From positions 1 through 50,411 of the forward strand of contig LPNZ01011109.1 in assembly GCA_001655205.1 (NCBI GenBank): 50,411 nucleotides of DNA. Reading direction: 5' to 3'. Of the stretch, positions 1 through 50,411 are shown piece after piece (positions within the stretch are counted from its first letter, which is position 1; each line of letters starts with the position of its first letter). The notes under the pieces were generated by a model. The model ran no database searches and was not told the DNA's origin. It saw only the letters and a program-made list of their open reading frames with translations. A program made the translations under genes and the position numbers. Origin of the DNA: Lenisia limosa. Its lineage: Eukaryota; Protista; Breviatea.

Positions 1-124
1 GGTAGGCTCTCCTAAATCCGTCTTATGTCACAGATTCAGGAGGTGCCAGAGAGTTAGAATTGCAGACATCAAAGGCTTTTTTGAACAATATTTGTAAATA
101 TTGATAACGTCCTCAGAGGAGAAC
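1..124 (+). repeat. Dispersed repeat family copy 1 (truncated by window edge); at the 3' end of the PLE
   Basis: tccgtcttatgtcacagattcaggagg...gagagttagaattgcagacatcaaaggcttt...aatattgataacgtcctca..ggagaac is nearly identical to 3287-3404. Confidence 0.9.
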
Positions 125-194
125 AGATTATAAGTGGCTCAATAGTAGGACTAGGTCTCAGGTGGAAAGATCCCCTTGTCTATGAGGCCGGTGA

Positions 195-2940
195 GGTTGC
201 TTAGGAGAAGCGCCCTTTGTTTGTTCGATGGGGTGTCTTAAATGCAAACTTGAATTTGAAGATGAACGATATCGTTAACTTGAGGAATGCAAGATTATAT
301 CCATTGGTATTAAGGGTTCGGATGAGACGAGCTGCGTTGTAGGCGAAGTGTCTCGGTTGAGAACACAATCGACCATAACGCGCGCGTGAGTTGCCCGTTT
401 CGGAATAGTGGAATGGATATGTGGATATTGATTGACTTTAAAACAAAAATCCCTGCGTTTATCGTATATTGAAGTATTGATATGATTTCCTATGAATGTT
501 ACCCTGTATACCAAAATAACCCATGTTTGTGATAATTGCAGATAGGGTGGTGAGAAAGGGTCAATATCATCAGATGTTGGGATAATATGTTTATGGAAGC
601 TATGGTGAGGGTCAGTCAAGAGAATATCATCAATAAACCTAAAGCGTTGTTGAAGGTTGATATCACTGTGTCGTCCTGGTGACTCGAGACAAAGTCCCTT
701 TCGTGGTGATACAGCCCAAGGTTAGCGAGCAGAGGAGCTGCATTGGTACCCATGGGTAGGACTGTTTGATGAACGTGAGATCACCATTATGAACCTACGT
801 ATTAGAAACAACCCAGTGAAGTAGATCATAGATATCAGATTTAGACAAGACACTATTGGTTCCATGTAGGCGTTGTACGAATCCAGATTTGAGACATAAT
901 TTCAGATGGTCACTAGCGATGTTATCCCGTTCAGAAATATGAGTGAAGGCTTTGTCAACTATGCTTTTAACATCATTTATGAGGTCAGGCTGACTGTGTG
1001 TGAACTTGGTATAAAGTGTTGGAATGGGCAGTCCCAATATGATTGTGCAGCCTGCTCAGCAGAATGGGTTTAATATGATGGCGTTGGCCAGATGAAGCAA
1101 TATTCAATAGGCCTTTAGCATGCAGTGTACTCTCGATTTGGGTAAGCATGGAGCATAAAAGCTTAGAAGGTACGGAAGCGATTACATCTTTTCCAGCAAT
1201 GAATCTGAAGCGTGCGTGAGGTAAGGGTACCGTCAGTTAGGTTACCCCACTTTATCCCCCTATTGCGTAAATTGCGTTCAATATTAGCAAGCGGCTCGGC
1301 TGTGAGAGTATACGATTGGCTATTGTGAAGTTCATTCCAAATAATATGGTTATAGTACACGACAAACAATGATGAAATTATCACTCGCTTTATCTGCTGG
1401 AACGATGACAAAGGCTTGCTGGATTCTTGACAGCGCCTTGAGGTCATTTTTTCGCAGTGCTGGTCTATCATTGGGGCAGGAAGAAGCCATTTGGGTCCTT
1501 ACATTGATTTTGATTTGGTCAATAAAGTCGGCAAACGCAAAGAAGGGAGGACAGTGTCCCGAATTACCCAGAGCCGCAACCTTGTTTCTGATGTAACAAG
1601 CGAGCTTTTCTTCCACTTCAGCAGGTAGATCACCAGCATCATCGGAACGGTAACGACGACCCAACCCACGTAGTGTATTGAGGTTAGTCTTCTTAATACA
1701 TGCAAGATTACCCGTTAAAACATGATGCGTCTAGATACAGGAACATTACATTTATATTGAACAGAGAGACTTTGAAGGTCGAACGGACAGTTATCAGGCA
1801 ATAAATCTACTGAACATTTAAAGGCGTTGCGAATATTAACCGATTTATGTTGTGAAAACCTAATAGTAATGGAATCCGAACGACTATCTTTGATTTTGCG
1901 AGGAGGATGGTAGTCAGCATGAAGGAAGAGTCGAATAGCTGCCGAAGCAGCATGTGTCTCCTCCACTGACGCCCCCTCTATGCCTTCACGTATTGCATGC
2001 CCAAGCATTTGTTGTAGATTGGACCGGCGGTATGGGAGGNNNNNNNNNNNNATAGTAGAATTGTTATGGCGCATATATGTGATAAGGACATGAAGACGTC
2101 GCTGCCAATATCGAGACACATAGATGCGGTTTGTAGCCGCTTCCATTTGCCCTTCAACTGACGGTTGCTGACGCCGGAACTTCGTGGGATTATTCCTTCT
2201 GGAACTACTTTTCCTTTTCTTATGATGAGAAGCCATTTCCACATTGAGTCATTCAGGCACAAAACTTCGAAGCCTATTGATCCAGAATTGCTCCCGTGGA
2301 TAAGCATCGTTTTTTTTTGTCGGATGGTGGTCTTGAAAATAGACTAAAGGTTTGAAATCGATCCTAAAAGGTTTCTGAAGGCAGCGAGTCTGGCCGAGCG
2401 AAGTTCTCTGGAGTTAGTTTTGGCTACCGGGTATTTCGTACGATCAATCAGTTCAAGTGGAATGATGAGGCAACAGCTTCGTTGATAGTGGTGTCAACCA
2501 ACTTCCTCTATTCGCCTCCAATAATCCTCTTCATATCTTATTTATGCTATTGTCTGTTCGAAAGTCCGCACTGTATATGATTTACCTCTCTACCCGTTTA
2601 TGAATCGACATGGCAGATCCAATTTTTACAGCCTGGCCCAACACCCACCTGATACTCTTAGCCCGAGGTTTCGGACTCGTAAGCACGGCAAGGCATCTTT
2701 TTTGCTTCCTTGCTCTAGCATCATATTCTACTTCATGGAAGAGAGGCAGTGTAGTATTACCCCTCGGTGGCATATTTGGTCGGCGCTCATTATTTGGGCT
2801 ACCCCCAGAACTGGCTGCGTCACCAACATTTACCGCAGCGGCCCCCATTATTGGGCGCTCATTATTTGGAGGGCTACCCCCAGGACTGACTGCAGCGGCC
2901 CCAACGCATCATTATCATTTACATGATAAGAGTTCATAAT
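195..2940 (-). mobile_element. Degenerate Penelope-like retroelement (PLE), endonuclease-before-RT (Naiad/Chlamys-type) organisation; many frameshifts and stops
   Basis: Minus-strand motifs in order across shifting frames: GIY-YIG remnants (IIPLELID ~2450; REQFWINRLRSFVPE*LN 2243-2296), basic linker HHKKRK, VQYKCNVPVSRRIMF, VIVPADKASDNFIIVC (~1370-1410), RFIAG (~1200), PTLYTKFTH (~1010), PMGTNAAPLLAN (~720-760), catalytic RFIDD (~626-640), YDKRRDFCFKVNQYPHIHSTIP (~400-470), thumb end RLIRTLNTNGY (~290-330). Confidence 0.88.
2770..2905. repeat. Imperfect internal duplication (~65 nt unit, 2 copies) at the 5' end of the PLE ORF
   Basis: cgctcattatttgg(ag)ggctacccccag.actg.ctgc and gcagcggcccc each occur twice. 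Confidence 0.75.
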
Positions 2941-3183
2941 TGATGGGGTGACCCAAGGGTCAGAGAATAGGCCGAAGCCCAAGAGGGATTAACAAAAGTC
3001 AGGCGTGAGTAGTGCTTTCGAAAACAGCTATGTGATACAGTATTTGTGACTTCTTATGACGAGAATATGTAACTTGGCCGAGAGTTGCTACCATGACTCA
3101 GATACAAAGGAATTTCTGGGTCCTTACAATAGGATATAAATAAATTCATCCACCCGTATCTGCTATCATGGTCATATTTTATG

Positions 3184-3404
3184 TAGCAATGAGAAATAAA
3201 AATANNNNNNNNNNNNNNNNNNNNNNNNNNNNNNNNNNNNNNNNNNNNNNNNNNNNNNNNNNNNNNNNNNNNNNNNNNNNNNNNNNCCTCCTCAATCCGT
3301 CTTATGTCACAGATTCAGGAGGTAACAGAGAGTTAGAATTGCAGACATCAAAGGCTTTATGGAAAATATTATCGTAAATATTGATAACGTCCTCAAAGGA
3401 GAAC
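3184..3404 (+). repeat. Dispersed repeat family copy 2; at the 5' end of the PLE, interrupted by an N gap (3205-3286)
   Basis: Right part matches 1-124 and 10836-10872; left part tagcaatgagaaataaaaata matches 38949-38973. Confidence 0.88.
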
Positions 3405-3832
3405 GATATACTTTAATACATACCAAAAAGCGATTTATATTCATAAATTTTATGATCACAATATGATATATTAATATATAGGTTATATATTTGTCCAGAA
3501 ATCGAGAAAAGGTATGAACGCTTTTCATAGACTACTGAATGATGGACCATCGTTCTCTTAAACAGCGTATTATAGTTAGCTGTTGATAGAATGTTTAGGT
3601 TAGCCAAACCCTTGAAGAAATGGAAGCAGAGTTGGCAGCTTTGACAAAGCAAGGTAACCAAGTTTCCAAGAAAACTGAGAAGTACAAGGTTTGTTAGATA
3701 TACCATATAGTATATATATATATTATATGCATTGGAGCTTTATAACATTTCAGGCGAAAACGGAAAACCTTGAAGAGAAAAACAGAGAAATTATGTTACT
3801 TGTTTGTTTTTTATGCATCTAATTCCCATTAG

Positions 3833-6800
3833 ATGGCAAATGAAAGCACTCTTCAACAGAATTATGTACCGGGTTTGTGTCCAGATTTCTGTTCATTAAC
3901 TGTAATAGCTCCTCCTGTTGCTGTAGCTCCCTCCATGCCTCCAGGATACGGACCTCCAGCTCCAGTGAACCTGCCTCCTCAGGTGGGCACCAAGATGTAA
4001 TGCCTTTGTGTGTGTGTGTGTGTGTGTGTGCTAGCTAGTGTTAATATTTAATAAGCTAGCAGATAGCAGTCAGCCAAGAAATGACGGATGAGGAGATGAT
4101 TGAACAAGCAATTCGGGATTCAATGCAAACTCTTGAAGAGTGAGGATGTAGCTTTTTTTTTCTCTCGCTAAATTCTCACCACATTATCTTACCTTCCTTT
4201 TAGAGACCAAAAGAGAAGAATCACTATGTTTGGTGGGGACTTTGGGTATCCCCAGAGTATTCAACAGAATCAAGAACAAGTGTGGCAGCAAGATCAGCAA
4301 GCCCAAATTTTACGCTATCAAGAAGAGCAACAGTTAAGACAAGAACAAATTGCCTTCCAGCAACAAGAAAAAATTAGGCTTCAGCAAGAACAGATTGCAT
4401 TCCGTCAAAAACAAGAGCAGCTGAGGCAGCAGGAGGAAGAGGAAAGAAGGGTCGAGGAAGCGAGACCGCAAACAGAATTAAGGATGAAGGAAGAGATGGA
4501 AGCTATGAGAAGAGAAGAAAGAGAAGAAGAGAAAAGACTTGCTGAACAACAATCCGAATTAGAGGAATTGAGAATGAAGACCTTAAATCTCGAGCGGGAG
4601 TTGAACAAAATGAAAAATGGTGTGTCTTTTATCATTACAGTTTTATGAAGTTTTTTTTTTAAAAAAAAAATTGATATCAGAACTTGTTTGCTTATTGCGC
4701 AATTAACACTTTCAGAGGAAGATGCAAGAAGACAATTTGAAGAAAAGGAAAGAGAACGAATAGAACAACAACAATTCCGATCTAATGTCCCCCAAATCCC
4801 CCTTGGCATGGCACCACCTGCTGGCTTCCAAATGCAGCTCCCTATGATGCATGGGTTCCAGCCCCCTCCCTTCTTTGGCTATGGAGTTGAACAGCCTGTT
4901 TCTGCAGAGTCCACTGAGTTCTTGGAGAGTGCTGACAAATTCTTCCTGGCACAGGAGCAACAACGCTTTGGTACTTTGCCCTACCAACCTCCGGGAAGGT
5001 GGGGCTCTCAGTTCCAAGCTCCCCCCCTTTCTATGCCGCCTGGGTTTCACCATCCTCAATCTGAACCACTTTTGCACCCAAGTATCCTCCCCCAGAATAT
5101 CGCCGAGCCCCCCACCCTCCCCCAAGAAACGGCTTATCCTGAAACCTTCTCCCAAGAAAGTGAAGAGTCCGACTCAGACTCAGACTCTGTTGAGAACGTT
5201 TCACCTCTCCAGCAAGCTATTGATGGTGATTCAGTCCCTGTCGCTCCTAAGGTTGTCAGAGGGGTCAATACCGCATCCATTGACAGCTGTACTAATGAGA
5301 CTACTGTTTCTCCCCCAGCTCTTGCGTCCCCTTCACCTGCCCCCCTCGCTGGATGGAGTCAACCAAGTGGGTTGACTAAGGTTACATCTTAAGTATTTAT
5401 TCTTCACTTCCTCTTACCACGCAGTTCTTTCACAAGAAGGCTCAAGCGGAATATTCGAACCCACATCCACACAAGGGTCCTCTGCTATTAATTGGAATGT
5501 ATGCTGTGTTGTGACCGGGATAAGTCTTGACTGAAATGGTTTTTTATGTAGGTAAATCGGATTTTTGACCTTTTATTGTTTTTATAGGTCTGTTAAATGG
5601 ATTTACTAAATTAGGAATAAAGTACTATTTTTAGGACAATAGACTATTGCAACTGAACGCAATATTCATCGTATGCAGCAAATCACAGCTTTCAGTCAAA
5701 ATGCTCTTAAATTGCTTATTTTTGTGTATGATAGATATCATACACTAAGTTCATGAAAGCCAAAAAAATAATGCAGGGTTCGTGGTATAAAAGCACTTTC
5801 AAAATAATAAAATGACACAAAATCCGATTTTCCTGCAGCAAAGACATTTTGGTCAAGACTTATCCCGGTCATTGTTTTCAGGATTATTGAATACTCTAAT
5901 GATATTAACTTGAACTCGAAAAAGTAGAAATTTCTGCTTGCCTTATTCTTATCATTTTTTCATTTTTTTTTTAGATCGGTGATGACCATTCTCAAACTCC
6001 TGAAGAACAGCCTCCCCAAAAGGTAATAAGGCCTTTTGAAACAACTTCATCATTGATAATAATTCAAGAGTGAATCTGACCTTTCAGAAATTGGAGCCAG
6101 CTCCATGGCAAGAGCATCAGCAAAAGACTCAGGAACCAGCAAAACAGGAAGCATCACCATGGGGTCAACAGGATCCTTGGTCCGCTCCTGCTAAAGCGGA
6201 ATCTTCTTCAGATGGATGGTCTGCTCCTGCTAAAGCGGAATCTTATTCAGATGGATGGTCTGCTCCTGCTAAAGCAGAATCTTCTTCAGATGGGTGGTCA
6301 TCCCAAAGCCAGCCTAAGACGAATCAAGGCGGTTGGGGTGTAACACCCTCTTCTTCTTTTGCTCCATGGAACAAGTCAATTTCTCAACAAAAAGTGTGTC
6401 TTCTTTAAAAAACCTACTTCATTGTCAAAATTTTCTTTACGAATTCAGACCTCCGCGTCCCCATGGAAGCAGAGTAAACAAGCCACTACTAGCAGGTAAG
6501 AGGCTTTTCTTGGAGGAAGCTTTGTCTTCTTAACCTCGTAGTATGGAACGTGTTATTGACAAAGTTGCCACTGAGCCTGTCGACGTTTGGGGCAGGCCGT
6601 TGTCTGAGGTCACCGCTGCCACAAAAAAAAGCCTGGGCTCAGTCAAGAAATCTGTACCATCTCCCACAGTGGTTTGTTGCTAACATTTTGGATGATCTAC
6701 GATAATCAAGAGAATGCCTCATCTCAACAGTCCCCTGATAACGAAAATGAATGGCAAGTGTCCGGACATCGAAGGAAGCAAAAAAGCAAGCAACCTCCAA

Positions 6801-7098
6801 GCCCGTCTCATTCCAATTCTACTAGCAGAGGCAGAGGTATGATGTCTATCAACAACCATTCAATCAGTATACATTCCCCTCTTCTCTTGACAGGTTAGTT
6901 CTAATCGTTTAGGAACACGGCCTCCAGTGTTTCATCCAAGCGGGCTGGGGTTTGTGGGGGTCAATTTACCACTTGCATTTTTGAGATTAATCTTTTAGAT
7001 GGGCGAAAAGTGATTCGTACGAACTTGAGTTAAATCAAATTCACCATAAAATCAAAGACCCAAACAGCAAGTGGTCAAGTGGCGGATGGGGCATTTAG
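3833..7098 (+). CDS. Multi-exon low-complexity protein: UIM-like motif, Q/E-rich coiled coil, Pro-rich region, GW/WS repeats; may start further upstream (~3540-3620)
   Basis: Spliced reading MANESTLQQNYVPAPPV...MTDEEMIEQAIRDSM (UIM-like), ORFs 4226-4648, 4688-5392 and 6070-6408, last exon WAKSDSYELE...SKWSSGGWGI* ending TAG 7096-7098; canonical GT-AG introns. Confidence 0.7.
4008..4030. repeat. (TG)n microsatellite in an intron
   Basis: Uninterrupted tgtgtg run. Confidence 0.9.
5512..5871. mobile_element. MITE (360 bp) with ~55 bp imperfect terminal inverted repeats and 3 bp flanking duplication TTG, in an intron
   Basis: Left tgaccgggataagtcttgac.gaaatg...agg.aaatcggatttt is the reverse complement of right aaaatccgatttt.cct...cattttggtcaagacttatcccggtca; ttg at 5509-5511 and 5872-5874; no ORF inside. 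Confidence 0.85.
6178..6300 (+). repeat. Coding tandem repeat, 3 x 39 nt (WSAPAKAESSSDG)
   Basis: tggtc.gctcctgctaaagc.gaatctt.ttcagatgg. repeated three times in frame. Confidence 0.95.
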
Positions 7099-7624
7099 TG
7101 TTTCAAATTGTACCTGTTTTAGAGTATTTCAGTTTTTCTTTTGATTTTTTTTTATATAAAGTGTTGTAACAATAACATCTGGCACTATTCAGAAATTCTT
7201 GAGCCAGACCAAACAATCCCAGTCCCTCTTGTTTTCGTAACAACTTGACAACTTGAACTGAACAAGTCAGAAGATTTATCTAAGATTTGTCGTCTGTCAA
7301 TGTTTGTTGTGGCAAAAGTTTAGAAGTTTTAGAGTTTATATACCAAGAGTTTACTTCTTACTGAGTGTTAGGTGAGTAAGAGTCACGTTCACAGGTCACC
7401 TGTGAAAGCCAAACCACCACCACCCCCTTCCGATTGCCTGATTGCAAGGAGCAGCCCGATTGCCCCCCTGGGGCTTGCCTTAGGCAACCCTTGCAAAAGC
7501 AAGGAGGACGGGGAGGCACAGTAACCCGGCGCGGTGCGCGCGCGTATTCTTCGTTCGTCGAACTATCCGAACCGCGAATTGATTTTGTTTTTTGTTGCAG
7601 GTTTTGCCAACAAGCTTGCAAACG

Positions 7625-9544
7625 ATGGTGTACTTTCTTAACAGCCTTTTCTCTGGGTTAGTTTTCATTCATATTCCTTTTTTCCTCTAACCACGAATTT
7701 AGTCCTTTGACGTTCAGTATCAGCGATGGTTTCTTGGTATGCCTGGTCTCTTCAAAGCTTTATTTATTTTGCTAACTAGTAATTTGAATTGCACCACTAA
7801 TCCCCCCCCCCCCCNNNNNNNNNNNNNNNNNNNNNNNNNNNNNNNNNNNNNNNNNNNNNNNNNNNNNNNNNNNNNNNNAACTGATTACCAAAACCTGAGT
7901 CAATGCGAAAGACTAGATGGTAATCATTACTGCCGTTGATGAGAGGATCCTTACGAATCAGATATTCGCCTCCACCTGAGTGGAACCGATTGGGGCAACT
8001 TTCTCCAAAATGAGCCTTCTCCTCTGCAGACGCAAGTCGTGGCTGAAAAGGTGTGTTTTGTTTGAAGTTCGTGTTATTATTGCTTTTTTTTGTGGTTTCA
8101 CAATGCAGTGTGTGGAAGAAGTCTCAAAGCAGTGGACTTTTCTTCGTAGACAAGCAACAGGGGACCTTGCCAAGTTTATGGACTACTGCGTGTATGTTGG
8201 GAAACTTTTGTGATTTATAAGAGTCTCTTGAAACTGTTTCTGTTTTTAAAATGTCTATCATTGATGGTTGGATTATTGCAGCACCAAACTTGCTTGACTT
8301 TTGCAGCTATGGCTACATGATTGATAACTGCATTCTTTTGATCCGAGCTGCCATCCATGGAACTGATGGACGCGAAATTCTGGAGTCGTGTCATCCTCTT
8401 GGAATGTTCGAACAAATTGAGACAATTACGGCGTTTATTACTCCTCGTGAAGTTTATGATGCTGTTCTCTACAAAGCCCCAATTGGTTTGCAAAAGAAGA
8501 ATTAAAAAATGCTGTGTTTATTGATAATTAACTCTATTCCAAAATTTAACTTGGCATATTCTGTCACTTGACCTGATTTTTTTCTTAAGTACTTGCTTTT
8601 GTGCTTTTGACAGTTTCTTATAACTCAGGACCCTATTTCAAAGGATGTTTGGATATCGCAGATCTTGAGGAGATGCACATTGAAATGATCCGCACACGGC
8701 TTTACAAGCGGTACTTGGAGGACTTCTACTCTTTTGTGAACGGACTTGGAGGAATTACTGCTGAGCTCATGGCCCCTCTTCTAGAGGTCGGCTGAAACTG
8801 GGTTTTCGCGACTTAGTTCTTGGTTGTGACATTTTAGTTTGAAGCTGACCGTCGAGCAATCAACATTACTGTCAACTCCTTTGGAACTGATTTTGCGAAA
8901 AGTGATAGAAAGGTTGTTTTGATGCTAAATGGACTGTGTTAACTGTTTTAGTCGCTGTTCTGTGAATTTGGCTCCCTTTATCCCTCTGCAACTTTCCGAC
9001 TTTCAAGGTTGGAATGAGTTGTTTGTTTTTCATCCCGAAATTTTTACGCAACTGAGAAAGAATAGATAGTATCTGCCAGGTGTAACAGTGATCTTGAACT
9101 TGAAATATACCCTTTACATTTTTGATACTTCAGATGTGATGATGTTGATCAAGTACGTGAAGTTCTCACAAAGTACAGAGTAAGGTGAACGTTTTCAATT
9201 CACGATATAGCCATTCAATGATTTCTTTGTTTCTTTGAGTGCGGAAAGTGAGCAATCATTGGAGGACTGTTTCTTCGGGCATGAAGTTTCTGTAGGCTCA
9301 ATGTATCTTTTTTTTTTTTGGTGTAACTATTATCCAATATCTCATGAAACCACAGATGAACAGAAGATCCTTTGATCAGCAATTCCACTTTGCAACGTTC
9401 TACTCTTGGCTGAAGCTGAAGGTTTGCGATTCACTAAAGTCATATGATCTCCAGGAACAAGAAGTCCGAAATTTGCTGTGGATCTCAGAGTGTGTTGTGC
9501 AAAATCAGCGCTCTCAAATCAACAAATACATCACCATCTTTTAA
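7625..9544 (+). CDS. VMA6: V-type proton ATPase V0 subunit d
   Basis: Exons read PLTFSISDGFL, TDYQNLSQCERLD, DIRLHLSGTDWGNFLQNEP, YMIDNCILLI...CHPLGMFEQ, MHIEMIRTRLYKRYLEDFY, FEADRRAINITVNSFGT, FDQQFHFATFYSWLKLK, EQEVRNLLWISECVVQ...KYITIF*, colinear with ATP6V0D/Vma6. One early exon lies in the N gap 7815-7878. Confidence 0.95.
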
Positions 9545-9578
9545 ATATATTGTACAGTTATCTGACAGGCTGTTTTAC

Positions 9579-12500
9579 TTATTCAAAAAGGGGGAAGAAC
9601 ATCATCTTCAACCTGAAGGAGTAAATGAGAAGAAATGAGAGAGAAACCCTCACTTGAAAAGCAGAATCGGGGGGAAGGACTGGGACAGGTATGTTGAAGG
9701 AATTGATCTACAATGTTAGCAGTAAGGGAGAATCAAACCTTCTTTTTCATCCACCTTTCTTCATCTTGCTGTTGCTTGGCAAGATGGTATTTCCACAGGG
9801 GCTTTGCGCTCAATTCAGGGGCACCTTTGAACGCCTAATAAGTCAGGCTATACTTCCTCGGATCAATAGCCAACCGGATTGATTTCTTTGGCCAACATCC
9901 CTCCTCTATCGCTAACTAAGTCGCAGACAGTTTTCAATTCATTTCTTTGAAGTTCATCCAGTGCTGTGAAGCCCTGAAATATAAGCTATCTCATCGATAA
10001 CAACAAACTAACCAGTTTATCTTTGATATTGATCTTGACTTTTGCGTTAATCAAAAGATCAACAATTTCTGGATCGTCCTTTTCAAGATAGGCTAAAGGT
10101 TGCCTTCCCTAATTGACATGACTCCAGTAGACAACACAGTAGTTCACCAGTAGTTGGATTCCGAATACATTAACGCTATGAAAAGAGACAGTTTTTGAAA
10201 CACGAGAGAAAATACGGAAAGTACAGTGTTACGAAATCCATCACTCACCAAAAATCCTGGAGAATTAGGGTCTGCACCAGCCTCAAGGAGAATTTTAACT
10301 GCACTAGGGTTGTGAAGAGCGATTGCTCTGTGTAAAACAGTTTCGCTCTATAAATGTCATTCAAAAGAATATCTCACAAATTTGTTTTTCTTCGAAATAG
10401 AAGCCCCTGCAGTGATTAGGAGAGTAAGTGAATCAGTAGTATCCAGACAAATGCTGAAAAAGAGAGCGGTTTCTTTCTAAAATGGTGAATAGTAAAGTGA
10501 ACCCTCACCAATTCAGACTCAGCTTCAATATTTGCTCCTTTTTTGATAAGGTATTCAGCAACCTGAAACATTAAACACAATTAGAAAGTTAACCCTTCAA
10601 ATATTATTGAACTTTTTGGAAATTATCAGCTTCTCATTCAGAATGTGGTAATTCCATTTAAAACTATTAACCAACCGCATTTCTGTTCATGATTGCAGCA
10701 AGCATCAATGGAGTAATACCCTAAATAGTTATTTGGGGTGTATCGGATATCGAAAAATAAAGATAAGAAATGAAACAAGATTGCATCTGGCCGAAACCGT
10801 CCACACCATCACNNNNNNNNNNNNNNNNNNNNNNNAAAGGCTTTAAGAATAATATTGATAACGCCCTCAAAGAATACTAATCATATCATATCATATCATA
10901 TTATACAAATTTTATATTATTATCAATCCTGATGGTTCCCCACTTACAGAGTTGTTTGCATCCTCAATATCCATTCCCTTTTCTCGCAAGAACTTCACAG
11001 ATCTGATATCTCCACATCTTGCAGCCTCAGCAAGCAAAGAATTTCCCTAAAATTACAAAAATATCACAAAAAAAGACCCAACTTGTTTGTCTTTTGCATT
11101 CATATCAGCTCCATTGTCAAGAAGAAGGCGCATTCCTAATTCGTTTATAATACAAATTTTGATATTTTGATCAAAACCCACTCACCTTCAAAGTTAGAAA
11201 AACGGAAGGCCAGAAAGATCAATGGTTTTTCCTACATTTATGAATACAACTCAAGAAATAAAAACACTTTGAGGAGTTGTATCACGAATTGTACAAAAGA
11301 TTATAAAAGAATTCCAAAGTTTGTTCACACAAGAATTCTCATAACTGAAGTCCGCAATTATTATTAACAGTTAATATTGGTATGGAAAATAAATGTCTCA
11401 TCAATATCAGTTTTACTTCGCTCCTTTAAAATTTAAGAATTCAAAAAAATAAACTTCATACCATTGACGTTGTTTTGACTTCTGCTCCACACTCAATCAG
11501 ATAAGATGCAATCTCATTTCGACGATAATAAATAGCCGCACCAAGAGGGGATAGTCCAACCTAGACTATCACAAAGAAGTTCTGAGTTGAACTAAAATCC
11601 AAGAAGAGGAAAACTAACACTAGTATGATCAAATGATACACTTAATATGTCTTTAATCACCTCATTTTGAATATTAATGTCAGCACTAGCCTCAACAAGT
11701 AGCTTTGTCGTTTCTACACGCCCGTTGGCTGCATGGTACAGAAGAGGGGTGCTTCCCTAAACAGTGACTGAAAATTGATAAAAAAAAAGAAAAAATGCAC
11801 TGTTGGTCTGAATTTGTGGTTATAAAGAGTCCTAAAACCTCGACATCCTTCAAATTAAGATCCGCTTCCGCTTCAATTAAAAGTCTCACTACTTCAGCAT
11901 TCTGCTTGTATGCTGCAAAATGAAGAGGTGTAAACCCCTAAATTGATAAGTGAGACTAAATAAATAAAATAAAACACCAAACAACTTCCAACCATGTTAT
12001 CCTGGGCATTGACTTCTGATTGGTGTACAATATAATATCGCACAGCTTCATCATCTCCATCCATACACGCTCTGTGTAAGCATGTACGGCCCTGCAAATG
12101 GTCAGATTGTCACAGAAGCTGAATTACAATTGACTTACATCAACAAAAGTTGCAGGAATTTGGTTAGGAACTAAAGGCTGGCCTTTGATAATTATCAAAG
12201 CTTCCCCAACAGGATCAATGTCTGATTTTTGGTCAGCAAAGAGAGAAATAGATTCAAACCTGTAGGGCAGCCAGATGCGGTTGAAGGGACAAATTTTAAA
12301 TATCTTAAGGTCTCCTCTAAAAGGGTAATAATTGGGTAACAGATTACTTGACCTACCTCCTCGAAGTGATTTCATTAAAGGAGATATTTCAAAAGGCATA
12401 CGCCTCCATACCTCACCCTTTTTCAAGACAACCTCTTCCTAGAAAAATAACGAAAAGGCACTCCATACCCTTTTGAAACATTCTTCTTCTGAACCACCCA

Positions 12501-12706
12501 TCGACTCAACTAGCTTTTCAGCCAGTAACTGAAAGATGAAAAGAAAGTATAGAAATATAACAAACCTTGCGATGTGCCCTTGGATCAAAGGTTTCTCCTC
12601 TTCTGAGAAGGTATACTTCACCATCAATCCACTTAGCCTCAAGTGGCTCCTTACTTTCAAGATCTTTCTTCAAAAACTCTTCATCAAGAACAGGATAGTT
12701 TTCCAT
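9579..12706 (-). CDS. Multi-exon ankyrin-repeat protein with an unrecognised ~170 aa N-terminal region
   Basis: About 9-10 ankyrin exons: GRTCLHRAC, GFTPLHFAA, GSTPLLYHAANG, GLSPLGAAI, GKPLIFLAF, GNSLLAEAARCG, GITPLMLAA, ETVLHRAIA...GADPN, GRQPLAYL...INIKDK. ATG at 12706. The 3' end is 9579 if the last exons splice as read, otherwise 9863. Confidence 0.8.
10763..10872 (+). repeat. Dispersed repeat family copy 3, in an ankyrin gene intron, with internal N gap
   Basis: atctggcc.aa.ccgtccacaccatcac matches 38980-39007; after the gap aaaggcttt...aatattgataacg.cctcaaag matches 3351-3398; followed by (atcat)n. Confidence 0.8.
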
Positions 12707-13099
12707 GCTTGACGAACAGTAATCAACTATTCAGCTCTTTGCCAAATATAATAACTCTTAAACTTTATACTATTTTGATAATTTATTACTCATCTATGAG
12801 AAGGGAAAGGGAAGGAGAAGGAAGGAACTGAGGAGGATGGGGTCAGAAAAGTAAATGTAATTTCGTGAAGTTAGGCCAACATAAATAACACTGCCTTTCT
12901 ATTTCAATTTAAATGACTATATTAAAAGTAATATTACATTAAATATATAATTTTATCAAACATATTGGTTGACTAGTCTTGTGATTCAAAGTATCACCAC
13001 AAATGAGGTCATCCATAAACTGAACTGAACTGAACTATCGCCCTCCCTTTTAACCGTTTTTTTTTCTTTTTGCAAACTTATCTTTATATTTTGTTAAAA

Positions 13100-14841
<1,742 letters not shown>

Positions 14842-15066
14842 GTCTTCTGACTCTTGTATATTATGTACTTTTAGTTGTTATGGTCTTCAGTTTGTTTTGT
14901 GAGAGTGGATGACCTTAGGGTTTGAAGCCAAGCTTTCTTAATGTAGACTCAACTCGCTATTTCAATTTGGATATTTATTGTTTGACTATCGTGTTACAAG
15001 CCCATCACCAGGATCGTTATCCCTTTTTCGGTCTCTTTCCTTTCTCTTCTTTCCCAACCTAATAGA

Positions 15067-17021
15067 ATGGAAAACAGTCCGTTCCGTTTTGATTCTGCTA
15101 AACTTTCCTTATTTGGTAAGTTTCATTTTCTCTTTTAGTGGAGAGAGGTTCTTGATTTCCTGAAGAAGAAACAACCCAATGCTCTTCTGTTAGTCCCTTT
15201 CTAGTTTGTGTTATTTCTTTGGTGGGACCCCTATTGTTAGTGAGCTTTTTGCATTCATCTATTACCATGATTGAGACTGAAAAAGCCAATGTTCTCAATG
15301 TTGAAGATAAAGGGAAAGCTTTTTTAGAAAGAAAGGCCCTGTTGCCTTCACCTTCAGCTAAAGACCGCGACCCACTTCTTGTGAAACAACCCCTTCGCTC
15401 TCTTGCAAGTGACCTCATTGACTCTGATGATGGATACCAGTCCTCAGCTTTCTCAACTCCTTCTTCTGACGAACATACCCCTTTTGGACAAGGAAATCAG
15501 AGTCATGGCAAATGGATGTCGAGGCGCAACCTTGAAGCGATTCTTACAGCTTCTCCTGGAGGTTCTTCTGTCTCTTCACCTGGAGTGGGGTCATCACAAT
15601 CCCCTTTCCCGTTTTCACCCATGACCCCATGCACCCCTGGTGGAACTGAACTTCATCACTCAACTAAGAATCTCTACATTCGTGGTATGTTTTGAAATGC
15701 TTGTCATATTTTTTAGGACTGGAAAGCTACCACTCAGAAGAGACATTGACCGAACTTGCGTCAAAGTAAGAATTTAGTATTTGCTAACAGAAGTAGATAT
15801 GGCACAATCGAAAGTGTTCGCGTTGCAAGAAATCCGAGGACAAACTTATGTCAGGGTTATGGCTTTATCATGTAAGAGGGGGTTATGCCATTTGTAATAT
15901 TGACAATGTCAACTTTACAATAGTATACTATGTCATTTTATATTATTCGACACAAGTCATATTGTCTTCAGAAAACACAATTGTCAATTCGTTTGCAATA
16001 CCCTACATCTCTTTTCCTTGAGCTAAATTGCATAGGTTTTCAAAAGAAGAAGAATCTCAGCTTGCGGTTGATGAATTAGTCAAAAAGGGATTTGACGCTT
16101 CTCTTGCGAGAGTTTGGTATTATTTTGGGATTTCACAATTTAGGAATCCTATTCTCGCAAACTCCGTCGTTTCAGTGATACTGGTTCAACCAATCTCTAC
16201 TTCCAACACATTCCACTTGACTGGACTGAGAATGTAAGATAACATCCTCTCCTTGTATCGTTTTATTCCTCTTGTAGTATCCCGATAATATCCTTTTATT
16301 TTAACCTAAATAGAATTTGAACCATCATCTCCGCGCACATGGCCAAATCATGTCCTCTCGAATTTTGAGATCACAGGACAACGTTTCAAAGGGAGTCGGT
16401 TTTGCAAGGTTGTCAACGTGCAATTCAAAATTGAAATAATAAAATAACTAAACACATAATAAACAACTTAGAATGGCGTCCCGTCCTCAAGCTGAGGCAG
16501 CTATTGCAGGATTAAACGGGAAAGTATTTGTTCAAGGCCAGCCGTTCCAAGTACGTTTTGCTGATAGGTCTGTTTGGATACAAGTCAAAGAGCAATATCA
16601 TTTCGCTTGACAGTTCAGTGTGAACCAAAAGAGACTGAAGGAGGAGAGAAAGCTGCGTGACATTAAACATCAACGAATGGCTGCTGAGGCTGCACTATCT
16701 CGACAAATGGTGTGCTTTTCTAATACCACAATTCGTCATTTCTAACAGTCAAGACTGCTTACTCAGGAATGGCATCCGCTGCCCCCATGCATATGTCACT
16801 GCCCGTTTCACCAGCAACCCCAATGTACACCACTTACAATCCCTACTATTCCCCCGCTCTCCATCACTCCAATGGACTGTGGCATCCTTCGCCTCAGGAG
16901 ATGAACAAAGCTCGGGAAATTGGAGAAAACATTAACCAGGAGCAACCTGTAAGGATACCAACTACTCTACTTATTGAAGCTTTAGATTTCAACCCCAATT
17001 GTGATCAAGAAAAAGAAATGA
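15067..17021 (+). CDS. RBMS: RBMS/MSSP-like RNA-binding protein with two RRMs; start may instead be ATG 15267
   Basis: RRM1 KNLYIRG...YGTIESVRVARNPRTNLCQGYGFI; RRM2 STNLYFQHIPLDW...HGQIMSSRILRSQDNVSKGVGFAR...AIAGLNGK...FQVRFAD; Ser-rich N-terminus, Pro/Tyr-rich C-terminus ending ISTPIVIKKKK*. Confidence 0.78.
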
Positions 17022-18996
17022 TTTTATCTGTATTTAAGTTGTGTATCCCCTTTCTTTCTTTATTTATTACCCAAAAAGTGATCAGAAACATTCCATTGGC
17101 AAAGGAGCTTCAAGGAAAACGGCAAATCTACCTTGAATCCCTCTGTTTGCCTTTTGTACCTTTGGAAGCGTTGGGGTTTCAGCCCACGGTGCTTTTTCTC
17201 CTTCAAAGAAGTCCTGAGGGGGGAGCGAGCGGCGGACAAATGGCAAAATATTATCATCTTCCACACCCCTTTCAGGAAACCTCTTCATCTTGTTACACTT
17301 CCATTGAAGATGTGCAAGGCCGGATGAAATCTGAAAAATTACCGCGAGAGTAACTTGAGTTGAGAGTTGATTTTAAAAAAGCTTGCAATAGTTATCAAAA
17401 ATAATACTAACAAAGAGTGATAATAAATTCAGCAGACCTGTGGTTTCTTAATCTGAAACTTTTCTTCAACTTCAATTTCCAACGGGGAGACTTGGAAAAT
17501 AGCATCTCGGAGGAAATCTATAATAATAAGAATGCGGCAAAAATATTTACAATATTATTTCAATATCTGTTACAAACACACACTTTTACGCATAATAACA
17601 AGTATGATACAAGAAAAATCCGATTTGGTGGGGGGGGGGCAAAACAGTAAAATATACCATAAAGAATAAAAGGACAGCTCCTTTGCTAACCACTGATCAA
17701 GAAAGATGGGCGGGAAGGGGCGTGTTTTCTTCCACAAGTTCCCAGTATACTCTGTATTTTCTGTATTTTTCCCTTTACCCACTTAATGCTTCCAAAATTC
17801 ATACCATAACTTATAACCTGTACTCATAAGATATAGTAATTGATTTGTGGTGCACTCATTTTTCAATACCCTCATAAAACTACGGCGCTATCAACTTGCG
17901 AGCGGACAATGCTTATATTAGTGAGATCCCTGGCGATCCTTAACTCTCAGTAAAAAAAATTACTTTCGTATTCAGCTTTAGATGACACTTGTGAAGCAAA
18001 AAGTGTTAAGAATTGTGGAACAACGATCAACTCTCAAATCAGCAAATTGTGTGTAAATTTATTTCAATCCATTTTATTTTTCACTTCTGCCAGAAATGAA
18101 CACAGCAACCACCTTTTGTGGATGAGCAGCGACTGCCTTACGGTCCGGTTTCAGTCATCTGCTGTCATCCTTACATTTCTATTTATATATGTATTTTATG
18201 AAAGTTACGTGGGAAATACTGCTTCAATGACACTTCAATGATCTCTTCGATACTTTCTTTTTCGAACTTTTTTTTTGTTTTTGTTTTGTGGCGGAGTCAC
18301 TGTTTTTTGTGGATGAATTACTTTTATATAGTACAGTATATGATATATCACATAGATGATATCATATATGTATATATAATATATTATATGTAGTAGCTAT
18401 AAATATACTACTTGCAATAATTGCAGCAATTATTTATTTTTTGACGCAATTGACTGCTAATTATTTGAAAATAATTGCTTAATAAGTTACTATCTTTTGT
18501 AGAAAACTATTATTCAACATTTTATGAAATAAAACTAAATATTGAGTGCTTCAAAAAAAGACAAATATTGAAGGTATTCATTTCGAATCAGTTCTAAATG
18601 TGATCCTGAGATCCTTCGATATTTCACTTGTTTTAATAATTCCAAAAAAATAAGGGTGAATTAATCTGGGGCACAGTACGATAAGCTCCAAAAATCCCTC
18701 AAGCAATCCAAGTAGAGTGTGCGAGTGAGGGGAGAGAGGGGGGACCACCTTATCCTTGGCTGAACCTTACTGTGCACGTAAACAGGTAAGTTTTATAAGA
18801 TTTTCAGAAGAGGCTAACTAGGAATTTTTTTTTTGGCGTTTTTTTGGTATTATCGAGAAATCTGTTGCAAAATTTTGGTTAAAAGTGTAAAAATACAGTC
18901 TTTTTTGGTCTCATTTTTTTTAAAGAAATAATTTCCATGTAATCATACACATTTTACTCCCAGACATAGGAACATATCCCCATTTACAAAATATTA

Positions 18997-20851
18997 TTAT
19001 ATTATATAAGTATACATTTGAATATGGATACATGCTATTGTATTATATGACGTTGCGTTGACCCTTTGTGATGTAATATCTGACTTACTAGGGTTTTGGG
19101 AACACTCATAAAAGAGTCGGTTTTGATTGTCTCTTAAATTTGGATCAGCTCCGTTGTCGAGAAGCGTTGTCAAAGTTTGAATATGATTACCATACGACGC
19201 AAGATGCAAGGCTAGAAAATCATTCTTTTCCAATTGTGAACCAACCCGTTTCTGAGTCACGTGACAGAACTCTCATATTAATATCCAGAGCGTGGTGAAC
19301 AAGCAGCTCTTCAATTACCTCGGTGTGTCCTGAAACAATTTTAAATTGCAACAAATCGAAGAGGTAAAAATAGAAAAAGTGACTGAAATGTGCACCAGCA
19401 AATATAATGACCAAACAAAACTAAACCATCAGGATTAAGACAGTTAAACCAGTCAAACAACAAAGAGGATACACAGATAAATAGCCAATACTTTTATGAA
19501 AGTATCATTGATGAGAATAAAAAAATGCCGGCCTTAACTAGTTACGCACCTTGCATTGCAGCAATATGTAGTGGAGTGCGTCCGTTATTATCCATCAAGT
19601 TCGGTCGAAGACCACCTTCAATGTGATTTCCCCAACAATTCAACGATAAAACAGTCAAACATTTCCTTACCTGATCTTACTAAAACTTTTACAGCATCTG
19701 GGTGGTTTGCAAAACAAGCAAAATGTAAAGGAGTTCCACCAGAGTTCCTGTATTGTAATAAACTGTCTCGAACTAGTGGTTCATAACAGTCTTACAAAAC
19801 AAAGGTTTACTGCATACGAAGGAGGGTTGATAGAAATACCGAAGAGTTGTCCGTGAGCTAACAGTTCCCCAAGCATTGTAGGTGGGGAAAAGTGTGAAGC
19901 AAGGTGTAGTGGAGTCCTAGATTGGTGAAACAGAGTTTTCTTACCTTGGTGAATTCACAATAAAGCTTATACCCATACCATTTCAGTAAGTAGCTGTATT
20001 TAGCTCATTTTACACTTAGCAATTTTTGGGAGTTTTGGGGCTAAACTCAGCTTGAAGTTGTTTTACAACGTTAAGTACTATATTAAAGCTTTGTTTTAAG
20101 AGATAGAAAGAGGTAAAAGTCTCTTAGATGAAGAGAAAAAAGAGTGTTTAGCTATATCCACCTCTAGTAGAAATTATTAGCTAAGTACAAAATGAGCTAA
20201 ACACAGCTAAGTACTGAATGTTACAGGCTCCAGATCAATGTGAAAATTTCAACACATTTCTTACCGTCCTTTTTTGTCAGTTGTATTAATAGAAGCAGCA
20301 GGATTGGCAGTTTCTTTGAGAAGTATTCTCATTGAAGCAAGGTCTCCACTAAAAACATCAACAACATAACATCCCTTTCGAACTTTGCAATAGACCAGTG
20401 CAGCGGAGTAAATCCTTTTTCATCTTGCTCAGCTAACTCAAGAGGTGAACTTTCAGTAATTAATTCTTGAAGAGTTGCTACAACAATGAAAATGACACAA
20501 TTACTGACCATGGTCTCCATGTCGAACAGCATTATGAAGGGGGAAATGATTTGAAGCGACGCTTGATTCCTCATGATCTGACCAGCCAACAACGCTAATG
20601 CCATCATCCTCATCTTCAACCACCCAATACACGCTTTCGTCACAGCAAACAGTGTCATCTGAATCGGTGTCGAAAAGGTTCTGGCCTCCTTCGAAGGTTG
20701 AGTCATCGCTGGATTGTTCATCTGGATAAGAAAACAACAAGGAATAATCATTTTCTGGATAGACTAGCCCTTCTATTCTATCTTTTACACTTGACGTATC
20801 ACTTTCAGCTGATTCATCATTGTAAGAGTCAAGGTAATGATCGGACTCCAT
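18997..20851 (-). CDS. Multi-exon ankyrin-repeat protein with acidic N-terminus; 3' end uncertain
   Basis: HFPLHNAVRHG, GFTPLHWSI, RTPLHLAS, GGTPLHFACFANH, GRTPLHIAAMQGH, ETALHLASYGNH...GADPNLRD joined by GT-AG introns; D/E/S-rich first exon 20520-20851. Confidence 0.75.
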
Positions 20852-22570
20852 GCCCACAGACAAAGGACTCTATTTTCAAAGGTTCTCTCCTCTTAAAATA
20901 CTAATTACCTGCTGATTACTCTAATTATTAACAAAAAAAAAGAGGCTGACGGCTGAACGGCCAAGGAAGGACGTCGATTTGTAGATGACAAGATCAGTAA
21001 AAATGAGAGGCACCTATCAGGCCCTCCTTCCCCTTCTTCCTCTAAAAAGTGTTAACACATAATAATAAACTTAATAATAATAGAAATTTCTGTTTTTATA
21101 ATATCCTCTTTCTGGAACATACTGGGACATGATCAGTTTGCCCTTCTTATCTTTTATTGATTCTACCTCGGCTTGTTCCATATATTTTTCGCTTCATAAC
21201 TGTTTTTACTTTTTATCCTTAATATTAGGAAGGGAAATCAGCTAAAACAATGAGGAGATTAAGGAAAAATTCTGGCAAAATATGGACTCTAAAATGATTC
21301 AAAAATTCAATCAATTTGGGAGGTTCTTCACAGCTTTTTCTATCTATTCAATAAACTAATCCTTTCCATAATTTCCTTCCATTTTTTGTTCAGTTGTTAT
21401 AGACTTATATTAATTATTATAAAAAACATTTGAGTTAAAGCAAATTTATTTCCAAAACTTATCCAAAATTAAAAAAAAAAGATAAAGAAGTGAAAAAGAT
21501 AAACAGCTTATTGGGCAATATGCTTTGACTTTGAAAAATAATGAGATAATTCAAATTCTTCTAAATATTTCATCGCAGAAATATTTATTTTAGTAATACA
21601 ATAAAAGTATTTTCAAACTTTCAAAGATTGTATTTTTGTTAGACTCTCAAAATAAGAAGACCAATTTAAATCACAAGAATACAGCACGGTCTGCAATTTC
21701 AAAATAATTAACACTCACACAAATATTTTCAACAGGTCAATAATATCCCTGGCTAAGTTTGCTTTAATTATAATACTAATAATATACTACTTATCATATT
21801 TGCACATTGGAAAGAAAATCTTAAAAAGAACATGGGATTGATTCCAAACAAAGAAGGTCAGCCTTAACCCAGCAAAATACCAGCAAGCCCTACGATGTTA
21901 AGGAATTTAGTCTCTAGCTACAACTATCTTATACTTATAAATATAATATTTATGATTTCAAGAAAAAAACGGATAGAAGATAAATAGAATGCTGAAAAAA
22001 CCAGAACTAACTTGTGCACAAAAAAACAGATTGAGGTTTTCAGCCTCACTGAGTTTTTCTAAAATTACGCTTAGTGAAGATATTTCTGAGGACATGCCTG
22101 CTTTAAACTAATAATACAATATGTAAGCTCTTTGATTCCTGGTTTAAATAGATAATTAGGCCTGTTAGTAGCCTACTTTTTCAATGATCTTCTAGGTGAA
22201 TATTTTTATAACATTTGCAAATTGAATTTTTAAGTTTACTGTCGTGTTATACTCTTTTTATGATTTACCCTATTTTATACAACCCCTTATATTCTCTAAA
22301 AGAGCTCTGAGTTGCTTTCACTAAATAAAATAATGTAGCGTTGTGGTGTTTCCCTGACAATATATCAATAATAATATAATTAACATTGTTTAAAACTTAA
22401 TTCAGCAATAAAAATGACCCATGGTCCTTACTTACAAGGGCAGATCATATATAAGAGAACATCATCTAGCATTCTTATCAGAAATTGAAAGGTAAACATT
22501 CATATTTAATATTAATTATAACTATACTACACCTAAAGGAGAGCCTATAAGATGAACAAACGCTATTTAA

Positions 22571-22640
22571 AAATGGCGGGTTCGGTAATTAAAATTACAA
22601 AAAGATGATATGGAGTTTCTAAATGGCGGGCTTGTAATTT
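22571..22640 (+). promoter_or_regulatory. Candidate promoter element, duplicated AAATGGCGGG(N3-4)GTAATT, upstream of histone H1
   Basis: aaatggcgggttcggtaatt at 22571 and aaatggcgggcttgtaattt at 22621, exactly 50 bp apart, in otherwise very AT-rich DNA. Confidence 0.5.
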
Positions 22641-22703
22641 ACGGAGAGTGAAAAAACTATAAAAATTTTTTCCATTTATTTTGCCAACATCTCATTCATC
22701 AAA

Positions 22704-23162
22704 ATGTCTGTCGCTAAGGTTTCTCATCCGCTCTACACCGTCATGGCCCTGACTGCCGTCAAGGAATGCTCCGGCCGCACCGCTGCTTCTCTTGTTGCCA
22801 TCAACAAGCACCTCGTCGAGAAGTACCAGCTTACCCCCGCCTCTTGCCGTACCAACGTCAACCGCGCTCTCAAGAAGCTCGTTGAGGAGAAGAAGGTCGA
22901 GAAGATCAAGGCTTCTTACAAGCTCCTCGATGCCGGCAAAGAGGCTCTCAAGCCCAAGAAGGCCCCTAAGAAGGTTGTCAAGAAGGTCGTCAAGAAGGTC
23001 GTCAAGAAGCCCGCTGCCAAGAAGGCCGTCAAGAAGGTTGTCAAGAAGACTGTCAAGAAGGACGCTAAGAAGGCTGTCAAGAAGACTACCAAGAAGGCCA
23101 CCAAGAAGCCTGCTGCCAAGAAGGCCGCCAAGAAGACTGCCCCTAAGAAGGCTGCCAAGTAG
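22704..23162 (+). CDS. H1: Linker histone H1, intronless
   Basis: Winged-helix globular domain (SHPLYTVMALTAV...SLVAINKHL...VNRALKKLVEEKKVEKIKASYKL) plus Lys/Ala/Val/Pro-rich tail; strong codon bias. Confidence 0.93.
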   Translation: MSVAKVSHPLYTVMALTAVKECSGRTAASLVAINKHLVEKYQLTPASCRTNVNRALKKLVEEKKVEKIKASYKLLDAGKEALKPKKAPKKVVKKVVKKVVKKPAAKKAVKKVVKKTVKKDAKKAVKKTTKKATKKPAAKKAAKKTAPKKAAK

Positions 23163-23220
23163 ATTTTCTACTAGCAAATTCTTTTTTTCCGGATTCACAT
23201 TTGTGTGTTTCCTTTTACCA

Positions 23221-23244
23221 CAACGGTGTTTTTTAACACCAACC
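23221..23244 (+). promoter_or_regulatory. Histone mRNA 3' stem-loop
   Basis: caac-GGTGTT-TTTT-AACACC-aacc: 6 bp stem starting GG, 4 nt U-rich loop, A/C-rich flanks, 62 nt after the H1 stop. Confidence 0.85.
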
Positions 23245-23552
23245 TTCAATTCCCCAAAATGTTCTTTTTTTATTACTCAACTTCCTCGGATATATCTTCC
23301 GTCTTTCCTTAAAATACTAGGAGATGGATAGATATAATATATTATATTATCAATAATCTGAAAGGCCACCAAATTCGCTGAACTCGTTTTTGCCACAAAG
23401 CACTACTTAAGATCCCACTCTGTTTACTTTATACCTCCTCCTTCCCAATTGAAATGCACAACAAATATTATCACATCAATGAAACAGAAACTACCAAAAT
23501 ATCAAAACAACAATCTACAGCCAATTACCCTGAAGGTTTTCCACGGAAAACA

Positions 23553-26214
23553 TTAGGAGACAAGCCAGCAAAATCGCTGGGCTAGACAGGTTAGACAGGA
23601 AATACAAAACAGAGACAGACAACTGGTTCTCCCTTCAACCTTTTTACTAAAGTACGGCGACGCCTTAGCAACCAACGCCACCGTTCTTCCTTGGAACTTA
23701 AAGTGCGTTACACCTAAAAAATGAGAGGGGCACGTAACCGATTTTGAGACCAACCATCATACTCGCCTCTAATAGGGAGTGGCCGAAATAAATGGAAGTA
23801 GTCAACAATTGCTGCCCATCCGCGGTCCTTAAGAAGACAATGAATCCAATCCACTTGCAAAACTAGATGGTTGTACCTCATAATAATAAAAATAAAATTA
23901 TCATAATACATAGTATATATGATATGATACATATAGAAAATAATAAATATATGTATCAGAGTAGTATGTAATAATATACGCTATATGCGCATATTACATA
24001 GTATATCATACATTTACTACAATATCCTATATTTTGTACAAGTAGAATATCATTTAAATTTATCATAAAGAACTCAGCAGAATAATGAAAAACAAACAAA
24101 AAAACAAAAACAAAATGGGCAACCCTACGTTTCGATTTTGAAATGAGAAATACGTTGTGCACTAGAAAGAAAATGACCACTCCTTTCATGAAATGTGTTC
24201 ATTTTCCACCATATTATCGGGATGAATAAGGGTTTTCCTTTAACTGAGCCCTTTTCTACTGATAGACCAAAAATTTAGTCCAAAATCCCAAATGCTGGGG
24301 CCCATTGATATCGACACTTTGCAAACCATTGGTCCATTGATGTTGAGATACACAGCAAGAACTTCATTAAAGTGGTTTCCCTAAACAGTTAACCAAAAAA
24401 GCTTCATTATTTGTGAAATGAGAGTGACAAGCTCTCTAATAAGTAATGACACCTCCATGCAGCCATAGGATATATGACAAGTAGCTCACAAAAAAAAAAA
24501 CTATGATTACAAATTACTAATCACTTACATCGGCAGGACGGTCCAATTGACTGAGTTCTAAAACTGGTTCACTTCGAGACATTCTACACAGTAAATACTA
24601 AAAGAGTTTTAAACAAAGTATTATCCATCCTGTATAAGGCCTACAAGTCTTCAATGTAGTGGTCATAGCCTGCCTTGTGCAAATGCGAGGTTTCTAATTT
24701 GATTTCAGGTCCGTCATAAAGCTTGAATTGTCAAAAACAACTCATTTACTGCCGCCACCTCAGCATACCGCAATATCTTTCAGATTATCATTGAAGAATG
24801 ACGCATCAGCATGTGATCCTTGATATAATAAAGGGATGGTTACAAAATAAAACAAAACAGAATGTTTGAATTGCCCTCATACCAACAATGCCGAAATTGT
24901 AATTTCTTGACACTTCAGGGAATAAACACTGTCTTCCTTTACGGATGTGACTTTGTCTGAGATGGTGGTCCTAGAACATTAAATGCCATATACTCCTTAA
25001 GGCACTTTTGAACAAACCCAATGTCTTGAAGGCCAACTACGAATAACGTCATCGTACATTTTACGCGGCATAAGCCACCCTAAGTAAGATCAGAACGGTG
25101 TATCTCGTTTTTAATCATACCTAATCCAATGAAATAATTAGTTCGTAGGAGTTTCGTTGGGTCTAAAGCCTTGTCTTTGAAACCACTGTCATTCCAGGAA
25201 GACACACACCTGCATAATAAAACTAGGATTGGATGCCCATGACACCGCATTCAAGAACATACCAAAGAAGGGGATCTTCTTGAAGAATAGGTTCCATTTG
25301 AGTGAAATACTCTAAAAAGTTTTTGCTGAACTTCAAGTCATCTTCAACAATTACAATGCTATCATGTCCCTGATACTCCTATAGTTGTTAACCATGAAAA
25401 CAGTCAAGAGATAAAGCGAATATCTCTTTATAACCAACTGGTATCTGTCCTCCAAAGCACGCCTTCAACATGAAGCGGTAGTTATTTGCAATGAAGACAT
25501 TAGGCTCAGCTCTGATATATAAGGGAAGGCGGGGGACTCAGGAAGATACAAACCTTGGGTTCGTTTTTGACCTGTCATTTTGAAAGTGTCGTAATCCGAA
25601 TTCTTTCACAACATGAGCAACTTCTTGATTATCTCCATCCTGTCGTGTTAATCACATCCAAAAAAAATGAGAGCCAACCTGAAAAACAGTGATCATGTTC
25701 TTGTCAATGCCGCGCACTTGTAAAAGGGATGTTAAAGATTCCCTCAAATACTGGGGTCTATTGTAGCAAACCTGCAAGTTACCCCCAAAAAAAAAAACTC
25801 ACCATTGCGATAGGAAACTTTTTTACAGGAGGAAATTCCCCGTCAACGCTTGCAGCTGGTGTAGTGGGGAGAGAGAGTTCAGATGAAGACGGGTCTGGAG
25901 TGGGAATGGGAGTGGGAGTGGGAGTAGGAGTGGGGTTAGAAGCAACCGGCTCATCACTTTTTGAATAGGACTCTTCCTGGCTTAGAGATTCCAGTGGCCG
26001 TGAAACTGAAAGAGTTATTGCCATTTTAGCACGAATCAAAAGACATACCAGTTGGGACTTCGAACATAGGGGCAGGATTAGGCTGAGAATTCGCTCTACA
26101 GCATTATTACAAAATAAACAACGAAAATACATACGACGATACACCGACAAACTGCCCAATGATCACTCCCAGTGCAAAGGCAAGCAGCAACACGACAGCA
26201 ATCCTAAGATTCAT
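23553..26214 (-). CDS. MGAT1: Alpha-1,3-mannosyl-glycoprotein beta-1,2-N-acetylglucosaminyltransferase (GnT-I, GT13); 3' end approximate
   Basis: N-terminal signal anchor MNLRIAVVLLLAFALGVIIG, PT-rich stem, IVIVEDDL, CVSSWNDSG...LLRTNYFIGLGWL...WPSRHWDHHLR...KGRQCLFPEVSRNYNFG, C-terminal VTHFKFQGRTVAL. Confidence 0.88.
25899..25935 (-). repeat. Coding hexamer repeat giving (PT)n stem of GnT-I
   Basis: gggagt/gggaat/ggagta units; translates NPTPTPTPTPIPTPDP. Confidence 0.85.
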
Positions 26215-26801
26215 ATTTGCAATTTGCCTATCCTCACAGTAGTATATCCTCTATAATAATAATACGTGAAACGTGTTAGTGAGCGCAGCAGTTCCAGCAG
26301 TTCTGGCATCTGGTTTTGCTGGTTTTCTGCAGTTGCCAAGATCCCCTCGATCTCTTTGCATTCTCTCTCCCTCTGCGGCCACCCTCCGCCCAGCCTCCGC
26401 CTCTCTTCAGTAGCCTGGTATCCACCACCATACATTTCCTGATCTTGTCNNNNNNNNNNNNNNNNNNNNNNNNNNNNNNNNNNNNNNNNNNNNNNNNNNN
26501 NNNNNNNNNNNNNNNNNNNNNNNNNNNNNNNNGTTAATAATTTCCCCCTTGCGTCCACATCTGCCAAACCAAAAAAGAGAGGGAGCTATAACCCTAGGAG
26601 GGAGAGTTCTCAAGGATAAGTGAGCACTGTCTCTATGCAATCCCAACTTTGACCTCATATCGAGATGGAAAGATCCCAAATTAGAGAGTTGAAAAAAAAA
26701 GTAAGTTATTTGAAAGATAGATTCAGCGAACCCCCTCCCCCGCCCACATCCCACCCTGCAATTTTCAATAACATTTTAGTACCCCAATATAGCAGCTAGT
26801 T

Positions 26802-29800
26802 ATGATGGAGTGGTTGGATGGTCATGCCAGGAGCATTCTGATGATCATCACCTCTGTAAGGCTGCTATATTGTTGTCACCTCCAGTATCTTCTCTGAAGG
26901 ATGTTCTTCAAAAATGTCTGAACAGTTTTCCTCAAGAGGAAGCGGAAGGTAATTCATTAATTAAAGTTGTATTCATGATGTCATTTTATCAGAATCCACG
27001 CAACCAACTTTCCTCGAAGTTGCACAACTGACAGAAAATGCAAATCATTCTGATATGGAGGTCACTGATACAGAAGTGGGTAACTTTCTCTGGTTATGGT
27101 ATAGGCATCGCAAGTTGTAGACAAAATTATCTCGACTGATAGCCCAACTTCTTCATTACCTCGGTTAGTTGGCTTACTATGGCACCTAGGATGGGTCTTT
27201 CGTTATACGTATTATATGTAATATATATCATATAATATAGTATACTATACATAATTATATGATGATATGTATAGTACTACAATATGGGCGTAAGCCTTAA
27301 GTCAGTCTGATTTTTTAATTGATTTTTCTATCGCGGCAGAAATGAAGAAAGCACCATACAGGACCAAAAGTACAGGATTATTTTGTGCTGTGGCCTCAAG
27401 AAGCCCGTAGACTCCTAATACCGAGAAGCTTTTCCAGTTTTTTTACTTGCAGTAATTATTGCGTATTTTGTGAAAGTATAATATTACTAAGACAACATAA
27501 CTAATTGTAAAGGATTTTTTTGGATGTGACACTAAATAGACGATCACTTGTTGGGTGTATATTTTTTAGGATTTACATTTCACTCAATTTTATGCTGTTG
27601 TTGACAGCATTTCATATGTGTATGTTCACTGGGATATATTTGGGTCATTTCACACGGTTTATTCTTGAATCATCTTCCCAATTTCCAAAACTTGTAAATT
27701 ATAATGTGTTAAATATTATTTGACCTACAATATTGCTAGAAATTGACAGCAAAAAACCTTCTTGAAGGGGAGGACCTCGAGCACGGGGCGAGTCGAGAGT
27801 CCAAAAAAATATTGAAAGGTGACATTTTAGTTTTGAAGTAATCCCATTTGATCCAAACCTTCAAGTAGCCACACCCAATGAATCGGACCTTGAAAGGGAA
27901 CTGTTCGACCTTAGGTGTGTTATTTCATAATAATAACCTATTATTATTCAGTCCTAAAGATAACGACCTTCCTTCTGAACCAGTTCAACTTGAGGTTTCA
28001 CATGATTCTGCAGTACCAGGTGAAATTCCAGAAACTGAGCGGCGATCTATTGAAGATGAGTGTAACGAGGCACTCAATAAAGCTGACCAAAGACTCAGCA
28101 TTAAACCAGAGGAAACTGTTTGTTAATTGGTTTCTTTCATGACTAAATAGGATGATGGATATACTGGAGACCCAGAGGTTGATGCCTTGATTCTCAAAAT
28201 GAAATGCCAGACAGACTCGCATGGAAGTGATTGCCAGCAGTTATTCCCAAAAGACGTTGACTCTGATCCAACTCTTAACGAGGATGCCGTTCTTCAGCGG
28301 GCCATGGATGAAGTTCAGCTTGAGAAGCGCCTCAACAACTCAACATCGGTGCCGTTGACACAATTTGACTTCTCGGAACCATTATCCACTAATTCGACTT
28401 CAGAAACCCCAGCAGGTACTGTTGCGTTTCTGTTGTAATCCTTCTTTTGTAGGCAAAGAGCCAGACTCATCTGAATCAGCTATCGACACTTTAAATTTAC
28501 TTGCAGTGAATGAGCCTCCTGAAACTATCGCCATCAAACCCACAATTAATAATAGTGTGCCACCTCAGAAATGCTTCTCGCATTTTGTGGTTCTCTTACC
28601 TTCTTTTAGATGCTGTTTATGATGATGACTTTGATGACTTTGACAATGAAGAGGAAATGGCTGATTGGCTTGACGTATGGATATCTTCAAGAGTCACTGT
28701 GTAGGTTATCCCTTGCAATCCTCCCTCAACTCTCCCTGCGTCCCATGCAATCTCACCAACTCCACCGAAAACGACTAGCCCTATCAATGGAAATTCGCCG
28801 CAGCCATACTCCAGTGTCTCCCACACTCAGAAGACCTCTAGTCGACCAAACACCCCCCAAAAATCGGAACTGATTTCTTTGCCAGCCATTGTGTTGGAAC
28901 CAAAAGGGTCGGGTCCGAACATTGTAGCCGGTTTGTAGTTTATTATGGAATATTTGGTAACAGCCGCAGCAATTCGAAGTAACAAGGAACGCTTAGCAAT
29001 GGCCAACAGACAAATTGCGCTCAGTTGGATACAGAGAATTATTAATCGTTATTCTTTAGAAGCATCACAGTACTCAGAACAATCTTTACGCGAAGAAATT
29101 GCGGAAATTGTACGACATGGATTTTTTTGTTTGTATCTCAATTCTTTCAAATGCATACTAACCGGTCAGCGATACACTTTGATCAAGGTGTGTTCAGCAG
29201 ACAACGAACGAGCCGCTAAACGTGATGCTGAGGTTGGGGAGCTTTCAGATAGATGTCTGTTTTTTGCAAGGGTTTTTATGATCCTTCAGTTGAACCGACA
29301 TGCAATGATGGCGGAACAAGCAGAACCCCCCCGAGTGGGAAAAGTCAAGAGTCTCATTTTCCAGTTGGAGTTATACAGGGGAAAATGACAGTCTAGGATG
29401 CGTAAGAACTATGGCGATGTCAGTGGATTGGAATGTGGTCCCTTATGGCCTGCTGTCAACAGGACTCAAATGACTGGATTCGTGGTTTGTTCCTATCAAT
29501 GATTTCACTAAATAGAAGCAACAGAACGAAGAAAATCCTCAAAATCTATCAAACCACTTGATTGATTTAATGTGGTATGGTCCACATGCTTCATTATTAA
29601 CTTTTTAGCTCTCGTAGTCACTTACCTGGGTGGCTGTTGATGTCGTTTAGACAACAGGTGAGTTCTGTGAAGAAACTTGGTTTTTCAATGGATTATGGAA
29701 GACAGTCTAATCTCACAATTTCAGCTCATTTCAGTATATCCTCTTGGAGAAGTTCCTGAGAAGGCACTTGGAGAAATCATGAATTTGATTTATGCTTTTG

Positions 29801-30645
29801 TTGGTAGGTAAACTATATTTTTCTTCCAGTTACATATGAGATCATTTGGCGATTGTCATTGGTAGAGCGTTTACCTGCAATGATTCTTTGTTTTTGACAA
29901 TTGAAAGAGTAGGTTATTTTTCGTTTTTGTCTTATGTCACAGTGTGTCTTTGCTGGAATTTTTGACCATATATATGCTCTTGTAGCGACAGTGGTAAGTT
30001 ATTAAAAGCCCCATTATCCTGTTAGCATGCGACTCATCAAAGTCGTTGGACAAAATCCATCCAGTTTATGTATAGATTACAACAAAAGGATTTAGATGTT
30101 GCTGAGAGGTTTCAAGAGGTAAGAGTGCCTTTGTTCCGGATATCATTTGACAATTTAGATTAACTTTCAGACAAAAGGTGTTGATGTTCTGAGAAAGATT
30201 ACAAAAGTTTGGGTTTGGTGAAAGTGCTAAACTATTTAGGTTACCGCGCCCCATGACATGCTTCAAACCATTACAGACACTCTCAAGAGCTTGAGCACTT
30301 CTGCATCTGAACTATGTCCGAACGCTGCAATGTATGTTTTGGATTTTTAAGAGTTGAATTGATAACTTTGCAGTGGTGCAGACGATTTAATCCCTCTTGC
30401 CGCGTACTCAATTGCTCAAGGTTGGTTCACTTTTTTTTCTTATTGATGCAGCTGAAATTCCGAACATCCCTACTCTTCGAGTGTTTATAGAGACCTTCAT
30501 GCGGCCAGATACCTATCTTTGTATGTTCACTTTGGTAGTAGCGGGTTTAATCCCCCCAGGCGAAGCAGGCTACAGTCTCTGCACTTTGGAGTCCTGTCTT
30601 GAGGTTCTCATCCAAGAAGTCAATCTCAAATTTGCTGTGAACTAA
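26802..30645 (+). CDS. VPS9-domain protein (probable Rab5-family GEF) with long disordered N-terminus; 5' end uncertain
   Basis: C-terminal exons GADDLIPLAAYSIAQ, AEIPNIPTLRVFIETFMRP, GEAGYSLCTLESCLEVL...* fit VPS9 motifs. Upstream acidic/Ser/Pro-rich exons from ~26800-28900 splice with GT-AG but may not all belong to this gene. Confidence 0.68.
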
Positions 30646-31341
30646 TCCACTATTATTTATTTATTTTGATAAGTTGTAGTTTTCCATCTCATGTACATTC
30701 GGCAGTTCAAGGTGTAATTCACCAACTTGACTTTTGATATCAACGTTTTCAAGGCGGATTGATTGTGTTAGCGACATCAGGATATGACATGTCCCCAATC
30801 CTACAAATCATATCATGAGTCGACTTCACCCAAGGTGGGGTTACTCTCCCTATTGAAAACACGAAAGCGTACACCGCCACTGTTTTGTTCGATATCCAGT
30901 CCGTTTTTGTCTCTTTTTTTAGAAAACAATTTTTGGGAAATATTTGTGATTTTTGGGACATTTTTGACCGAGTCAGGACTTTTTTTTTACTTTTTTCATG
31001 TGCGAATTTCTGGGTACGCTAAAAATACGCTGTACACTGTAAACCACCGCTTTTATCCTTTTCAACCACCAGAGAGGTGTTCTGGGGAGTGACCCCCCCC
31101 CCCTGACTTCACCATATTCAATTGATATTCAAGGTCGATTCTACCTGAATGAACACAAAAGATGCCGAGAAGTGCCACACCCATTTTTCTAATGTTGGCC
31201 ACAACACGAGGGGGCCACAGTGTGACAGTGTGGCAACTTGGTGGCCACAGTTCCTCTCAGTTAGTTTGCTTTGCGGCTCATGACAATCGTACTATTTTTT
31301 ATTGACGATGATAGTGAGTTCGAGTCCCAACTGCAGTTTTA

Positions 31342-31794
31342 GGGTGCGATTGGTTTTTATTTTTTTTATTAAAAATAGTTAAAATTTTAAGTGAGCACCT
31401 CCTGTTAAAATATTTTTTGTACCATTAGAGTTTTCCATCATCCGTCCCTCATCTCTGTAGACATGGTCCACTAACGCAGAGAAGGCCTCAGGCCCAACAC
31501 GGGCGACTCTTCTGAAGCCACTCTCAGAGTATGGTTGACAACATGAAGCCCAAACTGTTTCATAACTGTTTAGGGGAAACAATCCAGCAATGGCAGGGAT
31601 CTTTGAATACTCTTCGGGCTCCAGCAACCCCAGTTACAACAGTAAAGACGGAGACCATGGCAAGAGACAACAAAGTAAAATGTTGATGAAGTGGATGCAA
31701 TTAAAAAAATAAAATAAAAATCAATCACCCATTTAAATAAAAAAAGGGAATAAAATTTTAAAAAAACACAAAAAAATAAAATGCAACCGCGCCC
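31342..31794 (-). mobile_element. PIF/Harbinger non-autonomous deletion derivative (453 bp)
   Basis: TTA at 31339-31341 and 31795-31797; inverted termini gggtgcgattggtttttattttttt versus reverse complement gggcgcggttgcattttattttttt (21/25); internal minus ORF 31379-31627 contains SGFRRVARVGPEAFSALVDHV, resembling the N-terminal FRxxFRMxxxxFxxL of Harbinger transposases. Confidence 0.8.
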
Positions 31795-31917
31795 TTACTG
31801 TGCTTGCCCCCTAGGAGGTATATATATCTATACACCTCCTAGCTAGCTGCTCGCACAACCCAGCGCACACCAAAAACAGCTAAACACAAATACAACGAAG
31901 ATTTGACGAAGATACTC

Positions 31918-34470
31918 ATGAAAATATTTTGGTGGTTGGCCATTTTTGGGGCCAGTCTACAGTATGTTGAGTGCCTTTCCTTGAACCTATCTGCCTTCTA
32001 TAGCCCACATGGTAAACGGGGAATTGAAATGGAGGAACAGATGTGCTTTCATCCCCGTCCCAGTTACTCACTCCATAGGACCTGGCGACCATCTCTTCTG
32101 CCAGGCTTTCCAGAATACTCACCAGAAGAAGGGCCAAATTAAAGGATTTTGCGAGTAAGATGGGAAATAGTTTTATCTTGAATTAACTTCAATCATTTGA
32201 TGACAACAGATGGGACTCCGTTGTTGACAAAGGCATGACGTTGACCGCAGGGTCAGTTGAGTACCAACTCGGTAGGCTTCTGTGTGATCTAATGTTCAGA
32301 CGAGCAATATGGGGTTTCAAGGGAGCCTCAAGACTTCAAGAGTTCGGACTGGAAAATGGATCTTTCTCAGTTTGACAGTGATGAGTGGGTGGTGTCAACC
32401 GTTATTGTCGTTTGTCCAAAACTGACCTGATAGAGGGAGATGGGCTGATGTGCTAGCCTCAGTCGCCGTACCTGCCGGTCATAAGCCGGTATCAATGACA
32501 ATGTGGACTAGTGAGCAGGAAGCATGAAAAGCATTGTATTTTATGTTCCTGTTTGTTGTTTATCACATCGTAGTGAAAACCGAGTCTTATTCTGTCGTGG
32601 CCTTTGGAGGAAAAACCCCCTTCGTTCTTTCTATTCCGAACAAAAAAAACAGTTAGCGCGTGCTAAAGAGATCATTTGACTTTTAGGCAAACCTTCTCTC
32701 CTTGATCTCCCGCAGCCCTTTTCAGAGGAGTCGGTGTTGAGTGTTGATGTTGCTTCTGGAGGGCCCACCAATGATGTTTTAGTGGTTTGCTTTGGAAGGT
32801 AAAGATAAGATAATAACCTCTTCCTTTCAATTTGAAATAACCTTTTGTAGGTGAGAGCGCGATTCACAGATGGTACATGCTCTGCCTATGCTATGAACCC
32901 TAATGTTACTGAAATCGAAGTTGGAAGTTGGTTGAAGCCTTGTGATACATTGTGACGAGTTAGATTTGTGTCCCAGCAGCCAAGTTGCCCCTGGCATTGA
33001 TCTTGTTCTTCTTCACACTGGTGGCCCCGCCCCTGAGGTTTGCCATATCATAATATCACTTTGTGAGTCATATTCACACGTTTAATCTATTTTTACATGC
33101 AGTGATATGATACCTTATATCTACTCATATGTTATCACAAGGGACGCCAGTCCCGAGGGAATATAGGGAGGAGGTGGGAAGAGTTTGATTGTGTTAAGGG
33201 ATGTAACGAGGGCTTTTGGCGAGTTCATCCCGAAGAATCCCTGCAACACAATCAAACGAGCCTACTCCCGACAATTCCTGCGAGGGCGCTGTGCGGTAGA
33301 GAAATGATAAAATTAGGATGAAAATTCAAATTTTTGCATTTTTAAGTATTGTTAGAATAGCGGGTACTCTGATAAACTTGAGATGAACCCTCATGTTACT
33401 TTCTTTTTTCATCATTTCAAAGGGGAAGTCGGGAATGCGGTCATATCGTGTGCATGTGACAATATTGACAGTACATTTTGAAGTCAAGCGCCACATTTTG
33501 TTTTATTATTATTTTTTACCCACTAATATAAGCAAGTCCGCTTGCAATATTGTTGCCATCTTTAATTATTGTAGCCAGAAGCTTGGATTGTCATTCCCAC
33601 AAATCCACTCTCTGATCAAACGTGAGTGAAGTTTGTTTATAAACAATGAAATAATGATGTTTCAAATAAAAATTTGCGATTCATTAGAATGATCTGACTT
33701 GTTTAGCCAATACCATGGACTTCCTGACAAACATGTTGCTCTCCCCCTTTACACCCCAATTCCTGGAGATGCTGCGTTTTACATTTCATTCACCCCAAAT
33801 TCTACTGAGTTCCTTCTCAAGGTAAAATGCATGTGTCCTCCGCTTACTTCTAGGGTGTAACTTGGAACTTTGAGCATGGTTTTCCCGATGCTGAGACAGT
33901 TGCAACTGGAAATTACTCCATGAACCTCTCTGGTATGTCATATTTCAAAATTGACGAATGAAATACAGACGTAGGCCCTTGGATTGTGAGACCAACTGCT
34001 ACTGATAGTTCCTTTTTCTTCAGGTTTGTCTTCATGGGAAATCATTTTCTCATTTCTTCAGTAACTCTTTTCACGAAAATGGTGAAATTCATGGTGTTTC
34101 AAGCCTCACTCTTAACGGTGAAACATTCTATCCAGTGAGCCGATTAATACTCGACTTCACAACCCAGGATTACGAGGATGTATTCGCAGCTGCTGCACTG
34201 GATATGCAAATGGAAGGAGTTATCGACTTTTCGGAGGGTCTGTACGAGGTCGCTGGTGACCCCCGTGCTATCTTTTCTGTGTATATTGGGTTGAGTTAAG
34301 TGTTGGGTTAAATGCATAACACAGGTACTATGGCATATGAGTCATTCTTAATGAATACATCCACTGATCAGCGTTCTCCGACTAAATAGTGAGGGAAATA
34401 TCACTCTCACCTCAATGGTATGATCGATGTCTTCACCGTCGAGGGCATGCGCTACGCTGTCATACTAATA
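31918..34470 (+). CDS. Multi-exon predicted secreted protein of unknown function; 3' end approximate
   Basis: Signal-peptide-like MKIFWWLAIFGA; consecutive exons splice in frame (VNGELKWRNRCAFIPVP..., WDSVVDKGMTL..., HGLPDKHVALPFYTP..., GVTWNFEHGFPDAE..., LDFTTQDYEDVF...); TATA-like run at ~31819-31828. No family recognised. Confidence 0.6.
33145..33288. other. Long imperfect inverted repeat / hairpin inside a long intron
   Basis: gtttgattgtgtt (33183-33195) pairs perfectly with aacacaatcaaac (33245-33257); nested agggat/atccct, gggaggagg/cctactccc and ggaat/attcc pairs. Confidence 0.7.
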
Positions 34471-35738
34471 CAATGCCTACTGAGAACCGGGGTTCTCTCG
34501 GCCCCAAATAGCTCTTGAGGAGTATGGTGTAGTGGGTGTGGCTTGTCGAAAACAGGGGAGAAATGGAGGTCCAACACGTCAGCCTCGATAATACCTAAAT
34601 CTTCAACTCGCAACCGCCTTCCAACCTGTTAAACATGGTGGCATAGAGTCCTGGATAATGAAATGAGAAGTCGAATAGAAAGCCCCACTCTCATTCCGCA
34701 AGTGCAACTGACTCCTGGTTGGCATTTTAACTGGTTGGTAATCACACCTGCGGTTGTCAGGTCTGCTACTGATACTTTGGCATGCCCCCCCCCCCCCNNN
34801 NNNNNNNNNNNNNNNNNNNNNNNNNNNNNNNNNNNNNNNNNNNNNNNNNNNNNNNNNNNNNNNNNNNNNNNNNNNNNNNNNNNNNNNNNNNNNNNNNNNN
34901 NNNNNNNNNNNNNNNNNNNNNNNNNNNNNNNNNNNNNNNNNNNNATCGGTGCAACCCGAGTTTGATTCTCGTGTTTTTCAAAAATTCGGCCAGAGAATTA
35001 AAAGAGTCGGTATATTTTGATGTATGAGGCTATCATTTCAATTGAGTTAGCAGGTATTAATAGCCACCACCCAACATTAAAAGCGAGACGACTTGCGAGG
35101 GGTCGAAAGAATGGAGTGAGGGAATTCATGTGGGAGTTTCACCAATAAACTTCAAACTGAAACAGAACTGTTAAATAAACAATTTACTAAATAAAACGCA
35201 ACAATACGAATTCCAATAACCTCGGCGGTTTTCAAATTAAGGAAGCAAACATACCATATAAGGAAACACATCCGACGCCACTGTCGAACCCGGTCCGTAC
35301 CAGTATATCATTTGCCTAAGAGCGGGGTGTACTGTATTTACAACTATGATGCCTTTGTTGTGTTGTGCCTTTTCCTTTTACACTTTTACATAATACTTAC
35401 TACCAGTGTAGTACCATCATGTACCACAGTCAGTATGTATACCATACTATATCTATACAAATTATACTATATAGTATATGAGGACACTAATGAATGTTGG
35501 GCGATTGGGGGATGTTGGAGAGGCTTTTGCGTTTAAACTGTGAAAAGGTATCAGGAACCCGAGGAGGCAGGAATGAATCACTCCTCCGCCTTGGGCCTCC
35601 TCGCAATCAGGAACCACTTCTTATTCTTGAGCTTACCATTTCAGCCGATATGCCTTACACTGTGCATCCCATTGACAACCTAGAAAAGAAAGAGTGTATT
35701 ATACCGAAACATAACCTGAAACAGAAAACAAAACAATC

Positions 35739-38700
35739 CTAAGAAAGAAGTTCGACGTCGATAGAAGCGACAGGGTCGGTATCTCGACTGTGTTTCACTA
35801 CCTAAAAATGATGACAAATGATGAAGCCACCAAGTCAAACCTTAACATGATCCACAATGATGCCGTCGACGCCGGCCTTTTCCTGAGCCTTGACGTTCTC
35901 GGGGTTGTTATTGAGCGACCCGTACGTCAATAGAAGAAGATTGTTGGACTTGACGTGGTTGACCAGCCTTGGCGCATTGATGATGGGAGGGCAGAAGGAC
36001 ACCACTCCAGCAAGGTTGATAGAACGCGCAAACCACACTGCAGCCTGCGAGGTTACAAATATGTATTAAGGACTTTTTTTGGTGCACATTTATTGAAACA
36101 AGGATAATATAATCCAGCTAGGAAGGTACCTCTAAAGACACAGTTGCGGGGTGAGGGATGACTCCCATCATTTTGGCTTCCTCCATGTCCCTAGGGTTCC
36201 CTGGGTCGTCAATCAAGACAACACGCATCCACTGCTACCCCAGAAAAAAAAAGTGTCCAACCAGCGGAAGTGAGGAAGAGAACAGGGAACTGGGGCTGCT
36301 TCAGTCGAGCTGGAGTGTGAAGAAAAGGAGTAAATAAGGGAAGTCTAAATTTATGTAGTATTAATTGATGACTATAATATGATATACTATGTACATCAGC
36401 ACATTATAAGCTGAAGTTTCATCACTATTCCCCCCCTATCCCTTAAAAGCATTGAGAGCTTCGCCCACTAATGATGCAAATTTCAGGACAGAAAGAGCTG
36501 AAAAAGATTTGCCTGTCTCCAGCCTTGTCAAAAACAAGCTAAACGAGTGAGTGAAAAAAGGACAACCAGTTGTCTTACCTTGAGAATAGTATCTACGTAG
36601 GTATTGACAGTGGGGAAAACCGCTCGAGGTTTGGCCAGATTGAAGTTGAGAGGGTACTTCAACTCAATGTTAAATCCGCATGTTGTAGGAACTTTCACCA
36701 AGAGATCTTCCAAACTGCTCGCAATAAGACGTGGTATCAAGCCATCACAAATGTGGAAAATGTAATACTTACGTTGGGTAGCAGTCTTCAATCGTGTTAT
36801 TCGCCTCCTTCCAGCGCTAAAGGTGGTAAGTAACAAAAACTCAATACGCAGTATCCCCACGCATACAGCTGTGCTTGTCATTTGAAGATCGTCAACCGTC
36901 TGAGTCTTCCTTCTAAACTGCTGTCTATCCCTGGGATGTTAGTGTTCAAGTAAAAAAAAACAAAAAACAGAAGAAATATCTCAAAGACGTACTTTTTGAG
37001 GATACTGAAGTTTTTGAATTGTTTCAGTGTCAAGTTGTGAATGTATGTTTCGTAGCCGTGTTGAAGGGGAATCTGGAGAGTGTCAGAAAAATAGGCTCTA
37101 TTCATTATTTCTTCTCATAACACCAACAATCCTCACCGAGAAGTTGTGGTAAATGACAGGAACCATGTCGGCAGTCAATTGCACGTCGAATTCAACAAAC
37201 TCGGCTCCCTACAGGATGAAAGCAGAGATGTGAACAATAATGAAAAGTAAAAACATAATGACAACATACAGCTCTTGCGGCTTCTTGGAAGGAAAGAAGG
37301 GTGTTTTCACGAATGTGGAACTGCCTGTCGAGTGCATTGTTACCAGCACCGGCGCCACGATGACCAATTAACTTCAGAATATGAACAGAGATTTACAAAA
37401 GGTCATAAAAACATATTGAATCAGTCCTTTTTCAGTTAACCCCAAATGTGACAACAACAAAAAAAAGATACCCAAATCATGGATACAATAACAGAAACGG
37501 CATTATGGGGCAGACCTTGGTTTTAATCGGATCCCATCGCAGAAGTCCCAACGATTGTGTTGAAGAGGGGTGCATGTGCTGAGATGTCAGAAAACAGTAG
37601 CAATGGTAACGAGTCGTACTGGGAGGATGAAGAGGAACTCGAAAGAGAGTGTGGCAATGGGGGCCAAACGGGGCGACAAGACAGTGACAGAGGCGTAGCC
37701 ATGTTCCTTCGTGATGTGCTGTGGATAGTGATGATGATGATGGTGATGATGATGATAAATAGTGATGATGATGATGAATAGTGACGCAGCCTCAATTAAG
37801 GCATATGACGACTGACCATATCATTGAGGAAAGCTCTTCCGACCAACGCGTGTGACCCTAAAGAGTTAGGCACCCTGTAGTAAACATGAACCACGAACCG
37901 GGTTCGATCAAATCGATCTGCAGGGAATGCAGGTCCTCTTTGTTACTCGCTGTCCATGTCATCGTAATACCTCCCTCATGCTTCATAGGGTACTAGAGAG
38001 TCAGTAACCCCATATATCTGGGCGTACCTGAGCTGTTTGCGGCCGGGGGCGTGATGACTTTGACAGGTGCGGCGAAATAATGACACTTCCAACCTGGAGG
38101 TAAAGGAGGGTTTTACACTTAATTTTTTACTATTTTCAAAACAGTTTTAGCTCAGATACACAACCCATTGCTTATTGAGAGTCACGAGGACGCACCTCAA
38201 CTTCTTGATCAAGGAGGGACAAACTCTCCCGCGTCAGTGTAATGCGTAACTGATGAGACGACACAAGCCATCCTTCCTCCACATAACTAAGGATGTCAGC
38301 CCTGCTTGACCCCACCCCCAAAATCACATTATCAAATCCCCCATTCCAACCGTTGCTGTCTTGAAAGGGCGACAACAGAAGGCAAATGGACAAAGCCGAA
38401 AACGGACAGAGGGAGGTGCTCACAAGGTTCTGGAGATGTGAATGAAATAAAATGGTAGCGCACCATTGATGTACACGGTTCTTGGCCGAGGCAGAGCTTC
38501 CCAGCGCTTCAGATGGTTGCCACTTCGAATGATGTATTTGTACTGATACGCCTTATCAAGTTGGAGGAACGACACATCGGCCGTCCAATTGACGCGAGAG
38601 TTATCAACAGGATCGGCAACCTTGGTCATTGGAATTGCGTAGGCAGGATCCCAGCAGCCGAAGATCTTCTCCTCACCAACAATGCAGATGTACTCACTGC

Positions 38701-41700
38701 CAAGGGTGACAAGGGTGACAAGGGTGAAATAAGCCTCAACCTTTGCAGACCTTTCGCGAAGGGGCTGGTCAGTGGTCACATTGAAAGTCACGGTGCAGTC
38801 CAAGACTGCCACAGTACTAGTCGACCTCGTGAACCTCGGGCCAACATATGCCGTGTTTGTAATATCCGTCACTATGGAGAAATGAGAAAATAACAGCCAC
38901 ACCGCCAAGTCAACAAAGGCACGGAAAGTGATGACACACTAACAAATTTAGCAATGAGAAATATAAAAAATATGGTTGTATCTGGCCTAAGCCGTCCACA
39001 CCATCACNNNNNNNNNNNNNNNNNNNNNNNNNNNNNNNNNNNNNNNNNNNNNNNNNNNNACAACTAACATACCAAGTGGAAGGTCTGTGAGAATCTTAGA
39101 CGTTGGCGATGGAAGCGCCTCAGGGCTCGACATGGGGCTGCCCATCTCATCCGTCTGGTATCCCATACTGGACTTTGGGATAGAAATGGCAGGGGAAGAT
39201 CTGCGGGTCATAAAAGAGGTCAAGAAGGCTTACCTTGGAACCTGGATATCTGGTGACGCGAACGGTGCCGAGCCTAACTCCTTCCGACTGGCAAGCCCCT
39301 CGCTCTGGAGAATGAACTCGACAAATGAGACCCACCTTTTGCTTTTCCTGTCTTCTTTGGTTCTGGACCCTGTTGTGGAACGAGTTTCTTGCAGCTTTGA
39401 GTTCGGCTTCGTTATCCTCAGCATGGGTGCGGCACACTTCGCCAACCTACATGGGTCATTCATAGTTGTTGATAATTGTGACAAAAAGGTCAGGAACATG
39501 AAATCTTTGTTGACATTAATTGATGATAATATGACAAGTAATGCCCCCACTCCCCCTACTGAAAGATGTCCCCTCCAATTTGCAGTCACAAAAGGAGTCC
39601 AACTCTAAACAGTAAAAAGAGAACTTCTCTCGGCTCGGTAGTTCATTTCATATGTATGTTCAAAGACATGATGATACAACAGTCATCCTCAAACGTATTT
39701 ATCTCTGAGGTTTTTGGTGCAACCGTACTCCACCAGAAGAGTAGCACACTGCAAATGGCCCTCATGACACGCGTCATGAAGAGCAGTCTGACCACGGCGA
39801 TCTTGGTGGTTTACTACTTCCTCCAGAATGTTCCTGCTTTTGGCAGCCTTGAGGATAAAGTCGATGCAGCTAGGGTTGCCGTACGCCGCCGCTGGAAGGT
39901 CATGTGACAAGCAACAAACAAACCCTTGTTGAGGGGAGAGCGGAGGTCGTTGTTGAGGGGTGCAATGTTGATCTCCTTATGCTGACACAGAACTTCAGCC
40001 GACCGGCCGGACCCAAGCTGCGGCGGTAAAAGCAATAGGAAACTAGCATCATATTGAAGCCATCCATCTACATTTCTAAGGGATATGATTGATTATATTT
40101 GATGATTCACCAAATTATTGAATATTGGGTGTGATGTAGCACTGGAAGCAACAAACAACAATCGATATATTCTATAGACATACACGTACGTATATGATAT
40201 ATATATATCATATATGAAATCTTATGTTGAGCAGAAATACGGTTTCAGAGAGAATATGAAGGCAGACCTGGCAGGCGATATGAAGTGGACTGTTTCCGTT
40301 TTTATCAGTCAGATTAGCCGCGGCAGGGGAGACGCGACTCAGCATTTCAACAACCTGACAAGTCAAGTTCAGGTTAGGTGCATTTTAGTAAAGCTGCTTG
40401 AAGAGACAGAAGTAGAGTATGAAACACGATGCCTACATCACTAGCGTCATTTGAGACAGCAATATGAACGGGAGAAGCACCGTTATCATCAGGGTGTGAC
40501 AGGGACGAAATGCCTGCACACGATACTAAGGTGTGTCATCTTCAACAAAAGAATGTGAAATTGCACCAGATGGACAAACATTCTGAATCCCATACATCAT
40601 ATATCCTTTATCCCATACATCATATATCCTTTATCCTTTCCAGGAACAATTACTTTGGATCCAGAATATCAAACAAAACAAATACCAACCTGGCTTGTCG
40701 GAAGAAGGGCTCAAAGGGCTCATGGTTGACACCTTGGCTGAGGGCGACTTGATGCTCAACAGCGAAACGCTGGACTCCATCACTGACCCGGCAACTGCGG
40801 CATCCACACTCGGTCTGCAAGGTGAACGTCGTGGAAAAAAATAGTTTTGAGACATTCATGGGGCAATCCCAATATAATGGTACCATCATACTCCATTGCA
40901 ACAACATTGGTATCTTGAACATCCTCAGTCTCCAGCACTTCAGCATCTTCTGACTCAAATCGGCTCAAAACGCTACACCGTTAAAGGATCGAATACATCA
41001 TTGAGAACTGACACTGCAAAAAACAAAGGCCAAGTACATATGATACGATTCGTTTGTGTTAAAAAAAAAGCGAAGTTTTGGAAATTTAAATGGAGCCCCA
41101 GTACTTAGGGCAGAAAAGAGAGCGGCAGAGCTCCAAAGAGCCTTGCAAAGCAGCTACATGCATCGGGGTTCTTCCATTAGCGCCTGAACTGTTAAAGACT
41201 TGTCCCAAAGCCTATTTATCACGCACCGGGGATATTAGCGGAGCTGCCTTTGGAAACTAAAAGAGCGGCAATGTCGGCACGGCTGTTTTGGACCGCAACA
41301 TGAACTACACTCATAAGAACCGCTACCAAGAATGGCACTCACGTGGTGTGTCACTGGAGTTGTTCTGAACATCAGGGTTTACATTCGCTCCATGGAGATA
41401 GAAGAAAAGCTCAAGGTCTCCAATGTCTCCAATACGGGCGAGATGATGCAGGGTTCTGGAGGGGTTAACAGAAAACCTATCCTGGACAGCTTACGTCATT
41501 CCACGGAAGTCGGAAGCTTCAGGAGTGCACACGTGGACTGCCTTCATCAGTGTGTGCACTACGGCACGGGTAGCTGGTAGTTGTTCCATTGCTCTAGAAC
41601 ATAAAGACTAGCCTTGGCAACTACAGAAATGGAAATAGCAAAATTTCATAAAAATGTCTGGGAAGCGTACTTGTGAAGAGTCAAGGTACAAGCCTCAATT

Positions 41701-43422
41701 GACTGCAGATCAGGCTTCATTTGTTGGAGATACTCCTGAAGCTGGCCTAACTTACTAATATGACTCAGCATCTACGGAGTCAGTAACGTAATCGGAAAGA
41801 GTCCAAACCTTAAGTTCACTGAAAGCTGTCTCCTTTGGGGTCTTGATCGAATTGCGTGCGGATGTTGTGTGCATTTGCTGAAGTATAAATGATACTAGGT
41901 CATATAAAAAAAACATTATTTTTGACATCCTGATGAAGACGATGTAAGTAGCAAGGAGTATTTGGTATAAACTCAATTTGTGTTCAAAAGCTGAATCACT
42001 ATTCGTCTCTGTCTCCTAACATACGACCGTGTAACAAATCCATCTCAGCCCTTATCATTTCCATCTCACAGATGATCCAATTGGGAAGAAGTTCTGTGCT
42101 GTGACCTGAACAGTGAGAGGAAACACTTATTGAGCAAGGAGGTATTACAACACTAGTCCCACCAAGTTGGCAACAGGGGGGCGTGCGAACGTGATTTCTA
42201 CAATGTGAAACAGCACAAAGTACTAAGAATATATTGTTCTTTCACACAAACCATTAGTGGCGGAGGGAGCAGACGAAGCAAGAAGGTCCAGCCTCTCGAT
42301 CTGCTGTGCAACTGCCTCCACCATGTCCTGTGCCTGGTATGGCGTACTGAAAGCAGCCGTCTCAACCTGAAAGATCATGTCATTGGTACTTAAATGTATC
42401 TCTACTCGGCTTCGTTAGGTCGAAGTGAAGCAAGGGCAATGTAAAACAAGAGAAATATCAACGTTGGGAGGTGCAAGAAAAACTAAGCTCTTATCCTGTG
42501 AATTAAAAGGTTTCAAAATCTAATTTGCATAGCACAAAACTCTCTCCCAACCCCTATTAAGTAAACAATATAAACTCTGTTGAAAGGAGACACGAATAGA
42601 TCGGAATGTGCTGACGTGTACCCCCCCCAAAAAAACAGAAGAAATAAATCTCGAGATGCCAACCTTTTGCTCCAAATATTCGTCCATTGTTATAAGGCCA
42701 GTGTTTTTATCATGTTTCTTGAGAGCCTTGCGGAAGCCCTGGAAAGTGAAAAGTGCCGAAGGTAGTGGCGATCGGGCTAATTCATGAACGATTAAGCCTC
42801 GGCCTGCTCCTCACAGTCTTATTCCACTCGCAGAACGACATCAATTGGACAAGACGGTGGCGAAGCTCAACAAATGACCATCTGGCATATTGGAAGGCAG
42901 CCTAAGGAGGTTAGCCCGCTTGCCCCCCCCCCCCCNNNNNNNNNNNNNNNNNNNNNNNNNNNNNNNNNNNNNNNNNNNNNNNNNNNNNNNNNNNNNNNNN
43001 NGCAAAAGTACGATACTGTATGAAAAGCAAGGTTGGGGTAAGTATCAGAAAGTTGCATAATATCGTCCCAACCAAACCTGATCCACGGTTCCAGCCTCCA
43101 CAAATGTGTTGACTTTGGCAACAAGATTAGTGTATTGACCTGATATATAAAACGACAATACTGAGCAACCAACCGGAGAACTCTTTATTCTTCCATAAAT
43201 AGAATGAGGACACCTTATCCAATTGCTGATCTAGTTCATTGAAAAAGGATGCTGGCTCTTTTTCAATGATGTGTTTCAAGAGCCTGAAAGATTACACAAG
43301 TAAAGTAGCACCGGCAAACTTGTAAGAAATGTAATAGGATGACCAAACAGGAATGCAAGCCTCTTTTAATGCTTTTCCAAACTAAAAGTCAATGGGATGG
43401 TTCCTGAAAGAAGTACCTTCAT
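35739..43422 (-). CDS. GDE1: Glycerophosphodiester phosphodiesterase with SPX, ankyrin repeats, CBM20 and GDPD domains (Gde1/GPCPD1-like); C-terminus may extend to ~35490
   Basis: SPX: [50 protein letters not shown]. Ankyrin exons 39690-41500 ([35 protein letters not shown]). CBM20 38470-38800. GDPD: [62 protein letters not shown]. Confidence 0.88.
37719..37781. repeat. (GAT)n microsatellite within the GDPD gene
   Basis: Runs of gatgatgat. Confidence 0.85.
38949..39059 (+). repeat. Dispersed repeat family copy 4, in an intron of the GDPD gene, running into an N gap
   Basis: tagcaatgagaaata matches 3184; gtatctggcctaagccgtccacaccatcac matches 10783-10812. Confidence 0.8.
40588..40636. repeat. 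Perfect 23 nt tandem duplication in an intron
   Basis: tcccatacatcatatatccttta x2. Confidence 0.9.
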
Positions 43423-43717
43423 AGTGGAAATGCAACGAGCGGATGGAAAAAACTAATTCCACCAAATATCAACTTTTTATGAATATAACAATCCGTAAAT
43501 GCCAATAACTTTAGAAATAACGGGTTGAGTTACAAGCTCATGACTAACAAAGAATGTATTGGGAATAAATGGTCTAAAATTCAATTAGTTTACTCTCTTT
43601 ATAAAGAAAACTTAACGCTTCTATTTCAGATTCCAACAGATTCCAATTTTTCACTGAAAATATGCCAGGTGGGGACGGGAGCCGAAAATTTGCCCCGGGG
43701 GTCCAAAAACTAGTTCA

Positions 43718-46700
43718 ATGGAAATGACTGGAAGTGGAGAAACATGGGTATATCAACATATTCTACTACCCCATGGGAGGAAGTTCTGAAAAACAGTGAA
43801 CAGTGAAACAGAAGCAAGAAAAAAAAGAAGAACCTGAGGAACTGTTGGAGGAATGGAGGAATGAAGATGAGAAGTAATTGGAGATAATTTCAAAACACNN
43901 NNNNNNNNNNNNNNNNNNNNNNNNNNNNNNNNNNNNNNNNNNNNNNNNNNNNNNNNNNNNNNNNNNNNNNNTTACCTATCCCTTGCTTTCTTACCACTCC
44001 TTAACCCAAGATTATGATACTGAGTAGTTCATTACCAAGATAGGCGCAAGTTCTGTTTGTATTTGTGACTCTTCCATTTGCATCATGACGTAAGGGGTGT
44101 TTCAGTTCATGTATTGCATTATTTGGCATTAACTGTTTAGTCGAACAAAGGCGTCTGCAAAGAAAGCTAAGAAAAGTGGTGTCCTGTCTCATAAGGATTT
44201 GTCTGCACTTCTCTTTCAACCTCGCTGTGTTGAGACCACTGCTGCTATCCCTGATATTTCCCCCCATAAGTTCAAAATTAAACCTCGCCTACCCAGCCCG
44301 ACAGTGCTTGACGCTCCAGCCGTTTCTCCCAAAACTAATGCGCCGGTTATTCACCACTCAAGGCCCGTACGGAATTTCCAGCCAAGCGTTGCTCCCCCTT
44401 TGACACCCCCAAGAACGTCTTCCCCACTCCTACTTCTTCCACCACAATTCGTTTCTCAAGCCCCGCCTCCTGTCAAACAGCCCTCCCCGCCCCGCACGCA
44501 GAACGCAACCCCTCCNNNNNNNNNNNNNNNNNNNNNNNNNNNNNNNNNNNNNNNNNNNNNNNNNNNNNNNNNNNNNNNNNNNNNNNNNNNNNNNNNNNNN
44601 NNNNNNNNNNNNNNNNNNNNNNNNNNNNNNNNNNNNNNTATTTGACACGTCGAATGACCACGTGCTGGGTCTCCCGAACTTCCAGAGGTCCGTTGCCTTC
44701 CAACGTCCCGTGTCACCAGGTGTGTGCCGTTTACTATCATGTTTGATATACTAATACATTTTTTATATGGTATCTCTCATATTGCTATATTCTGTTTTTA
44801 TATGATATCAGAGTATATATTACTATTTAGTACTATACTATATCATATGATATGTACATGTATATGGTACACTGACTGTGATGAGTCCTGACACAATTGA
44901 CTAAGATAAAGCTCAATATCCGTTTTATGTCTTATTGTGGTCACTGTGATCTATATATATACATATACATATAGCTATATATATATATCTATTATATATC
45001 GATATATTATATATGATATAGCAATTTCTTGTTATCATCATTTTGTAATATAAAAATATAGTGGATTATATTCACATAGTATGATATGTTTGTCGAATAT
45101 GTATTATTTAAACCATTTCTACTCATTTTTTAGTTCCAAAATCAAGCGTCAACGTTGCCAGCTCACCAGCAATTCGTTTAAACTCCGCACCTCCCAAGTT
45201 ACAGGAACAGTCTCCCAAGGACCAGGCAACTCAAATAACGAAATTCAGAGTAACCATACCGGCTGCTCTCCAAACAGAAATACTGTTGGAGGGGTGCTTT
45301 CTCTCCTTCACTCAAATTGCAATTTTTTTTCTCCTCATAAAACAGACTAACGCCTTCATCAAGGAGTGAATTTCCAAAAGTATGACCCTGAGAACTGTTA
45401 TCCTTTAGGAATATAGTCCAACGAATCTTCACGATCCTACCGAATTACTCAAGCGCCCCCCTATTATCCTTCCGTCTTCCCCTAGTCACCCCTCCCTCAT
45501 TGATCATGACATTCCACCGCTTGATCTCAAAAAACCTGAATGTATGTGAAATACAAACATGAAATGTCAAGTTTTAGTTCAGCCACTCCACCACTTAGTG
45601 TCAAATTCCATTGCGCCACAGAATCCTCTTCTTACTGCGTATGTGCTTGTAAAATGCTGTGTATATTTTTGTCTTTGCGTACTAATATTTAGTGCCAAAA
45701 GGGTGAATGTTTTAAGTGCGAAAGGCCAGGCAAGTCGAACTAAATCAGCAATGAAATTCATGTAAGCCATTTATTTGCTTCCAGCTTATTCCATTCAGGT
45801 CAAATGAGGTTCGATTAAAACTACTCAGTGAGTTGGAAAGCAATAACGTACCCCAAACAATCCAAAGCATCATTGCTTGACTTTTATCCAACAATCCAGA
45901 GCGTGTTGTTTATTGCTTGCATACGGGAGTAATTCTGATACTTTCAGAGCAAAAACTATCACATAAGGAGGACAAAAAGCTAACAACATTTATGAAGGAA
46001 GTAAGAGTAAGCTTAGCTTATTGTTACAGATTATCTGTCAAAATTACCAAAACGGTTTATTTCACTTTTTTAGAAAGCGCGAATGTCTGGAAAGCCAGGT
46101 GGGGGTGGGGTGGGTGTAGTTAGCATTTCTTTGAAATATTGTGAGTCTCAATGATGATATTATTGTACCTTAACGATTTTAGTTGAATCGCCAATGAAAC
46201 CCGAGGTTAGTGACAGAATTGAAACGTTATGATGCTATTGGACCCCCCATCCAATATGCAGTGTTGAGAATTTGTTTTTTTGGTATTATAAATCCTAATC
46301 TCCAATAGAGTCATTTAATCGTTGTAGAAAGAAGGCGGTTTCACGAAAGTTGGCCGCTCATTCTTCGTTCGACACAGTTCAACACTACTCCGACTAACAC
46401 CAAAAAAGAAGCATCTTCATCGAAAGAAGGACTTGAACATCCCTACTCAGTTGTTCAAAGGTAGCCACTCCTTTCAGTGTCACTTAATCTAGATGCCAAA
46501 AGTCAGAAATTCATTCCAAAGCTCTGTAAACGCTTCACAAAAAAAGGTACAGTATTATGAATTGGACAGTAAACTTGCGATATCATTCTATTGACCCGCA
46601 GGTAAATGCCCAAAAAATGAAGCCTGTCCCTACATCCATTCCCCAGATGATGTCGCCGTTTGTAACAAGTTCTTGACAGTGAGTTTCTTGAAGACATCTC

Positions 46701-47241
46701 AGTCATCATGTTCCAGGGAAGCTGTACTAATCCGAACTGTCTACTTCGACACAAGGCAGATAAAAAGAAACTTCCTTCATGTGTCTTCTTTCTCATCGGT
46801 GTGTTGAGCTGCTTTTTTTTACTGTGTTTGTCCTAGTATTGGATCCAAATCACACACTCCATTTTGATCACTTTTTTACAGGCAGCTGTTCCCGTGAAGA
46901 CTGTGTCTATCCCCATATTATGTACGAAAAGAACAGTGCTATTTGCGAGGTATGTAAAAAACACAATTGTCTAATCTCTAGGACTTTCTCCTGGGTATTT
47001 GTACGCGTGGTCCTGAGTGTACTAAAATTCACTCTTTCACATGTCCGGATTTCCTCCAAACAGGTTTGTGGTGAGGTGAAAAGAGAATAATTCTTAAGGA
47101 GGTTCTTGTTCCAGACCCCTGTGCCCTTTGAAGCACATTCGCCCGGTCAAAAAGGTTGTAACTGAAAAGGTTTGGCTGGAGGGAATGGCATTGCTGTTAA
47201 TTAGCCACCTTTTGGTTTATAAGACCAACACAGTATCTTAA
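43718..47241 (+). CDS. ZC3H3: ZC3H3/Red5-like protein with five C-terminal CCCH zinc fingers and Pro-rich N-terminal region
   Basis: LCKRFTKKGKCPKNEACPYIHSPDDVAVCNKFLTGSCTNPNCLLRH...CVFFLIGSCSREDCVYPH...ICEDFLLGICTRGPECTKIHSFTCPDFLQTGGSCSRPLCPLKH follows the ZC3H3 finger spacing. N-terminal exons are interrupted by gaps. Confidence 0.78.
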
Positions 47242-47771
47242 AATAATGAATATGCGGCCGTTCACAATTCTGGTTTTTTGGTAGTTCAAGTTTTTTTTTG
47301 TTTATGCTTGAAATATAATTCTATTATATGATATACTATATGATATGATATAAGATATTATGTGATATAATATAATATGTTATATTTTAGTTATTATTAT
47401 CCAGGATAATATCTCTTAGAATTAATTCCAAAGGTGGTTCAGTCCTTTTTTTATTTTTCAAAAAAAAATATTAAAAAATTTGTGTTAAGTAATTAAAATG
47501 ACCCCTCGGGATAATACCGCAGGGTAGTTTTCCAGATGAAACAACTTCGGGGAACTTTTTTAAAAATGCCCATTTTCGCGACTCAGGGGCACAACCAACA
47601 CTGCCATATTGTCTATATCCATTTTAAGAATTTTCATGTCTGGACTACTTTTTTATTTTATTTGAAAAACTACCCTGAGGAATCATCCCGAAGGGTCATA
47701 TCATTACTTACGCAATTATTTCAATTTATTTTTACACAATCAAATATTGCACAACTGTTTTATCCACCCTT

Positions 47772-48032
47772 TTGTTGACAATTCAGCCGAAGCCAAAGCC
47801 AACCAAGAGTACAGAGCTGACCGGCCTTGCGCATTGGGACGACTGGGACCTTTTGGATGAGTCCAGTGACGATGAGTCAGAAACGGACCTTGACTCCGGC
47901 ACGGACTCCGACCAGGATAGTGACGTTGTCTTCAAAATGTACAGCGATGACAAAAAAGAAAGCGCCCGCTTGGTGGACGATAGAGGCACCGAGTACGAAG
48001 TCGAGTCTTTAGAAGGAACCCCTTCAAAATGA
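47772..48032 (+). CDS. Small acidic ORF, probably the last exon of an unknown gene
   Basis: HWDDWDLLDESSDDESETDLDSGTDSDQDSD..., GC-richer than flanks, preceded by an acceptor-like ttgacaattcag. Confidence 0.4.
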   Translation: MLTIQPKPKPTKSTELTGLAHWDDWDLLDESSDDESETDLDSGTDSDQDSDVVFKMYSDDKKESARLVDDRGTEYEVESLEGTPSK

Positions 48033-48122
48033 CACTGTTTTTATCTTTCATGTTTAGATTGTTTTTCTGTTTTCTGTTTCCTGAGAAATGTAGTGATTTC
48101 ATTCGAAATAATAAATAATGAA

Positions 48123-50241
48123 CTAGTGATACTCTGAAATAATATTACAGAGCACTTCGTGAGATTCAGAGAGACATCCTTCTTCCATACCTTCACCAAC
48201 ATACCAAAAGTGGAATGCTCTTTCTGGAAAGGGGTCAGGCAGGAACATTTTGAATGCATGGCATTCCCTTGCTCACTGCAAATCATCTTGGTGTACTTCT
48301 TCTCCAGTGCACTGAAAGCGTCACCCATGCCTTTAGCGTTTCCTATCAAACAGGCCGACTGTCGTGGCGAAACCTGAAAGTCAGCTTTCCCGAGACATTT
48401 TTTTTTGTATCAATTTTCATTCATATTTTCATTGCTGTGTTTTTGTTGCTGAAAATATTACTAACATTGTTCTTTGATTAAAAGTTCATTGAGATCCCAG
48501 CAAACCTGGTCCCAATGAGATGGTAATGTGATCATCTGTTTGTTTGTAGCAACAGCAAGAGTCCTGTTGTTAGTAAACTGAAGGTCCAGGTCAGAAACAG
48601 CCTGTTCCGCCTCTTTTGGTGTGATATCTCCCCTAAATAGAAGGCAGGCCGCAGTCAGGGGCTGGAGCAGCGACACGGAAAATGAAGGGTTGAGACTGGC
48701 TGATGAGGCTATGGTATTCGGACTGGGGGCGTCAATATCGGACTGGTGTGCACTGAGGAAGGGCGAAAGGCCTGTGACCTGCGCACTTAACAACTAACAA
48801 TGCAAGGGAACACGAAATAAAAAGACCATTAAACGCCGACCTGATATTTGCAATGAAGAGAGTCAATTAGGGTGGCGTAGTCCGATGTGGATCGGAGTAG
48901 ATCTCGGTCAAAGCCCAATCTCAAAGGAGTCGTTATTGCCGAGACATATTGTGCATAAAGACGATTGACATGCTCAATTTCTGAGTATTGTGGGGCAATT
49001 GTCTCATGAACAACTCTAGACAGGGACTGATTGTCAAAAACAAATGCCGAGTTAGAATGCTCGTACGAATATGCAATAGCAAGAACAGTGTTGTATGTGT
49101 CTTGTACGAAGTTTGAAGAAGAGTATTGTAAAGAGGGCATCAAGAGGAACTCAGCCACATCACAGGAATAGGCATCCTGAATGTGCTCAAGAATCTCATT
49201 GCCGTAGCCAGAGCCAGAACCTCCACTGAGTGCTCGATGTACATGAAAACCCTTGAAAAAATGAAAAATAAAAGCGGTCTTCCTAATCTTTATCCCATCC
49301 ATACCTCAAAAGTGTCACATGCTTCAACCTGTTGTCTGAGAGCATTTTCCGTGTCGGGCATTAGCTCTTTTCCTAGAATGTCATCTCAAAACACAACCCT
49401 CAAAAAACAGGAGTGGTAACTGTCTCAAAAAATACGCTTTTGAAAAAAAGGGAATTCAGTCAGAACTTAGTTTCAGGTGGTGTGTCAGCCTCAAAATAGT
49501 TAAACTACTTACAAATCAACGGATACCGGAATAATATGTATAATTAAGAGTGAAGTACAACACAAGAAACAAGAAAGAAATAAGATATAATGACTTCATT
49601 AAGGGTTTTACTGACAAGTTTGAGACCAGTTTTCGGCACAATGTGAGAACCACAAGCAATTGTTATCAACGGGGAAAAATAAGTATTGAGAAATAGTTCA
49701 GAAAAAGGGGGGTAAACTGTGACGAAGCACACCATTTGTTTTGTGACTAAAGTCACAATCTCCTCAAAACATCTCCAACTCACCAAGCCTGGTTCCTGCT
49801 GAAAAGATGTTTCCTGCATTTTCCTTTCCTAAAAAATGAGTTCTCTGAAAATAACCTTCTCTGTGTGGCTCAGATTAAGGATTACAGCTGTATGGATTTT
49901 GAAACAGTGTAAAATGTATTTCCCAAAATAATAAACGTGAGGAATGTTTCCAGTCAAATGAGCAAAATTGGAACAATTGTTTCCGACCTCCAACCCAAGA
50001 CAACTTGTCTGTCATCAATATAGAAACGGCGGCGGAAGTTCTGTGGGCCGTACCCGTCAAGATCGGTGAAAATGGCCCGAGACCGCAGACCGTTTTCCGT
50101 TTCGTGGAAGACCTGATGGACGTTCTCACAATCCCACTCGCGACCGAGGGAGCAGTCGAATGAGGCTGACAGATGTTCATGATGAAGCAGATCCCAATAG
50201 GCCAACCCAGTCTCTGTGCCCGCTTGGCCCACACTATGCAA
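48123..50241 (-). CDS. Highly divergent alpha-tubulin-like protein; first exon(s) unresolved near the window end
   Basis: VGQAG...YWDLLHHEH, FHETENGLRSRAIFTDLD, ENAGNIFSAG, LRQQVEACDTFEGFHVHRALSGGSGSG, FVFDNQSL, AACLLFRGDITPKE, SACLIGN, KRAFHFWYVGEGMEEG then SEYH* (TAG 48123-48125). Confidence 0.87.
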
Positions 50242-50411
50242 TTATGAATATCGAGATTATTGGATTTCTTTTTAATAGTTTTGGACATAGTGCAAAAAAA
50301 TCTTATACTAACTATGAGGTTGATAATTATTGCTGACCAATACCATTTAAAATAAATATACAAAAAATAGTATTATGTATCCCCCCAACTGAATGCTTAC
50401 AACGCCCATGA

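What the first reader, a model, noticed from the sequence alone, without database searches (positions are those of the whole stretch)
35739..43422. Four-domain SPX-ankyrin-CBM20-GDPD enzyme joining the fungal and animal architectures
Seen: all four domains on one strand, linked by splice-compatible exons; SPX ligand-binding motifs (YISYK, KKHDK) and CBM20 aromatic and Lys residues (GCWDP, YKYII, RWE) look intact. Known: yeast Gde1 is SPX-ANK-GDPD and animal GPCPD1/GDE5 is CBM20-GDPD. Inference: one protein could couple inositol-pyrophosphate (phosphate) sensing, glycogen/starch binding and glycerophosphocholine hydrolysis, and may reflect the ancestral form from which each lineage lost a module.
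Basis: partly seen in the sequence, partly recalled or inferred. Interest (0 to 1): 0.72.

Follow-up and report, generated by a model that had tools for sequence, protein, structure and literature searches.

The report
SPX-ankyrin-CBM20 glycerophosphodiesterase gene, one transcript
A real, expressed 44-exon protist gene encodes one enzyme that joins the phosphate-sensor and ankyrin parts of yeast Gde1 to the glycogen-binding part of animal GPCPD1, but the same layout already sits unremarked in public protein sets of slime moulds and plasmodiophorids.

Summary
On the minus strand, from ATG 43422 to TGA 35835-35837, exon-level Pfam hits lie in the order SPX, ankyrin, CBM20, C2_GDE1, GDPD. They are collinear with full-length homologues.

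Spliced poly(A) RNA contigs show canonical GT..AG introns of 31-297 nt. My 44-exon, 1318-codon model reproduces their depth profile to 0.01 in 16 consecutive bins. Overlapping contigs tile the ankyrin exons through to the CBM20 exons, so it is very probably one gene.

Assembly gap 39008-39059 lies inside an RNA-proven intron. Gap 42936-43001 lies in a predicted intron that I could not test.

The SPX inositol-pyrophosphate residues, CBM20 site-1 residues and GDPD catalytic motifs are intact.

The novelty claim fails. The same architecture occurs in at least 11 named species: nine Amoebozoa, plus Plasmodiophora and Spongospora. It also occurs in unnamed transcripts. I found no paper that discusses it.

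The ancestral-form idea is plausible. A tree needs one change per module. However, a separate short CBM20-GDPD clade complicates the idea that each lineage lost a module.

Other agents' notes, untested here, name the genome as Lenisia limosa, a breviate. The scan has not noted this on other DNA.

Verdict: a new member of an existing, unstudied variant.

The parts
35835..43422 (-). Whole coding span: ATG 43422 to TGA 35835-35837. The model has 44 exons, a 3957-nt CDS, 1318 codons and introns of 31-297 nt (median 61).
   Evidence: Gene model. The frame is open through every exon and split codon. Predicted RNA depth equals observed depth in bins 37000-42900.
42664..43422 (-). SPX domain, exons 1-6. 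Sequence elements: MK|FGKALKE..., YISY|[17 protein letters not shown], ...NKT|[11 protein letters not shown].
   Evidence: Pfam SPX hits on three exons. Alignment to homologues. Introns 42739-42814 and 42367-42663 are seen in RNA. Exons 1-4 rest on splice sites and homology only.
42936..43001 (.). Assembly gap 2, inside predicted intron 42902-43077. It falls in the variable alpha3-alpha4 region of SPX.
   Evidence: Donor CAG|GTTTGG at 43077 and acceptor CCTTAG| at 42902. Not covered by the laid RNA, so untested.
41671..42366 (-). Inter-domain region between SPX and ankyrin, exons 7-11.
   Evidence: RNA joints 42198-42251, 42106-42162 and 41878-42069. The exon 10/11 junction is not covered by RNA.
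39560..41593 (-). Ankyrin-repeat region, exons 12-22, including the capping half-repeat [15 protein letters not shown] (39560-39604).
   Evidence: Pfam Ank hits. Family-HMM hits at positions 352-578. Exon layout confirmed by RNA depth to 0.01.
39073..39446 (-). Charged, Ser/Pro-rich linker, exons 23-25. It holds the 31-nt intron 39305-39335 and the 33-nt intron 39201-39233, both needed to keep the frame.
   Evidence: RNA contigs r4 (down to 39377) and r3 (up to 39391) overlap here. Depth in bins 39167-39363 and 39364-39560 fits only if both short introns are spliced out.
39008..39059 (.). Assembly gap 1, wholly inside intron 38872-39072. Its lower flank, about 38970-39007, is a high-copy repeat.
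   Evidence: RNA contig record 3 joins 38871 to 39073 with GTATGT...CATAG ends. DNA-run depth is about 16,000 in bin 38970-39166.
38464..38871 (-). CBM20 starch/glycogen-binding module, exons 26-27, split by intron 38697-38750.
   Evidence: Pfam CBM_20 at E 7e-10. Alignment to glucoamylase SBD 1AC0 and a CGTase. Best hits in 1.8 billion proteins are CBM20 domains in the middle of 1150-1180-aa homologues.
37620..38429 (-). C2_GDE1-like beta-sandwich region, exons 28-33. Intron 37719-37816 carries the ATC/His-codon repeat.
   Evidence: Pfam C2_GDE1 positions 119-148 on exon 33, E 0.008. Family-HMM hits. RNA joints and depth. Intron 38302-38350 is inferred only.
35835..37578 (-). GDPD catalytic domain, exons 34-44. 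Motifs: [34 protein letters not shown].
   Evidence: Pfam GDPD on three exons. Motif alignment. RNA joints down to 37073. Exons 37-44 rest on homology and splice sites.

Best explanation
This is one expressed, intron-dense gene. The host is a protist that other agents' notes name as the breviate Lenisia limosa. The gene encodes a cytosolic glycerophosphocholine/glycerophosphodiester phosphodiesterase of the Gde1/GPCPD1 family of about 1318 residues. Its layout is SPX - ankyrin repeats - CBM20 - C2_GDE1 - GDPD.

Shown here: the domains, their order, splicing, transcription, and intact motifs.

Inferred by analogy:
- The SPX domain binds inositol pyrophosphate and is needed to switch the enzyme on, as shown in vivo for S. 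pombe Gde1.
- CBM20 site 1 tethers the enzyme to glycogen-like alpha-glucan.

It is an orthologue of the four-domain proteins already present, unstudied, in Amoebozoa and plasmodiophorids.
For: Domains, in order, on one strand, collinear with homologues.

Transcription and splicing:
- All 15 listed joints, plus those read from the pieces table, are GT..AG in the minus sense.
- The 44-exon model keeps one open frame.
- With the contig lengths, the model predicts the observed depth to within 0.01 in 16 consecutive bins, 39167-41727.
- Contigs r5, r4, r3 and r2 overlap by 11, 15 and 30 nt. Together they run from before the ankyrin repeats to past CBM20.
- The RNA run holds 0.30 of sampled words, against 0.35 expected if every exon were covered.

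Homologues with the same five modules in one ORF include intron-free transcript assemblies.

Motifs:
- The SPX Y..YK and KxxKKxxK patterns match the Vtc4 PBC/KSC residues (PMC9911596).
- The HR of GHRG equals S. pombe Gde1 H810/R811, and the SPX site is required for activity in vivo (PMC12937664).
- Equivalents of CBM20 W543, K578, W590 and W563 are kept.
Against: - No single read or contig spans the whole gene, and RNA depth is low (3-33).
- The r4/r3 and r5/r4 overlaps (15 and 11 nt) are deduced from contig lengths and depth, not read from a printed alignment.
- RNA does not cover 41761-41866 or 38291-38414.
- I could not examine RNA above 42846 (exons 1-5 and gap 2) or below 37000.
- Several exon Pfam hits fall below the family cut-offs when taken alone.
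- CBM20 site-2 Tyr556 and site-1 Asn595 equivalents are not kept.
- No biochemical data exist for any four-domain member.
- I did not verify the organism name.
Confidence: 0.85

Rival explanations
1. There are two adjacent genes on the same strand: an SPX-ankyrin gene ending near 39400-39600, and a CBM20-C2-GDPD (GPCPD1-like) gene starting at one of the Met codons in exon 25 ([14 protein letters not shown]).
For: Short CBM20-C2-GDPD proteins exist as separate genes in other protists, for example Protostelium P0189 and Planoprotostelium P0217. No single RNA contig spans the junction. In-frame Met codons exist in exon 25.
Against: RNA contig r4 splices the last full ankyrin exon to 39560-39604 and on to 39446-39377. 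Contig r3 runs from CBM20 up to 39391. They therefore overlap within one exon, leaving no room for a terminator and promoter. The frame is open across the junction. The nearest relatives are fused.
Confidence: 0.05
2. It is one transcript but not one working protein: a decaying or mis-assembled gene whose frame is broken in parts that RNA did not cover. Candidates are gap 42936-43001, 38291-38414, and exons 37-44.
For: Those parts rest on predicted splice sites only. A search with free tiny introns can nearly always find an open path. The scaffold has two gaps inside the gene.
Against: Every motif that can be checked is intact and aligns without loss to homologues, including in the uncovered exons 2, 5, 6, 40, 41 and 44. 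The RNA is spliced and comes from a poly(A) library. Where RNA exists, the predicted exons were exactly right.
Confidence: 0.05
3. It is a Pho81/NUC-2-like regulator, not an enzyme: an SPX-ankyrin scaffold with a GDPD-like domain that no longer catalyses.
For: Pho81-type proteins share SPX, ankyrin and a GDPD-like part. They appear among weaker hits, where some sources name chytrid proteins 'pho81'.
Against: GHRG, ENT, EFDVQLT, the second His, NIELK and FSSF are all kept, as in active Gde1 and four-domain homologues. The C2_GDE1 module is present. The best matches are Gde1/GPCPD1-type proteins.
Confidence: 0.04

Closest known systems
Four-domain SPX-ANK-CBM20-C2_GDE1-GDPD proteins of Amoebozoa and Rhizaria. 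Examples: Cavenderia fasciculata DFA_07167 (P0181), Acytostelium subglobosum (P0176), Protostelium nocturnum (P0004), Ceratiomyxa fruticulosa (P0146), Plasmodiophora brassicae (P0183), Spongospora subterranea A0A0H5QT02 (P0185).
   Same: Same modules in the same order and similar length (1150-1460 aa against about 1318). CBM20 lies mid-protein, directly before C2_GDE1-GDPD. They give the highest summed similarity to the window.
   Different: Only about 30-57% identical in the conserved blocks. The window comes from a different lineage, probably Breviatea. None of these proteins has been studied, and their sources name them only 'GP-PDE domain-containing' or 'hypothetical'.
Fungal Gde1 (S. cerevisiae and S. 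pombe glycerophosphocholine phosphodiesterase). The same form occurs in choanoflagellates (P0198, P0209) and Chromosphaera (P0205).
   Same: SPX, ankyrin, C2_GDE1 and GDPD in that order. The catalytic HR and the SPX Tyr/Lys residues shown to be needed in S. pombe are kept (PMC12937664).
   Different: These proteins lack CBM20. In the tree they form their own opisthokont clade, with support 97/90.
Animal GPCPD1 (GDE5/EDI3).
   Same: The CBM20-C2_GDE1-GDPD unit and its linker motif: '[15 protein letters not shown]' here against the GW...R.RL stretch that I recall in the human protein (from memory). CBM20 site 1 is conserved and site 2 is not, as reported for the animal paralogues (PMC12913940).
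   Different: The animal protein starts at CBM20 and has no SPX or ankyrin part. The PDB search with the CBM20 exon did not reach the human CBM20 entry.
Pho81 / NUC-2 (SPX-ankyrin-GDPD-like CDK inhibitor).
   Same: SPX and ankyrin N-terminal half.
   Different: The GDPD motifs here are intact, and CBM20 and C2_GDE1 are present. This points to an enzyme, not a kinase inhibitor.

Membership tests
Gde1/GPCPD1-type glycerophosphocholine phosphodiesterases | GDPD (PF03009) catalytic domain | tested here: met
   Three exons hit PF03009 at profile positions 1-21, 23-50 and 179-243 with 16.1, 36.2 and 36.6 bits. The family cut-off is 23.6.
Gde1/GPCPD1-type glycerophosphocholine phosphodiesterases | Catalytic residues: HR of GHRG, acidic pair of EFD, second His, E/K of NIE.K | tested here: met
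   IGHRGAG, EFDVQLT, IYHN and GFNIELKYP align column for column with 12 homologues. HR equals S. pombe H810/R811, whose mutation abolishes activity (PMC12937664).
Gde1/GPCPD1-type glycerophosphocholine phosphodiesterases | C2_GDE1 (PF25329) module directly before GDPD | tested here: inconclusive
   Only the last exon of the region reaches the profile: positions 119-148, E 0.008, 17 bits against a cut-off of 27. Family-HMM matches are weak. The joined region was not scanned.
Gde1/GPCPD1-type glycerophosphocholine phosphodiesterases | Hydrolysis of glycerophosphocholine | not testable with these tools
   Needs an enzyme assay.
Four-domain SPX-ANK-CBM20-C2-GDPD subfamily (Amoebozoa, Rhizaria) | All modules in this order in one polypeptide | tested here: met
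   Order shown by exon hits. One open frame. Overlapping spliced RNA contigs run from ankyrin to CBM20. Two short stretches and both ends are not covered by RNA.
Four-domain SPX-ANK-CBM20-C2-GDPD subfamily (Amoebozoa, Rhizaria) | SPX with the inositol-pyrophosphate binding residues (Tyr/Lys of helix 2, KxxKKxxK of helix 4) | tested here: met
   YISY|K and KALKKHDK. The pattern equals Vtc4 Y22/K26 and K129/K132/K133/K136 (PMC9911596).
Four-domain SPX-ANK-CBM20-C2-GDPD subfamily (Amoebozoa, Rhizaria) | CBM20 with the site-1 aromatic platform and Lys | tested here: met
   Pfam CBM_20 at 39.1 bits. Equivalents of W543, K578 and W590 of glucoamylase SBD 1AC0 are kept. The N595 and Y556 equivalents are not. 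The residue roles are from my own knowledge.
Fungal Gde1 architecture (SPX-ANK-C2-GDPD) | No carbohydrate-binding module between ankyrin and C2 | tested here: not met
   A CBM20 is present at 38464-38871. Opisthokont members show none at E 0.01.
Animal GPCPD1 architecture (CBM20-C2-GDPD) | CBM20 at the N-terminus, with no SPX or ankyrin | tested here: not met
   About 650 residues of SPX, ankyrin and linker precede CBM20 in the same transcript.
Pho81/NUC-2 regulators | Degenerate, non-catalytic GDPD-like domain | tested here: not met
   All GDPD motifs are intact.

The most novel reading that the evidence does not exclude
The four-domain protein is the ancestral long form of this enzyme in Amorphea, or older. 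A breviate, lying just outside apusomonads plus opisthokonts, still has it. If so, CBM20 was lost on the opisthokont stem, giving the Gde1 form of fungi, choanoflagellates and ichthyosporeans. Animals then dropped the long form and kept an old short CBM20-GDPD paralogue. In the retained form, inositol-pyrophosphate gating and glycogen tethering act on one phospholipid-recycling enzyme.
Probability: 0.4. Interest if true: 0.45.

Novelty: new member of a known kind. Interest (0 to 1): 0.3.

Why it matters
The gene gives a transcript-checked example of the long, five-module form of the Gde1/GPCPD1 enzyme outside Amoebozoa and Rhizaria. If the genome is Lenisia, that example is in a breviate.

It shows that the fungal and animal layouts are two trimmed versions of a wider family, not unrelated inventions.

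It also offers a natural protein in which two open questions could be tested together:
- what the CBM20 of GPCPD1 is for;
- how SPX and inositol pyrophosphate switch Gde1 on.

It is not a new kind of protein. At least 11 named species already carry it in public databases.

Tried and rejected
- A whole-protein word search with P0005 was swamped by unrelated ankyrin proteins. Restricting to the CBM20-to-end region fixed this.
- The ESM Atlas look-up returned only fungal SPX-ANK-GDPD clusters and none with CBM20.
- The PDB sequence search with the CBM20 exon reached only amylolytic enzymes at weak E-values, not the human GPCPD1 CBM20.
- Paper searches for SPX + CBM20 + GDPD terms found nothing on the architecture.
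- The first unconstrained splice search produced wrong pieces: a 6-nt exon at 38424-38429, an intron inside the RNA-contiguous exon 39695-39891, and a 352-nt read-through exon at 36579-36930. I corrected these with RNA piece boundaries, loose ends and homology.
- The second run mis-chose the last exons, so I kept the first run's version there because it preserves PVLFLTSAG and VSLE|AAVWFAR.
- A reading without the 31-nt intron 39305-39335 was rejected. It puts a stop near 39150 and mispredicts the depth of two bins (4.69 against 3.87 observed; 2.44 against 3.26).
- The organism could not be named from the histone H1 look-up, which returned only ENA contig ERZ3820729 NODE_66.
- Exon 3 was translated in the wrong phase, so that block is ignored.
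- The window's protein was not placed in the tree, because that needs the joined exons.
Full report
**What is there.** The finding lies on the minus strand. Stop-free stretches of that strand, scanned one by one against Pfam, give hits in this order, from 43.4 kb down to 35.8 kb:
- SPX: 43130-43291, E 7e-5; 42523-42810, E 4e-3.
- Ankyrin: best 39692-39976, E 3e-10.
- CBM_20: 38423-38938, E 7e-10, 39 bits against a cut-off of 23.
- GDPD: 37101-37208, E 9e-9; 35838-36065, E 7e-9.

Trimmed exons add the SPX N-terminus (43322-43381), the SPX KKHDK helix (42664-42738, E 3e-4), the GHRG exon, and a match of 37620-37718 to the end of PF25329, C2_GDE1 (E 0.008). C2_GDE1 is the beta-sandwich that Pfam places before the GDPD domain. 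The protein therefore has five modules, not four.

**One gene or two: RNA.** One poly(A) RNA run of the same study as the best DNA holder carries 30% of the sampled 31-letter words of 37000-42900. Its contigs, laid on that stretch, show only joints with CT..AC ends on the plus strand, which are GT..AG introns of a minus-strand gene. After the stated cut shifts, every one of them is canonical. Listed intron sizes run from 35 to 297 nt.

I built an exon model by a splice-path search. It used the RNA joints as fixed points and was corrected with piece boundaries, loose ends and homology. The final model has:
- 44 exons and 3957 coding bases, giving 1318 codons;
- introns of 31-297 nt, median 61;
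- an open frame through every exon and split codon.

I checked exons one at a time and kept no joined protein.

**The strongest test.** The tool gives one depth figure per contig. So the model, plus each contig's length and one anchored piece, predicts the mean depth of every 197-base bin.
- Prediction and observation agree to 0.01 or better in 16 consecutive bins, from 39167 to 41727.
- Elsewhere the differences equal the aligner's 1-4-base cut shifts, two un-laid loose ends (11 and 15 bases), and one further contig of depth 9.8.

This fixes the contig extents:

| Contig | Extent |
|---|---|
| r6 | 42846-41867 |
| r5 | 41760-40744 |
| r4 | 40754-39377 |
| r3 | 39391-38763 |
| r2 | 38792-38415 |
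| r7 | about 38290-37899 |
| r1 | 37922 down to about 35893 |

Contigs r5, r4, r3 and r2 overlap by 11, 15 and 30 bases. Spliced RNA therefore runs without a break from before the ankyrin repeats, through the linker, to beyond CBM20.

A reading without the 31-base intron 39305-39335 would put a stop near 39150. It predicts depths of 4.69 and 2.44 where 3.87 and 3.26 are observed, so that intron is spliced.

Of all 31-mers of the stretch, 35% lie wholly in model exons, against the 30% held by the RNA run. Nearly all exons are therefore expressed.

Not covered by RNA:
- 41761-41866;
- 38291-38414, so intron 38302-38350 is inferred;
- everything above 42846;
- everything below 37000.

**The gaps.** Gap 39008-39059 lies inside intron 38872-39072. 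RNA contig r3 joins 38871 directly to 39073 (GTATGT...CATAG), so the frame does not depend on the gap. The gap's lower flank is a high-copy repeat, with DNA depth near 16,000, which explains why assembly broke there.

Gap 42936-43001 lies between a good donor (43077) and a good acceptor (42902), in the variable loop between SPX helices 3 and 4. The flanking exons align to homologues with nothing essential missing. My laid stretch ended at 42900, so this remains inference.

**Intact parts.**
- SPX: YISY|K and KALKKHDK reproduce the Tyr/Lys and KxxKKxxK pattern of the phosphate-binding and lysine-surface clusters. These are Vtc4 Y22, K26, K133 and K129, K132, K136 (PMC9911596).
- GDPD: IGHRGAG, ENT, EFDVQLT, IYHN (Choanoeca also has HN), GFNIELKYP and FSSF all align with 12 homologues.
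- CBM20: aligned to the glucoamylase starch-binding domain 1AC0, the equivalents of W543, K578, W590 and W563 are kept. Those of Y556 and N595 are not. The residue roles are from my own knowledge. This fits the reported pattern of a conserved site 1 and a variable site 2 in animal CBM20 proteins (PMC12913940).

[quoted passage not shown] In S. pombe Gde1, mutating the HR pair or the SPX Tyr/Lys/Asn site abolishes hydrolysis in vivo. The authors conclude that IP8 activates the enzyme (PMC12937664). I infer the same gating here. I also infer that CBM20 binds a glycogen-like glucan and so localises the enzyme. None of this can be tested with these tools.

**Is it new?** No. A search of 1.84 billion representative proteins with the CBM20 stretch found only 26 hits. 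Among the best were proteins of 1150-1180 residues with the match in mid-protein. Pfam shows them to be SPX-ANK-CBM20-C2_GDE1-GDPD.

Region-restricted searches and cluster look-ups give the same layout in:
- Amoebozoa: Acytostelium subglobosum, Cavenderia fasciculata, Heterostelium album, Polysphondylium violaceum, Tieghemostelium lacteum, Dictyostelium purpureum, Protostelium nocturnum, Ceratiomyxa fruticulosa and Clastostelium recurvatum. In some of these, SPX is weak or unflagged.
- Rhizaria: Plasmodiophora brassicae and Spongospora subterranea.
- Unnamed JGI and Logan transcripts. P0005 is an intron-free 3562-base contig of run SRR17973843.

Other layouts found:
- Choanoflagellates and Chromosphaera have the Gde1 form without CBM20.
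- Green algae, Planoprotostelium and, as a second gene, Protostelium have a short CBM20-C2-GDPD form.

I found no paper that mentions the long architecture. It is known to databases but not discussed.

**Evolution.** I built a maximum-likelihood tree of the C2+GDPD part of 37 proteins. Rows left out: the window itself, all animals (none was available), and most of the fungal hits.
- Opisthokont SPX-ANK-GDPD forms are one clade (97/90).
- Short forms are one clade (92/96).
- The four-domain forms sit unresolved between them.
- Presence of CBM20 and presence of SPX-ANK each need one change.

The tree is unrooted, so gain and loss cannot be told apart. Given the spread over Amoebozoa, Rhizaria and this genome, an old four-domain form is a reasonable reading. 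However, the separate short-form clade, and the co-occurrence of both forms in Protostelium, suggest an old paralogy rather than simple module loss in each lineage.

**Organism.** The window matches ENA metagenome contig ERZ3820729 NODE_66. Notes of other agents name the genome Lenisia limosa, a breviate with very short introns. The 2016 poly(A) metatranscriptome and the 31-36-base introns seen here fit that. I did not verify it. All introns I could check end in AG.

**Verdict.** The novelty of the architecture is refuted. It is a new member of an existing, unstudied variant of the Gde1/GPCPD1 family, of moderate evolutionary interest.

Noticed in passing
window 38970-39007: The lower flank of assembly gap 39008-39059 is a very high-copy repeat. 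DNA-run contig depth is about 16,000 in that bin, against about 37 elsewhere. Many short contigs and loose ends pile up there, and one RNA contig starts there with 255 unrelated bases.
   Followed up: partly
window 37718-37782: An ATC/ATG-rich simple repeat would read as a poly-His run in one frame. It lies inside intron 37719-37816 and is removed from the RNA, so it is not a coding His tract.
   Followed up: yes
window 38796: One RNA contig follows the gene up to 38796, inside exon 26, and then continues with 23 unrelated bases (TTTGTTCCAACAATCCATACAAG on the plus strand). This could be a chimeric contig, an alternative joint or a variant. It is unexplained.
   Followed up: no
window 13106-14900 (+): A conventional beta-tubulin gene ([21 protein letters not shown]..., [16 protein letters not shown]...) is split by introns and by two 10-base assembly gaps at 13723-13732 and 14087-14096.
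   Followed up: no
window 10960-11940 and 19120-20700 (-): Further ankyrin-repeat coding stretches elsewhere in the window, hit by the ankyrin parts of the homologues in tblastn. They are separate ankyrin genes, not part of this one.
   Followed up: no
window 22704-23159 (+): Lys/Ala-rich histone H1-like ORF of 152 residues. The identical product is called on ENA metagenome contig ERZ3820729 NODE_66_length_64282, which shows where the window comes from.
   Followed up: partly
window 35835-43422 (-): Very high intron density: 43 introns in a 3.96-kb coding sequence, with a median of 61 bases and many of 31-41 bases. All that could be checked are GT..AG, unlike the GT..TG micro-introns that other agents report for this genome.
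   Followed up: partly
proteins P0004 and P0189 (Protostelium nocturnum, EukProt EP01117): One amoebozoan carries both a long SPX-ANK-CBM20-C2-GDPD protein (1180 aa) and a short CBM20-C2-GDPD protein (658 aa). The short one groups with green-algal short forms in the tree.
   Followed up: partly

Follow-up and report, generated by a model that had tools for sequence, protein, structure and literature searches.

In Tetrahymena, the beta-like tubulins are 56–65% identical to canonical beta-tubulin, and two of them, BLT1 and BLT4, enter particular subsets of non-axonemal microtubules (PMC3382179). Known divergent alpha- and beta-like tubulins, these included, are lineage-specific duplicates on long branches, with altered residues at the GTP site and at contacts and without the polymodification motifs of the tail. 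The gene described here, which we call the orphan tubulin, resembles them in these traits, but stands at about 30% identity to canonical tubulin. The mitotic alpha-tubulins of Naegleria, divergent isotypes for a restricted set of microtubules, are a similar case (PMC9036621; PMC12934608). They vary at residues 404, 407 and 408 of H11', whereas the orphan keeps all three and is changed at T7, H8 and the lateral surfaces. Among alpha elements H11' is the best conserved, and it touches H8 of beta-tubulin across the interface inside the dimer (PMC12934608). In human tubulin, the engineered change E254D slows GTP hydrolysis about 4-fold without abolishing it, lengthens the GTP caps, all but eliminates catastrophes and makes nucleation easier (PMC7018511); D251 and E254 have both been implicated in catalysis (PMC10319017). 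Gamma-tubulin acts at microtubule ends and not in the lattice, which is a likeness to the role proposed below for the orphan. It is also equally far from alpha, with no acidic tail of the alpha/beta type and no Glu254; unlike the orphan, it reads GQCG in T1 and has no GEGMEEG block.

The orphan tubulin was found in the window, that is, the whole stretch of 50,411 nucleotides analysed from Lenisia limosa (contig LPNZ01011109.1). It is a genuine gene, spliced and transcribed, with eight exons on the minus strand (50409–48123) and a product of 417 amino acids (Table 1). All seven introns are GT–AG, and all seven splice joints are present in a single poly(A) RNA contig of 1,316 nt (from one RNA sample), while the DNA run shows none of them; the transcript stops some 30 nt beyond the stop codon. 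No frameshifts, premature stops or broken splice sites were found in the gene, and the coding sequence has a GC content of 47.8%, as against 34.5% in the introns. The chance of 417 codons free of stops is P ~1e-9 (0 of 20,000 shuffles stayed open), and the two remaining frames contain 12 and 28 stops. The first-pass annotation had placed the gene at 48123–50241. It was right about a tubulin gene on the minus strand, but the start lies at 50409, and a 20-nt exon 1 (encoding Met-Gly-Val-Val-Ser-Ile and two bases of the His7 codon) and a 156-nt intron had been overlooked. Expression, which it had proposed to check, is borne out by the spliced poly(A) RNA with all seven joints. Unlike the tubulin genes of Tetrahymena and Paramecium, the orphan uses standard stop codons, has introns of 53–411 nt and has a GC content of 40%. 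We also considered a ciliate genetic code but discarded it, since the orphan and the beta-tubulin on the same contig each end where expected on a standard stop and contain no in-frame TAA or TAG. Scans for Rfam families and tRNAs came up empty, Pfam gave nothing informative for the neighbouring ORFs, and the Atlas clusters nearest to the H1 neighbour are mostly diatom, a weak hint of affinity at most.

Table 1. Coordinates of the orphan tubulin gene and of the neighbouring beta-tubulin gene in the window
Feature	Coordinates	Strand	Details
Exon 1	50390..50409	-	20 nt; start codon 50409-50407; RNA joint 50233/50390 with CT..AC ends (minus-strand GT..AG)
Exon 2	49995..50233	-	aa 7-87; T1 loop VGQAG 50232-50218, shortened Lys-free H1-S2 loop, T2 (DLD)
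Exon 3	49784..49828	-	aa 87-102; T3 loop GKENAGNIF; RNA joints 49371/49783 and 49827/49994
Exon 4	49305..49372	-	aa 102-124; helix H3 region
Exon 5	48841..49251	-	aa 125-261; T4 SGGSGSG 49227-49207, T5, T6, H7, degenerate T7-H8 48924-48841
Exon 5 codons	Leu243 48897-48895; Ser245 48891-48889; Asp248 48882-48880; Thr251 48873-48871	-	
Exon 6	48506..48778	-	aa 262-352; M-loop region, CLLFRGD 48646-48626, shortened H10-S9 region
Exon 7	48277..48373	-	aa 353-385; end of S9-S10 loop and H11
Exon 8	48123..48223	-	aa 385-417; H11' (RAFHFWYVGEGMEEG), H12, SEYH terminus, stop TAG 48125-48123
Short 3' UTR	48097..48122	-	RNA contig ends about 5 nt past 48097
Canonical beta-tubulin	13187..14841	+	same contig; broken by N runs

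The protein belongs to the eukaryotic tubulin superfamily and has both the tubulin GTPase domain and the C-terminal domain. The Pfam Tubulin family (PF00091) is matched by exon 5 at E = 5.9e-12 and Tubulin by exon 2 at E = 0.0038, with a weak match of exon 6 alone to PF03953 (E = 0.096). Exon 5 finds tubulins in the PDB at about 1e-12; exon 2 has no PDB match at E <= 1. The full-length alignment with tubulins spans residues 3–416. An AlphaFold2 model of exon 5 alone has a pLDDT of 82, falling to 56–70 across T7-H8, and superimposes on tubulin chains with VIA Z 9.3–10.3 and an rmsd of 2.5–3.0 Å over 129–134 aligned residues. A structure search with this model did not separate alpha, beta, gamma, Asgard and bacterial tubulins, and the Atlas features of exon 5 are those of generic tubulin fragments only. 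Of the 23 columns that do not vary among alpha, beta and gamma, six are unmatched: the prolines P63, P72 and P184, and three insertion or gap columns. No relative turned up in any of the collections examined. When 1.84 billion cluster representatives were searched exhaustively, the protein itself was the only match ahead of tubulins at no more than 39% identity, and a scan of JGI metagenomes found none. A cluster look-up and a word search with P0001 for a stored full-length copy gave only a 256-aa ORF call from the same contig, and with tblastn neither the window nor the 10 kb upstream of it yielded another tubulin. As for paralogues in the same assembly, the odd tubulin fragments P0048 and P0127 belong to other samples.

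With canonical alpha-tubulin (human TUBA1B and alpha chains from the PDB) the orphan shares the fold, GQAG in T1, most contacts of the N-site, NRL in H7, CLLxRGD, the H11' residues F404, W407, Y408 and V409 together with GEGMEEG, and a long S9-S10 loop. It differs in reading LRSTSD in place of NVDLTE, in the loss of NLVPYPRIHF, in a shorter H1-S2 loop without K40, in a deletion of six residues around H10-S9, and in having no acidic tail, terminal Tyr or polyglutamylation sites. The first-pass annotation had called the gene an alpha-tubulin on the strength of VGQAG, CLLFRGD and KRAFHFWYVGEGMEEG (48277–48177, split by intron 7), and had listed SGGSGSG, DNQ and VNRL as nucleotide-site residues; all of these motifs are present. 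The kept alpha signatures include A12 (GQAG, not GQCG), CLLFRGD, V409, E414 and G416, and in the KRAF...GEGMEEG block of H11' 14 of 16 residues are identical. S9 and SNTTAI are separated by 22 residues, the alpha spacing (beta has 14). Exon 8 gives alpha-tubulin in all 60 of the PDB matches listed, aligned to residues 402–432, and the weak PDB matches of exon 6 (E 0.14–0.8) are all alpha-tubulins except for one repeat-protein entry. The tubulin T4 signature [SAG]-G-G-T-G-[SA]-G (PROSITE PS00227) is unmatched: the loop reads S-G-G-S-G-S-G, with T145 replaced by Ser and the hydroxyl kept.

Over the whole protein the class is less clear-cut. Identity to canonical alpha is 29–31%, and that of gamma to alpha is 27–32%. 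Over its full length the orphan matches canonical alphas best, at about 160 bits. Among the best 150 matches of the exhaustive search, made with the best-conserved exon, 99 are alpha-type, 27 gamma-type and 24 beta-type; the sole recognised delta-type fragment (P0125, by its Atlas name) comes at rank 125 with 26% identity. As far as these matches reach, the orphan does not fall in a delta, epsilon or zeta class, an outcome that the first-pass annotation had named as refuting its view. Class HMMs score 174.7 bits for alpha, 171.9 for beta and 144 for gamma, and 10 of 51 alpha-diagnostic columns are matched (beta 5 of 28). A maximum-likelihood tree (LG+C20) confined to the alpha, beta and gamma classes sets beta plus gamma apart with 100/99 support and leaves the orphan on the alpha side, with support of 52/33 at its own node. 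In AU tests a position as sister of beta is rejected (p = 0.006), a position as sister of gamma is borderline (p = 0.068), and one at the base of beta plus gamma is not rejected (p = 0.27). Membership of gamma itself was discarded, the gamma clade having 100/100 support without the orphan and the gamma HMM the lowest score. The alpha label is a best guess, made because of the local signatures, the alpha-only PDB matches of two C-terminal exons and the weak alpha-side tree. The earlier call stands for the local signatures, but not as a firm class assignment, given the near-tie of the HMMs and the basal position at p = 0.27.

A further claim of the first-pass annotation concerned E254 in the T7-H8 loop, which it read as replaced by Thr (Thr251 of the orphan). 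Glu254 is indeed gone and the N-x-D-x-x-E motif is broken: T7 reads L-R-S-T-S-D where alpha has N-V-D-L-T-E, with N249 aligning to Leu243 and D251 to Ser245. A proper alignment brings no Glu into T7-H8 either, and the N.D..[DE] pattern fits nowhere. The replacing residue, on the other hand, is most likely Asp248 and not Thr, judging from an alpha-like profile HMM (posterior 8–9), a MAFFT L-INS-i alignment and the helix boundaries in AlphaFold2 compared with a canonical control. The coordinates given for TSDYATLIDSL were also about 6 nt off; its codons are at 48888–48856. The motif that follows H8, NLVPxPRxHF, is lost, while nearly all other sampled tubulins keep at least NLVP. If Asp248 is the equivalent of E254, the orphan would be a natural E254D. 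Engineered E254D and E254A differ at one residue, whereas in the orphan N249, D251 and all of the H8-S7 motif have changed as well, and its docking may differ too. With N249 and D251 gone, hydrolysis is probably weaker still than with E254D alone. Glu254 is also missing in 23 of 88 divergent alpha-like representatives; its loss is recurrent in such tubulins and therefore not unique to the orphan gene, which suggests that giving up the catalytic Glu could be a common route for specialised alpha paralogues.

The nucleotide pocket is largely in place. Gln10, Ala11, Asp64, Asn93 (= N101), Gly134, Gly135, Gly137, Asn198 and Asn220 are kept, E71D, T145S and E183D are conservative changes, S140 has become Ala and Y224 Ile. 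The H11' residues that touch H8 of beta within the dimer are intact. Identity to alpha is 40% on the plus face, 22% on the minus face and about 20% in the lateral loops; gamma, set against alpha, and other divergent tubulins share this asymmetry between the plus and minus faces, which comes largely from nucleotide loops that all tubulins have in common and is weak evidence. The absence of an acidic tail, claimed earlier, is confirmed by the stop codon directly after SEYH: the last residue, His417, aligns to alpha E433, and by the PDB alignment the chain ends one residue past Y432. The claim that there is no K40-type loop also held up, as the H1-S2 loop is 4–5 residues shorter than that of alpha and free of Lys, with Trp40 at the position of K40. 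The beta-tubulin on the same contig was said to be highly conserved, and it is canonical, matching an unrelated beta representative at 86% identity across 198 aa; the divergence of the orphan is therefore not general tubulin drift.

The reading we favour, with even confidence, takes the orphan for a functional tubulin paralogue, transcribed and restricted to its lineage, whose most probable origin is a duplicated alpha-tubulin that then changed very fast (about 2.2 substitutions per site). Most likely, as far as the residues indicate, it would be a specialised subunit that binds GTP, pairs with beta and has weak GAP activity. GTP would still be bound as a structural nucleotide, and the preserved plus-facing surface would allow pairing with the ordinary beta-tubulin of the organism. 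The minus-facing (interdimer) and lateral surfaces appear remodelled, and the protein is therefore presumably not a bulk subunit of the lattice. Docked on beta-tubulin, Asp248 without its Asn and Asp partners would stimulate GTP hydrolysis poorly, and without the tail, motors, MAPs and tail modifications would lose their sites. The outcome could be stable, modification-free sites or ends, with the orphan as a stabiliser or capper in a small subset of structures. The first-pass annotation had put forward a role in stabilising, capping or nucleating GTP-lattice microtubules, which is likewise a conjecture. A bolder version, which we consider rather unlikely, is that it founded a new tubulin class, derived from alpha in one unsampled eukaryotic lineage, and that its tail-less dimer with beta, unable to propagate the lattice, works as a genetically encoded end-capper or terminator of microtubules, or as a permanently GTP-like, modification-free seed.

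Other explanations have to be weighed against this. The orphan may not enter polymers at all, and be a tubulin-fold protein that sequesters or chaperones beta-tubulin or a scaffold in a lineage-specific complex. The loss of NLVPxPRxHF, a motif so widely kept at least as NLVP, would fit such a role, as would the low identity to alpha on the minus face (22%) and lateral loops (20%) and the N-terminal exon without a PDB tubulin match at E <= 1. Yet the pocket and H11' are retained, and gamma-tubulin, whose corresponding surfaces are as remote from those of alpha, nevertheless forms longitudinal and lateral tubulin contacts. We see this as a minor but real possibility, which moreover overlaps with the capping version of the favoured reading. 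It is unlikely that the orphan does not derive from alpha and is a member of delta, epsilon or zeta, or of an old independent family with alpha-like motifs. An overall alpha identity of 29%, on par with gamma (27–32%), the unrejected basal position by beta plus gamma, the nearly tied alpha and beta HMM scores and a tree drawn from alpha, beta and gamma alone would all be compatible with this. What speaks for alpha is the ranking of the best 150 matches, in which the delta-type fragment comes so late, together with A12, the H11' identities, CLLFRGD and the S9-SNTTAI spacing; that no relative was found in other sampled organisms is easier to square with recent, rapid divergence than with an ancient family.

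As an ordinary though divergent alpha isotype that polymerises with roughly normal dynamics, the orphan would need Asp248 to act as the catalytic base. The best alignments do place an acidic residue at 254, and in FtsZ an Asp serves as the catalytic base at the equivalent position. Human E254D tubulin also polymerises and hydrolyses GTP (PMC7018511). However, N249, D251, the H8-S7 motif and the tail are all gone, the lateral loops are remodelled, and 29–31% identity to alpha is well under that of known working isotypes, making this very unlikely. Last, extreme divergence, with six of 23 invariant columns unmatched, and the lack of any orthologues found that could show constraint, are what one might expect of a transcribed pseudogene under neutral drift. 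Such drift is hard to reconcile with 417 codons that stayed open while the terminal branch accumulated about 2.2 substitutions per site (by the chance estimate and shuffles given above), with seven of seven GT–AG introns removed in poly(A) RNA, with an exon GC of 48% far over the 34.5% of the introns, or with the retained glycines and asparagines of the pocket, and we regard it as highly improbable.

Divergent alpha-like tubulins are already known, and the orphan is an extreme case at the far end of their range: it is as distant from alpha as gamma is, but its expression is clear and its coding sequence is constrained. It brings together three changes that are usually introduced singly by mutagenesis, namely a weakened hydrolysis loop, no tail and no K40. 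The loss of Glu254 among alpha-like tubulins (23 of 88) lends itself to a systematic survey. Should the orphan pair with normal beta-tubulin, it would offer a natural experiment on how a hydrolysis-poor, tail-less alpha works in the cell.

The divergent tubulin gene was modelled by eye from the sequence and the model was then verified by script. All seven introns are GT-AG (156, 166, 411, 53, 62, 132 and 53 nt), and the joined exons give 417 codons without a stop. The first-pass annotation had placed the gene at 48123-50241, which does hold a tubulin gene but leaves out exon 1. This exon encodes Met-Gly-Val-Val-Ser-Ile-His ahead of VGQAG, matching the alpha N-terminus MRECISIH-VGQAG.

Coordinates (window positions) of the divergent tubulin exons and of two neighbouring genes
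Feature	Position	Strand	Remarks
Divergent tubulin, exon 1	50409-50390	minus	
Divergent tubulin, exon 2	50233-49995	minus	
Divergent tubulin, exon 3	49828-49784	minus	
Divergent tubulin, exon 4	49372-49305	minus	
Divergent tubulin, exon 5	49251-48841	minus	
Divergent tubulin, exon 6	48778-48506	minus	
Divergent tubulin, exon 7	48373-48277	minus	
Divergent tubulin, exon 8	48223-48123	minus	
Beta-tubulin gene	13187-14841	plus	N runs at ~13.7-14.1 kb; middle exons incomplete in the assembly
Linker-histone H1 gene	22704-23162	plus	Intronless; Pfam PF00538, E = 3.5e-12

The gene is transcribed and spliced. One public study provides two runs, X2 from DNA, with 100% of words present, and X1 from poly(A) RNA, with 50%, the exon share. 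A single spliced RNA contig of 1,316 nt runs colinear with the model, with all seven joints exactly where predicted and each showing CT..AC ends on the plus strand, and none of the seven is found in X2. The evidence consists of assembled contigs from one RNA sample and speaks to presence and splicing only. The contig ends ~30 nt past the stop codon on the 3' side and 29 nt past the window end on the 5' side. Here a poly(C) tract of ~35 nt with one T inside, forming the 5' UTR, abuts the start codon (L001:9155-9190, beyond 50411, minus strand); the window ends at this tract, as does the Logan DNA contig, and the RNA contig enters it by 29 nt. The tract could be a genuine C-rich leader or promoter element; alternatively, it may merely be what broke the assembly. 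A low-depth (4) contig of 168 nt from the RNA run, at 49814-49981, lies mostly within intron 2; it represents either precursor RNA before splicing or DNA carried over into the RNA library. Facing the tubulin gene, a convergent plus-strand gene ends at 47772-48097; the final ORF of this gene (47772-48032) codes for a C-terminus that is acidic and rich in Ser and Asp, and has no Pfam match. The RNA contig of this gene extends to 48090 and the tubulin mRNA ends at 48097, so that the two 3' ends are very tightly packed, with a gap of ~7 nt.

A copy drifting neutrally is excluded for practical purposes, because the frame has stayed open over 417 codons despite a terminal branch of ~2.2 substitutions per site. 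By composition the chance of such a frame is ~1e-9, and none of 20,000 shuffles was open; the two remaining frames contain 12 and 28 stops. GC content is 47.8% in exons and 34.5% in introns. The beta-tubulin on the same contig is canonical, with 86% identity to an unrelated beta over the C-terminal 198 amino acids, as expected from its earlier description as highly conserved. The H1 protein is present in the Atlas as an identical sequence, and most of the named clusters closest to it come from diatoms, a weak pointer to the organism.

At the catalytic loop, the first-pass annotation had aligned NVDLTEFQTNL to TSDYATLIDSL by eye, so that E254 becomes Thr; D251 would then remain Asp. Three independent lines, MAFFT L-INS-i, a profile HMM (25 alpha and alpha-like sequences; posterior 8-9 along the stretch) and hmmalign all disagree with this placement. 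Instead, they agree in pairing N249 with Leu243, D251 with Ser245, E254 with Asp248 and F255 with Tyr249; a single gap falls at Q256, after which TLIDSLHCKY aligns gap-free to NLVPYPRIHF. The exon-5 piece was also folded, from an alignment of 44 rows, at pLDDT 82, falling to 56-70 in its last 27 residues. In this model DSSP assigns residues 92-112 to H7 and 122-132 to H8, with a loop of 9 residues between them, which puts the Asp (piece residue 124) third in the predicted H8; in a canonical alpha piece treated the same way, H8 spans alpha 252-259 and E254 is likewise third. The helix register thus agrees with the profile alignment, on isolated fragments and with low confidence in this part. 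The acidic residue at position 254 is probably retained as Asp. The GAP glutamate itself is lost, as had been claimed: T7-H8 contains no Glu, and no placement restores N-x-D-x-x-E, so by alignment the T7 catalytic motif is degenerate. Among 88 alpha-type representatives that cover T7, a sample biased to divergent sequences, Glu254 is absent in 23 (Ala 6, Asp 5, Lys 3, Ser 2, Gln 2, others 1 each). Its loss seems recurrent in divergent alpha-like tubulins. What is unusual here is the added loss of the NLVP...PR.HF motif that follows, of which nearly all others in the sample keep at least NLVP.

Elsewhere the nucleotide pocket keeps Q11, A12, D69, N101, G143, G144, G146, S147, G148, N206 and N228, with the changes E71D, T145S, E183D, S140A, G142S and Y224I. 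H11', which is reported to be the most conserved alpha element and touches beta H8 within the dimer (PMC12934608), retains F404, W407, Y408, V409 and GEGMEEG. Identity to alpha is ~20% in the lateral loops and ~22% on the T7/H8/H10 face. Two earlier observations hold: there is no K40-type loop (H1-S2 is shortened by 4-5 residues, has Trp at position 40 and contains no Lys), and there is no acidic tail, the chain stopping at His417, aligned to alpha E433.

Relatives were sought exhaustively among 1.84 billion cluster representatives with the longest and best-conserved exon (exon 5, 137 aa). The sole strong match was P0001, an ORF call from the same contig (64 kb in an ENA assembly), and the next genuine matches were tubulins with at most 39% identity. 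The second- and third-ranked entries are artefacts of a duplicated segment. P0002, P0003 and P0005, all ranked high, are tubulins in which a segment is repeated internally, giving two matched stretches and inflated scores; they look like products of assembly or gene calling and not like close kin. The P0001 cluster has no other member, a word search with P0001 found nothing further, and a JGI metagenome scan gave no relative.

The best reading, short of proof, is that the protein is alpha-derived, judged mainly on local sequence characters (the Ala in GQAG, CLLFRGD, 14/16 identities in the H11' block KRAFxxWYVGEGMEEG, and 22 residues from S9 to the SNTTAI motif, the alpha length, against 14 in beta) and on the lack of any relative in other material, as would fit a fast and recent divergence. 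At full length the top scores are to canonical alphas (~160 bits, 29-31% identity). The 150 best exhaustive matches, typed by BLAST to labelled references with gamma labels cross-checked in PDB, comprise 99 alpha-type, 27 gamma-type and 24 beta-type; the single delta-type fragment (P0125, named via the Atlas) has 26% identity. In PDB, exon 8 matches alpha chains only (residues 402-432), exon 6 weakly matches alpha as the only tubulin class, exon 5 ties yeast gamma with alpha, and exon 2 has no match, with a weak Pfam Tubulin hit. In an LG+C20 ML tree of alpha, beta and gamma sequences, a 100/99 split separates the protein, together with the alphas, from beta+gamma; its own node is weak and its neighbours are other long-branch alpha-like proteins. 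By AU tests on these classes, a position sister to beta is rejected (p = 0.006) and one with gamma nearly so (p = 0.068); the base of beta+gamma is not (p = 0.27). The alpha label is soft, since the class HMMs score almost equally (alpha, 174.7; beta, 171.9; gamma, 144.4), the protein shares only 10 of the 51 columns that are strictly diagnostic for alpha, and identity to alpha (28.9% overall) equals that of gamma-tubulins (27-32%).

The gene thus encodes a tubulin-fold protein made to be translated, in which the GTP pocket and intradimer helix are largely intact, the activating loop is degraded, and both the tail and K40 are missing. Such a protein would be expected to bind GTP and pair with ordinary beta-tubulin. 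Its minus-facing and lateral surfaces would no longer fit the standard lattice, and for this reason it is unlikely to be a bulk subunit. Once docked on a beta, it would be a poor stimulator of hydrolysis. E254D alone slows hydrolysis 4-fold and nearly abolishes catastrophes (PMC7018511), and a part in catalysis is ascribed to D251 as well (PMC10319017). The absent tail would offer nothing to motors, MAPs or tail modifications. Taken together, these properties would suit a role as stabiliser or cap, limited to a small subset of structures; the main alternative is a purely non-polymer protein, for example one that binds beta-tubulin.

Within the six-class tubulin framework (PMC4202323), divergent members are known. 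Tetrahymena has three alpha-like and six beta-like tubulins, of which BLT1 and BLT4 share 56-65% identity with canonical beta and localise to non-axonemal subsets (PMC3382179). A ciliate-wide 'divergent group' exists, and Retaria are reported to have similar ones (PMC11321004); mitotic alpha isotypes occur in Naegleria (PMC12934608). The organism itself looks unlike Tetrahymena or Paramecium, with standard stops, 40% GC and introns of 53-411 nt. The divergent tubulin is of the same kind as those of Tetrahymena, other ciliates, Retaria and Naegleria, carried much further.
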